Source of the DNA: Ascidiella aspersa | Taxonomy: Eukaryota | DNA length: 64,000 nt | Assembly (NCBI GenBank): GCA_963924565.1 | Contig: OZ004610.1 | Location: forward strand, 13,640,001 to 13,704,000 | Reading direction: 5' to 3' | Shown here: in pieces, positions 1 to 64,000 of the stretch | How the letters are laid out: each line of letters opens with the position of its first letter | Numbering within the stretch: the first letter of the stretch is position 1 | Program-made: the position numbers and the translations under genes | The notes under the pieces: generated by a model | What the model was told of the DNA's origin: nothing | The model's input: only the letters and a program-made list of their open reading frames with translations | Database searches by the model: none

Positions 1-900
1 GGCTCTGCCAGGGGGCCACAGAGGCATTACCCCATAAAAAATTATAAATATTGTACTCTTAATAATATTTTGTTTTTTAGCATTATAAGCAGTACCACAA
101 ACGTCGATCACCGGCATGCCCCATCTTCAATTGTCATGACTGTTACGTCATAAACGATTTAGTTATTATTAAATTCGCTATACTTATTGATGTAGTTACT
201 TTTTAGTCATTTTGTTTTTGCTCTCTGAATGGTTTTTAAGTATTGCGCTAAAACTCAGTAAGTTGCTGCTCGAAACGGTTTGCTAGCATATTTATATGTG
301 TTCGATGCGGCATTTTAATTCATGCAATGGCAAAAGCTAAACAACAAAAGTTTAAACTTTTTGCCCAGACCCCAACCTCTCTAAATTTTTGTCTGGCTAT
401 GTTACCGGTGACTGTGCTTTAAAAAAATCGCCTTTTTTCTTTTTTGTTTTCATTTTTTGTAATAAACGTAAAAGCATGCCGCTAATTTTTTTTATTATTA
501 GTAGTAGGCCTACGATACCGTTTTTGTGGTTGTTAAAGAAAAACGTTGCTTGAAAAAATCAGTGCCTCACCATCTAGGATCCTTACCGCACGTCACTGCT
601 TAATACGCTTACAGTCATTGAAACCATTAGGGCTTTAACTAGTAATGACTAAACTATGCGCTTTATTGTTTTCGCCATTTATTACAGCAAATATGTGCGA
701 TCGCGCAAAACGCAACAAATCCGCACAAACCGAAAAATGTGGGCCAAATTTAGGCCTGGTGTACATTTGTCCTCGCATGCTAGTCTATATACCAGGGGTC
801 GGCAACCTTTCGTACGCAGTGTGCCAGTTTATGAATAATGTCTAAATATTAACAACTCGCGTGCCAAACAATTTTCTATGTTTAGTTTCGCACTGGCAAT

Positions 901-993
901 CAGGGCTGCGGAGTTGGTTAAAAACAACCCGACTCCGACTCCGGCCGAATATCAAATTTTATCACGACTCCCGAGTCCGACTCAGCAGCCCTG
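901..993. mobile_element. Short internally deleted copy of the CAGGGCTGCGGAG / GACTCC-repeat MITE family
   Basis: Ends CAGGGCTGCGGAG and CTCAGCAGCCCTG with internal GACTCCGACTCC motifs shared with 5761-6144 and 20028-20403. TSD not recognisable. Confidence 0.7.
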
Positions 994-1138
994 CTGTGAT
1001 CTGACATCTAATTTACGTATCTTTTTTGAAATATACTTCGATGCTTTTTAAGCCGATACCTAGAAGTGTTAACTTTCAGTTTCGCTTTTTGTTGGTTTCT
1101 CAGTCGCACAAAAACACGTGCTTACTTTTAATGTAGAA

Positions 1139-1600
1139 CAGTGGTTCTCAACCTTTTTAGCATACGGATCGGTAAAATTTCAAAACAAATTTTGCGCACC
1201 GGTGGCACTTCAAAAATTAAAATCAACCAAAAATGTAACAATTACGACAAAAGTATGCAACTTAAAAGAAAATAACGAAAACTTCTATGTAATGAGAAAT
1301 TTGCTGCTGTCTTTTTGATATCATACGTGTTATACGTGGTTCTTTTGAAGTTTTTCACGTACAACTGGTCTTAAAGTTTAGGATTTAAACGAGTTGTAGC
1401 CTACTTTTAAATAGTTGTGCACAACACTTGCAGCATTGTGACGTAAGATAAAGTCCAAAAAATTTTGGAACTGGTTAAGTTCTAAATTTAATGGACAAGC
1501 CGCCTTCAACATCTTGCATTTTGCAATTGAGATATAAATTTGTAATCTATTTGGCGGACCGGCAGGAAAGTTGACGCGAACCGGCGGTTGAGAACCACTG
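1139..1600. mobile_element. hAT MITE nested in 793-1942
   Basis: TIRs CAGTGGTTCTCAACC / GGTTGAGAACCACTG. Perfect 8-bp TSD ATGTAGAA at 1131-1138 and 1601-1608. Confidence 0.9.
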
Positions 1601-2756
1601 ATGTAGAATGCCCTGCTTTAACGTACCGGTAGTAAACGTTACGCCAAATTTGGGGCATCGTGACGTAATACGAACGGTTAGTGGTAAACAACAAGTACGC
1701 CGACAAAAAATAATATTAAATACAACACAGTTAAGACACTTATTTGTGACACGAACTGGCAATGTGTGCAACCACTTAGTTAGCGCTAGTGTTAATAATG
1801 TAATAGTAATGTTAATGATGTGGTAGTGATGTAATGGTTACACTTTCTTAAGGTGAACGTGCGCGTTAAATCAATTGGCGTGCCATGCAAAATCATCTTG
1901 CGTGCCACAAGTGGCACGCGTGCCAGGGGTTGCCGACCCCTGCTATATACCAACTTGTAAAACAAAAACTTATTTTTCTAAAATGAAGTAGAAAAAGTTT
2001 CGCGGCACACTTCAATTATCTCCCGAAGCAAATGGTGTGCATTGTGCTGTGTCACACAGTACGAGAAACACTGGTTTAAGCGTTCTGCCTCGTTAGAGCT
2101 GTTCTTCCCTGTCTCTGGTATTTCGCAAATCAATGGGTGTGGAAAAGCACTTAAGTAGATTTTGTTAATTTTCGGAAATACACGATCTTTAATGCGAACT
2201 TTCTTTTAAAAGTCAAACACAAGTTTTTCGTATCATTTTTTAAATATTGGTCCGCCCAATCTTGTTTGAAAACAAAAATCCCAACTTCCACATACTTCTG
2301 ACGCTTGGGTTAAATGTAAACCAACATGTAAACAAAAACAAACTGTATAGCTGGTAGCTGCCCTTGTAAAATAATCGCTGCTGCTGCATCTTTTGTGACG
2401 AAACTGATTGCTGCAAAATGAACTGTACTTTGTGCGTACTGTGTTTAAGTTACAACACTCTTGCTATTTAATAAAAAGATGGAAAAATCTGTCTAAAGTG
2501 TGTGCAAACATTTATTGCTAGTTTGTCACGTACTCGGTCCAGAAACAGGAACCCAACAGCTGTTTTGTTAGATTGGGTATTTCCCACTCCTGGTAAACCC
2601 AAGTTTCCCTGGGAAGGCAACTGAGCCGTCTTGCACCACAGTTTCATCAGTTTTATTTTCAGTTTTACCCTTTTTGAAAGATATTGTACAAGCACATTAA
2701 ACTTGGTTTTAGAAAAAAAATATTTAGTTTTTATTTCTTTTTGAAAATAACCTAGA

Positions 2757-2960
2757 GGCGCTGGTCTGGAATCCTACCACAATGCACCTTATTTGGGTTA
2801 GGGTGCAGGTTAGAGATTGGGTAAGGGTGGGTTTTGCAATAGTATTAAATAATGAATATAATAATACTTCACCAACCCACACACCCTAACACTTACTCTT
2901 TCCCTAACCCAAATATTGTATGTTGATTTAGTAACTGTAGTAGGATTCTAGATGAGCACC
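2757..2960. mobile_element. MITE with GG..CC termini (superfamily uncertain, possibly Merlin-like)
   Basis: Imperfect TIRs GGCGCTGGTCTGGAATCCTACCAC / GTAGTAGGATTCTAGATGAGCACC with internal GGGTTA/TAACCC-like motifs. A second copy lies at 55202-55394. Confidence 0.65.
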
Positions 2961-3120
2961 AAAACCTATATTTAAACCTTTGTTTATCTTTGGCGTGCTG
3001 TGCTATGGTGCTAAAAGTATATTAAATGAACCTGGCTGTAGTAAGTAGTATTCCTAAATACCTTAAACTAAAACTAGTTTGCCTATTTTGTGACACAGGT
3101 TAAGAATAACTGTATAAACA

Positions 3121-6100
3121 ATGGCTAATGATATGTACAGTCGTAACAGCAATTCACACAAGTATCTGGAAACCAAACGGGACAGCTTTGATGATAGATC
3201 TGGATCACCTGTGCGACAATCTGATTCACCAAGGCTATCACGCAAAGCAATTAACAGTCTTGGTGATACAGAGAAAACTGGAGTTCCATTAAATACTCCA
3301 TGGACCTTGTGGTTGGATAGGTAAAAATCAATTTACTTTTATTGTAAAATTTTATGTATTTTGGGAAGACTAAACACCGATCTGTTCATAATCTTCAGTA
3401 GATGATGGCAAAAGCACTTGCCGAAACGTTTGCTAATAAAAGAATGAATCTTTTATCTATTATTTGGGCCACTCTCTTTCTACTGAAGATTATGTATTTT
3501 GCTTTTTTAATAAAGTTATGTTTAAGCATATATGACCCTCTTTACTAAAAAAAATATATATTTATATTTAGGCCATGACCAGACATCATCATACAAAAAA
3601 TTTATCAAGTCTGATTTTTAATAGTTACATTTTTTCAACAGGTCTGTTCCAAATCTTTCAGTGACAGAGTATGAGGCAAACCTGAGAAAAATTTACACTG
3701 TGTCCACTGTTGAGGTACTATGTCCATCTTAAAGTACATGCCATTATACATTTTTTCCAACAAAATCATTATGTTTTCTTTTATATTTGTTTGAAATTTT
3801 TAAAATATATTTATAAATTTCTTAAAAAACAGGGTTACCATTTTGTGTGTATTAGATTTTTGCATATTTTTGAGTGCAATGTCTATAAACCTGCTTTTAC
3901 AAAAACACATGCAAATTTATTTTTAAGATATGTGCTTAGTTTTTCTTATGGGGATTGGTTTATGTTGCTGGACTCGGGCTCAAGTAAGACTGCTCGAGTC
4001 CAGAGTCCCCCAAGCACATAGGCAGTCCTAAATTCGAAACAAAAAGGCCCATACTCTAAAAAAGGAAAAGTGGAATATTTTCCAACCACAAATTGTTGAT
4101 GGGTAAATTATAGTATTACTTGATTGTCATACATCCATCTATGTTCAAATGAATGGGTGGAATAGTGGCCGTAGACTCGACTGGATTGGCAATTTAGTCA
4201 TTAGTTGGACCCGGGAGTCAGAACTGTGGTTGTTTTTAACCATATGCTCATTTCAAAGCTGACTTTAAATTTCGACATCCGGTGTTTTTTCAGACCAGAC
4301 ATAATTTAGAGAACGAGTAAGTAAAACCATGTTTATCATCATGATTATAAAAAGGAATTTGTTCTTGAAGTTCATCATTTTTTAACACATGTATTTTATC
4401 TAGCAACATCTTCAAAGCTTGCATTGAAATAATTCCGGACGGTAAACTACATGGGCGAATGCAGGGTAGAGTAGTTCATGGCTTGGCGTCAACACACAGT
4501 ATACTTTGTTCCAAATTTGTTGTTCCAAAAGAAAATCGATTCAGTCCAAAAATACTATGCATGCTATGGCATGGTGCAGTGTGTGACTAATAAAATCTAT
4601 AAACAACAGTTTCTGTTAAATTGGACTACACATGCCATTTTTTTGAGCATGTTCCGTTTTATGTGCCTAAGGTTTTACGTATCCTTTCAAATGAAAAGTT
4701 TGTCAATTTCAAACAGATAGACGCAATTTTTATTGCAATTAGCCGGGCTGCATATTTGCGCATAAGTTGGTCAGCAAACAAAAAAAACAAAAATTGAAAA
4801 GTACCGATAATTATTTCATATTTAAGAGGTTTGCAGGACACAGGACGATTACCAAACAGACGCAGTAGAAAAAAGGTTAAAAACCAATGTTTTATAACAA
4901 CCTGTTGAAACGAAATCCAATAAAATGTTCATTCCCAACAGACAAAAATTCGTCCTTCCCCCCTTTATTTTTTGGTCTTAGCAGATGGTAACCATGCTTA
5001 TAAACAAAGATGTTTTTTGCAAAATAATGTAACAATAAACTCGTTAATTGCAGAAAACTGTGTACTGTGTTTTATTTTACCCAAGTAAAAAGGCATGTCT
5101 GAACTTGACCAACGAATAGTTGGTTGATTTCATTTGAGTTAATTTGTTTGTTTTTTTGATTAGAGTTTCTGGGGTGTCTTCAACCACATACCAACACCAA
5201 GCAATCTGGTGACAAGGTACAGCTATCACTGGATGAGGAACAATATCAGGCCTGTTTGGTGAGTTTAACTAATCATGTATCATGCATTATTCCCAAGTTT
5301 TTATCAAGTTGAACTGTGATGTTGTTACACCAAAATTTCAGGATTTTTACTTAGTGGCCTGTTAGATGCCAAGCGCTTCACAAAGTGACTTACAACTGAA
5401 TTTATATAAGTGAACGTAAATAAAACAAACAGAAGAGGTAATACAATAAAAGCGACCAACGTATAAAAAAGAAACAGAAACATAATTTGCAAAAATATCG
5501 AAATGTTGCCTAAATCCAAATGTCAGCATATTTCCCTGTTTTACAAATAAACTACAACAAGGGGAAAAAAAGGTGTAAGTGACAAATGTAACTAATTTTT
5601 AGATGCCAACCAACAGAAAACATAATAAGATAAGAAATAAAGCGTGAAAGGCGAAGTGCAAAATTGGAAAAGCAATATAATTCACTTGAGTGTGAAAGAA
5701 AGAGTGTAAAGAACAGACGTGCAAACGATAAAATGTTAAAACAATTTCACACAAACAAACCAGGGCTGCAGAATCGGTTAAAAATAACCCGAGTCCGACT
5801 CCGGCCAAAAAAATAAAACCGAGTCCGACTCCGGTCAAATGTGCAATTGCCTGTATTTCACCAATTTATATAACTAAAATAACGCGGATATTCAGTAATC
5901 CACTTATAGGGGTGTTGTATAATTCATTCACTCAAAATACATGGTTGGAAAATATTGTACCATATGCTATTTTGCTTTTACAATTTTCATTTGGCGGCTG
6001 TTTCAGTTTTTAAATTAGGTACTACGCATGCGCATTTCAGGCTCGGGACTCGGGTAGTTTTGCAACGTCTTACTCGAGTCCGGAGTCCGACTCCAGCAAA

Positions 6101-8248
6101 AACAAACCGACTCCTCGAGTCCCTAGTCCTACTCCGCAGCCCTGAAACAAACAATAAAATAATGCGTGTAACAGTGTCGCGGTAACTTTAATAAAATCAG
6201 TAAGATCAATGTTCTCTTATATTATCCTAAAGAACCACAAAGGTTAAAAATATCTAAAACAGGTTTATTAAATGACAGAATATGTGTTGGGACAGGCTTA
6301 GATCCGAATAAACAATATTATTATTATTATTTTTTTTTCATGTTCTCTCATATTATTTGTTGTTAAACATAGGTTGGCCTTTTTATAACAACCCTTATTA
6401 GTCAGTTAACTGGTTTTAATGCAAGACAATGGCTGCTGTTAACTAGATAGTTCTAAAATTAAACTAAAAATTTCAACATCATCGAAATTATTTCACAATC
6501 TTGACACAGCTTTTTACCATTTTTACATAAGCTGATGATAACATAATGAAACTTGAAATTTTACTTTGGTATTAACTATGTGATCACTTTTAGGGAAGAT
6601 GAAGTCAACACAAATGGAGGAATGTGGAAACTGCGATGTCACAAGCTTTGCACTGTAGATTTTTCTTTACTTTCTAAATCTTTATTAATTAACCAATTAA
6701 TTAGCTCTATATCTAAACTTAGTTATGCATAAAAAGCTGTTACAGGACAATAAATCCCGATCAAATCTTAACAGACAATGTGCCAATTATATTTTCCAAG
6801 TATTGGTCACATCCTACTGGTATTATCTAACATTTCTAACATCTTTTAGTTTTTGTTATTTTCTGCTGCTAGAAATGCCAATAAAACTATTTTAGATAAA
6901 TTCAAGCGAATAGGACCAAAACTTGATATCAATGATTTTTTACAGAAAAAAATATTTAAATTTCAAACATACTACCATTGTAATATTATTATTCTAAAGC
7001 TGACCAATTGCTAAAACTTTGCAGGATAGTGTGTGGAATGAACTGTTGTTGGCTTGTATTGGTGAACAGTTTTCCCAGTATGTCAACAAAGGTAATTAAT
7101 TATTTTATATTATCTTATTGAATATAGTATTGAGTTTAAATATGTCCATTCTTTGTTGTTACGCCGATCCTTGAACTGAATGTAAAGAGTTCTTGTTTAC
7201 CCGTTGTACTGTTTATAAGCTTAGACTTAAACCAGTGGTTCCCAAACTTTTTGTTGTCGCGACCGTCTTGTGAGTTTACAAGAACCTACACGCCCCGGAA
7301 TTATTCTTACATTGGGTGAAAGTAAGAGTAAAGTTAACTCGAAAACACGACTGGTTTACTAAAGCAATTGCCGTTAACAAATTTTTTAGACTGGCACATT
7401 ATTTTACTCTTTACACTGCTAACTTTTGTATTGTTTTTTTATGCCAATTTTCGTTCGGCAAATAGTACACGGCGATCCCCTGACAACCTCTTGCGACCCC
7501 CAGGTTGGGAATCACCCACTTAAACCAATACAAAAATGTTACAGGGGATGACATCATTGGTTTGAGTGTTAGCGTAAGAAAGAACGATGACCTTGTTCAG
7601 CTCTGGAACAAGGATTCAGCAGGTGCAGAGGACAACAAGGTCATGCAGCGAGTCAAGGAGCTCGTGCCCAACGTCACCTTCGAGACGAGCTTCTACAAAC
7701 GTAAGCTTTTGGTTTACACCATAAGTTGTCAAACTGCGTGAAGATCAATAGTGTGCTTGGTAATACCAGTTCAGTGGACTTTAGTGAAGTGACTAACTAG
7801 CGATGGGAAGTTATTAGACAACATACGCGGTTTAGGTTTGTGTGGCCTGCAAATAGTGCAGTTACTCGCTAGCTACTTCCTGTTATGATGTCATCCATTG
7901 ACCTGTTCGTTTATCACGTTTTAGCAAAAATACTGAGAGGTTTAAATTTTTGCCTGTGCTTGATTAACTTTTCTCTTTTCGATACCATTTTATTTATAGT
8001 TTATATAATATATATGTAAAACTTATTCTGTGACATATTTACAATGTAGCCCTGTTTTAATAACACTTTTTTTCCATAAAAAAGATTTTATTGAGCCGAA
8101 ATACCAAGTAGTTTTTCTTGTGCTAAGTTTAACTTATTGCCTCGTAATTTCTAACCTAACTGATACTTTGTTAATATTCTGTATATGATTCCATATATTT
8201 ACAGCACACCAAAAGCATCGATCTGTTGAAGCCAGGAACGGCCCATGA
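3121..8248 (+). CDS. EIF4E3: Eukaryotic translation initiation factor 4E class III (eIF4E3), 7 coding exons, 231 aa
   Basis: Exons 3121-3320, 3642-3714, 5164-5258, 6594-6654, 7025-7091, 7545-7700, 8205-8248; all introns GT-AG and phase-compatible (696 nt). Motifs PLNTPWTLWLDR, NLRKIYTVSTVESFWGVFNHIP, RPVWEDEVNTNGGMWK, VWNELLLACIGEQF, DDIIGLSVSVR..DDLVQLWN and FYKPH match class III eIF4E. Confidence 0.95.
3387..3494 (+). mobile_element. Penelope-like element remnant with 5'-inverted end and truncated hammerhead ribozyme core
   Basis: 16-nt inverted repeat CATAATCTTCAGTAGA (3387-3402) / TCTACTGAAGATTATG (3479-3494) enclosing GATGAT-GGCAA-aagcac-TTGCC-GAAACGTTT and an AATAAA. Confidence 0.55.
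5761..6144. mobile_element. hAT MITE (CAGGGCTGC TIR, GAGTC/GACTC subterminal repeats)
   Basis: TIR CAGGGCTGC / GCAGCCCTG. Perfect 8-bp TSD AAACAAAC at 5753-5760 and 6145-6152. Reverse-orientation sibling at 20028-20403. Confidence 0.9.
7233..7517. mobile_element. hAT MITE in eIF4E3 intron 5
   Basis: CAGTGGTTCCCAAAC at the left end and degenerate GGTTGGGAATCACCC at the right end. 8-bp TSD ACTTAAAC at 7225-7232 and 7518-7525. Confidence 0.8.
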
Positions 8249-9170
8249 AATAGCTTACCCACAAAACCAAAGCAAAACCGGAATCATATCCCGTATGTGG
8301 ACCCATTCAGTGTACTGTGCAATTAGTGTTAACAGTTCCTCTTAATCCTTTTTTAACTTATTTCCACCTGTACACTTTTGGGTTTTAGCCTGCGCGGCCA
8401 TAGATACGCGAACTTGTGTTTATAGAATGGTAAAACGTGCACGGCACTTGCTTGAAAATGAAATGTGTTCCATGAGGTCGTTTTAAAGTTTTACTGTATC
8501 GTGCCTCATTGTCTGTTCCAAACCGCACTTCCAACCGCATTTTGTTCAATGTTTTTATCGTTTTGCTTTCACACTTTCAAATGATTGATTCACCTTCTCT
8601 ACATTGTTTGTTGCGTTATAAATTGTGTAGTTAACCGGAGTATTGTACATATTTTTGTGTTTTATTCGAAGACTATTTTAGGTGACCTTTCTATGTTCCC
8701 TTTTCCGCTTTGATACAGTTACTTTGCGTTATGCGTGTAGGTTAAAGTAGTTTCGTCTTTTGCGACTGCCCTGCGTTTATCAACGTCTGTATACGCAAGG
8801 TTATATTCTATCCCGTTTTTCTGTTTCGTAAATATAACATTCGTTGGTTATAGGGGATTAAATTAATAAATCCCAAGTCTCGTTTGCCAAATTGCTGCAC
8901 GACGTTACCTTCACTATTTCAATTACGTAATGCATGCCTTGCAAGTACTTTTAAAAGTTAAAATAAGCGTAACTTCAAACAACTTTCTATTTTCAAAATT
9001 TAAAATAATTAGACCTATTTATAACGTTTTTGTTTCGGTTAGGATAGGCTTGTTCTTTTGTTTGATTAAAATAAGCTTACACTTAGTACGTAAGTCGTCG
9101 GTGCTGCGTTTCGGAACATTTGCGCCTTCATTACTTTCCTTAATTCCGTATTCTATTATACCATCGGTTC

Positions 9171-9176
9171 AATAAA
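9171..9176 (+). promoter_or_regulatory. Candidate polyadenylation signal of eIF4E3
   Basis: AATAAA about 0.9 kb after the stop, followed by GT/T-rich sequence. An alternative AATAAA lies at 8865-8870. Confidence 0.35.
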
Positions 9177-9865
9177 ACAGGTTAATCGACGATTTGGATG
9201 CGTGTTCTTCTTCTGCAACAAAGTCGGAGCTGAACTTTAACTCATGACTACGGCGATTTTTGTCTTGAAAAAAAGAGAAATTTTGACCTAAAAAATAAAA
9301 ATTAAGACAAAATGTTGCATATTTAATTGTTTTGAAAAAATGTTGGCTTATCAGAAATATATTGATTTGAACAACGCAATGTTGTATGAAGTACTACATT
9401 AGTGCCTTGGTGTCTTCAGTTATTTGTTTTAGATGTTTCACTGACACCGGTCGAACACAATCACTTTTTTCTGGTTTATACAAACTCTTAAAAATATTTA
9501 GTTGATTTAAGTACATTTTTTGCAAAGCCTACAAATATTATTATAAAATGTACTTTTTAAGCTCGTATATTGGGGTAGGTTAACCACCAAGAAAGAGACC
9601 AAGTTCTTATAGGCCTACAGCATATATTCATTTTGCAAGGGTCACACATAACAAATTCGTGACGACTTGTACTGTGCAGTGATCACTTTACAAAAAAAAA
9701 ATAGCACGTGGCTTGGTCTAAGCCTGCAGCCCCGAGGTTTAGTTAAAAACATACGACTGTATAATTTAGACTCAATCTGAATAAACTTTCGCCTTTGTGC
9801 TAATCTTGGTTGTTGTGTTTTTGCGCTAATCTTGATTGGCTTTTTGGTTTATGGTTTTTTTTTAC

Positions 9866-9933
9866 CGGGCTCAGGGCCTCGGGTTTGTGTTGGTGACAGC
9901 TGCACCACCCGGGGAGGGGAGCATCATTGCCCG
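9866..9933 (-). ncRNA. Box C/D kink-turn-like structured RNA module at the 3' end of the retroelement
   Basis: Minus strand reads CGGGC-AAUGAUG...CUGA-GCCCG: 5-bp terminal stem, 3-nt bulge, tandem G-A pairs, U-U and G-C, plus inner stems CGGGU/ACCCG and GGUG/CACC. Confidence 0.5.
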
Positions 9934-10202
9934 TTGTTTTATTAAAGTTTTGCGAAAACAAAACAAAGAATACAAGTGAAAATTACAATGAAAAAAAAGG
10001 GAACTATACAAAGTTGCTTTGTTGAGTTTTGTCGAAAAACAAAACATAACAAACAATGCAAGAGATACTTACAATGGGAATGAGAAAAAAGAAAAAAGGG
10101 ATCCAAAGGTAGCAAGTTCTCTCTTGACGAACGAAGATGTCTTCATATAAACTGAAGAACCTGGAGGTGGCATCTTCGAACATCTGAAATGTAGAAAAGG
10201 CT

Positions 10203-11295
10203 CTAAAATGTAGACTCGTGCGCATACAGCTCGCATTGCAGCTTGCTGTAGAGCTGTTTCGACTCTATAAGACAGTCACATTGAGTTGACTGCTCCTTCA
10301 TGAGAGGGTTGAAATAGTTGCGGCATGTTCGGCAAAAGTACCCGGTGTAGTTACCACCCGCGGTCACTGTTTGGGCTTTGATTGCCGAAATCTCTAGGGT
10401 GTAGTCGACTAATCGACGCTTCGGTTTATGGGCTGGTGTTTTGGAGCTTCCTTCTGAAGTTGAGGATCTGTTCCTCTTCCCTTGTGGAGATGGGTCGCTG
10501 GAAGAGAATATATGAGAGGAATTACCGCTCGCGGAATCGATTCCAATGCCAATGGCATTGAGCGAGTTCTCAAAAGCATGGAACTCCATGAAAGCATCTT
10601 CCTCGAGCTGGGCCTCGAGGAAGTCATTTCGACACCGTGATCGGCGTTCCAGCGAGCAGTGGAGAGCCTCCTGGTAGTACCTCCATAGGAGGAAAATTCT
10701 CGTCGTTCAGAGGCGGTGGCTCTGACCTGACGAGTTGCTCTTTTTTTGTCTTTTTTCTTTGCCAGTTTTGGACACGACGGTATTTCGTGGCCCATCTCTT
10801 TGCAGTAGTTGCTAAAATTCGGCTGACCTTGGTAGAACACCGCTACCTTGTCTTCCCGAGTTTAACCATTTTCGGGATAGGATTATTCTCGATTTCTGAC
10901 CTTTTCAGCGTCATTTCTCTCTTGCCATTGGCACATTTATCATTATCCCGAAGGATTCTGACTTTCGAGCACTCGGCATATTTGAGAGTGAACCATCTCT
11001 TGATGGCATCGTTTCGCATTCGCGGCGGTACATATGACAGTTTTGCCTTTATTTGATCCTCATCAAATAGCTCGGCAAAACTGCATTCGGGCCTCGCCCG
11101 TAGTAGTGCTGTCAAGGCGGCAGCAGATTCTCTTTTAGTACAGGTGAAAGTGACATAGCCGTTCGGCTTTTGCACAATAGCTTCAAGGTGGTCGATCCAG
11201 TCTCTCATTGTCGGGTAGCTGGCAGTTGCAGGACGGTCTTCGAGAAGAGGGTCTACTTCATTGACAGCCTTTTTGGTGCCTTTGCTTGCAGCCAT
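10203..11295 (-). pseudogene. Frameshifted gag-like/ORF1p-like nucleic-acid-binding protein with zinc knuckle
   Basis: Three consecutive ORF pieces (11295-10843, 10840-10409, 10589-10203) can be joined by frameshifts. They contain VFYQGQPNF(S)NYCKEMGHEIPSCP, the YxGQPxxCxxCxxxGHxxxxC motif of L1/Tx1 ORF1p and ZCCHC3 with the first Cys changed to Ser, then a basic/Ser-rich linker and a Cys-rich C-terminus. Confidence 0.7.
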
Positions 11296-14200
11296 TTTGA
11301 CGGGAGGTTCTTCTGTGCTTTCGACGACGAAGAGTGCTTTTTGGTTTATGTTTTAGTTCGCTTGAGTTTATTTAATGTGTTTCATCGGGATTTCGCTGAA
11401 AAGTTAAAACGTTTGTTTATTTAAGCTATAGATGGGCGCATTTTTTCTTTATACGCGCGATTTGTTTTGCGAGCTCGACTCAAATTTGCTGAATGTATTT
11501 AACTCATTTTTTATGACGTGATTTTCCATCGTAATATTTTAAAGTTGGTATTTCACCTCTCAATCAAGCATCTTAAATCCATACCATGGTTTGTTGTATC
11601 AGGGGGCCGTACAAGAATCCGCCAAGCCCAAGGGGCGTTAATACAAAAAGGTGAACACTTGTCTACAAAAATAACATGCTTAGAATAGTAAATTGTAAAC
11701 TTAGCCTTACTGAAAAGGTATTTATGTGTCCGATGCACCAAGTCTATTTTCAAGGTAAGCCATAAGCTGCTGTACATGGAGAAAAAGGTTAATCACAAAA
11801 ATCAGCTTTTTGCACGGACTTAATGCTTGGATCTTGATGAACAAAATCGTATTCGACGGAGGCAACAGCTGTATATAGAAAAGTCTGATATACGTGATAG
11901 AAAGTCTCATAAACTTGATGTTTCAAAATGTTTATAATTTATGTTGCACAATTTTAGCTGAAAACAAAACATTTTTCGTATTGTTTTTTCACCATGTGCA
12001 ATAGACAATCGGCACCAGCTAAGTGACATCGCAAAATATTCCTCTACATCAGTGGTTCTAGTCTAAGTTAACACGGCGCAACATGCCATATTATATATTT
12101 ACAAACCCGCCTTTAGGCTAGAGTTTATTTTAAAGGCTAAAAAAACAAATACTTATTTACATAGTTAAACTTTGCTAAAAGTATATTTTGGGGAAGGGCG
12201 GGGCTTGGTAAACCTGTGCGGTGGCGGAATTAGCCAAAAATTTCAACAATTTTGAAATTGAACTAGTAAGAATATTTGGTTTAGCACACCGCCTATCAAT
12301 GCGGAAAAAGACAAGACACCCAGAGTACGCAAACTATAATGTAATAAATTGACACTGAAGCTGCTATACCTCACAGAGAAAAATCGACTTTATAAAAAAC
12401 ATAAGCATATAAAATAACTATTTATAACGAATATATAATGACACTATGATTAAAAGTCCGTTCGTCGCTTCCCGCCAGCGAGGCTCGTTACAACTCGACC
12501 TATATTTTATTTTATCCTTTCACGATGACAACGAAGCACACAAATCTGAGAGCCGATCGAAAGTCGTCGCTAAGCGTAACGATGTTTTGACCCGTTTCAT
12601 ACATAAAAAAAAACGCTTAGCCTTAACTTGCAGGTAATGCCTTGGTAATTTCAATTGCCGTGCTAACTCTTGGGTAATCTTGAGCGCTCAAAAGAACAAC
12701 TGATTGAGTTTTAACGCAATACTCTGTACCCCCTGGCTACGCCTATTACCCTCGGATGCACAATGAGCAAAAAACTGTTAGGCACACCAGCTTTAAAAAA
12801 ATACAGTACATTGTTTGTACGGCTATCACGTTAAACAAACATAAAAAAATAAAATATTACTAAATAGCTTCCGGCCCACTATAAATGGCTGACAGGCCCA
12901 TAGTTTACCGACCACTGTTCTACGTTCTACATTATCGAACAGCAGTCTTCATATGTTGCGTCCCTGTTGTTGTTGGCTGCATGTGGCAAGTTTGCTGGTG
13001 TAAATGTATTCCGGGCGATAAACGCGAAAAAGTGTGCACACGAAAGAGGCAGATGAAGGTGTGAGAAAACGTGAGAGAAAATAGAGATCCGTCCGGGGTG
13101 GCGGTTGCATTGGCTTTTTATTGGGCGAGGATCGAAGTGCCGATGTAACCTTTGGTCGAATTCACGAAAAAAAACAAGGAGACGTCGAAGGCCAGACACA
13201 AAATAAATGATCACGAAATGTGAGAAAGCTAAGTATTCCAACGGCTCGACAACGCCGTCACTTTGCTGACAAATCGTTGTTGCAGAGTAAGAAATAAAGC
13301 GTTGTGAAATAGCAACGTAATAAAGACATTTTTCTGTAACTCACACGTGTTAGGTGAAAGTTTACAACACGACCAGAAGCGAAAATGAAAAATAAAAATA
13401 CAGATAGCGAAATACCTGGTGATTCTGTGGTATACTAGAAGCACATTGGGATGTTATCTGCGGATGTCAAGGCACTGTGAAAAATACGAAAGATTCGGCA
13501 ATGAGGGTAAATAGCAAATGTTAAATGACTTTTTTGTTTAAATGCCATAAAAACGAAAACAAATCGTTACAAGTTTCACTTTTGAATTTCACTTTTATCA
13601 CATTTTCACAGCAAAAATTGAACGTAACAAAACACCTGACCGAAACCAAGCTTTCTTGGGTAAAACCGTGAAGCAAATTTTAAGCCGGTAAGAAAGCATT
13701 TAGAGAAGTAAATCACTTTATGTAAAGCAACAGTGGCCGTTTTTGTTATGACAGCACCGATTTTATAGACAAACAACTTGAAAGTTGACGTGCTCGGGGA
13801 ACGATTGCTTAAACAAAAAGAAAAACGAAAGAAAATAACGGCGACAAATCCACAAAAGGAAACACGCGTTTCAGACACGAAACAAGAAATAAACGATATT
13901 GCATTTTTAGCAAGCAGATAGTACGTTTTTCCATTTCACGTATCAAAGTGCACATGCGCGATTCGGTAACCGGCCAGCCGATCGAAAGCTCCAAAATGGG
14001 TTAAATTGGCTTTAGAGAATTCGAAACACGTGTTCGTATAATTTTTTGGGTGTGGCATGGATAGTAGTGACATAACATGTAAAATTCGTCGAATGGCAAT
14101 GGTGGGTTATCTATCGTGTATATTGCCGTTGTAGTGTAATCTCAAATACGGCAATGCGATGTTAAACAAAAGACGTGGCTGGACGAACAAAATCAACGGA

Positions 14201-15235
14201 CGACGTTAAATGATGTAGAAAAATGTCAGGCGACTAAGGCAATTTATTTAGCACGCATATTTTACTATACAGGAACTACTGGGTGATTTTATGTCATAAT
14301 ATACAATTTTATATAAGTTAAGTAATATTTGACTATAATTCATTTATCCCAGCGTTACTTCCCATGATAAATCGCTTCTCTATGATTTATGCCTGTTCAT
14401 TTTGTGATATGTTAAATATATGCTTTAGTAACACCAGGAATTCACCTTGGGTAGTTCCACTTTTGCAATGATTAATGCGCCCAGGACAAACTACAAAGCA
14501 GCTAAGACCCTGAACAAATGAAAAAAATGCAAATTCGAAACTTAGCAGCAAAGTTGTCTGGTCGGAGCAAATTATGCGGCACGCCAGTGCAAAGTTATTA
14601 CCTATATCCCCCTAGGATTAGGCACTTTGGTTCGGTTTCGCGCCTCGGTAATTTCGAACGACATGCACAAAAAAAAACGATTTTTTTTACATTAGAATAG
14701 AATAAAGAAAATTCGCCACAGAAATGAACCCAGTGACTGCGAAAAATATGTAGTAAGAACAAAAACGATAAAGTAAGAGCAGAAACGATAGTGCGTTCAT
14801 AACGATGCTTTTCCATTGTAAATTTAATTTAGTATTTGAGCCGATTTTTTAGTTTGTGTTGCACTAAGGCTCGATGATAAACTTATGTGCTAACGAATTT
14901 CCGCAGCAAAAAATACTTTTAACGTCTAACCAGATGAATCATTATCTACATTTGTCTAGGTGGAGCACAGTCGCTCCAAAAAAAAAAATAATACGGGGGT
15001 AGACACTCAAAAGAAAATCAAAACGCAAAGTTGGAGACATTCGCCACCAAATGCGAGGGCGGAACTTACGGTACAAATCGCAACACAACACGGACAAACG
15101 AACGAACCCTACATTGAACGAAAAATATTCGGTTGAAGAAACGCAAACACCCGGTGGGCTTTAGGTTGACGATAATAGGAAGCAACGTAAAGCCATTGCC
15201 AGTCGGACAGATTGTGCAAATGGGAGCTCGATGGT

Positions 15236-18200
15236 TCACAAGGGCGATTCGACCACCTGTCGGGAGGGTTCCACAGCAGGGCCGGTGCTCTCGACCAGTC
15301 GCGCCGGCTTGTAGGCCATCAGGCTGAGGCCGAAAAACAAGATACTGGCGCCCTGGAAAACAGATCGCGTAACCTTTGTTATCGGAAAATCCTGTTTTAC
15401 ATGTATGTCTCGGGGCCATTTTAGATAGTGTTTGACTGTGTTGTTTCTATAGAAATGACACTTTGTTGTTTACGCGAACAAACGTTTTAAGATCAGTAGG
15501 GGTATACCGTTATTGATCGTTACAAGTGAAACAAATTCTTCTCATCAGAGATTATACAAAATTTATACAGAAGATCACCTGCCGCATACAATTGTAAAAA
15601 ACTCCATCCTATATTTGATGTGATTAAAATTGGTTAGGTTTTCATATTTTGCAGAACTTTATTAGGTGGTACTTGCAAGATTTTCAAACGTTTCTAATGT
15701 AACACGTTGCTTTCCACATAGTCGTAACAAATATTCTTGCGTAAAAAGGTAACTACAGTATTCCTAAAACATGATATTGAATAGAGCAAGCTATGCGGTC
15801 CTTAACAAAGGGGAAAAGAGCATACCTTGTAAATGACCGAGAGTATGAGCAGGCTGAAGGAGAGCTCTTGGTTTTTGTACATCATGCACGAGCCGTGGTC
15901 CTTTGAGCAGTCCTGGTTTTGGCTCCAGATCTGACAAGTGCTGTCAATCATGGCGCCGAATATGATCGGGCCAGGAATGGTGCCCAAGGTGCGAATCAGG
16001 ATCCACTGGACACCCACTGAAAGCGAACGTAGGCGCTGGGGGAAGCACCTGGTCGGAGAAGGGAGTAAAATGTTTTAGGTCTATAAGGCAAGGCAACCAT
16101 CGTAAAGGCCAGTAGCTCCAAACATTCTTGGCTTATGACCCTCGACAGCAGACCTGGGCAAACTGCGGCCTACGAACAGGATCCGGTCCGCGGTTTGTTT
16201 TCCATAATACTTTTAAAAGCAAAATTAAACCTTCTCGATTTTTGATATTAAAATATTTTATTCATTTAAACAGTGGTTTCTAAATAAGGGTCGCGGTCCA
16301 GGGGCTAAGATTTCGAAAACTTTAAAAGTGATTGCGACAACAAAAAATTAAGAACCGATGATTTAAAAGGAATCATAAGAAAACACCAGTGTTCAGTATA
16401 TATGCTGAGAAGTGTCAATGTAATATTTCAACACAGCCCTTTATACTCTCAGTTCGCCAAAACCAATTCCTTGTGGGAAAAACACACGCAAAAGTTTTCA
16501 AAATTAGCATAACTGTATTTATCACGATTTTTGCAACATTTCAATCGTTACTGGAAAACTTTCGATGCAACGAGCCTTTAAACTTAAACATACGTGTGTT
16601 TGATGCGTTTTTTCAACATTTCATACCATGTCCTTCTGTCCAGCACAAGAACGTCGTGTCACAAGTGATCAGCAATCGCATCACTGATAAGCGAAAGTGC
16701 GTTGGTGGCAAAGACTTTTGAAATATGTTTAGTGTTTTATTGTTTGTATTGCACCAACCTGAGGGACAGATCAACCCCGGGAACGGCGCACATGAAAGTG
16801 GTCGATATGACGAGGAAGAGGCCCACCAGAATGACGTCATGCCACCAGCAGGGCCGAAAGCACTTGCCGCGAGTGGCTGTTCCAAGAAGCGAAACTGCGA
16901 ATTAAGGAGAATGAGTTTAAGCGCCATACGAACAAACAATATAAGCACAGGCGCAACAATTCAGGCCGAATAAAAAGCGATACAACAAAAGGTCGAGGGA
17001 CAATATATCAAGAAGCTTGAAAAAGGCTATTCTTGCCCTAGACGTGTTGTGATAATAATGAACGAGCGGAGAGAAACAGCGATTGCGTAACAGTGGCTTG
17101 CGGCGAAAAATATGCCAAGATCCTGGTTATGTTCAGCCCCAAAATAGCACACACACAGAGTGATTGGTGGCGAACTGTCAAGACAAGGAAGCAAATAGTG
17201 GAAAGGCGCATTTTGCTGGTGGGCGGTAACCGCAGTTTTGCACAAGTTCGCGTGGGCCACACATTTAGGGGCAGCAGGGCGCCGTTGTACCATTTCTCAT
17301 CTATAGGTGGGGGGTCGGTATGGCGGCGAGCGCAGAAGTTGAAAAGGATTTTTTTTTATTGCTAACACCGGCGACGCTAACCGTACCATTGCTCGTCGCA
17401 TCACCATGGATGATTTTCAAAAGTTTCCCGTTTTCTTTTCTTATATTGTCCCATTTTGCCCTTTCATCATCTCAACTCATTTTAAAGTTATGCATCATTG
17501 GGCATGTTACGGCTTTTATTTATGATTGATCGATAGTACTTTGTATTTGTTGGTAATGCAAAAGGTAAATTTGATTGCCCGACGCAACGTTGTTACTGAC
17601 GATTATAACCACTCGGAATCGCCAACGTTGAATTAAATTGCACACTTTTTTTTTGTAGACCCATATAAAAATAAATGGCCGCGTAAAGCAGAGGGAAATG
17701 CAATTTATTTTAGCGAGCTTCAGCAATCACCTAATCGCCGCACTCTTGCATTATTCAGAGTTGGTCAATTTTATCGCAAACAAAATACTCGGCTTACCGA
17801 AAGCTGTCAAACAGTTTCCTATCGAAAGGTGGCGATCAATCTCTCGGCACACTGTTGTAATTCGATAACACAATTGGAATTGTGGTCTGGGCGTGTATCG
17901 TGTTGCAATGTTCGACTGCTGTTTGCGCTACAATGCGAAAACTTGTTTTTACTGCACCAGCGCGTCCTCGCGCCAAAGGGCCATGTATTATTCAGTTTCG
18001 ACACATGCGTTTTTTTAAAAATAAAATTTAAGGTTTTTGCGCTACGTGCAACAATCTGCAACTTTCCTCCTTAACCCTGGATTTTGAAGCGTGCGTCACA
18101 CGGGAGAGTGGCATGAAATATTGATTAAGGCCGGAAGCATCGTACCATATCTAAAGGCAATTTAAGACAAAAACGACTACTTTTACGCGTAAAAATCTAT

Positions 18201-21200
18201 TAGGCGTGACTAAGTACATCGACAAGTTAAAATCAAAAAATCAAGCTGATCGCGATGATGGAAACTAAAGGTAAACTGTTGGGCCGATGCACATCAATAA
18301 TTGAAGACATTTGGCCCTTCAATATAAAGTTTATTCGCGGCGACAGCACTGGAGACGTGGATCGTCTCGATGATAATGTCGAATCGTCATTTGATTAGGC
18401 CGCTTTAGCGTCAGACGAAGCTTCTAAGCTGTGGTTGCGCTGCTATTTCGAGCATAACCAATCGAAATTGCTGTCTAAGGAATGCTGCCTTCAGCTTAGG
18501 GTGCTGGGACTGCTGGGGGCAACGGAAATATAGACAAGGCCTAAGAGTCGCAAACCTTCTGACGCGAATGTGGCAAATATAAAGACATATTTTCGAATGG
18601 TTCGTCTTTTAATTATAAAACTGTGTCCAGGCCACTTTCTTTGGTTACCGACATTCCTGTGTGAGTGTGTGGTTGCCTCAGTAGGCAACAGAACAGTTTA
18701 ATTTATATAAAATAAAGAAGTTTAAACTCATTTCCTAATTTAAATATATAAGCTTAGTTTTAAAAGATGTATACCTGCTAAGTGCTAACCAAATTTTCCG
18801 AATTTAAACAGTTTTTTTTAAAGCGTTCGAAATGTATTTCAAAAGAATTGTAGGAGTCCACATTTTGTCGCGGGCCATAAGATGCACTTCGTTTTTTATA
18901 CCAGGCCAATGTTGCATGGGCCAATCCAGTATTTTAGATTGGGGAAGGGGCATAAAAAATCTTACATATGACGCCACAAGTTGACTCGTTACATAATATT
19001 TCATAGTATGGTATGCCGTAATGCACAACAAAAAAACAAACATTAGAACACTGGTATGACATACCAATTACATATGACCCGCGGGCCTTTAGTTGGACCA
19101 CGCTGCGCTATACAATGATTTACCTTCATTTGCTTTACACAGGAAAAAACGAATCTAAGGAGCTCTGTCAGGCTTTCGACATAAACTACGTTGAATAAAG
19201 CAGCATATATTTACCTGACAAAGAGTCGTTGAAATTGTCCCCGACCTTCGACGAGACACCACTCACATTTGGAATGCACGAACAGTTGGTATATATCTGG
19301 AAAAATAAACAAAACATGCCGGGCGTGAATAATTCAAGCGGTGTCGTCTGTCGGTTCCAGACGAGCAACCGATACTAGGTTCGTGCTGCCGGGAATTTTC
19401 AACCAAATACGGCCACAACTTCCTCCTACGTACTTTATTCAGGGTCACGATACACTAAAGTCGGCCGCGAAACATGTCTCGATTGCTAAACCTTCTACCT
19501 TATAGGCGGCAGGGAGCTTTCGAAGGCACAAGCATTGAGGTGGGGTCACAAACCTATTTTTACAGGGTGGTGGGCTGCTAGTGCAGTAGCTATTTTAATC
19601 GCGGTGGTTATATTGTAAATTACATAGTTGCTGTTAAACAGTGTTTTAATGCAGTTTTGAAATCTACCATTTTTGAAAATCCTAATGCAGTTTTGAAATC
19701 TAGAAAAGTCAACGGCAGAAATTTTTAAATCACTAAATATTTACATAACGATCAGTGAAAAATGTTTATTGTTGGTCGCGCTAAGCGAGAGTATGCGTAT
19801 ACCCTCAGTAGAGCAAATAACTAACACAGTGTTTCGCAACCTTCTTTGGCTTGCGGTACCCTAAAGAAATTATAAATAGTTCGCGGCAGCCCAATTTTGG
19901 GCACTTTTATTGTACCCCAAAAAATTATCAAGAAGCCTACCAATATAGCAAAAATTGGAATCCTAAAGAATGTGAAATATTTCTACATACATTTTTGCAT
20001 TACTCTCTATATTGGTGTAGTACAAACCAGGACTGCGGAGTCGGACTCGGACTCGGGACTCGACGGAGTCGGTTTGTTTTGCCGGAGTCGGACTCGGGAC
20101 TCGAGTAAGACTACCCGAGTCCCGAGTCCGACGTGCGCATGCGCAGTATCAAATTTAAAAAACTGTTAAGGCGGCAAAATGTAAGTTGTAAAAGTGTAAT
20201 AGCAAATGGTGAAATATTTTTAAACCATGTAATGCGGGTGGATCAATTATGACACCAATATGAATGGATTGCAGAAAATCCACCTTAATTTAGTTTGCGT
20301 AAATGGGTAAAATACAGGCTGTAGAGTCAGAGCAGGACTCGGGACTCGACAAAATCTTACATTTGGCCGGAGTCGGACTCGGGTAACCGACTCCGCAGCC
20401 CTGGTAGAAACGAACGAGACTTTTACCTGCTTGTCGGGAGAGAGGGCGGTGCAGCCGGCCAAGCAGGCCGAGGAGTAGGTGACGTCATCGGAGCCACACA
20501 CGGGGTTGAATCCACCGCTGGCGCAGTTGCACGCCTCGTTGCAGGTGGACGACATTGACAAAGGCGCTTCGGGTCTACAAGAAAGCACATATTTTCGGCA
20601 CGTTTATTTGAAGACTTCGTTGCGATCCAACAGTTATGTTTGCCTCGTACTTGTAGGGTAGCCATATAACTGCTTATCTTTTGGTGATTTTGTCCGTACG
20701 TCGGTGCAACTTTCGCATTCCCAGTTAATATTTGGTTTAGGACTACAAAACGTTAAACTACGAAACATGCAACTTTTGACTTTTGAGCATTTCTTAAAAT
20801 TATGTTTTAGGGTTGCCACTTGCTACACCATTTTTTGAAAAAAATTCAAAGATATTAAAAACTTCTTAAAAAATAACTATAGCATTTCAAAAATTTAAAA
20901 TTAGATCTAATAAGAATATCAAAGCCCATACAGAAGTAGGTATGGGCTTTGATATTCTTATTACGTCTTACTATAACCTCCAACCATTATGCTCTAAAAT
21001 TAGATCGCTTGACGTTTTTTAATATAATTTGAAAACAAAACAGTAAAACTGCTATGGTCAACACGATATAAAATAGTTCAAAAGTTGTGTTTTTACCGAA
21101 CTTACTTAACATTTAATTTAAAGCTGAACATGAAATAAAAGTCCAAGACTGTTTAAAGACTTTTGAAGATTTTAAGATTTGTGGCAACCCTTCGTTTCCA

Positions 21201-24200
21201 CATTTAGGGTCTGTTCTTGACCGTTATTTTTAGCAGCGCATGTGAACAATAAATACCTAAAAAAAAGTATATTCAGAGATCGTCAAACATACACTCGTGG
21301 ATTACCAATAATACTGGGTGAACCACAGTAAGTGACCTGAACGTACGTTATAGACCACTAGCATATTACGTAGTTTATGCCACTTTTATTGTTTTAACTC
21401 TCGTATATATACTGTCGATTGTATGCCGACAATAAGCTGGAGGTCGCAGTTCAGATTTCACATGGACTATTTTTAACTATCCTCTCGCGAATAATAAACC
21501 ATGAACGATTGCATCCATCCTGTTGGTCGAAACATTTCAACAGAGTGCAATACATTGCTTACGTGCTTTGATACCCGGCTAACTAAGGCAGCGTCCTCAT
21601 GCTATGCTTACGCTGCATTTTCCAACAATGGCGCAACTAAAAAATGCCCGAAGCGTTCCCTTGGAGGCGTCGATATCTAACGGCGAGGAGCGTATGACTT
21701 AATATTTTTGACCTGAAGCCGGTTTGGTGTTGCCGGTTCTTGCGACTGCCGCTGTTGAAATCAAATTTACTGCAGTGCAGGGCGTCGTCACTCGATATAT
21801 GGGTTGGCGCCCAATTTCCGTCGATCGCAATCATATCTATCGCGCCTCGTGTCTGTTCCCGGTTCGAGCAGCTATTTACTTAGCTGCTGTTGTTTGTTAT
21901 TTTGAAAATGCGCTGTACACCAGAAGTGCGACATCAGTAATATGTGGCCAACAGCCGGGTACTGCAATAACCCATCGATTTGTGTCAGACGGGACGAGTC
22001 GGTTACAACAATTATATGTTTGATTTGGGAACCCCAAATACAAACAGGTTATGTTAGACGTGACATAAAATTAAGATGGTGCACAAAAACGAGATTTCAG
22101 ATATTTAAGTTTCTACGACTTAAGAAAGAATTACTACATTATTCCGTATTTTTTTTTTTGAAAAGTTAGTTGTAATATTCAAAGGCCACACACGTTGCTA
22201 ACTATTATCGAAAACAAAAAATGCCTGTTTGTCTACGAACTATTACATTTTACGCCTTGGCGCGCCCTGTGAATTCTGTCATAGAACAACATGTACAGCG
22301 AGAAACGATTGAAGGGTAAAATCGTATCATTACTAATAAGGCGGGCCGTTTTAAACAACACAGGTATTACAAGTACAAACATTACTAAGTGTCACACAAG
22401 GCGAAGTCGTTACAAGGAAAACAACGAGCTTATTATTGCCTAATGCATATTTATAAAAGTATAGAAAAAATATGGATTTTTTTTACCAAACAAACTTTTA
22501 TGTATTTTTTTGAATATTGAGAATTTCTTAAAGGCAATAAGGCCTTAACTACGTGTAATACGATTTAAGTCCGATATTTTTACCCGAATAAATATTTGCT
22601 AACATATGTTGAATAAAACAGATTAAGAAAAATGATGTGAGGGATTACTTTTTTCGTAGTTTCCCTAACTGTACATAAACAGTGCGTACCTCCTACTTTT
22701 GATAGGAAATGATTTGCTAAAATTTGCTTTAATGATACCAAAAAACTACCGCATCCAGCGTTAACCGCAAATATCGTTCAATTAACTGGTCCAAAGAGGG
22801 AATATACTTTCCAAAACTATCACACTTTCGTTAGTTGTCCAAAATTGCTAATAAGGGCATAAAGTTGCTTGCGTACCGGCCGGAAAGTCCTCGCGTCTTA
22901 TTACAGGGGTACTGGTACCCCAGGTTGCAAAACCACTGGATTACAGTTATAGCTGAGAGTAACTTACGATTGCGAGGGGTAAGGGTGGTTGATTCCGGCC
23001 AGCGGAATGTCGTCGCAGTGGAGCGTGAGCGCGAAGAGCGCAAAAAGTCCCAGCAGGCTGACGCAGAAGCACATGCGCAGCGAGCTCCTGTAGCCCAGCT
23101 TGAGTCCGCTCATGAGAAAGGAGCCCACCAGCATTCCACCTGCTCCGGCCGGGATGCACACGTAACCTGCGACCAAAGGCAAGCGCGTCAACGGTCGGTT
23201 GACGAATGTTGAAAAGGTAAGGCGGACATAAGCTCGTGGGGTAAATACTTTAGCTTGGTAAAATTAATTCATAGAATACTTAACACATTTTTTTAGTTAT
23301 TAAGTTAGTATTCTACATTTAGTATAATATATATATGCCAATTTATATAATAAACTTAACTAGAAGTTTATTTAAATGCTATCAGACCAGTAACTAAAAA
23401 AATGTGTTAAGCATTCTATGAATTTGTCTTGCCCACTTTTAGTTTTACCAAGTTGAAGTATTTTCCAGCTCGTAGAGGTATAGGTTTGTGTGAGCAGCGT
23501 TTTACTTCAAAAAGTGCCCGAATGCCCTACCTAATATAACGCCTTTGCCGGATGAACGTTTTTAAACACTTAAGATAAATGACAGGATTTTTATACACAC
23601 TGCTACTGCAAAGCATATACGTTTCATATATAAATCTTATCTTCCACCCAATTTTCATTAACAGGTCCTAAAAACACAATGCATGTCTGATTGAAACTGC
23701 TTTTGAATAAACCACATTATCGCATATACGCCATAAAAATTGTAATGCAGAAATAGCATGACAGGAAACAAGGGCATCAAAACCACGTTTGCATTGAAGC
23801 GCACAAAACCGAGCCATAACCTATAACATTTGATCAAAGCGTGGCCGACATCGTGTTTTCTTATATGCTGTAAAGCGGTGTGGTTTGGCACATGCGACAA
23901 AGTTCTGGTAATCCATGTTTCCGACTAGTTTCGCCACTTTGAAAGGAACATGTTGTCAAGTAATGTTCACTTCACAGCAAGTGCCAACTGTGAAGCTTTA
24001 ACACCCATAGATCGAAACCACTATATAGCCATAGAACATCGACGCCGAAACCAAATAAGACTTCGTTGCTACTGATTAAAGCTTACCGAACAAATTTGCA
24101 GCGTCGGACGCAGATTTTCCGAACTGCGACTCAATGAACTTGGGGCCAAATGTGGAGAAGCCGGACACCAAAGTTCCCAGGACGGCGGCGGCCATGCTCA

Positions 24201-27200
24201 GGTAGATGAAGGCCTTGTTGGTGATCACTTGCAACAGATCGCTGCACAGGCGGACAGAAGAGAAATGTTAAGGTGAATGCGGCGAAATTTTTAACGGGTG
24301 TATGAAGAGGTTGCGGTTTGACACACAACGATCGAAAATGCATCAGTTTGATTCTGATTAATCGGATAAAGTGACTTTAGTGCTCTTTTTACACGGCTGA
24401 ACAATTTAAGTGCCGTTATAGTAAGTGGGTAACCTTTGTGAGTCTGTTTTACCAATGTGTCCTCACTCATATTTATATAGTTAAGGCTGGGGTTATAGGT
24501 TACGGTAACCTTAACTATACCATTTACTAATATACCAAAACAGAAGTTATACAACCATTGACTGCCAGGTAATTATTAAACGACCTTATAACCCGTTTTG
24601 TAAGCATAGGATAACTCAAAAGATCGGCCACATAATAGAACTATAAATGTTTTAATATTTATCTCTTTTATCGGGCAATAACATTGAACACTTCGTTTAA
24701 AAGCATATTTTCACAAACGTTTGGCAAATTTCATGTTCGGGAATCTTTACGAGGGCTTGTTAATTGTTATCATAATAATTTATCATCTATTCCAGTGGTT
24801 CTCAACCGGGGTGCTGCGGCGCCCTGGTGTGCCATTTCTAATGCTCAAGGGTGTCGATATGTATTTAACAATTTATAAGAAGAAATTTTAAGATTTTTTT
24901 CGGCTTAATTGGTAAGCTTCTTGATACTACTATTTGTGTACGATTAGAGGCCATTATATCAAATGACATTTTCCCACATGTTTTAAGTTGACTGCGTTGT
25001 TCCAGTTCCATTTATAGTGACATTTCAGTAGAATACCCAACGAAAATTCCAGTGGGTGCCGAAAATCTATTTACTATATTTGAAGGGTGCCGTAAGCCAT
25101 AAAACGTTGAGAATCACTGATCTATTCACAAGCAGGCTACCTGACAAATTTCTCCACCAGGCCGCAATTGGGCCAAGTGGGCAGCGCCTTCTCAGCGTCC
25201 CTGTCGCGTACCGGGGAGTCCCCGATACCATCTAGCCTGAGGTCGTCGCGATGCAGCGGAATCGACTGCTCCTTGTTCAGCCGTTGCACGTGAGGGGAAG
25301 CCCCGTGCCCTTCCGAGAAAACAGAAAAACGTTTGTAAGAAAATCAAATCCAATACAGAAGTAGGTATCATTTTGAACGTTTCGAATAACTCTTTATTCA
25401 TTTAAAAACATAGCTATGTTAAAAATGAATAAAGCGTTAGTCGAAACGTTCAAAATTATACACATGCTGATATTCTTATTACGTCGTACTACAACCTCCA
25501 ACCATTATGCTCCAAAGATTAACGTTTGATTGTGCTAAAATCGATCTAAACGAGGAAAAGGTGTCTTTGTTTGAGCTGTTGCTGCTATAGGCATTATAAT
25601 GTTAATTGAAATAGAATTGTCGGCAATTATATAGTTGTGAGACAATGTTTGATACAATCTTTAATGTTTAGTGCAGCGTTTAGTTGCGTTCAGAAACATT
25701 TACTGTGATGAGGGCGACCCATACATGATGTCGAAACATCGAAGAAGCCCATAAATTAGGTTGGGCAAAAAGATATTCCCCAGGGTTAGAACATAAGTTC
25801 ATATCATACCAAGTATAGCCGGAAAAACAACACGTATTTCGAAATGTGTCAAGCATATATATTATATACTCTACACTACGACAAATGCTGAAAAAATACA
25901 TATACACATCACGTTGGTAGGGAATATAAAAATGACCTAAACAGTAAATCAATCACCAACTATCTGATACTTTCAGACTGAGATCCTACTTTAATTGTCA
26001 AATCCGCACGTACGGAAAGCAAGAAAATAAATATGAGTCTAGATTAGTCCAACAAAATAGTTTTATCAAAGGATTTTTTGTGAAGTGACAATGTCTTCTG
26101 TTATCAAAAAAACTCACGAATTTGACAAGATTCCTCATCATCAAGACCAGGAGCGCGCCCCTTACTGCCTACAGTGGCCATCAGCGAATCGTCCCTGTTG
26201 CTGCTGTACTGCTGGCCCTTTATAACAAACGCAAATATGTAGGATGTTAACTCACAAACTGATTATAATATACTTTTCTATACTTTCTCTTTGGTATGTA
26301 AATATATATGTATAACGAAATTCAACATAATGCGTGTACATAAAACATCAAAACCTAAACATTGCTGAAAAAATAAATACCAATAACATGAATCTAAATT
26401 GACATAACACGCCTAAGGGGACGTGTCAAAATACCTTATGAACTTATTAATTGCAGGTATATTTGATGACAATGTAAATACAGGGGAGAACGAACGCTTT
26501 TCCATGGGAAATGCTTTAAACGGTGGTCAAATTTTGACGCAACCGTTGTGCAATGACAAGCCGAGAAAAACAGAATCGCGGACAATGGACGGGCCTAATA
26601 AACACAGCACGACAGGAGACAGGGGAATAGGCGCGAAAATCGATACGCGTATGCGGTGGATTGCTATCTGGGCGCGTCCAACGCGAAATCGCATCACAGC
26701 ATCGTAGCAGGTCCCTAATCTGTCACCTTGATGTCGACCATGGTAAGCTTCCGTGTAAAGGTGCTCGGCAGCTTGCGAGGATACCCCAGAACAGGAATGG
26801 CCAGCACAAAGATCACGGCAGCGCTGATCATGAAGCCGACCCACCACGCTCCCACCCACTGGGGGCTTTCCGGGGTGATGCCGGGGCTGTGACGTGCAAA
26901 TGCAAGTGTGTATTTCGTGTGACAGCGCACGGGTGTGCAGGTTATTTTACACTATGCTATTTATACATTTTCTATACATTTTCGTGAAAGCGGATTGGAA
27001 CTGTGAATCAAATATGTTACTTTGTATCCTGTCAACATATTGATGTGCGTGCCAATTGCGATGTACAGGGACTTTTACACTTCTATGTACAAAAAAAGTA
27101 CATATGCATAAATAGAACTTGAAATCTAAAAATAAAATATAAAACAGTAGATCTATTAGTTCAATCGTGCAAGTTGTATGTATGTTCAACTCGCTGTGAA

Positions 27201-30200
27201 CAGAATAGTGGCTCTTAAACAAGGACCTAGTATCTTTCAACATCTAGTACGTTTAGATCAGCTATACACCTTAACTTGGTTGCGCCTTCGGCAAAATCAA
27301 ATTCGATATGACGCAACACTTTTGTCTTGTTCTTTTCAATTCGATAAAAAAAGAGTGATGCAGGTTTCACCTCGTTTTTTTATTCTGACACGATCATGGT
27401 TTGAAAATTGCTTTAAAATCGTTCGATGCTTTAAGATTTCATTCATGACGTAAATTGCGCAAACCAAGTATCTCGATATGTCACTAACAGTAGGGTTGCC
27501 TTTTGATAGTCAGATTTCATTTTAGTTTAACGTCACTTCGTAGAGCAACTTAAAACCTTTAGAGATGAGAAAAATGACAACCGGACCAAATCAGATTGGT
27601 CCCGAAATACCCACAACACTTGTTTTGGCGCCAACGCGTAAAAAGGCTTGTCGTCGTTTCTTAAAAGGCAGGCCGAAACGTTATAGTGGTTTAGTTGAAA
27701 CGGCAAATTTAACAGTGTGAAGTTTCCTTTTTCGATTAGTTTTGTACTGTGATAAATCCCACCACTGTCAATAGAAAGATAATACTTACACTACGTCAAT
27801 TTCGGTAAAGACCTTCAGCAGTTGTCCACCCAAAATGAAGCCTAGAGCTGGTCCTATTAACGCTCCCATGTAGTAGAAACCTGTGAAAAGTACAAAATAG
27901 CCTGTTATTTTAATTTTAAACGTTTTATGTATTGTTTGTCCCATTTTTCTCAGAAGCAAAATAATGTCTTTGTTCTTTGATTATATCAAACACTTGTAAA
28001 TTACGCCTTATTCACAAACTGCATTAGTCATTTTAATACATTTGAAACATTGGTTGATTAAATCGTAATTAGGTAGTATAGATATTTCCCGGAAGATTAG
28101 TAAATTGCCTATAGGCAGTAAAGGGGTATATTTACTTATTGCTTAAATTCTATACAATTTACGTGCCGCAATTTAGTGTGCGAGAACTCAACATGAAGTG
28201 CTACGAGAGTAGTAAACGAATGGCAGCAACCTTACTCTGGGGAGTCAAATACCTTGGAGGGTGGTTTTATTTTGTGGCAACGTAATCTGCCAAGTAAACA
28301 TTTCCCGTGAACTGTTCTCTGTCGCCACTCAACGACATTAAAACTTGTTATTGTACTGGACCATACAAGGGTTTCCTAACAACTAAAGAACAACTATCTA
28401 AGGCAGGAACTTGAGAGGTTTTCATTAGCTGCGAAATCTATTTTCGTCGAGTCTGAACAGAAACTTTAGCACTCGACAACTTTTGACAAACTAAAAGAAG
28501 TACAGTATATATTGCAACAAACAAAAATATACAAAAAGTAGGTAATTATTTAGCGTTAGGATGTAATCGCGATATGCTAGTTACTCTACAAAAGTGAATC
28601 TTGAAGGAACTTAAAAACTTTTTAATTGTTTTGTATTGCGTTTGCAACAAAACACTATACGGCACAAAGGCGTGCTATAGTCAAGTATACTAATTCATTA
28701 TTTCAAGTAAAAGAGGATAAAAAGGTACAAGAACAAGACAACTCTATGCAAAGCACTTTTCAAAAACAAAGAGCTATATTAAGGCGATAATTGCTTAGGT
28801 AATTTCCGCTTATTTCCATTGAACGATGATGATGGAAGCTTTGGCATATTGCGCCAGAGTGTTTCCACTTTTTGTCGCATTTAATATATTTATAGACGTA
28901 TTCAAACAATGTTTTGAGAAAGAAGCAATGCATTTGGGACAGCGTCATGCATAGAATCTCGTCGTTTTTTAGCGCTGTTAATAAATGGTGCCAATGTTGT
29001 TGGTTTGTAGCAGTGATTAGCATACCGCGAATTATTGCCAGGTGGTTTAAAACGTATTTCCGTTTCCGTTTGGCAATAGCAGGCCGCGAGCACAATTAGT
29101 GGCGTTCGCATCTAAAACACATCTACAAAGGAAGGTATGCACAAGACGCCATTAGAATAATAGCATCTTCCGTTTGCGACGTTGAGAAATAGTATAAATA
29201 AGTTTGAATTTATCTAATGATCAATGACGTCACGCAGTTTCCTTAATTTTTGTCTTGCTTAGAACCGATCGCAATAAAAAAAACTAACATTAAGGAAATT
29301 CTGCAGGCAGCGATCCAAACACAATTTTGGGTCGCGGTTAATAGATTGATAAACGCTGCATTAATGTGATATAAATGATATTTAACAGTATCCAAGTGCG
29401 ATATTGTTTTTTAATAGCCTGTAAAAGTAAAAACCTGAATAACAATACATACACACAAACAAAACGCAGCGATTAGCACAACGCTTTCTTATTTGCGCTA
29501 ACTTTGATGTCAATTCAAACTCACTCCTCAAACCGCAGCCAGGAGCAACGCTTGAGGACTCTAACAGCATCGCGACACATCTAGAAGTTATTTAATCTTT
29601 AGACAATCGACGCCCACGCCAAATGGCATCTTGGTCGGCGCGAAAGGTTAGATAAATGCGAGGTTAGAAATCAACCGGGTAAATTGATTTGGTCAAGTGG
29701 CGTAGGTTTGTTTGAAACCTACAATTCCTATTAAATTCGCAAACTCAGGCGAGACACAAGCACAATTGTCTTGCATGATGGCAAGCAAAATTCTATAACA
29801 ATAGCAAAGTTTAAACATAGTTTGGGACAGCTGTAGATGGTAAACCACCAATCGGATCAATCACAACAGATTAACCCTTAAATATGACTTTCAGACATCA
29901 TGGCGGGTAGCATTTGGTGTACAACAAATCAGGTCCTCCTCAAAATTAGACAGCCGTTACCACCTATATGAGTAACCCAGCAAAAAATAGGTTTGGTTCA
30001 TGATACAAATACTAACGTAAAATGTAGAGCTTTGGCTGATTCACTAGTGTTTACCTGACAATGGCATCTGTATTTTTTAAACCCTATAGGTGCAATTCTA
30101 GCCTATTATTTTTCTTGTAGTTGCTACTTTAGACGGGGTAATTACGTGAGTATAACGTCTATCAAACGAGATCATCATTTAAGAAACGTTTCCTTTATAA

Positions 30201-33200
30201 AAAGAGATCTATCACACCAAAAAGCTAACATTTACACAACATTTAGCCACTCAAAATACAACTGAAGAAATTCGTGTGATCGTGATAGCAGTGGCTGTTG
30301 TTGACTTAAAATAAAAACAAAGATGAAATAAGAAAATCACAAAAGTTCCTTATTTGGAGAACTGTTCTGTAATGTCTTGTTCGTGCGCAAAACACTTAAT
30401 TTGCTCAGGCAACAGTGGTTCCGCCCAAAACAGAAACTGTATAAACAAGTTTCTCCCATCCTTAAATGTAGAACACTTGGCGAAAGGTCGACATCGTTCA
30501 GACGGGCGTTGGGAAAAGGCACTTGATATTGACGCACTACGGCGACAACAGGACGAGAAACAGTCCCCCACTTAAAACAGTCGTTTTTTGCGCCTAGAGT
30601 GGGGTTGGCGCGATTTGATTTCGGACGTTTTGGCCAGGAGTAACATCGCCGGCGAACAAGAGTTGACGAATTTACACGAAACAAATCAAATAATGGCCAC
30701 ATGACTGTTTTATGTTAAGAGTGACTAAAATATCGTCAGAAATGCAAAAATATCGTCGGAAAACTCTCATGGCCTTGTAATCATCCGAAAAAATCACCGT
30801 GTAAAACCAACCACTGCTAAATTAAAGTACACCTACACGAAAAACGGTGTTCAGTGCATTGCGTCACTGCTCAGGCTATATCAGCTGATTTAATGTTAAT
30901 CCACATAACCGTGTAATCACATAGGCCGAGTCCCCAGAGTCAACATGCGAACATACATCCTAAAAGCATTTTTTTTAAACCTGAGGCGGGAACATAGTGC
31001 GACAGTTGGACTGCCCAAAAACAACTTGCGCAAAATACCCCGTCTGAAAACGCGTGACGTGTTATTTGGAGGTTTTGACCGAGAGTAACCTTAACCCGGC
31101 ACTCTCAATTGGTTTTGAATGAGAGTTTGGTCCTATCGAATAGCCGAATTCCATATCCTGCTCGTATGCCGCCAACCGTTATAGGAAACGTAGAGTCGTA
31201 CACTAGCTAAAGGCAGCTTTGCAGTTGCATTTCACCGTCACTGAAATTTGAGGATATGCGATTCAAAGCAACAAAGTAAAACAATTTAAATTTAAACCGT
31301 AGAATAATTATACTCTTTTCCAACGCGTAAGAAATCGTAAATTCCTGTAAAAATTACCTTGATTTGAACTTTATTATAAACTGAAATTAATGCTACTTTG
31401 TTTGGCCGTTTTCGACCATGTTTGTGTGTACACGTGCTGGCGGACTGCGACTTTTTACGACGATACTGGGAAACGACGCATTTAAAAGTAGAGATATGCT
31501 ACGTGGCGGAAACCAACAAAAAGTTTACAACTACATTCTCACACGTTGCACCGCTACATTTCAGTAGACAAGTCAAATTTTATGATGGCACTTAAATTTT
31601 TCAGCCTCGATAGTATCAGGTTCCCCAACATTTCTAGCTGACTCCTAAAACCCTTACACAAGAAGGTCTTACATAAAGTTTGAAAATAACGGGGTGACCG
31701 TATAGTTTGGATTATAGGTTAAAAAACCATGCCACAGGTGTCCAAAAGCATATTAAATGTGGTGCGTGTAATGTGGGGGACGGGGGAAGATAAAAAAGGG
31801 GAAGGGGATTTCGTGAAAGGAAGTTTTACTTTTTTATCCTATATGAGAACACAATACAGTTTACCACGGTAAAAAGAGGTTGTATCCTGCGAATCGAAAC
31901 AAAACCTGAAATGCTTAGTAGGCAATGATAGCACAATTCAGTGTTCCTGTATTTACATCTTAATATTCATTTTTTGCTATACTTAAATCTCAATATCAGG
32001 ATCAGGCGGCCCCTTTTTCCATTCATTTAAGTGTCATATACCACCGGATATATTGTCAACAAAAAGGCCAGGTTGGTCGTTCGAGCTACAAAAATTGTCA
32101 ATTAGGTGAAGCTACTAAAATTGTCATAATGGGTGAAGGTTCAAAAAAGGCGTCATGAGACGTCTTCTTCTGAAGCAGCAAGGTGTGTAATACAAGGCTT
32201 TCCCTTGTCTTCGGAAAGTACGCAGACAGAAGGAAGGCGAGCGACCGCGACTAGACTGGGCGAAAAAACGTGATAGGAGCTACATATCGCGGCACACTAT
32301 CGGCGCAGTCAGCCATTAAATATTTCGTGCTTCAAGTTTTGGGTAAAAATTTGCTGGTTTGACGAATCCAACAAATAGCAAGTAGGTAAGCTTGCTGCGT
32401 TTTTACCAAGCGCCAAAAGCACCCAAGGCAATAAAAAATGCATTGACGGTAACTTGACAAAGATGAATCGTTTAAAAACGTAAGCTATTTATCAAAAGAA
32501 AAGCAACGGTTTTAGGTAATCTTTAGTTAGGGCGTAAAATCGAATTATATTAGAAAAACGTTTATACCAATAAACATAAATCGTTTCAATTGATAAACGC
32601 AACAATTTGTCTCGACAAGCGGCCTATTGCTTTCTGCAATGGGACTATTTCGCAACGCACACAAACGAAACTAGCACAACGCTTCGAGGCACAAAAAAAT
32701 GCGTGGGCTTTCAAGTGCGAAACAGGAGCGGGAGAGCTTAACCTTAGCAGCCGGTCTTTTGATCCGCTTACTATTAGGCATGTTCCAAAAATAAACTCTC
32801 GACTGTCGCAACCTATAGGCACGCCGAGGTAAACATGGCGCTGCAGTGTGTGGTATACATATTACATACTGTGGTAAACCAGTGGCATACCAGTCGATAG
32901 GAGTTGTATGAATTTGTTCTGGAGCGTGTAACGGTAAATCGCAGTTGACAGGCGCTGACGGCAGGCACAAGACTCTTGGCACATTGGTGTTAACATCCTG
33001 AGACGGGCATAGGCTTGCGTAAGCTGCAACAAACCATTCGCACATGGATCCAAAACACGGACCGTGGATTTTCCTAATTTTCTTTCGTTCAGACGACTAC
33101 TTTGAAAAATCCCTTGAATCATTTAAAGACGACGAGACAGGACAAGGAAGGCGACAAAGCCACCACTTGACATTTACAGGCTCGTTCGCCGTTTACGAAT

Positions 33201-36200
33201 GTAACGGAACGGTGCAAGTTGAAATCGATCGCGATAAACCAATTAGATAGCCTATCGACGTGACCATGGCAGTACAAGCACACTCCCCTGACCTGCGCTA
33301 ACAAGCACGCGTAACACCAATTCGCAAGGCGGCAATCACAAGGCCTCTTAGGGAATCAGTACTCGAGTTTCCTCAATCCAAAAACCTCAAAGTGTGACAG
33401 TGACTTTGATAGAGTTACGCCAAGGCGGAAATGTCTCCAAAGGTGCGAACATCAAAGTCAACATTTCCTGTAAGACGCTTACCTATGGACAAGGGTGTGA
33501 TTGAAATGCTTTAATTGGTGCGCTAAGGCAATAATACAGGCCAAAATGTTACAGTGCATTTGATGACGCGACTTTTGGTCCTCGTCCAAGGCAAGAGGAT
33601 GTATCTCTCTAAAGTCTAAAAGCTGTATCTGCACGAAGGGCGTCGTACCACTTGCAAATTGGGTCAACGCATGTTCGCCTGAAATCAGTGTATGTTAGTT
33701 ATTTGGTTCACTGAATTGGTCGAACGTATGGTGGAACTAAGTATCAAACGTAAAACTTGGGATGTTCGGACATAAGGTCGAGTAGTTTGTAGTTTCTTGC
33801 AAAAAGGCTCAGTAACAAATGTAAAAATGGGGGAAATTCGGACTTAAAAAGGTCAGTGTTGTTATGGTCACTTACGCTTTTAATGGGGTTTAAATAAAAG
33901 TACAACCTATTGACACTGCGCTGCGCCCCTTTGAAAGGGAATAGCGGTATGATTTACGACCGTGGACGACCCTGTTGCGTAAGGCGTCGCATGAAATTGG
34001 TTTTACGCGATGTCGTTGCGCGCCTATATGATGGACGCAGTTACAGCTTGTCGGCAATCGGATCACGTGACTTCCTGCTGCGATTGGGGCCAACTGGAAT
34101 CGCGTACGATCGAATGACCAAGTGTGACCCTTGGTCAGTTTGTAGGTTCAATGCTACAAAGAGATAACGGGCGCTTGGGAAAGTAGTGAACCGACTGACT
34201 GACTGATTGATTGATTAACTAGCCATCTAAATGTGCAAGCTTACAAAGGCACCACATAACAAAGCAGGTAGCGAAGGGTTGACAGCACGCTTGCTCGGGT
34301 CAACGCTCTGCAGTCATTTCCCTGCAAACAAGCCAGCACACGATTTGAGCGAGGTCCAAGAAGCAAAGCTAACAACCTCAGTTCATGCAAATTGCCCAAT
34401 GTTGCACTGAGCGAGATCAATTTAAAAGCTCAACTTTGTTATAGTTTTATATACTTGGAGTCAAGCAACCGGTGGCTAGCGATAAATCGTACTAATCAAG
34501 CTGGTATTTGCTGCGGAAGTGCCACGTTACAACATCGGACAGCAGAACGTTTGTCATTATCGAAATGCTATTTGATGCGTATTGGCAATGCCGTTTGACT
34601 GATAGAAAGCTAATCCATAAATATTACACACATACAGCGTCAGACGGATACACAATGAACAACAAATCCGGCACTCGAAACTCGTTTTACTTGACTGCAA
34701 ACAGCACGCGGTAGCCCTGACTCTAAAAACGTTTAATATATGTTTCAAGCGGGAAGCGGGAAGCGGGACCGATGGCACGCAATATCCATTTAAGTGCATT
34801 CCAACGCAAAATTTCGACTAGCGCATTCATTCAGTCGGTTTTGTCAGTATAAATATTGGTCTTTTTAAATCAGGTGTTGGGAGTGACGCAAATAATACCA
34901 TCGCATTTGTTTTTATACTTGCAAACAACTTGACTATGCAATTAGCACAATAAACCACTTGCTACTGTAAACGCGAAAACAGAGTGAAAAGGGTGTAGCC
35001 TACAATGGCTTGTAAGCCAAACAATCTATCCAAGGAGCACAAGAGGAACCAATACACGGATAAATAAAGAACTTCAGCCGATTTGTACAACATAATTTCA
35101 GCGTTTTTCAGTAGGGTTGACAAAAGAGGTGGCACAGGGCTAATTTACTTTGTCTTGAGGTGTATTTAATTGCACGACGGTGCGTCCTAGCTTGTCGTTT
35201 TATCGACAAGTGTAAAGAGTTTAATCTTTCCTCTTGTCAGCAGATTACCGATTTAATCGGAGGTCACTGACCTTTCTGGTGGGCACATTAACAGCACCTA
35301 CAGCATTGGGTGGGCATATTTTGAAAATTTGTTGGCGCCTTTCTTTACGGCAGAAAATAGATTGGAAAAAAACACCTTATTACCTTATTAGGAACGTTTT
35401 GTTACGTTACTGGGTTTACACTTTACATGGCCACTTTGACGACGCCTCTCTTGTACTTATGTCATTTAAAGGGTATTTCATTTGAAAATGACTATGTACA
35501 ACAGAAAACACTTTTAAAGCTGCTCAGAACTTTGATGCGCTATACATGGTCGTACTAGTCACCAATGGAGGTAACTTTTACATTCAAAACCATTGTTGAA
35601 CATTTCGGTTAGGCGCCAAAATAGTCAGCCAAATTTTAGCGGTGAACACTAGGCTACATGGTAGTAATAGTCGTAGTCTAACAACGTTGCCCAAGGGCAC
35701 GAGGATGACTGCTATTTTTGGCAAGCGGAGGGATGCAGTTGGCGCCAAACAGATGGACCGAAATTTGTACAAAACGTGCACAAAAAGTTGCTCTGAAAAT
35801 ATTTGAGTCTCATTTGAAACTGGTAAAAACAGTTGTGATAAAATTTGAGTAACATTGTATAGGTGGTTTCTTCTTTATTATAGTAAGGAATCGTTCAAGC
35901 ACAAATAAATGTCATAATAAGAATGAATTTTACCAAAAATATTAAAACAAATTAACAAAAATTATTTTCAGAGCAACTACTTTCGTTTTTAATAGCCCAG
36001 AACTTACCAATATACATAGGATAGACTTGAGGGTCGACGCTTTCATCGATAAAAACAACACCGAGTACTGACAGAGGAGTACATCCAATTCCGGAGAGGA
36101 ACTGACCAAACAAAAACACATACTTCATCTGGTTGATAGAAACATATGACACAGCCATTCTTGTAACATCCTGGCATTCAACTGCAATAAATTAATCATT

Positions 36201-38834
36201 TAATTACTATTCTCTGATGCAAACAGTTATCCATAAACATTAACTTAGTAGAAAAAAAAACAAGGTTTAGTTGTACTTCAAGAATTCTGCAGTTTACGCA
36301 CATTTGTATATCAAATATGCATAAAAATAGTATAAATGTTGTAGAACGAAATACTAATGTTAATGAAAATATTTTATACAAACAGATATATAACCTAGAC
36401 TTTACGGTTATAAAAACTCTCCTGTAATGACAAGAAAGAGGAGTAGGATTACTTAACTAAATTACCAAGGGATTTTTAAAGATGACCTTTTTGGAACCAT
36501 AAAAAAATCAAGTTATATATATCACTAGATCAATCCAATCCAATTGGTATTGATTATTGCACAAAGAAATACCACAAAACACAGACAGTAAAATCTTAAC
36601 CAAAATCAATACAATACATGGGTCAGAAGTGTTAACGCTAACAGATTTAGGTAAATATTAAAAAAAATGTTCATTATACAATATATATAACTTAAGTACA
36701 TACAATTGGAAAAATAAAATACTTTAAAACAGTAATAAAATTGAAAAAAACATGACTGAAGTATTTTAAACAAGATAGTTTACAGTAGGTTACCTGAAAA
36801 ATTCTGAGTAGAATTTTTATAAAATGGTTGTGTGCCTTGTTTGCAAAGATAGGAACCTGTTAAATTATCCTACAAAAACACAAATAGTAAAAAATTAATC
36901 TTTGTAAAATATATAACTGCAGAAGAATATGATAAATGGAAAGTTTTAAATATTTCAAAAAAAGGTATCATCCAACTTGAAAAAAATTGCTATAAAATAT
37001 GAGCAACAGAAATATTAAATAATTTAAAACTGTAATAAACCTTAGGATGTATATAACTATATTATCTATGATTAATAACATTATAATATAGGTGTTAAAG
37101 GTTTTTATAGCAATTTCAATAAAAATATATAAAAGCCAGAACATTTGATAAAATCAGATAATTTTTTTGATGAAACATCAACAAAATATATGAAAACAGA
37201 GAAATGTGTTGGTTTTATCAAACGCTTGTCTTTTATATGTTCATTGCAATCAAGTGTGGTTAATCCTAAAACATAACAAAACTCACTATTAGCTTTTCAT
37301 TGGTGTGTGACTGACCAGTGGTTCCAGGTGGACCAAGAGTGTACTCATAAGGGCCTGTTAAAAAATGGGGTAATGCCAACACAAGTGAACCAATACTTGT
37401 GATTACAAGGCCCCATCCAATCCATCTTGGTTTGTGACCTTTACCACCTATTAAACAAGGTTAAAATTGTCAAGTAATAAATACATACCGATACTACTAA
37501 GTGCTAAAATATTCCTATAATTATGTACATCTATTGCAAAACAAAATTTATTTGTTCATGATAAATAAAAAAAAACAGATAAATTATACAGTGATTTACC
37601 TAAGTAACTAATTGGTAATAGACTTAAACAACCAGCAATGTCATATCCACTGACAATGAGACCAGACTCCGAACTAAGAAAGTTGAATCTCCTTTCTATT
37701 GAAGTGACACTAACCTAAAAAAATAAATTATATTGCAGTGATGATCATTTTGACATATCTTTTAGATTTATTTAATTCTTAAATCTTGATTACTGGTTTC
37801 CAAATTTTTTTGGCTTGCAGCACACTAAAAATATCTTAGCTATTTCGCGGCACACTTTTAACACAACAACAATAGAATAATTCTACGATCGCCCTTAACA
37901 CACAACAAACTATATGTAAAAGTCTTAAAATTGTTAATTTGTAATGAAAAATGCGTATTTAAGTAAAAAAAATGCTTGTATGTGAGCCTATTGGTAATTA
38001 CAAAATTACAAAAATTTCCTGGCACACTTGACAATTTCTCGAGGTACGGAATCACTGATCTAGATGTTTAACAGCTTAGGAATGCATACAATACAAAGAA
38101 TAAAATATATTTACAATAGTTGCCAAAGCTTGTTTTTGTATTGGTAAGACTTTGTGTAACCAAGCGAATGGCAAGTTCATTACCTTTATAAATATGTAAC
38201 ACAAAATTTAAAATCTATAGTTAAAATATTTATGTTAGCCCTTGAAAACAAAAACTCAAGAAAAAAGTCTGGGTGTTACAATATAGTTGACCTGCTCGAT
38301 AACAAAATGTACAATGATGTGTATGTTTAGAATAATTGCATGGCATGTCATAGACACAACTTTTTTACGCTATATGAATGTATAGCCGCGTGGGTTCGAA
38401 CCCCACACCCAGTATTACTTTTTGGAAAATTAAGGCAATTCAGACACATGAATTTCAACACATGCTCAAATACTATACATATATTCAATAATAGGTTTTG
38501 ACAAAACTTAACAATACAATCATTCTAAACATACATCATTGTACATTTTGTTATCAAGCAGGTTATACTAATGTAACTTTAAACTTTTCAATGTTTTAGA
38601 AAATTATTATTTTTAAACACCAATAAAATTTATAAAAACAATTACCTTTAGAAGGCCATTAATGACAATTCCTTGCATTATGTTTGCCAAAGTAAGAAGA
38701 ACTAAAAATGCTTTTGCATTGTTAAAAGGTTTTTGAAGACATCTAGGTTGAAAAAATCCCCATCCATAACAATATGTGCGATTGGGATCCAAATTTCTTT
38801 GCCTAGTATCATGTTCTGGCGTTGACTCGGACAT
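15236..38834 (-). CDS. SLCO4A1: Solute carrier organic anion transporter family 4-like (OATP4), 16 coding exons, 764 aa
   Basis: Exons 5' to 3': 38834-38646, 37714-37600, 37447-37287, 36869-36794, 36181-36008, 27880-27790, 26886-26727, 26217-26118, 25309-25141, 24241-24087, 23166-22968, 20574-20427, 19296-19215, 16894-16759, 16048-15826, 15352-15236; all GT-AG and in phase (2295 nt). Motifs [23 protein letters not shown] signature [31 protein letters not shown], Kazal-like [27 protein letters not shown] and [20 protein letters not shown]. Orthology to 4A1 versus 4C1 is unresolved. Confidence 0.93.
20028..20403. mobile_element. hAT MITE, same family as 5761-6144, opposite orientation
   Basis: CAGGACTGCGGAGTCGG / CCGACTCCGCAGCCCTG. 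TSD GTACAAAC / GTAGAAAC (7 of 8 match). Internal sequence matches the reverse complement of 5761-6144. Confidence 0.88.
20908..20994. repeat. Head-to-head inverted repeat, probable Penelope-like element remnant
   Basis: TAATAAGAATATCAAAGCCCATAC / GTATGGGCTTTGATATTCTTATTA inversion. Tail ACCTCCAACCATTATGCTC is shared with 25336-25512. Confidence 0.6.
23231..23472. repeat. Foldback/MITE-like long imperfect inverted repeat
   Basis: AAATACTTTAGCTTGGTAAAA..AATTCATAGAATACTTAACACATTTTTTTAGTTA is mirrored by TAACTAAAAAAATGTGTTAAGCATTCTATGAATT..TTTTACCAAGTTGAAGTATTT. Confidence 0.65.
24793..25119. mobile_element. hAT MITE
   Basis: TIRs CAGTGGTTCTCAAC / GTTGAGAATCACTG. Perfect 8-bp TSD ATCTATTC at 24785-24792 and 25120-25127. 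A degenerate relative lies near 54003-54278. Confidence 0.9.
25336..25512. repeat. Head-to-head palindromic repeat with GTCGAAACGTT half-hammerhead motif, probable Penelope-like remnant
   Basis: Palindrome centred on AACATAGCTATGTT. Both arms read TGAATAAAGNGTTANTCGAAACGTTCAAAAT and continue into sequence shared with 20908-20994. Confidence 0.6.
38369..38414 (+). pseudogene. 3' half of a class II tRNA (tRNA-Leu-like) fragment
   Basis: Hairpin GCTATA-tgaatg-TATAGC (variable-arm-like), then CGCGTGGGTTCGAACCCCAC (T arm / B box), 7 nt plus A, then a T run. No D or anticodon arm upstream. Confidence 0.5.
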
Positions 38835-39657
38835 TGTAATCCAAATTATTGACTTTTGCTTTGATATTGTTGAAGTTGGTGTCAAAGTTTCTTCTCAAAT
38901 TCAGCAACGGACACGTTTAAAAAGACGCACATTCACAATTTTGAACCGGACATTCTGACTTCGTTCCCATTTTAATCAAATCGCACAAAATTGTGCAATA
39001 AACTTACACAAAACGGATTTAACCTGTAAACACAAATAGTTGCAAACTGAGTATAAGCTATAAACACTGGTTGGTGACTTAATGCTTAAGGAAAATTAAG
39101 CTGCATTAAAATTTGACAGCAGTGCCATAGATCTGCATGAAGAACTCCCGTGTGGTTAGCTGCAAGACAAACAGGGCAAGCCCGCCACAACCAACCGCAT
39201 GAAACTGTCTGACCGACTAGGCTCTATCCGGTATTCCGGTTGCAATTTACGTTTTGTCCGCACAGCTGTGTTTTGACTGTGCTAAGATATTTCTTTGTCG
39301 CCACCTGGCGGATTTTAAAAATAGTTTGAAATAACATGACAACCAGCTGTTAAAAAAGACTGAGTTATGATTTGAATTAACTAGGGGTATTCATTTTATA
39401 CAATACACAGGTTTAATATACTCCACTACAAGCAAAAACAACTCTTTTTAACAGTTGGCTTCACTACAAGCAAAACAACGCAGATTTGCTTTCGCATTCC
39501 AACGCATTGTTTCGAAACAACACAAACTTTGTTACATGCAAGTTGTACTTCTGGTAGTACAATTCCTCTTTGAGGAGAATTTGCCCTCTGTTTTTAGTTA
39601 AGTCAAAGACTTTGGCGACAGCAAGAGGTCTAATCATTTATTCTTATCAGTTATCAC

Positions 39658-40230
39658 TAGGGCGGTTAATTTTTAACCTCAAAAATTGAAATTTTGACAA
39701 ATTTTGACCGAAAAATATATTTTTTGACAAAATTTTGACCCATTAGAAATTAAATGATTTGAACAACATATTGTTGTTTGAAATACTGAATTAGTGTCTT
39801 TGGCGTCGTCAACCACACGTTTTAGATGTTTTCCTGACAATTAGTGCTTCACAAGTGACAAATCTAATATTTTGTTGTGATTACGCAGAACTCTCAAAAG
39901 CTTGTTGATATTTTTGGCATATCAAAAATACAAACAACTATAAAAATGCTGAAGAAAAACAAGACTCTGTTTTTATTTTAGAAAAATGTTTTGTAAACGG
40001 TTAAATTACAACGTAAAAAAGAATAACTAACAAAAGCCTATAGTTATCGAAATATCAAAACTCGAAATAGGATAATTGCAAGTAGCAAGCGAAAAAAACT
40101 CATTATTATACTATTTAAACATTTTAAACACCTGTGATACGAAACTATTCAAAGGAAAAACGAAGTTCGAGCTCAACCTAATGCGATAAACTATTGGTGG
40201 TTAATTTTGTCAGCTCGCTATACCGTATGT
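39658..40230. mobile_element. Partial copy of the TAGGGCG-terminated element family (TTTTGAC subterminal repeats)
   Basis: Begins TAGGGCGGTTAATTTTT. Shares TTTTGACAAAATTTTGACC, TGGCGTCGTCAACCACACGTTTT and GGTGGTTAATT..GCTCGC..TATACCGTA with 41855-43614. Right end not seen; a further decayed copy lies near 9250-9480. Confidence 0.6.
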
Positions 40231-40429
40231 TATTCCATGTTTAAAATTTTATGAAAAATATGAAAATTAATTAATTAAAACGTGGATTTTTTTTGATTTT
40301 TTAGATATTTAAATAAAGAGTTACTGTTTTTTAATATGTCACATAACTTGGATTAAATGACCAATTCAAAGATTATTCTCTACATTTATTGACCCACATT
40401 TTTAAATTTAACGCGACTTATATTGTATC

Positions 40430-40596
40430 CGAACCGGAACTTTATGAACCGGTTTTGAAATAACGACGGTCGAACCGGAGCTGAACCGGAACTTTTAAAT
40501 TGTTCAAATCCGAAACCGGATCTGAACCAGATTCCGAAAAAATCCTTGAACACAACGGAACCTGAACCGGAAAAGTCAAACGGTTTGACTCTCTGC
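40430..40596. repeat. GAACCGGA motif cluster, probable transposon subterminal repeats
   Basis: At least six GAACCG(G)-type motifs with irregular spacing. Confidence 0.55.
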
Positions 40597-40871
40597 TCAA
40601 AACTAATTTATTTTGAAAAAGTTTTTACTGAACGACAAGTTAAAAAAGATGACTATATTTTTTTCAGTTTTGTAAACGATTTATTAGCATATATTTTTAA
40701 ATAATTATCCCAAAATGTGCAAATAATTATCCTGATTTATTGCGGAAGTTTAAATAGCAATTTGTTGCGAATTTGTTCCATGGTTGGCGTCCCAACACGA
40801 TGCTTACAATTCGTCAAGTTAATTTTAGCGATAGTAACTAAACTTTAAGAAATTTAAGGTCTAACAACAGG

Positions 40872-41146
40872 CATAGACGTAGCCAGAAAGGGTCAATGAC
40901 TTAAATTTTAATTTTCGATGATGCGATAAAAATGATCAAATACACTCGAGAAGCGCAATTCAGAGTGTTTAGAGGGCATGGACTCTGTGAGGTAGCGGTT
41001 TCAGTGTCAAGTTTTTAAATTATAGTATACCTACCGTATATCTTGTCGTTTTCTGCATGCGGTGTCTCAAACCAAATACTCCTACTAGAGCAAATTTGAA
41101 ACGTTTTACCCCCCTCAAAATTGTTTTTCGGCTGGCTACGCCACTG
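40872..41146. mobile_element. MITE with CGTAGCCAG / CTGGCTACG termini and 8-bp TSD
   Basis: CATAGACGTAGCCAG ... CTGGCTACGCCACTG. Perfect TSD ACAACAGG at 40864-40871 and 41147-41154. Confidence 0.8.
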
Positions 41147-42143
41147 ACAACAGGGTTGTTACTATTGTACAGTGGCCCAACATTGCTGGATTTACCAACG
41201 TTACCCAAAGTTGCAAAGAATTGAAGAGTTCACTTTGTCACTGTGAATCGCTGAAAAAGGAATGGAGAGATCAAAATTTTGATGTTTAGAAAAATCATCC
41301 AAGCCTTTTTTGTGGTTACGTTGTTGTGTTTTAATATCTTATTGTAGTATTGTACCTTGGGGGTTAATATTTATCACAGATTATTGCTGATTAGGTTGAA
41401 CAATGGTCTACGTTTTCTAAAACATTGTGAATAACAAAAAATGGTGTTTTGCCCTGAGAAAAGTATTTTCCTCATGTAGATGAGTTTCCATCGGGGACTC
41501 AACTGACGAAGTTATGGCTTTTGTCGAAATTTTGTTGACCTAGCCTTTGTTTGTTTCAATTCAACAATTCTTCTTATTTTCCCATAGTTATGACGTCATT
41601 GCGTATCGTATCTGAAGGCTTTTTGCCTAAATTATCGGGCTCTAAACCAGGGGTTCCCAGCATTTTTTACATCGTGGCCCCCTTTGAAAATTTTGAGAAA
41701 TCAATGGCCCCCCTATTTTTTTTCAACCTTTTGAAAAATCAAGAAACGTCATTTTAATCAAAAAACTGTTTTATACAGTAACCGAAATGATAAAATGACA
41801 TAAATAAAAAAACACAGTAAAGATGATAGTAGTAGTACATTAATTAGGTACTACTAGGGCGATTATTTTTTGACCAAAATATTAAAAAAAATTGACCTGA
41901 AAAATTAAAATTTTGACAAATTTTGACCTAAAAATAAATTATTTTGACAAAATTTTGACCTGTTAGAAATACATTGATTTAAACAAAATATTGTACTGCA
42001 TTAGTGTCCTGGCGTCGTCAACCACACGTTTTTGATGTTTTACTAACTACAAATCGATCACAAAAATCAGTAATTATTTCGGATTAATGCAAAACTTATG
42101 AAAATATGTAGTTTGAAATTTTTTTCTGTTAAATACATTTGTC

Positions 42144-42741
42144 CACCCGATCCGTCAGAAATTAGTGCAGTTCTAAGCAAAAAGGTCTACGACAATCAGT
42201 GCATTTAAAGGATCAAAAATTCCGACTTTTAGACTTTGAGGTCTTGGACAATGCACTAATTTGCATTGACAAATGTGCATAAGAAGATTAAGTTTAACAA
42301 TACTTGACCCAATCAAACCCAAACGCTAACCAGCGATAATGTGCGATAATTTAATAATTATAACGCTTCAGGCCCCAATACCTCAATTTGTGACGTAATA
42401 ATCTTAAATACAATGGACGAGAAACCATCCGAGTTTGGGCTTTTTTCCCCAGCATTTAAAGAATTATTAAAATAACGCACATTATTTGAGTTAGGATTCG
42501 GGTTAGCGTTAGGGTTTAGGTGGGTCAAGTGTTATTAATCCTATCTTACATTTTTTGTTATCTTTTCTGAACTTTTAATGAATATTTTTAATTCATCTTC
42601 GCCGGGAGTTTACCTAAAGGTCCAAATCAGTGCATTGCCAGGACCTCAAGGTCTAAAAGTCTAGACTTTTCTGCCATTGGATGCCCTGATTGTCGTAGAC
42701 CTTTTTGCTTATAAATGCACTGATTTCTAACGGATCGGGTG
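42144..42741. mobile_element. Foldback MITE with ~120-bp TIRs and 7-bp TSD (P/Galileo-like), copy 1
   Basis: CACCCGATCCGTCAGAAAT... / ...ATTTCTAACGGATCGGGTG. TSD ATTTGTC at 42137-42143 and 42742-42748. Confidence 0.88.
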
Positions 42742-42952
42742 ATTTGTCCAATTCAGGCCTCGGTGGTTAATTCGGCTCGCGTATACCGTATATTGTTCTA
42801 ATGAAGATATAATAAAGTTAAAATGTCGTTGAATATGAATCAAAACTATTTTTTTCTATAAAGTTGAACAACAATTTCAAAAATCTGACGTTAGTTTTTT
42901 TGTTAATTTTGTAAGCGATTTAAAAAAAAAATTTGACCTAACATGTAAATTT

Positions 42953-43560
42953 CACCCCATCCGTCAGAAATCAGTGCAGTTCTAAGCAAAAAGGTCTACG
43001 ACAATCAGTGCATTCAAAGGATCAAAAAGTCCGACTTTTAGACTTTGAGGTCTTGGACAATACACCAATTTGCATTAAGAAATGTGCATAAGAATATTAA
43101 GTTTAACAATACTTGACCCAACCAAACCCAAACGCTAACCAGCGCCCTAACCAAATAATGTGCGATAATTTAATAATTATAACGCTTCAGGCCCCAATAC
43201 ATCAATTTGTGACGTAATAATCTTAAATACAATGGACGAGAAACCATCCGAGTTTGGGCTTTTTTCCCCAGCATTTAAAGAATTATTAAAATAACGCACA
43301 TTATTTGGGTTAGGATTCGGGTTAGCGTTAGGGTTTAGGTGGGTCAAGTGTTATTAACCCTATCTCATATTTTTTGTTATCTTTTCTGAACTTTTAATGA
43401 ATATTTTTAATTTATCTTCGCCGGGAGTTTACCTAAAGGTCCAAATCAGTGCATTGCCAGGACCTCAAGGTATAAAAGTCTAGACTTTTCTGCCATTGGA
43501 TGCCCTGATTGTCGTAGACCTTTTTGCTTAGAAATGCACTGATTTCTAACGGATCGGGTG
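42953..43560. mobile_element. Foldback MITE with ~120-bp TIRs and 7-bp TSD (P/Galileo-like), copy 2
   Basis: Near-identical to 42144-42741 but with a different TSD, TAAATTT at 42946-42952 and 43561-43567. Confidence 0.88.
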
Positions 43561-43633
43561 TAAATTTTAACAAAATTTTGACCTTTTTTGACAAGTCAAA
43601 AAATAATCGCCCTAGTTATTACATATTCAGTAA

Positions 43634-43777
43634 AGGTGATGGTTGAGCTTGTTTATGAATTGACAATGTCTTAATTGCTGGTTTAGTGGTGGAAAGAGCC
43701 AGCAGCATGTCATATTGACTATCCAAGACACTGCGCTGCTTTGTCTTCAGAAGTAACATTGTTGAAAACCCAAATTC

Positions 43778-43820
<43 letters not shown>

Positions 43821-43920
43821 ATGGCGAAGTCAACAGCAATCGCATGACAATTTCATTAAACTTAGTGTACAAATTGCTTAGTTTTGCCCAAAATGTGGTC
43901 AAACTATCTTTCTCAAAGCG
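43634..43920 (-). pseudogene. hAT (Charlie/Buster-type) transposase C-terminal dimerisation-domain remnant
   Basis: Translates as SLTTFWAKL..LLLTSPSTY[(AT)n]CEFGFSTMLLLKTKQRSVLD..DMLLALSTTKPAIKTLSIHKQAQPS, matching the recalled PSTYLCExGFS..KTKxRxxL..KQxQxSH consensus. Confidence 0.85.
43781..43816. repeat. (AT)n microsatellite inside the transposase remnant
   Basis: Uninterrupted AT dinucleotide run of about 36 nt. Confidence 0.95.
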
Positions 43921-45358
43921 AACCGGGTTGTCTTTTCTTGCGGCTTTAAGAGTTCATATTTTATTTATTTATTTTGTTATTTATGGAGTAGACTTAGAGA
44001 TAATAAATTAACAAAAACTACTATTTTTCAAATTTTTTCATGGCCCACTTGAAAAAGGCTCATGGGCCCCTAGGGTTGAGAACCCCTGCTCTAAACGCTA
44101 GTTCTTTAACACCGTTCGAAAATTAGACTTTAAAAACACGAATCCTATAATTATTGCCTTTTATACAACTAGTTGCCGAAACGGTTGCACAACGTTCTTG
44201 GTCTAATCTCGGTGGAAAGATTTGCACGTTTGTAACATAATAGCATTCCAAAAAGAGTGATTTGTTGTCTAACAAAAGGTCATAAGCATGCTAAGCACGG
44301 TTCTTTTAACTTAAATGCCGCTCTATAAGTAAGCATATTTTTATTTGCTGTTTTGGAAAATCGATACACTGCCAGTAAAAATGACTTGTTTGCGTAATCC
44401 CCAAATTTATTTTGCGTGCCACAGTTTAAGAACCCCTGACCTAAGTTGTATTATTTTTCTCCCAATCCACGCTTAATACGATCCACACGGAAATAGAAAA
44501 GTAAATAACGTTACCGGATTCGGGGAAGGATCAGCCTTGAACCACAAGTGGTTATACGAAGAAGTCTATTTTAGCAATATATGAGTTTGAATTGGCGAAG
44601 AACAAAAGTAATTAACTATCGACGTGAACAAATGTAACTAACTATCGACGATGTTATGCAGGGTTGAAGTAGAATACATTTCGAACTAGAAGAAAAAAGT
44701 ATACTAACCCGAAAACATGACAATTTTCAGGGGTGACGTCACAGCAGGACGTCTAATACAAGGCCTTTGCAAACCTGAGGTTAACGTTTGATGAGTGCAC
44801 AAATATACAACTGAAACTTTATGTCAAAGTTGGCATTGTACGGATGACGAAAAATATAAGATCTGGACTTCAAAAGCCCAAAAGTTCACAATTAATTTGT
44901 CGAACAACAGGTTCAATTCAAGATATCCACGCTGTAGAAAGTTGTTGGGTTACCATGGCAATTCTTAGATTCCTCGACTCTTATTTACTGAACACTGTGT
45001 TTTGTACGGGCTCTGGGAAGGTTGTCTAAATCTAAACGTAACCATCGCGTTGCCTACGTTGATCATTGTTACGTTATCTATTTACTTGGAAAGCAGTTAT
45101 TTTGCCTTGTTTAGGAAAGTGTTTTGTAACGAAAGTTAACTTTGCTCTGTTAACGTAAAGGTAAAAATTACTTTACATGTTCAAGGAAGTAATAATTAGC
45201 CTTTTTTAAAGCGTAAATTAACGATGTCGTTGAACTGCTTGGCTTGACATTCCGTTAAGAACTTGTTTAATTCTTGTTTGTAAAAGTTATGATTTGAACT
45301 GTGGCTAACCGGCGTCAATTTTAACGTAGCGAAGTTTAGTAGACCTAATTATATTCTC

Positions 45359-45962
45359 CAGTCTTGTAAACTATAGTCATTGTGAAATCCCAGTCGAGTC
45401 ATTTGTGAAATAACTTGAGTCCAAGTCAAGTTTTTTTAATAAATAACAAGTCAAGCACCAGTCCCAGTAATCAGTCGCATATAAGTCATAAATATTATTG
45501 TAGTTTTGACCCGTTTTAAGAAGAGACAGAATATGGCGTTAGCGCATCCGATCCAATAACAATTAATTTATGATTTGACATCCAATTACATTCCCCCCAT
45601 CCAATGCAACGCTTAGGCCTACATTGAAAGAATTAGATTGAATCACGAGTCGAAAGTAATTTAGTTTTAACACCTTAGGCCTACACTTGTATATTTTGAA
45701 TTCATAAGTTTTTAAATGACCTGACTTAAAACTCTTTAGGTAAAAAGGCTTACCTTGACGTGTAGCCTATTTTGTACAAATAACTTTGGTTGAAATTGGG
45801 TTATTCATCTTAACTTTTGCACATACAACAGTTTACTTGCTTTATGTTTCGTTTTTGTTATTTTAAGTTGTTTTTTTTTGCTCATAATCGGATAAGTGTA
45901 CCAACTTTAATAGTTTAACGTTTTATTTTAAGACAAGTCTTGACTTGCTCTAATTACAACAA
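45359..45962. mobile_element. Decayed relative of the GACTT-repeat MITE at 56623-57133
   Basis: CAGTCTTGTAAAC start, AAGTCAAGTC motifs on the left and GACTTGC..TTACAAC on the right. Boundaries are approximate. Confidence 0.45.
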
Positions 45963-48901
45963 CTTATTATCCTGCCGTTGTGCCACGTTTGGGCAAATAA
46001 ATTAAAGGTAGGCCTACTGCGCATGTGAATCATTCAGCCCGTTACGTGCAAACATTATCAAATGGTTTAATATTATAACCAAAGTATTTTTAGCACTGCC
46101 TATACTCCTATAGCATAAAATGAATGACGGGTTAACATGAATGGCCCGTTTAACGCCTTTAGCGCAGTAACAATTGAGATAGGTTAGTATAAGAAGAAGA
46201 AATAAATAAATATTACGCACTTTTTGTGCCGCAACATAAAACCAGATCCTAACGGCATTCATCTTTGTAGCGGATACAGAGAAAGATGCCATAACACGAC
46301 ATCTGAGAGAAGCCTTGAAAGCGCGTTCGTTTATTTGTGTCTACACAGATCGCACTTGGTCACGGAAAAAGCCTACATTTTTTGATATAAGGTTCGGCGA
46401 ATCGACGGTAACATTTTCGGCACAGTTTCACGACGACAAACAGACAAACGATCTGCTACTGTACCAAAGTATACTAAGTGGGCGTGGTCAACGGATTCGT
46501 TTGTGATCAACTCGAGTATATATTAGTTTAGCGGAAAGAAGCAATCAGGGTTTTTCGGTGAGAATGTGTCAGTTGCAAAGGGCGCAATGATTTAAATAAA
46601 CTAAAATCCCTGAGGATTATTAATATTCCTGCTTATACGCTATTTGGGTATTTACGAAAACGAATGTGGTAGTTTTAAATTTAGCCTTCTAGTTCAAGTG
46701 TCCATAACAAATAGATATTTCATATTAAAACCGGTTTTAGACTTCCTTTGTGTTAAGGCGACTTTTTATCTAGTCTTAAAAAGTGTACGATTGAAAATGG
46801 GTCGATCCTGGTGCCGTCGAGTCGGTCAGTAATTGGCCGGACAATTGCTACGTTCCGAATGCGGCAGATATAAGTCGGGGACGTTACACGTGGAATTAAA
46901 GGTTGGCGCACGAAACATACAATCGAAAAATGTCCGGTATTTGCGTAGTACCAGATTTATGATCTACAAACCCAAACCCGGGCCTTAAATATTAGCATAC
47001 TTTGTACATAGCTAAGAGAAAAAAATCGAAAAACGAAAAGTTGTTACTGAGTCACCCACAACGTTAACTCACTCTGGTAATATAGATCACAATTTTGTTA
47101 CAGAAGGAAGTCTCGGTACTATACGGTTACACCATAAAAAGGAAGAAATCGGGTACCGTGATGTAAAAGCACATTCCACTAACATTATGACCACGAAACA
47201 ACGAAAACTTTGGACAGCGAAGGCGCAAAGGAAACGCGCATATACTGTTGTTGTGTATATAGATAAGCGGTGAATGAAGATAAAAAAGGTCGGAAGGTAC
47301 AACGGCAATAAAACAACTAAAGCGCATCGGAATAAATCGAGGGCAACTGACATTTGAAGCATACGGAAAGAATGTAAAAGCGTTTTAAAATGTGCGAAAT
47401 GTTAACCTTTCAATAATAAGGGCATTGCATTTAGTTGTGCCATAAATCTTAGCGGATGACTGACAATAACCACCGCTGACATGCAGGACAGGATTCGGCG
47501 GAGCGTAGATTGAACTAATGAGTCAATTTAGTATTAAATGTTGGAATTTAGGTTGCCAGGTGAAACTCGCATTCGTTATGACTATTTTTATGTGGGAGTT
47601 TCGACTGTATTCCAGTCACAGCGAGGACAGAAAAGCGCTAAGCACATTCGTCACGTTCCCACGCAAGCAAACAAGTAAAGGCGATTTCGAGAGAGTATTG
47701 CATTAGGGAAAAGGAAGCGGGGCCACGGCGCAATTAACGCAAAGCGTGAAATCCAATTAGGCGGGCGCCGGTAGACGCGCAGAGCGCTCAAGCCATCGCC
47801 AAAGGTGGATGGAAATACACTGATCAAATTGAACGGCGGCAAAGTGCACTGCGATGCGAGTGGAAACCATATTCGTAAAAGGGTATTGCGAGTGGCCTTT
47901 TCTGTAAAGCACTAATTGATTAGCGATCGGGTTACTTTTCCCGGTTTTCGCCACGTTTCTTTAGGTTACATGGGGTGTTGACGTGAACCGGTTTAACACC
48001 AGGCGACCGAAAACGGGATTAAAAAGTTGGGACAGGGCTGCCTTTCGAATAGTTGCGAATGGAATGAGTGCGTATGTACAAAAGCTGACGGGACGTGAAT
48101 GCGCGTTTATACAGCGTGACAAACGAATACAGAGCGAAAACATTATCGGCATATGTGTGTGTTACCGATAAATCGTGCAAATACAATAAGTCTGATACAT
48201 TGCACAATATGTAAAAAACATCCACTGAGTGGAGTTGCACGTCGTCCTGTAGCCACACTGTTGCTTGAAACTAATGTTACATAATGACAGCAGTTTGAAG
48301 AAATGCACTTAAGAATACGCATATACAATTTAAGCCCCGAGATTCACAATTGGGAAATCAGTTGTCATATGACACGCATAACTGTTGTTTTGATATGTCC
48401 ACCACAAACAGGAATGTGCAGGTTACAGGGAGCAAAGCAAGTTTCAAAACTAAAAATAGTTTAATTTACCCTTTATCAGTTACAAGAAGGAACATTCAAC
48501 CAAGGGCTATAACTTTGCACCTACCAACGAAACGTCCTAACCAACAGGTTTGGACAAAATATGAAAAAAAAAACAGCATAAACAAACATTCCAAAGCACT
48601 GGAACTAATCAAAACAACAACAAAAAGAAAACATTATGACAGCAGTAAAAAAATAATATTGGTCGGAAAGTAAAAACACTTTACAGAAAGATGGTTGGTC
48701 AGTAAGCAACACAATTGCCTGTAAAAATAGCACAAGCAAATATAATATATTTATAGATATAATAGAGATATTTGTTGAAATTCAAGAACTAAAAGGCAGT
48801 CTGTGCAAATATGAAAGTGCAGATAACACAACTGATACACATGGCTCAGCTACTAATGAATATATATTTTGAATGTAGCAAAATCTACTGAAATAAGTTA
48901 A

Positions 48902-51900
48902 TTATAATTGATACCACTTTTTGTTTTTCATTTTTAGCATAATTGCATGGGCATTAGCGGAGAACTTCTTTGCAGACTCGTGCATTTCCTCCGTTTTTTC
49001 CTCAACGCTAGCCAGTTTTTGACCGCGTTCCATCGCTTTCATCTTTAGCTGTTGCATGTCCGCTGCCAATCCAGTGGCGGTGCGGTCCAGCTGCTTAATT
49101 TGGGGTACAAACTTTGTTGCAATGCCCCGCGAAGCTGTTCCGCTGTTCTTGCCAGCAAACAACTCTGCTCTGTCCAACTCCGAGTAGCCTTGGCCAAACA
49201 GTGTTTTGATAATTCCATCCTGCTGGCGTTCAGGGGCCTGGCAGGGTGTGAACAGATTGCACAAGCTTTCCTGTAAGTTTCCATACACTTCTGACATAAA
49301 GGTGATGTGCTGCATCTCTGATGCACTGCACATGTAAGCAAGGCTTGCAGAGGGGGAAAATGAGCTTGTCTGCAGGCAACTGCTTGGAGGTGGCACCAAG
49401 CTGGGTGAAATAAACAGTGGGGTGAGTTGTGGTAGGGATAGCACAATAATGGAGCCCTCTGACATGAGACATGTATAAAAACTCCCAAGGGCAACTTTCT
49501 CGATGGAGCTTTGAGTGATTTCACCAAGATGCGAACTGATTTCATAAGATCTAGAACTGTTGCTTAAATGGGATGGCACATTTAGGATTGTAAAAACTTT
49601 TACTTTGGTCTTTGACGCAACAACAACATATTGTACTTTAAATTCAGGTACATCAAATGATGATTTTGATGAATTGGGTTTCAACTGGTCCTTTTGAGCA
49701 CCAACAAACTTATTCAATGATTTAACACAGACTACATTACCAGCTGGATTTAGAATCTCACAAAAAGTAATTGCTCCGTTCAGCTGGAAGGTGCAATCTT
49801 TCATAATAGCACTTTCAATTCCATCGGACGTAAGCTTCGAAAGTTCTACATAAAATAAATTGCCAAGATCTGTTCCAAGCCATAAACAGGAACCGGGCAG
49901 TGACTTGTATGAATATGTGACAGATATTTTCATGTAAGTAACCACTTCTTGTAGTTCATACTGATCTTCAGTACTTGAGTTTCTGTTGCTAAAAGACCCA
50001 TCAGCTGCAGAATGATCTAAATGATTTTCAAAACTTGCACTGCTAAGCATTTTGGTAAGTTTAGAACCACTGCTTTTTGAGTCGGTGCTGTCTTGTGATT
50101 TAAGAATGCCCCCATCCTCATCATAAAAAGACGATGATGATGACTTTGGCCTACAAGGGCTTTTAGGTGTCAATGACTTGTGCAGAAACCTTGATATACT
50201 GCCTGTGTTCACATTGAGAAGAAAGGACTTCGCATTAAGGTCAAATATATGTAATGTAGAAGCACATGTTGCTACGAAAAACAAATCTACAGATGATTCC
50301 ACTTTCATGCAAGTTACCTTGTGTGGTGATTCACCAATTGGTTGTAGAAGTAAGAACACATACTCAGCCTGAAAGCCAGCACTCTGGCTGGGTTTAGTGC
50401 TTTTTAAATGTAGAGTAGGTTTTGCATGTTGAACTGAAGTAATTGGAGACTCTTCATTTGCAGGTTCAACTAAGGTACCTCTGCTACTGTTTTTGTTGGC
50501 TGATATCAGATCTTCCATTGTACCGCTTGCCAATGGAGAAACTAGAATTTCCTCGTCTTTCAAGGGGCAAGAAATCGTAGATGCAGATGGATTAATGTAA
50601 AACACTGCCAAGTCGTTTTCTGAGGCCTTTTCATTTAGATTAAAGATTACTATGCTTCCACTATTCGAAACTACCATAGTTTGGTTTTCTGCGCAAACAT
50701 CAATACACTGAACTGCCAATTGGTTAGCACTTTCAGGTTCATCATTAGGCTTTTCAAATAGCTTCTGGGTCTTCGTTTTGAGCAGATTTGTCAACACAAC
50801 TGAACTTGCATTCCAAAATCGAACACAGCCATCTGCATGGCCAGTTACAAATATGTCAGACCAACTTTCCACTTCATCATTCCATTCTCCGCCATGAATA
50901 GGCCAAAGCTTTTCATTTCCACTTCCACTGCTTGACTTAAGAAGGGAAACATACTGTAACTTTTGCAGCAAAGCAACCTCTTTGTCACTGACATACTTTA
51001 AGAAGGTGACAGGTGAATCGTGTATTTCTAACACATGTGGTATTTCTAAACAGTGATATCCAGGAACTTCCAGGTCAACAAAAAGCAATTCCTTTTCTAA
51101 AAGAATTGCGACAGCACTCGGGTCCTGGAACTCACATTTCCAAGGAGTCCTGACAATTGGAACAAAATCAATAATTGGAAAGTCCATCTCTAAAGCAGTG
51201 ACAGATTTTCCCTGCATTATGGTAATGCAGGGTGTTGGCAGCAAATTTCCTTTTCTATGAAGGCCACCAGAAAACACAATGTAGTCACTCTTTTGCTGGT
51301 TACTGATCCATTTCAGCTTCTCAATGGGATTATTGATTTCCTGGCGATGATTGGAATCAGGGATTGATTTGTCATGAGGAAGAAGTACCTGAGCTGGCTG
51401 GTCTGCTTGTTTTAGATTCCACACACATATTTTACCATCCACATGTGAAGACATAAATTGTTTTCCTTCGCTATGCCAGGAAACACTAGAAACAGCAGAA
51501 GCACTATAATACCGATATTCCACAACACTTTCTTTAAACTTCCACAATACTAGTAGGCCTGTTGAGTACGCTATCAACATTTTATTCTCATCAAAGGGAT
51601 GCTCAGAAATTGACACAATATGACCAGGATGTTTGCGCTGTGATATGTCAATAGCTTTGTTCCAGTTTATGCAATAGCCTGAAAGTTGAAAGCTTTCAAC
51701 ATTACACAGGTGCACATTTCCCCGTTCTGTGCCAATGTAAATCCACTTGCTTTGATATGGAATATTACACAATGATATATGCTCTCTATTGAACCTAAGG
51801 GAATGTAAAATTGCGGGTTTCTTTTGTCTAAGATTCCACAAGTGAATGGTGTCATCAGCTAAAACAGACAGAAGTGCTCCCTCATTGACTAGAAAAGCAA

Positions 51901-52246
51901 GCTGGATTACAGGAATACTGCTTTCGTGGTTCAGATTAACATTCACCCCAACCTGGCCAAAAATTCGAATGGAGCCATCGCTGCTTCCAGTTGCTAATAA
52001 ACTTTGAACTGGATCAAATGCCATGCAAATCGGCTTGTCCGGAAACCCATGTCGCGCTATGTTGCACACTTGGAAATGTTCTGAGCAGAGATTGGCAGAG
52101 AAATTTACAGAATTTTCTGCAGTTTTCGAAGAATCAGATCCTAGGCTTAGACTGCTTGGACTAAGAGCCTCAAACATGCGTTTGATTCCAGCCTTTTTCA
52201 TGATTATTGATTTCAAATTTGTGCTTTCAAATAAGTCACAAATCAT
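48902..52246 (-). CDS. STXBP5: Tomosyn / syntaxin-binding protein 5, single coding exon
   Basis: 1114-aa uninterrupted ORF with N-terminal RHGFP..MAFDPVQSLLA.G, WD40 repeats, LGL-family motifs (IHDSPVT, WPIHGGEW, TGHADGCVRFW), SELDRAELF and a C-terminal R-SNARE motif ERGQKL..VEEKT..M..SAKKFS..AH.IMLK.KNKKWYQ. The likely true start is MKKAGIKRMF at 52201. Confidence 0.96.
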   Translation of the reverse strand: MICDLFESTNLKSIIMKKAGIKRMFEALSPSSLSLGSDSSKTAENSVNFSANLCSEHFQVCNIARHGFPDKPICMAFDPVQSLLATGSSDGSIRIFGQVGVNVNLNHESSIPVIQLAFLVNEGALLSVLADDTIHLWNLRQKKPAILHSLRFNREHISLCNIPYQSKWIYIGTERGNVHLCNVESFQLSGYCINWNKAIDISQRKHPGHIVSISEHPFDENKMLIAYSTGLLVLWKFKESVVEYRYYSASAVSSVSWHSEGKQFMSSHVDGKICVWNLKQADQPAQVLLPHDKSIPDSNHRQEINNPIEKLKWISNQQKSDYIVFSGGLHRKGNLLPTPCITIMQGKSVTALEMDFPIIDFVPIVRTPWKCEFQDPSAVAILLEKELLFVDLEVPGYHCLEIPHVLEIHDSPVTFLKYVSDKEVALLQKLQYVSLLKSSSGSGNEKLWPIHGGEWNDEVESWSDIFVTGHADGCVRFWNASSVVLTNLLKTKTQKLFEKPNDEPESANQLAVQCIDVCAENQTMVVSNSGSIVIFNLNEKASENDLAVFYINPSASTISCPLKDEEILVSPLASGTMEDLISANKNSSRGTLVEPANEESPITSVQHAKPTLHLKSTKPSQSAGFQAEYVFLLLQPIGESPHKVTCMKVESSVDLFFVATCASTLHIFDLNAKSFLLNVNTGSISRFLHKSLTPKSPCRPKSSSSSFYDEDGGILKSQDSTDSKSSGSKLTKMLSSASFENHLDHSAADGSFSNRNSSTEDQYELQEVVTYMKISVTYSYKSLPGSCLWLGTDLGNLFYVELSKLTSDGIESAIMKDCTFQLNGAITFCEILNPAGNVVCVKSLNKFVGAQKDQLKPNSSKSSFDVPEFKVQYVVVASKTKVKVFTILNVPSHLSNSSRSYEISSHLGEITQSSIEKVALGSFYTCLMSEGSIIVLSLPQLTPLFISPSLVPPPSSCLQTSSFSPSASLAYMCSASEMQHITFMSEVYGNLQESLCNLFTPCQAPERQQDGIIKTLFGQGYSELDRAELFAGKNSGTASRGIATKFVPQIKQLDRTATGLAADMQQLKMKAMERGQKLASVEEKTEEMHESAKKFSANAHAIMLKMKNKKWYQL

Positions 52247-55201
52247 ACAATCTACATTTGTACATTAAAACATTGCTTGTACATTAAGTTTCTGAAAAGA
52301 TACATATAATAGTAACTTCCCCATACCACCGTACATATAAATCTAGACCTGTATGGTAATTTGCTAACTGTATACAAAAACAACGATCTTAAATAATACA
52401 TTTTGTGTATATATACGACCTAAAACTGTATATATGAACATGGGGGCAATGATGGAAGAGCAGGCCATATAAAGAATTTCTAAAATGTTTTTTTTTTAGT
52501 TTTAGTTAGATTATACCTAAGTTGCAGCCCATTAGTTCACAGTGTATGTATTTTTTTAGACATAAAGGTTTTGGGACATAATAAATTCAGAATATCAAAT
52601 CCAACCACCACAGCAGTTTTACCTATTTGAAAAAGTAAGAATTATGAATTATATATAATTATATGTTACACTTTTAATTAAAATAACATCTAAATGACAA
52701 TATATTTGTCATAGCAATAATGGATTTGATAGAGATGTCATATAACATCAAATCAGGAAAACGATAACCGATGCCAGCAGTTCTCCGATACTAGTATAGT
52801 ATCTTTGCCAATGTGATATAAAATTATTATAAGAATTTCAGCCACGATTTGCAGTATAACCTAGAAAGAGCTACCTTGGGGATAAATTTATTTATAAAAC
52901 ATTAGGTTAACAACTGAAGGTAATAAACTTTTACCGATTAAACAAATTTTGGCCTAAAAGCCTAAAAAAATTACATTTGAATATTTCAATTTCATCTTCT
53001 TTGCTTGTGTTAGCATAGTTGCCGTAATTTGGTATCGGACTAAAATACTTTTTTTCCAAAATATTTAAGAATCCAACATTCCTAATGACAGATGTGATAT
53101 TTGAATAATGGTTTAACACTATGTGGTTCATGTTGTTTTGGAAGATTGCAATGCACAGTTACAGACAAATTTCACAAAACATAAACAATTAAATTTTTGT
53201 TTAACTAAGGAGAACCGGGCTAAACAACAAACTTTAAATTTTCATAAATGAACAAATGTTTACTAAGGTTGTAGGCCAACCTAAATCACTTCATTTCAGT
53301 ATTGCTTGTTTAGTATGTTAATCGTTAAAACTTAGCACATACAATATCATAACATGATTATTCAAGCTGCTATAGTAGAGTAGAATAAAACACAAGAAAA
53401 GCAAACAGCTAAAACAATTTGTGAATATACATTAAGTATAAACAACAGAAATTCTGTTTCTTCATTGGTGATAAGATAGATTTTTCGCTGAACTGTCAAT
53501 TAGTTAGGTTTGGGTTGGGGTTAATAGTTGAATTGTATAATGATAAGTAATTTAAGTTTAATTAACCTAGTTATGTAGAAATTTTATTATTTAATATACC
53601 CTTGTAGCCTCAATTAAACATTATTATTCTGCATTGCTTAATTTGACATCACTATGCAGATGATGAAATCCACTGATGCGTGACCAATAGACATAAGGCG
53701 CATTATCAGCGTTTCTCAATTCATTCTACTTAATACTTCTTATAGACTAGCAGCCTGAATAGCTGTGTTACGTTAACGTGTGTACTGAGATTTGTGAATA
53801 TATACTCACTGAGAAATATCATCCGAGTATAGTGTCTTTATCTCGAGTTCAAAAAGTTAAAGACAGATATCTTAGTGGCATGCTCTTTTGGAGTCAGCCT
53901 TGACAAGGAATGTGTAAGAGAGTCAAGCAGCCTTGATTCATTGCCTTAAGAGTCCGCTCCGTTTTACCTGTAACTACAGCTCTCATTTGCTAAAACCTAA
54001 TCCAGTGGTTCTAGACATATGTGCCAAAGCACCCTTTGGGTATCATTTTTATTGAGTTGTATTTCAATTTTTTTATATTCCAAGGTTTGCTAAGCTTCTT
54101 GAAACAATTTTTTGTGTATGTATAGAGTGCAACTAATCAAGGTTTCTTCTACCTTGTGCAGAGTTAATATGTGCAGTTTAATTTTGTTTATTGTAACATT
54201 AAAGTAAACTACTTAAAGAAATTACTAGTTTATAATTTAAGAAGGGTGCCACTACTCAAAAAAGTTTGGAATCCACTTCCCTACTCTAACAATATGTGAT
54301 GTCACAGTTCTACTTGGTAGCAGGACAAATAGCCTATTCATTTCTTATCGCATTCAGCTTCTACAAAACTGTTCACAAACAAAAAATACATTGCTATATT
54401 CCTGCCTGAATTGGCACTTCTCACCTAGATCATATTTTTTTAGAAATGAAATCAAATCAAGGATTATGCACACCTCAGAACAGTAACCTTTTAAAAAATC
54501 AACCATAAATAGAAACTAACTATAAATTTTCTCTAATTTAGCTGTGCAATCTAACTATTCACCGGTCTGCATTCCATGGCATGTGCACACCTAATCTTAT
54601 TTTCTAAATAACTTTGCGTGCACACCTCAATAGGCCCATTACATCATATGGGAAACCCAAGTTCATATTCATTTTCTAGTGGTGCAGGTCTAGTCTGTTG
54701 AAAAAAAAATGCAGGTGCAATTGCCATTCTTTCCGTAGTGGTCAATAGATATATAAATTGTGCACTTAAGTTAAAACACGCTAAATTTTAGTACGATTCC
54801 AAAGCTAAGGTATGAAAAAAACATAATTGCACACCTATACACACTGCAAAATTTGGCTCTGCATTTCCAAAATCTGGGCATGAAGTGCCATGAACTTGCC
54901 TATTCAGGTGTTCACCTGCCACAGAATACAAACTAAAATTAAAAAAGATAACATAAATACACACCTATACATACCAACTAAAACTTTGAAATACACTAAG
55001 CAGTCACATTTTATGGCAATTCTCTTTGAGATCGTTGGTATGGGTGTGTAGTCTAACTTTTTTTCAGGTGTGCAGATGCAATTATGTTTTATGCACACCT
55101 GGCGATTTTCCAAATACATGTGTGTGCTACTCTAAAAAAATGGGCACTCGAACATAATGCAGATTAGAGTGTTACATTCCCAAATCTAGAGAAACAAATT
55201 C

Positions 55202-55394
55202 GGCGCTGGTCTAGAATCCTACCACTTTTTTACATTAATGAAGCGAGTTTTCAAAATTGAATATGCAAGTAAGAAATAAAAAGAGTAAATATAATAATAT
55301 TACTTAGCCAAGCCAAACCTCGTACGCTAACTCGCACTCTAACTCAAATATTATAAACCCCCACGAAAGTGTGGCAGGATTTTAGACCGGCGCC
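55202..55394. mobile_element. MITE, same family as 2757-2960
   Basis: TIRs GGCGCTGGTCTAGAATCCTACCAC / GTGGCAGGATTTTAGACCGGCGCC. Flanks ACAAATTC / ACAATTTC (7 of 8 match). Confidence 0.75.
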
Positions 55395-56622
55395 ACAATT
55401 TCTACTAAAATCTGACGAAGACCACTGGCATAACATGCTCTTTTTAGATAAAAAGACTAATAAGTTGTAGCATTACAGGTTTACAGTACAAACTCTACTA
55501 TAAAAGTTATTACAGTGGGATATGGAAAAAATATTCCCTTTACTTGCAGGTCGATTTTTCGTAACGCCTGAGTAATTCGGCAAAAAACTCATATATTATT
55601 AGTTTAAGGGTCTACTTGTGTTGGAAAAATAGTTTTTCAAGAAATAAAAACTAGCAAACAAACGCCAACACTGCAGTAATGGTAATATGCAATTTACATT
55701 AGTTTTTCTCAGTGTTTCCCAACCTTTTTGGCTTTCGACACATCATAGACAGATTACAGATAATTTAATTGCGGCACTATTTTTTTTGTAATTTTTTTCC
55801 GATGGAACCTTGTTCATAATTTTATCGACCGACTTAACTCTCTTTTTTGTCCAAGTAACAAATTTCATCCCAGAAATTAAAAATTGATGAATGGTGAGTC
55901 AATTTAGTATTTCATATTTAAGATCCGCTGGCCTCAACTTTGGATCAGTGCTGATTTCCAACCTGGGAGTCGCAACCCCAGGGGGAAAAAAACTTAGTTG
56001 TGTGTTATGAGGGATTTGCTGCAATGGACCAAGTCGTGTTTAGGACGTCACCATTATGCTTAGTCAATGAATCAGGCATCTTTTTCTAATAAAAATCGTA
56101 ATTCGACGAAAAGAAGCTTAAACCTTAACTTTATCTCTTATACGGTTGTCTCGAAGTGGCAACAGATAAAAAACTAGTTGTGTTCGGCGAAATACTGTTC
56201 CATATTTAAAAATTGCATACAGTAGAACTCAAATATAACGACACGCATTTCTGACTAATTCTCCGCTCATTTAAAGAAAATACAATTTTAAATACCACGT
56301 ATATAGGCTATATAACGCGAAAACGCAATAGGCCTACAATTTATTTTGTTTGAATTTGGCAAAACTTTAATATAGGATACCTGAATTGGGCACACAAAAA
56401 GTTGTCTGCACTCGATGTATTGGTTTTCATCAAGGCGATTTTGACAAACACTTGTGAAGGCATCGACTCCACAGTTGTAAGGCTGCACACAAACTACGTA
56501 AAAATGTTTCCCCAAGCTCATAAAATAAATACTACGTTAGTCTTTTTTCATATGTTGTGACGACACACAAAGTAAAAAACATAGGCCTACTGCAAATACC
56601 ATTACAAATTTGCGCCCAAAAG

Positions 56623-57133
56623 CAGTGTTGTAATGACTTAAGTCATTGACTTGACTTAAGTGCACTTAAGTCACTGTTTTCAAATGACTTGACTTGACTT
56701 AAGTCCTTTGACCAAAATGACTTGACTTGACTTAAGTCTTTTGGACAAATGACTTGACTTGGACTTAAGTCATTTTGTCAAATAACTTGGGAGTAAATTA
56801 AGTGTTTTTCATTTAAATTTATCTCAAGTTTTGCACATTAAACATTCTTATTGCTGTATATTGCGTTTGTGTGTTTTTTTAGTTAAATTGTTGCTTGTAA
56901 TCGGAGGAGTTTACCAATTTTAATAGTTTAACAACTTACTTTTATGTCAATGACATGACTTGAAATTGACTTGCTCTCATAATGACTTGACTGGGACTTG
57001 ACTTGGGCAACCGATGACTTGGACTGGGACTTGACTTGTTATTTTTGCAAAAGACTTGACTTGGACTTAAGTTATTTTTCAAATGACTTGACTTGGACTT
57101 AAGTTATTTCAAAATGACTTGTTTACAACACTG
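56623..57133. mobile_element. hAT-like MITE with tandem GACTT subterminal repeats
   Basis: TIR CAGTGTTGTAA / TTACAACACTG. TSD CCCAAAAG / CCAAAAAG (7 of 8 match). Many TGACTTGACTT arrays at both ends. Confidence 0.85.
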
Positions 57134-58103
57134 CCAAAAAGTCTAAGTTACCCAAATTTGTGATATAAATGACAGTTACCGGTACGCACGTAGCAAAAAC
57201 TCAGTTTGTGGAGAGGTAGCATGTTGCCCAACCCTTAATCGTGCACAACTGAGATCTCCGCCAATCATATCTTACTGTTCTGACTAAACACAGACCAAAT
57301 ATTGTCCAAAAACTGAAACACTATATTAAAACATAATAGTCCAAAAGTTCGCAAATTGCAAAAGTATTTTCTTTAGCTACCACTCATCTACACATGTATT
57401 TTTGATGTACAGCTTATGAGAGCATGAAAGCAGAAATCGTCAAAACGCAGCATGGAACCAATAAAATCATAAAAAGTAGTTAAACATAGGAGTTCGCGCA
57501 ACCCGGTTAAAAACCACTTATCTTGATATTAGATCGGCGTTGATACCAGGTGCTAATACCGATAAATATCACCATCGGATTGGCGCCTATTTCACCCTGG
57601 TATCAACCCGATTCGGCATTATTAAACATCCTTACCGCAGTCACTTTTATTGTGAGCATTTGGTTGCTAATTCTCCTGTATATAGTTTATAACTACCTAT
57701 TTTTTATACAAAACTTCTGATTTTGGAAAAAATGGTTATTTCAAAAGCAAACAAATCAAAAGATCATGAAAAGGATTTTAAAACCAAATCCGTTACACTT
57801 CTGTTTTTTTATTTTTGAAGAAGAAATTATGAAAGTTGCAGTTCAGCTCAGGTGAGACACCTCTTTAAAACTACGGTTTGTAAAGGACTATACAGATTAA
57901 GGTTCAAGCAGCTTTCAAATATGTTTTAATTTCGGTTCGACTCAGGTTCGCCAAAAAAACGTTCAAGTTTGGTTAAGTTGCGATAAAATTAACGCATAAC
58001 CGTTTTATAAAAAACAACTTCCGCCAAAAACGCGTTTTCTACGTTGGCATGGCAACAAAAATAATTTTGGTTGCGGTTTGCGTGATCTATGAAACATTGT
58101 ATA

Positions 58104-61100
58104 CTACTGTAATTTAGAAGGTGTGGCTGTTGTCTGATTTAGCAACATCTGCTTGCGCTGTCTTGCAAAAATTTCTTTGGTAAAAATAGGTTCAGGCAAA
58201 ACAAGATACCTACAAAACTCTTTGTTTTTCACCTCCGCCTTTATGTTATACGCGGCAACTTCAACATCCTTCGGTACAAACAAATTGTTTCGCATTTTGT
58301 CGTCTTTGACCTGATTCATTGACACTTCAGTTCCGCCTTCGATGCACATTTTTGTAATATTGTCCCTAGCTTTTTGCAGTTCTGCGATGCTTCGATTCAT
58401 CCGGTTCAGTCCGTAGGCTTTAATTTTCCGCCAAAGAGTTCGATTGAAGTGATCAAACAGCGCCGCGTCCGCCTTGTTCCATTTGCGCGCCCCTGTACGA
58501 ATAGTTGCCTTTCTGTCGGAATCGACGTGACCTTGATGGCGCGCGTTCAAGGTCAAGCATGCGAGGTCTTGGATTGGCCAGCAGAGGGCCTCGCTGAGCA
58601 AAACCATTGACTCGTCGTAATGATCGGCGATCAAAACTAAATTGTACCTTTTCGATATTTCGGCGATTGTTTTTTGAACATAAGCTTTTTTTTCGTTCAT
58701 ATTGTCGTATCCAAAGTCAAAAGTGTTCGGGTTCTTCGCAAGTGCCCAGTATTTGCCTGTTTTGGTAAAGAGAACCTTGGCATTCTTAAGCCAGTATTCA
58801 GGCGTAGTTTTGGGAGGTACGCGGCGAAACGATTCTGTCACGTCACGGAAAAAATCGAAACATGATTCAAAATGCGCTCCGGGTTCGCGAATAATGGAGA
58901 AGAAGAAAGTGTCGGGCGGCATCACTGCTCTGACTTCGTCGTAGTTCGCTCGAATGTGCTGAGTCATGATGTTGAATTTGTTCCAATCTATGTTCGCAAG
59001 TAATAAAAGTACGGTTGTTCACTTTAGGTCTCATTGCTAACCATAAATAGTTTTTACCCCTAAACTGTCGGACTAAAAACGGCCTTCAAAATGCAAAGCC
59101 CAACATCTTTTTGACAGCATAGCTTTCTTTTTTAGAGGCGCCACATTTTAAAATACTGACCACGCCTACATACCGCATAAGAACCATAAAATTCATTACA
59201 TTTTTATTTAACCTCATAATTGTAAGTTCGTTTAAAGTATAAAATTGGTTAAAACACGATTGTATAGGGCTGCAGGTGGACAGTTGGTCGAAACAACAGT
59301 TGGCCGAAACATTTCTTACGCCTTTGGGAACAAAATATGCCATTCGACCATTAAGAGCGACAATAAGGAACTTAAACTACGTCCATCAATGTCCGAGACT
59401 CTCCTCGAACCCTACTTGACCGGACATTAGGCACTATTGAGTTTAAATCAACTATATTTTTTTACATAATAGAAATATGTATAAATCTGCTCTCGAAAAT
59501 TGCTGGAGAAGCGCTAATGGTAGATAAAATTAATACTGTTCCGAATTTTCGTCCTAGCTTTTGCGAAATTTAAATATGGAAAACCTAATTATATTTAAAA
59601 TGAAAAACCAAAGATAAATGGGTAAATGGATAATCAATTCCAACACGAAACTTTATCAACTGTTTAAAGAAATAGCATTTAAACCGCTTTTTTAGAGAGT
59701 ATTTTTTATGTTGACATAAAAGAAACCATAGAACACATTTTATCAACTTAGAAACACCCAAACGATTTTAGATTACTTTCTTTATGAAACACCATATTCC
59801 TTTTGAACATCCGCGGATAACCGAAGTTATGTTTGTTGACTGGCATGGCAAAAAACAGATGATATTTCTGGCCGTATCGAAACAAAATATTCTGCAAAGA
59901 AACATACAAATCTGGATTTACTAAATATTTAGGTATTTAAGGCGAAAGCTAGGTTTGCGGCTAGAGACGTTAGCAAGGTTTTTAGTTCATTTTCTAAAAT
60001 TTATAAAATCATATAAAATTGATTAAGGGGTCTCAAACTTAAGGTATATCCACCGACACTAAAGAGTCTCTTATAAGTGGTACGCGTCCACAAGTGACCA
60101 TAAACCACAGACCATAAAGGATCAAATTGTACTTTACTTGGGTGAGTGGTGTTTTCGGCTGTGAAACACAGTCATGAAAAGCAAAGAAATGGCATAGCGT
60201 ATACGTTAAAGATAGGCTTTAAACTTTTTTAGGACATGTTTAACCGAAAACCAAACTATATGTTAAAAAAGTGCCTTTCTTTTCATTTATGGGATACGCA
60301 GGCCGCTGTACCTGTACGGAGGTACCAGCAGTCTTGTGAGTTTTCAGAAAAAAAATGTTGTCCTTTCTTTTGCAAGTTCGTTGTTGAGACCTTTCTTCGT
60401 AAATTGATGTCATTTTTCTGAAAAAAGTACGTTTTTATTTCAATAGATTTTGTTTAACACAAAAAAATTTGAAATAGTAAAAATTCAAGAAATGGTAAAA
60501 ATTGCAGTACGACTGTCAAGTTAAAATTTCGTTCAAGATTTATGCTCTAAGAGTTCAAGCAAGCGAGGTTTATAATAATTTTCATTTTAGGGTACGTTTA
60601 CCTGGTAATGCTGTTCGATCATGTAGGCCTATCCAACGTGTCTAAAATAGTAATTAAAATTGGTACTTTTTTGTTAACGCCTTGTTCTCATCTGTTTCGA
60701 AACTAATTCCAAACAGAGTTGTGAGATATGTTGTCCTCCTATACCTGTTCGATAATCGAGTAGTCTCCAAGTATGCTATTTTCTCAGGTTTGTTGGTCGA
60801 TTGTACAGCAGGAAGCAGCTGACTTGTATTTGAAACAGCTTTTGGTTCGAGATTGTCAGCGTTTGTGGTTGTGCGAGCTACATCGTCTTTTGTAACGATA
60901 ATAGAACTTTGCCTGAAATGTAAACACGCAAACGAGTTACAACGAGAACACATGTATCAACTCTGTATGGTCGCAAACTAAGCTTATTTGGTCCGGGACA
61001 AAGAGTCCTTATCAAAGTGAGACCTGAGCCGGATTAAAGAGGCATAAAAATTTTACACTGAACTTTTCGCTAAATTAAAAGATGCTTCATTTTTAGTGCA

Positions 61101-61947
61101 ACAATCGTAATTTACTTTACAACTATCCCTAAAAATTTGGTCTAAGAAAACAAGTTGAAAAGATATGTTTAACGGCCTTGGGTCCGATACTTTACCGAAC
61201 TTCTTAAATAGTTACAATTTGTTTTACTATTAATTTTACAGTGCTTAATTTTTTATTTTCGAAAAGGTTAATTGTTATGCTTCCCTTAAGACTTTAGGAG
61301 TTAATCGACTGCCGAACAAAAGGAGGTGAGAAATTACACTGTGCTCGATTCTCCACCGGAGCGCGTGTGACTTCCTTGTTTGTCAGTCACGCCTAATGGC
61401 TTCGCGCATTATGTTTACCCACGCAAAATTTCGCAAAATATTTTATAAGGCCCTGAGAAATGTGCCCTGAGTTAGAGTTGGAAGAGTTAGAGAAAGCGTT
61501 AGAAGAGAATAGATAGTGCGATAGTTAAAGGAGAAAAGTTAGAGTTTTAAACATTTTAAAGAGGTCGCAAACTGAAAGATTGGAAGCCCTGATCTAAACA
61601 ATTGTGTGCATATTGCATTAAAGTTTTATTCCTATCTGCACGTGGAAAGTTTATTCGAATGGGTTATTTGAGTCTCCCCAAACATATAAAAAGGAAAAAT
61701 ACAGTTTAAAAATCATTTTTGGCGGCTGTTTGGCGGCATACAGACAGAAGCTTATTCCAATATATAAAATGTTTTTGGAAGCAATGAATTAATTGATTCT
61801 GAAATTTGTTATAAGACTGATATTTATTAGCCTATATTTACAGGTTTAAATTTATTACACTTACCAGACTTTATAGATGCTGAGAAGGATTATTGAAATA
61901 ATGCATATTTTTTGCAAATGCTTGTACTTGTTGTGAGACAAAAGCAT
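58104..61947 (-). CDS. GAL3ST: Galactose-3-O-sulfotransferase family (galactosylceramide sulfotransferase-like) type II Golgi membrane protein, 5 coding exons, 451 aa
   Basis: Exons 61947-61865, 60912-60745, 60417-60312, 59891-59777, 58987-58104; GT-AG and in phase (1356 nt). N-terminal signal anchor ICIISIILLSIYKVW, Thr-rich stem, 5'-PSB motif FFLKTHKTAGTSVQNILFRYG, 3'-PB motif FSIIREP..HFES, LVLIADHYDESMVLL...LCW and WN.AD..LFDHFNRTLW. Paralogue identity is unresolved. Confidence 0.93.
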
Positions 61948-63322
61948 TTTCTAAATCTTTATTAGGCATTCATGTAGCTCACTTTGATGCAAAGTCTCGA
62001 AATAGTCATTGCTTTGTCTATTGCTAAACATATAAAACGCGCTTGTTTTGGTTCAGAAAAAACCTTAAAAAGATCTTCGAAATCAACATGGCACACAGCC
62101 AAGGCTACCGTCAGGGGTGGCTGACCTAAATACACCCCCTCTCACTGCTTTGTCTTGCTCAAACTTTTTTTAAAACCTACAAATGTCTAAATGCTTATAC
62201 TGTTCATGTTTCACAACAACTTTCCCTTGACCAAACCCTCAACAATAGTTGTCGCCTGTAAGTATGGATTCGTCTACTTAGGCCGAGCCTCGGCCAAGTC
62301 AAATTCTGCTGTAGACATCTAGTCATGGATATAGTTTTGGGCAACCTGCTAAGCTATTCTTCATGTACTGGCGAACGCTTGCCGACACTCGCAGTGTTAT
62401 GTGCCCTGGAGGTATATTATTGATTGTCACACATGTTCTAGCAGTAGTAACTTTCTGGGAAGAGATAACTGCCAGTATCTCTGTAATAATGTAGTCCGCA
62501 ATCCTGTTCATACGTTGATTGATATTTTGGCGGATCATTCTGAAACCCTGTTGAATTGTTTGTTGTTGTGTGTGCGTTTTATACAGTTGTGATTAGTAGA
62601 ATACGCCGAATCTGTGTCGAATTTAAATATGTTCCTCAGTATGGTCAAATCGGCCTAGAAAGCGAAGCATCTTGTTGCTACTAAAAATATGAAAATTAAT
62701 GGCTTTCTCTGTAAGTGGACAGGGTTCTTTTGAAGCCCAGTAGAATTAAGTCCAATTTATCAGCTGCATTTTACTACCTCGTCGCTTTTTGACATGTGTT
62801 TTATATCGCATCTTATTTTTCTTTTGCACTCGTTTTGTTTTGTCCTTAAGTAAATAAACAATATGAAAATAAAAAAACACGAAAAAACACATGTTAAATT
62901 AATAGCTAATTATTTATGTCAGTTGAAACAGTTTATACCCTGTAGTTTTCAATCGTTTTATATGCTTCGTAGCATCTTTCACAGACACCGTCAACACTCG
63001 TGACCCTGTGGGGCACGAGTTTAGGTTGTTTACTCCTGACTCCAATTTTAAGTTGCGTGGGTTAACTCGTTAGCCAACCACAAGACGTACAGGTTATTAG
63101 AATTGTAATAGTTGATAAACAAACACCCAGTTCAAAACGATAGTCAGCGGACAAGTTAGCATATAGGAGATGCTACTTGCAAATATCAAAGCTGTAGACA
63201 GAAAACAAAGAAGAGATTGTTAACAAGCGGACCGCACAGAGAGAATGCAAGCCAGTAAGCACTTTACACTTTGGTGCGACAATAAACCTGTGGCATAAGC
63301 CGATACAGCGTAAATTGCACGG

Positions 63323-64000
63323 CAGGGTTGTTCAGATTTTGAAAATTTTTGAAAAGTTTAGCTAATCGAAGTTTTTCCCATGGTTTGGACCTTAAAAATA
63401 GGATTGACCCGAAAATGGGTCATGATTTCGCCTTCCTCAAAGCCCCCAAAGTTTAGCAGTTAAATCATCAAAATATGGGAATTCCCCTATTACGAAAACT
63501 TGCTAAATTGGCTCTATTGTTACTAAACGGTGGCAAATAGTATTGTAAAATTTTATTTGTAATACATCAACAACAAATACACATATTCAACACAAAGAAG
63601 CATTGAAAATTAGCTAAAAAATATTTTGCAATGATTGTTTTTTTAAATTCTGGAAACTATCACGAATTGCAGGAGGCTAGCATGCTGCCGTGCATCATCA
63701 GTGATGTTTGCTGGGTAATCGGTGTTTATCTTAACCATTCTCTCAGCAGCATCATTAACAACTTGACAGTATTTACAAAATGTTCTGCAACTTGGTAGTC
63801 TTTATCTTGCGGCCAGTCACAAACTGGAAGCCTCGGTATGTTGGTTAAACGCCTAGGGGGGAAAAAGAAACCAGGACACCTAGCCGACTAAATTTTCAAT
63901 TGTGGTGCTCTTTTGGACCCATCACTGACAAGTCCAGGGAAACTTTACTTGGCTTGGATGTATCCAAACTTTTCTTGCCAATGCCGCTTTCCTATCTTCG
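63323..64000 (-). mobile_element. Decayed hAT-group (hATm-like) transposon end with transposase C-terminal remnant, running off the window
   Basis: Minus-strand translation with one frameshift: DWPQDKDYQVAEHFVNTV(K)VVNDAAERMVKINTDYPANITDDARQHASLLQFV (about 63830-63661), matching the recalled VVNDxAERxVK..DY..ITxDExQ..LLQxV motif. Possible terminus CAGGGTTGTTC at 63323. Confidence 0.65.

Follow-up and report, generated by a model that had tools for sequence, protein, structure and literature searches.

The 64,000-nt stretch of Ascidiella aspersa DNA analysed here (the window; OZ004610.1:13,640,001-13,704,000, forward strand, positions numbered within it) contains a retrotransposed unit with an ORF1 but no ORF2. 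The insertion occupies positions 9854-11335 on the minus strand (1482 nt) and consists of a histone H2B head and, joined to it, an ORF1-only element (family A) with internal deletions. It lies between identical 15-mers at 11336-11350, on the 5' side of the element, and at 9839-9853, on its 3' side. CT-AAAA is found in the upstream flank immediately before the duplication; if its four A are included, the duplication becomes 19 nt long and one of the two copies has gained 1 nt. Since pairs of 15-mers at a spacing of 0.5-7 kb arose by chance at a mean of 1.15 per simulated window (20 Markov simulations), the pair by itself is weak evidence. The duplication was accepted as real because both 15-mers abut element ends which were fixed independently through homology: the 5' end coincides with the start of the H2B 5' UTR, and the poly(A) of the copies in the histone cluster on C8 begins at the base that marks the 3' end.

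The A tail comprises A9 (9855-9863, minus strand), after which a single additional C stands at 9854, as compared to A23-30 in the C8 copies, and an AATAAA (9938-9943) is located 75 nt upstream of it. The U-rich 3' UTR (9864-10202) is collinear with the C8 copies and contains no detected ORF2 remnant; a tblastn search of the window gave no ORF2 match either. Duplication and A tail confirm a real insertion with the signature of target-primed reverse transcription, as had been claimed in a preliminary description of the locus, and the 15-bp duplication, the A9, the single broken ORF and the lack of room for ORF2 listed there were all confirmed. An empty site, whose search had also been proposed, was not seen in read runs X6, X1 and X2. 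Two long contig joints (9557-11347 and 9795-11481) were considered as empty sites and rejected, as they lie off the element ends and have short sides.

The first 75 nt of the insertion (11261-11335, minus strand) are a histone H2B head composed of a 40-nt 5' UTR (11335-11296) and 35 coding nt starting with the ATG at 11295, which cover 11 codons (MAASKGTKKAV). The head is 96% identical, over 80 nt, to six H2B genes of the C8 cluster. The 40-nt leader of the element had thus been placed correctly but not recognised as foreign: leader and first 11 codons are those of the host histone gene. The head begins at the predicted H2B transcription start, above which a TATAA at about 30-31 nt and an upstream octamer ATTTGCAT presumably form the cluster H2B promoter. 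At 11261, 822 DNA and 88 RNA reads depart from the window sequence and run on into normal H2B, and at 11336, 968 DNA reads do so into the H2B promoter. The head/body junction is identical in the window, at C8:18309283 and at C8:18312516. Family A is targeted to a host gene, its members lying behind codon 11 of histone H2B genes, and the initial view of it as dispersed and L1-like is not supported. All eight H2B-headed copies outside C8 start within -3 to +2 of the same base, none of them including the promoter. Their heads are followed by five different kinds of bodies, and one of the eight has both ORF1 and ORF2 in full and is flanked by a duplication of 29 bp.

ORF1 of the window copy (10203-11295, minus strand; stop codon at 10205-10203) is opened by the H2B ATG and is broken. 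It retains two RRM-like remnants, a CCHC zinc knuckle (10772-10813) with the first Cys replaced by Ser, and a Cys-rich C-terminus. Relative to the C8 copies, deletions of 204 nt (near 11219), 1 nt (10851), 17 nt (10740), 199 nt (10649) and 4 nt (10624) were found. With two large segments missing and further deletions shifting the frame, the window copy is not the complete element it had been taken for. An intact ORF1 of 506 aa, in frame from the H2B ATG, is present in cluster copy L004; the second C8 cluster copy is frameshifted. ORF1 also has an ATG of its own at residue 55. Sequence and predicted structure (pLDDT 94, with tandem-RRM matches) describe an RNA-binding-type protein with two RRM-like domains and a CCHC knuckle. 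No Transposase_22 match was obtained with family A ORF1, which is of the RRM-RRM-CCHC type (type I) and not of the type of mammalian L1, the parent of HAL1. Pfam searches with the window frames and P0001 gave nothing above cut-off; the best match was to the RNA-binding domain of ZCCHC3 (PF23058; E 0.19 and 0.061), a protein that the preliminary description had named for comparison. A word-based protein search with the ORF1 core yielded 578 candidates, 0 of which reached E<=0.001, and a profile search with ORF1 retrieved 134 proteins at E<=1e-10.

Comparison of the window copy with a cluster copy over 355 codons gave a dN of 0.05, a dS of 0.31 and a dN/dS of 0.17 (Fisher p 1e-17), which supports purifying selection on ORF1. 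Family A consists of two subfamilies 0.31 dS apart. In a tree of 23 ORF1 core sequences, in which the family C row was assembled from two frames with an X at the break, A groups with M, H1T, C and D (94/87, not starred). A second ORF1-only lineage (families B and E) groups with an H2A-targeting element (support 99/97 and 96/91), which suggests that the ORF1-only form arose in at least two lineages.

ORF2 is absent from all four assembled family A copies that have a 3' end, so it is not the case that all homologues continue into ORF2. Copy number is low, with four copies in the assembly, a read depth over the body of about 2-5x single copy, and one copy only outside C8. For the H2B units themselves, read depth points to a number of roughly 200, of which the assembly contains only a few. 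The 3' junction of family A to the H2B target is present at C8:18718748. In addition, the A tail is joined to position 11274 in four raw DNA reads with four starts, and these are tandem copies at the H2B target. Family A was thus found at cluster sites, at one off-target site and in tandem joins in reads; it is a propagating ORF1-only family with separate insertions, as had been proposed.

Candidates for an enzyme-supplying partner were found in the same gene array. In the C8 cluster, L1/Tx1-type elements abut the 5' ends of H1, H2A, H2B, H3 and H4 or join a short distance upstream of them, and a junction table of the cluster, together with reads, shows a preference for target sequences. The one autonomous neighbour that was scanned carries Exo_endo_phos, RVT_1 and zf-RVT in ORF2; for the partner-type protein, the best solved-structure match is human L1 ORF2p, and the best named relatives are ascidian pol-like proteins. 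The proposed search for an ORF2-bearing partner with the same 3' tail was successful, in that L1/Tx1-type neighbours carry a matching tail. Family M, which joins at H3/H4 sites, is nearest to A (ORF1 40-42%, tail 79% over 73 nt). Families C and D use the H2B site of A, with two stop codons right after the H2B codons; none of the 26 matches at these families has an intact ORF2, and the longest open frame near C is 749 aa. H3 N-terminal codons follow the element's tail in three of 80 metagenome loci with a related ORF2 (L073, L086 and L089, of which the latter two are probably one locus). Based on the shared tails and target site, family A is likely mobilised in trans by a partner ORF2p.

The tail of the window copy (9867-9932, minus strand) is box C/D-like and consists of a GGGC stem, a box C-like ATGATGC, an inner hairpin, a box D CTGA and a GCCC stem. 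The consensus of box C/D snoRNAs comprises a terminal stem, a 3-nt bulge, box C, and box D abutting the stem. These parts also appear in the element tail, which differs in lying at a retrotransposon 3' end ahead of an A tail. The tail is common to several families including ORF2-bearing ones, and both halves were present in all six element 3' ends compared (A and five others). A search for both boxes and the terminal stem at the spacing of a kink-turn gave 25 matches versus 0 in the control. Box C agrees with the canonical sequence throughout in 11 of 16 different tails and ends in C in family A. The 5-bp stem was recovered by RNAalifold on 13 tails; its covariation was not significant (four of five pairs invariant, one pair with one double change, 100 of 500 shuffles equal, rows motif-selected). 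Single-strand folding of five tails, in which local hairpins compete with the terminal stem, gave a z of 0.02 for the window tail and of -2.2 at best. No Rfam C/D match over the element tails was obtained in four tail-bearing loci; at C7:31068874, a separate locus whose ends are like those of the tails, C/D snoRNA matches were sub-threshold. The C/D-like tail was not found among the 80 metagenome loci, which gave one chance-like match on the opposite strand, and hence it is not general to relatives.

The window insertion is probably a decayed copy of the ORF1-only family A, whose H2B-promoter RNA was likely copied off target by the reverse transcriptase of a partner. Both the promoter and the start codon of family A are probably those of the histone gene. 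It would have no promoter of its own and would be co-transcribed from H2B, the ATG of which would open ORF1 as an N-terminal fusion; in family E, the H2B ATG is the sole early ATG. The resulting ORF1p would bind its own RNA, possibly as the chaperone proposed in the preliminary description, and the APE-RT ORF2p of a histone-cluster element would recognise the shared tail. As the normal nick of this ORF2p would fall in codons 8-9 of H2B, at the A5 run, the head would match the target and allow seamless joining. Off target, the head would stay visible between the duplications, and such a copy, having no upstream promoter, would be dead and then decay. Against this reading, in 6% of a single RNA run, mapped at 92% likeness, 0 reads fell on the family A body versus 88 on the head, all 88 continuing into normal H2B; about two body reads are expected if A-bearing units (about 2% of the H2B junction reads) are transcribed equally.

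Alternatively, as in U6-L1 chimeras and SINEU heads, an abundant H2B RNA could have contributed the head at the time of insertion, through a template switch or through annealing, with family A being transcribed from its own promoter or from another source locus. At C7:2028724 a 22-nt H2B head leads directly into the 3'-terminal 110 nt of family B, a structure that needs a deletion or a template jump. Heads are also stacked (H2B then H4 at C8:18722026; an H2A head on family B), and PMC4494074 proposes template switching as the source of SINEU heads. However, the heads of families A and B end at the same base as the cluster junction, in B exactly where the cluster copy joins, whereas one would not expect a template switch onto H2B mRNA to start exactly at the target site, and we regard this origin as rather unlikely. 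A point against the main reading is that dispersed heads of family E end at codon 4, while a cluster E-like copy begins at codon 11. The few copies, the strong purifying selection and the in-frame H2B-ORF1 fusion would also suit a fusion gene retained by the host, e.g. as a dominant-negative restriction factor, of which the window holds a one-off mRNA retrocopy. Such a gene is distinctly improbable in view of the genomic A tails of 23-30 nt in the cluster copies, the tandem joins at the H2B target, the frameshift in the second cluster copy, the tail shared with autonomous elements, and the independent ORF1-only lineage of B and E.

Many copies in this genome are heavily interrupted by deletions, and an A-like fragment at C8:18510995 runs into ORF2 remnants, as might be expected if family A were no more than a single internally deleted form of an ordinary element with both ORFs, under selection only while ORF2 was attached. 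Yet both subfamilies have the same ORF1-stop/UTR/tail layout, and therefore ORF2 loss predates their split; a one-off deletion is very improbable and could be upheld only if gene conversion had made the 3' ends alike. We read C8:18510995 as a candidate deletion composite because its join lies in mid-ORF1 and 49 nt of its ORF2 remnant match family M at 96% identity. The two additional segments of about 200 nt in the C8 copies could be mistaken for introns that a processed pseudogene of a host gene had lost. The ends of these segments, 204 and 199 nt long, are CT..GT and GA..AC instead of GT-AG, and both are coding in the intact copy, which rules out introns as the source of the gaps. As the C8 copies themselves have genomic A tails, practically no weight can be given to a pseudogene origin.

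In the accessible text of PMC5753468, HAL1 of mammals is a non-autonomous half-L1 encoding only ORF1p. Family A resembles it in coding capacity and in repeated independent origin (here in at least two lineages). It differs by a type I ORF1p (as classified in the accessible part of PMC5203782) in place of Transposase_22, by its host H2B 5' end, by its tie to a single site in a gene array, and by very few copies. The initial comparison with HAL1 therefore stands for the ORF1-only organisation but not for a derivation from a mammalian L1 with type II ORF1p. Target-specific Tx1-clade elements include Keno (U2 snRNA), Tx1L, Kibi, Koshi and Tx1-Mar, and the targets named in the parts of PMC4494074 and PMC6136364 available to us are snRNA and 5S genes, satellites, microsatellites and transposons. 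On domains and sites, the histone-cluster neighbours appear similar to these elements, with an APE-RT ORF2, a type I ORF1, fixed multicopy sites and tandem stacking, but here protein-coding histone genes are targeted and the site is used by an ORF1-only family. R2 is described, in the same accessible text (PMC4494074), as promoter-less and co-transcribed with 28S rRNA, the flanking target RNA aiding site-specific 5' joining. Family A would likewise be a promoter-less element transcribed from its target; its host is, however, a Pol II protein-coding gene that supplies the start codon too, and its candidate partners carry an APE rather than a restriction-like endonuclease. SINEU elements are non-autonomous and non-coding with snRNA heads and a proposed Tx1-type partner (PMC4494074, accessible part). 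They share with family A the host-gene head with an external promoter, and recurrent head stacking also occurs in its cluster, but the family A head comes from an mRNA (H2B) and the element codes for ORF1p.

Known targets of site-specific retrotransposons, as far as the accessible sources name them, are RNA genes, simple repeats and other transposons, whereas the refuge here is a protein-coding array. A search of largely open-access literature found no histone-targeting or snoRNA-tailed elements. Repbase may contain Tx1 families that are inserted in histone genes, which limits the claim to novelty. The non-autonomous element appears to retain ORF1 alone, with H2B supplying its promoter and start codon and a neighbour its enzyme; if so, the H2B promoter would provide germline and S-phase-timed expression for free. 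Family A would be a natural test of why half-LINEs keep ORF1p in cis. More tentatively, L1/Tx1-type elements may form a histone-gene guild that has divided up all five histone 5' ends, uses their promoters and start codons, and spun off ORF1-only parasites at least twice. In one branch, a captured box C/D snoRNA fold might recruit snoRNP proteins and bring the 3' end and the distant AAUAAA together, which would give RNA from a histone promoter a stable polyadenylated end. A snoRNA-like LINE tail, if functional, would be a new route to process or protect retrotransposon RNA. The histone array also holds a set of related endonucleases whose natural targets differ, and the stray H2B-headed copies map the H2B transcription start.

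The element at 9854..11335 (minus strand) is enclosed by identical 15-mers at 9839-9853 and 11336-11350, which delimit 1482 nt. Read on the minus strand, it consists of a 40-nt leader upstream of the ORF, a frameshifted ORF (11295 to 10203), a U-rich UTR with AATAAA at 9943-9938, a GC-rich tail and A9; all these parts, listed in the preliminary description, were present. A 15-mer pair arises by chance about once per window (mean 1.15, 20 simulations). Despite this rate it counts as a target-site duplication, because both copies abut ends set independently by homology. The insertion is a real retrotransposon insertion. Junction contigs carrying it were obtained from the DNA read sets X1 and X2, of which one is possibly the source sample, and no empty site was found in three DNA data sets.

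Judged by sequence, the head of the element is histone H2B. When the own genome was searched, element positions 1-80 matched six places on contig C8, spaced by ~4.7 kb, each corresponding to one unit in a tandem H1-H4-H3-H2A-H2B array. The element begins at an A 31 nt below TATAA, and the octamer ATTTGCAT lies immediately upstream in the array; both are presumably promoter motifs. H2B sequence runs 75 nt into the element, through MAASKGTKKAV. Consistent with this, 968 raw DNA reads pass from the window into the H2B promoter at 11336, and at 11261 a further 822 continue into normal H2B. From the read depth of the head (1274 versus ~4-10 in unique flank) roughly 200 H2B units are estimated for the genome.

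A genome search with the 3' UTR revealed only four copies of this family (family A). Two lie in the histone cluster (C8:18309283 and C8:18312516), with H2B junction and 3' end the same to the base as in the window copy, followed by A23-30. Both are longer than the window copy, and the latter is not complete as had been stated: it is short of segments of 204 and 199 nt, neither of which is bounded by GT-AG, and smaller deletions remove 1, 17 and 4 nt. An intact ORF does exist in C8:18309283, where a 506-aa frame is opened by the H2B ATG; the frame of C8:18312516 is broken by a 1-nt frameshift. The fourth copy (C8:18718748) is decayed; like the window copy it carries a 16-nt UTR insertion, and H2B target letters come after it. 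ORF2 is absent from all four copies with this 3' end, which bears out the proposed ORF1-only family. Over 355 codons, the window and intact copies differ with dS 0.31 and dN 0.05; the ratio of 0.17 points to selection on the ORF, which would have acted after the ORF2-less layout arose, since this layout is common to both subfamilies. A decayed fragment at C8:18510995, running from mid-ORF1 into ORF2 remnants that match the L1/Tx1-type family M with 96% identity over 49 nt, is read as a deletion composite. Between subfamilies the UTR differs at 32/294 sites, a lower divergence than that of synonymous sites, and the 3' UTR stretch at window 10130-10190 is almost invariant.

With the ORF1 protein, Pfam returned no family above cut-off, and language-model neighbours were CCHC and ZCCHC3-like clusters (best 0.93). 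A structure model built from a 69-row alignment (pLDDT 94) predicts two beta-alpha-beta-beta-alpha-beta units and a knuckle. Profile and fold matches were tandem-RRM proteins and zinc knuckles, the fold matches at a TM of about 0.3-0.4, low because domain orientation differs. The protein is a type I ORF1p in the sense of PMC5203782, which ties this type to Tx1-like elements of non-mammalian animals.

Across 110 kb of cluster sequence, elements with both ORF1 and ORF2 (APE, RT and zf-RVT) were present; the best solved match was L1 ORF2p, and the best named relatives were ascidian pol-like proteins. In the cluster, elements are joined to H1 at 19 nt ahead of its ATG, to H4 upstream of the gene, to H2A within the 5' UTR, to H2B both within the 5' UTR and at codon 11, and to H3 at codon 4. 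Away from the cluster, one family M copy is headed by H3 5' UTR. The family A tail is linked to position 11274 in four DNA reads, each with a different start, implying tandem copies with H2B target between them and a nick at the A5 run. Outside C8, eight H2B-headed copies were identified (seven of 18 matches to the H2B 5' UTR motif, one from the genome search). All begin within -3..+2 of the same base, and none carries the H2B promoter. Their bodies belong to families A, B (two), C, E (three) and F; duplications were clear around three (window, C6, C7), approximate around two and not found around three.

Families B and E, which likewise encode ORF1 alone, cluster with the H2A-targeting element, with which B has head and A-less tail in common; on these sequence relationships ORF2 was lost at least twice. 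Family B (C8:18307876-18317116; L036, L037), an ORF1-only derivative of that element, has an H2A 5' UTR head, no A tail and the H2B 5' UTR as site, and forms with A a 3.24-kb unit in tandem repeat. Family E (L021:1537 onward; L020; L022) has an H2B head up to codon 4; its frame is continuous with H2B in 2/3 copies, the following in-frame ATG coming only ~150 codons on. The opposite solution to such in-frame fusion is seen in families C and D (C8:18317118 and 18338314), with two stop codons immediately after the H2B codons. Stacked heads, H2B and then H4 5' UTR, occur on one element (L027:1501-1590), and at C8:18460174 the H2B codon-11 site is occupied by an H4-headed element. Family M copies that share one 3' flank (L057, L058, L059) lie close to three contig ends, on C3 and C5, and two of the copies are headed by 33 nt of H4-upstream sequence. 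In contigs of another organism, H3 N-terminal codons directly follow the element tail in 3/80 loci with related ORF2 (L073:4147-4425; L086:10543; L089:5604), which share a different tail.

The data establish the head and its junctions, the reading frame, the lack of ORF2, selection on the ORF, the duplication and the shared tail. In the proposed mechanism, family A would be transcribed from the H2B promoter, translated from the H2B ATG and mobilised by a partner element, and off-target copies would die. The element's own ATG at residue 55 aligns with the starts of relatives. In one RNA run, all 88 reads on the head ran on into normal H2B; none fell on the family A body, which says little because only ~2 were expected (~2% of H2B junctions bear family A). 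Template switching is a live rival as source of the H2B head, and one dispersed copy, joining an H2B head to a 3' fragment, speaks for it. Among candidate partners, family M is nearest in ORF1 (40-42%) and in its tail (79% over 73 nt), and one of its copies is intact. The H2B site of family A is also that of families C and D, for which no intact ORF2 was found among 26 matches. As target choice rests mainly on the endonuclease, according to PMC4494074, a C/D-type enzyme is favoured.

HAL1, also ORF1-only, works alike (PMC5753468), although the present element is outside that mammalian group; so do target-specific Tx1 elements such as Keno, and R2 likewise leans on its target's transcription (PMC4494074), which here would be that of H2B. 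No histone-targeting or snoRNA-tailed LINEs were found in the literature searched; Repbase, subscription papers and supplements may hold such entries.

In all six element ends compared, GGGCAATGATG lies upstream and CTGAGCCC just 5' of the A tail, a pattern with 25 genome matches versus none for the control. We take the spacing to fit the box C/D kink-turn consensus (stem, 3-nt bulge, GA/AG); of 16 distinct tails, 11 have a canonical box C. RNAalifold predicted a 5-bp terminal stem, its covariation not being significant (100/500 shuffles). Rfam gave no match on element tails, and the motif was not found in the 80 metagenome loci. AATAAA and A tail are 75 nt apart, which would exceed ordinary cleavage reach unless the tail folds. 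One of the matches, C7:31068874, lacks an A tail and shows sub-threshold similarity to a real C/D snoRNA. This locus (C7:31068874-31068932; L063:1373-1432, minus strand) shares its terminal stem and boxes with the retrotransposon tails; it is a probable box C/D snoRNA, and the tail may have been donated by it or be related to it.

Elsewhere in the window, an uninterrupted 1120-codon frame (48905-52264, minus strand) with WD40, LLGL, Lgl_C and C-terminal synaptobrevin-like domains is, by its domain content, an intronless tomosyn/STXBP5-like gene. Two 600-nt copies (42144-42741 and 42953-43560), 95% identical and with terminal inverted repeats of ~120 nt each, are probably a MITE pair. A 304-codon frame at 58107-59018 (minus strand) matches galactose-3-O-sulfotransferase (E 4e-67).

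Follow-up and report, generated by a model that had tools for sequence, protein, structure and literature searches.

A LINE tail resembling the snoRNA box C/D kink-turn in the genome of Ascidiella aspersa

Why should a retroelement in AT-rich DNA end in a short GC-rich island whose two ends read like those of a box C/D snoRNA? We addressed this question in a 64,000-nucleotide stretch of the Ascidiella aspersa genome (hereafter the window; contig OZ004610.1, positions 13,640,001 to 13,704,000), in which an earlier note, made from the sequence alone, had described a 68-nt island at 9866-9933 on the minus strand, located between the AATAAA and the A9 tail of a retroelement and folding into a canonical box C/D kink-turn. 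The observation held in all its particulars of sequence and position. On the minus strand, CGGGC (9933-9929) pairs with GCCCG (9870-9866) as the closing stem, and AAUGAUGC (9928-9921) comprises the 3-nt bulge AAU (9928-9926) followed by GA (9925-9924), U (9923) and G (9922), facing box D, CUGA (9874-9871), so that GA faces GA, U faces U and G faces C, which is the arrangement of the box C/D kink-turn in snoRNP structures. Box C reads AUGAUGC, matching RUGAUGA at 6 of 7 positions, and the inner stems CGGGU/ACCCG and GGUG/CACC, with loop CAGCUGU, are predicted at 9880-9911. The AATAAA signal lies at 9943-9938, 4 nt before the closing stem, and the module is followed by GT and nine A (9863-9855). 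The GC content of the module is 0.67, against about 0.35 around it. A scan of both strands of the window for R-UGAUG ... CUGA with a 5-bp Watson-Crick closing stem in the kink-turn register returned this site only, whereas first-order Markov random sequences made from the composition of the window (200 runs) gave 0.02 hits per 64 kb. The thermodynamic fold alone is not unusual (z = +0.46 against shuffles), and the case therefore rests on the motif, its position and its conservation in other copies, not on folding energy.

The module ends a 1.48-kb retroposed unit (9855-11335, minus strand) flanked by a perfect 15-bp target-site duplication, CATAAACCAAAAAGC (read on the minus strand), at 11336-11350 on the 5' side and 9839-9853 on the 3' side. 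The unit contains a short 5' UTR, a broken ORF1-like frame, a 3' UTR, the module and the A9 tail. The genome holds two close relatives in a head-to-tail array on contig 8 (contigs of the assembly are abbreviated below as C2 to C9), with homology running over window positions 9841-11306, as well as a degraded fourth copy. One of the contig-8 copies has an open frame of 507 aa, compared with which the window copy has two internal deletions of about 200 bp and a frameshift. Its N-terminal piece (10843-11295, minus strand, 150 aa) is 76% identical to residues 97-297 of the contig-8 ORF and gives a weak hit to the ZCCHC3 RNA-binding domain, and its C-terminal piece (10203-10589, minus strand, 128 aa), in another reading frame, is 86% identical to residues 369-507. 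The two 200-bp gaps could suggest a processed copy of an intron-bearing gene, but this was rejected because the extra segments on contig 8 are in-frame coding sequence and those copies also end in the module plus poly(A), with 30-40 A where the window copy has nine. The protein has no Pfam domain above threshold; nevertheless, it is 42% identical (E = 1.5e-53) to the ORF1 of LINE copies in the same genome and carries a CCHC knuckle. The unit is therefore an ORF1-only derivative of a LINE. In the contig-8 array (C8:18303000-18320999), which has a period of 3240 bp, each unit carries two different ORF1-like frames, one of 399-443 aa and, about 130 nt further on, the 507-aa one, with only one module plus poly(A) at the end of each unit and the next unit starting about 50 nt after the A run. 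The wider region (C8:18.26-18.51 Mb) is a dense nest of these LINEs and ORF1-only units, all on the plus strand, in which several 5'-truncated copies begin directly after the poly(A) of the previous element (for example, an A run followed by GGCTGTCAATGAAG), suggesting repeated insertion into A tails.

The earlier note had named as grounds for its own rejection a failure of other copies to conserve the boxes or the stem register, and we found that they do conserve them. All three full copies have the identical 68-mer, and the fourth has a 51-mer with three internal deletions that keep both boxes, the stem and a GGGUG/CACCC hairpin. An exact 17-base pattern made only of the ends (GGCAATGATG, 25-86 N, CTGAGCC) detected 45 sites in the genome and none in the reversed control, giving 37 distinct variants. 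Of these, six are a short form fused to a tRNA-like sequence, one looks like an ordinary AT-rich snoRNA, one is unclear, and the rest are retroelement tails of two classes. Class II, to which the window module belongs, reads AUGAUGCUCCCC ... CCCGAGG N2-4 CUGAGCCC, whereas class I reads AUGAUGAGCCCAAACCAAAGG - hairpin - CCCUGAGGUACCUGAGCCC and has the full box C, AUGAUGA. The two classes share the ends GGGCAAUGAUG...CUGAGCCC, but their interiors, and those of the four class II lineages, cannot be aligned, with lengths running from 51 to 87 nt and different hairpins at the same place; about 10 lineages share the ends in total. Given that these copies were found with the end pattern, the invariance of the boxes among the 45 hits is partly forced by construction; what is not forced is that internally unrelated tails exist with these very ends, at 45 hits against 0. 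The kink-turn register is exact in the window and in all 29 aligned variants, although the non-Watson-Crick geometry itself was not probed. The four GGGC/GCCC pairs are kept in nearly all of these variants (one G-U among 29), the outermost pair occurs as A-U, G-U or C-G, and in the class I hairpin one pair changes from U-A to C-G in five sequences. The named structure is paired in 86% of cells, against 32-53% when the partners are slid, so covariation is real but modest. RNAalifold proposed an alternative pairing of GGGC with the nearby GCCC in class I, which we rejected since it is absent in class II and is broken without compensation in several class I copies.

A covariance model built from 29 tails, which scores the window module at 46.3 bits (E = 5.9e-10) as the only hit in the window, gave 106 matches in the genome at E <= 0.01, with 150 candidates scored. 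Sixty of those missed by the exact pattern were read, and they are decayed or 5'-truncated class I copies with substitutions scattered over boxes, stem and interior alike. Inserted copies are therefore not under selection, and the module serves the element, not the host. One class I tail with two substitutions (GGGAC for GGGGC and GCTC for GCCC) lies at C4:13712892-13712969 (plus strand), 8.9 kb beyond the end of the window. At C7:25.38-25.77 Mb, C9:20376394, C2:23878218 and C8:26216104, a class I module cut off before box D is followed in every copy by the same sequence, AAAAAAATATGTAAAGAATAGTGTAAC, and a truncated tail has therefore become part of another repeat. The six tRNA-fused variants (loci L047, L052, L053, L057, L063 and L064; for example, L053 1498-1620) are a 45-48-nt form with the same ends (GGCAAUGAUG...CUGAGCC) followed by a tRNA-like sequence and a T run; the 3' stem strand, GCCUGU, doubles as the start of the acceptor arm, and ARAGORN calls a tRNA in one of the six. 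This form could be a snoRNA-tRNA dicistron or a SINE head. No tRNA-headed SINE partner was found in a search upstream of 12 tails.

Class II tails follow an ORF2 with endonuclease, RT and zf-RVT domains on C3, C5 and C8, and follow the ORF1-only element in the window and on C8. One such LINE locus (C3:27299-22757, minus strand) was read contiguously by joining three overlapping pieces of the genome as they stand, without a consensus or a mended frame being built for any element. It contains an ORF1 of about 500 aa with a weak zf-CCHC_2 hit (0.0085), an ORF2 with Exo_endo_phos (2e-18), RVT_1 (5.4e-12, only the C-terminal half of the profile) and zf-RVT (1.8e-8), a 3' UTR of about 250 nt, the module and poly(A). 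This copy has a frameshift and lacks the first RT motifs in the N-terminal part of the domain, so a working partner was not shown. A nearly identical copy lies at C5:17245-21685, both being within 17-27 kb of the starts of their contigs, and further copies lie at C5:86 kb and 171 kb from the end of C3; these may be subtelomeric duplications. Class I tails follow degenerate ORF2 C-termini with the same CxxC...H....C motif. The module is thus not particular to the short element but is the tail of a whole L1/Tx1-like LINE clade, a name that is approximate because no RT tree was made, and which agrees with the APE endonuclease, RT, C-terminal zinc-binding motif, CCHC-bearing ORF1, A tail and 15-bp duplication. 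Protein word searches with the ORF1 gave no hit, and those with the ORF2 C-terminus gave one hit at 30% identity, whose DNA was not examined. Two pattern scans of metagenomes gave 0 hits and 2 hits, the latter being bacterial chance matches, and thus no copy was found outside this genome; no other eukaryotic genome was searched, so conservation across species was not assessed. The tail is the most constrained part of the element. Between the window copy and contig-8 copy a, the ORF is 90.4% identical (pS 0.254, pN 0.049, pN/pS 0.20) and the variable 3' UTR is 85% identical with many indels, whereas the last 94 nt (9955-9862; TCGCAAAACTTTAATAAAACAA, the module, then GTAA), including the AAUAAA region, are 94/94 identical between the window copy and both contig-8 copies. 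At the neutral rates seen beside it, 14-24 differences would be expected in those 94 nt. The two lineages therefore diverged while both the ORF and, more strictly, the tail were under selection, and both insertions are young.

The layout around the module is regular. In 31 of the 33 retroelement-type tails, a poly(A)-signal-like hexamer ends 2-18 nt (median 11) before the conserved GGC of the module, and in 32 of them the A run starts a median of 4 nt after CUGAGCC, about 2-3 nt after the stem. The signal is thus about 85 nt from the tail in the linear sequence, too long for a normal poly(A) signal, and only if the module folds do the two come within the usual 10-30 nt. We infer that the closing stem also serves 3'-end formation by bringing AAUAAA near the cleavage site, in a manner similar to the HTLV-1 Rex element. 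One RNA run with the same species label, a paired long-RNA library of which 6% was read, had no reads on the module or on the rest of the element with one exception, and no small-RNA data were examined, which neither supports nor refutes a role for the module. The exception is that 88 reads match only a 60-nt stretch (11261-11323; the 5' UTR and first codons), with two fixed differences, and then continue into other sequence, indicating that a paralogue with the same 5' end is expressed. Reads also cover window 8500-9170 at a depth of 8-17, with the first mate on the minus strand, and stop near 9170, so that a transcribed region lies next to the element.

The module was also compared with the features of genuine box C/D snoRNAs. 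It has the boxes at its ends and the terminal stem in the kink-turn register, but Rfam searches of the region, of seven other tails and of the whole window gave only noise (ACEA_U3 at 16.6 bits, E = 2.4). Against one 9-kb rDNA unit, 18S to 28S, the best contiguous complementarity next to box D or the inner CUGA is 10 nt for the window module, which shuffled guides also reach, and the best targets differ between lineages; snRNAs were not included, and U14, sought as a positive control, was not found. (Thirteen full-length 18S genes are scattered over about 6 Mb of contig 5, at 8.8-14.5 Mb, in both orientations, with one adjacent pair spaced 7.5 kb apart.) The C-D'-C'-D order is absent: class I has a second CUGA 5 nt before box D that looks like a 9-nt duplication (CCUGAGGUA-CCUGAGCCC), which three copies lack, class II has CCGA there, and there is no C' box. 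Accumulation of a stable small RNA bound by Snu13, Nop56/58 and fibrillarin was not measured. A SECIS element, with its AUGA/GA quartet above an internal loop, apical AAR motif and in-frame UGA, was rejected because the closing stem abuts the bulge directly, as in C/D motifs, and the ORFs end in TAG or TAA with no in-frame UGA needed. A hammerhead reading of UGAUGAG was rejected because the invariant C before UGA and the GAAA strand are missing.

We therefore interpret the island as the 3'-terminal cis-acting RNA module of an L1/Tx1-like LINE clade, kept by an ORF1-only derivative, and consider it somewhat more likely than not (roughly 0.55) that it acts through a host-type kink-turn. The sequence data themselves establish the position of the module between a poly(A) signal and the poly(A) tail in nearly all tails, the retention of its ends (a 4-5-bp stem, AAUGAUG and CUGA) across lineages whose interiors cannot be aligned, the sharing of the tail class between RT-bearing LINE copies and the ORF1-only element, its standing as the most conserved part of the element, retroposition and the free decay of dead copies. 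The rest is inference, namely that in the element's RNA the ends form a C/D-type kink-turn (C-stem, bulge AAU, tandem G-A, U-U, G-C) closing a variable hairpin, that this is bound by a host L7Ae-family protein (Snu13/15.5K), possibly with further snoRNP proteins, and that the resulting particle fixes and protects the 3' end next to the poly(A) tail and marks the RNA for reverse transcription at the target, letting the ORF1-only element be copied in trans. There is no experimental evidence for a kink-turn or for protein binding, and box C has C at position 7 in the window's class. The interpretation in the earlier note, that the family may use a snoRNA-mimicking or captured C/D module for RNA stability, nucleolar routing or trans-recognition by an autonomous LINE, is thus supported only in part: the mimicry fits the conservation of boxes and register, the functional roles were not assayed, and the captured guide snoRNA version is not supported.

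The main competing possibility, which we rate lower and hold only tentatively, is that the conserved ends are read directly by the element's own ORF2p reverse transcriptase or ORF1p, as in stringent LINEs, the likeness to box C/D being convergent or incidental. The location at the extreme 3' end, the sharing of the tail class, conservation exceeding that of the ORF, and the letters conserved within a class outside the kink-turn core (GCUCCCC and CCCGAGG in class II, GCCCAAACCAAAGG and CCCUGAGGUAC in class I) speak for it, and these private letters could serve each class's own proteins. However, what survives between the classes is precisely the set of nucleotides that defines a C/D kink-turn (C-G next to the bulge, a 3-nt bulge ending in U, GA/GA, U-U and G-C) while everything else changes, and a private protein-RNA code would have no reason to match that consensus so exactly. 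It is unlikely that the module is only a spacing device for 3'-end formation; the spacing of hexamer, stem and A tail speaks for it, but a spacing stem would tolerate any paired sequence, whereas AAUGAUG and CUGA, unpaired in Watson-Crick terms, are the most conserved letters.

Less likely still is a genuine methylation-guide snoRNA picked up by a LINE and cut out of element transcripts to act on rRNA or snRNA. Its ends are like those of snoRNAs, and a 63-nt AT-rich candidate box C/D snoRNA at C7:31068875-31068931 (minus strand; locus L066 1498-1560) has the same ends as the LINE tails, GGGCAAUGAUGA...CUGAGCCC, together with an inner CUGA, no poly(A) and sub-threshold matches to SNORD20, SNORD50 and SNORD58 (21-24 bits); but in the module itself the absence of a family match, of complementarity above shuffles to the one rDNA unit compared and of a C' box, the variable and deletable hairpin where guides would sit, and the unconstrained decay of dead copies all speak against it, and point to a structural module and not a guide RNA. 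A chance resemblance in a GC-rich stretch, to which only the ordinary folding energy lends support, is already contradicted by the family data, given the expectation of 0.02 per window, the 45 hits against 0 and the fixed position before poly(A) in many lineages.

The nearest known system is the terminal motif of box C/D snoRNAs, bound by Snu13/15.5K/L7Ae, with which the module shares the stem, bulge and paired boxes at the very ends of a 51-87-nt segment; it differs in lacking the C'/D' pair in the usual order, an antisense guide and an Rfam match, and in being neither intronic nor a gene of its own but part of a polyadenylated retroelement RNA, with no evidence obtained for a free small RNA. 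The 3' tails of stringent LINEs shared with non-autonomous partners (eel UnaL2/UnaSINE1, R2, SART1) are likewise structured, located at the extreme 3' end and more conserved than the rest of the 3' UTR, but those are plain stem-loops or pseudoknots read by the element's RT, whereas here the conserved part matches a host snoRNP motif and precedes a poly(A) tail of the L1 type; a need for RT recognition was not assayed here. Mammalian HAL1 elements also keep an ORF1 without ORF2, with a poly(A) tail, a target-site duplication and, in the case described here, an ORF that evolved under purifying selection, but they belong to a different lineage in a different animal group, and here the window copy is broken and the contig-8 unit carries two ORF1-like frames. 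The H/ACA domain of vertebrate telomerase RNA is a snoRNA-type domain at the 3' end of an RNA serving a reverse transcriptase, used for stability, end formation and trafficking, but it is of the H/ACA class, belongs to a host RNA and is not followed by poly(A). In sno-lncRNAs and SPA RNAs, a snoRNP-type module at the end of a long RNA could block exonucleases, but these derive from real intronic snoRNAs of host genes, whereas this module is element-encoded and followed by poly(A). snoRTs (PMC1687206) are copies of real snoRNAs moved by LINEs and snoRTEs are snoRNA heads fused to an RTE tail, both with snoRNA-like sequence in retroposed DNA with A tails, while here the module is the LINE's own tail. 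None of these is a LINE whose own tail is a C/D-type kink-turn before poly(A), and no description of a C/D-like LINE tail was found in the literature searched, which leaves out most subscription journals.

A bolder possibility, which the data do not rule out but which we regard as doubtful, is that a whole LINE clade assembles a snoRNP-like cap (Snu13, perhaps with Nop58, Nop56 and fibrillarin) on the last 50-90 nt of its RNA, giving an exonuclease-proof 3' end and routing the RNA through the nucleolus or Cajal bodies before target-primed reverse transcription. This would be the C/D counterpart of the H/ACA domain of vertebrate telomerase RNA, and a handle by which ORF1-only elements hitch a ride. 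LINEs need either a poly(A) tail or a private 3' stem-loop for their RT, and a tail that copies the universal snoRNP assembly signal would be a third solution, hijacking a host RNP-assembly pathway for a mobile RNA. It would link retrotransposon biology with snoRNP biogenesis and offer a natural parallel to the snoRNA-like domain of telomerase RNA. In practical terms, the module is a compact marker for annotating this LINE clade and its non-autonomous derivatives in tunicate genomes.
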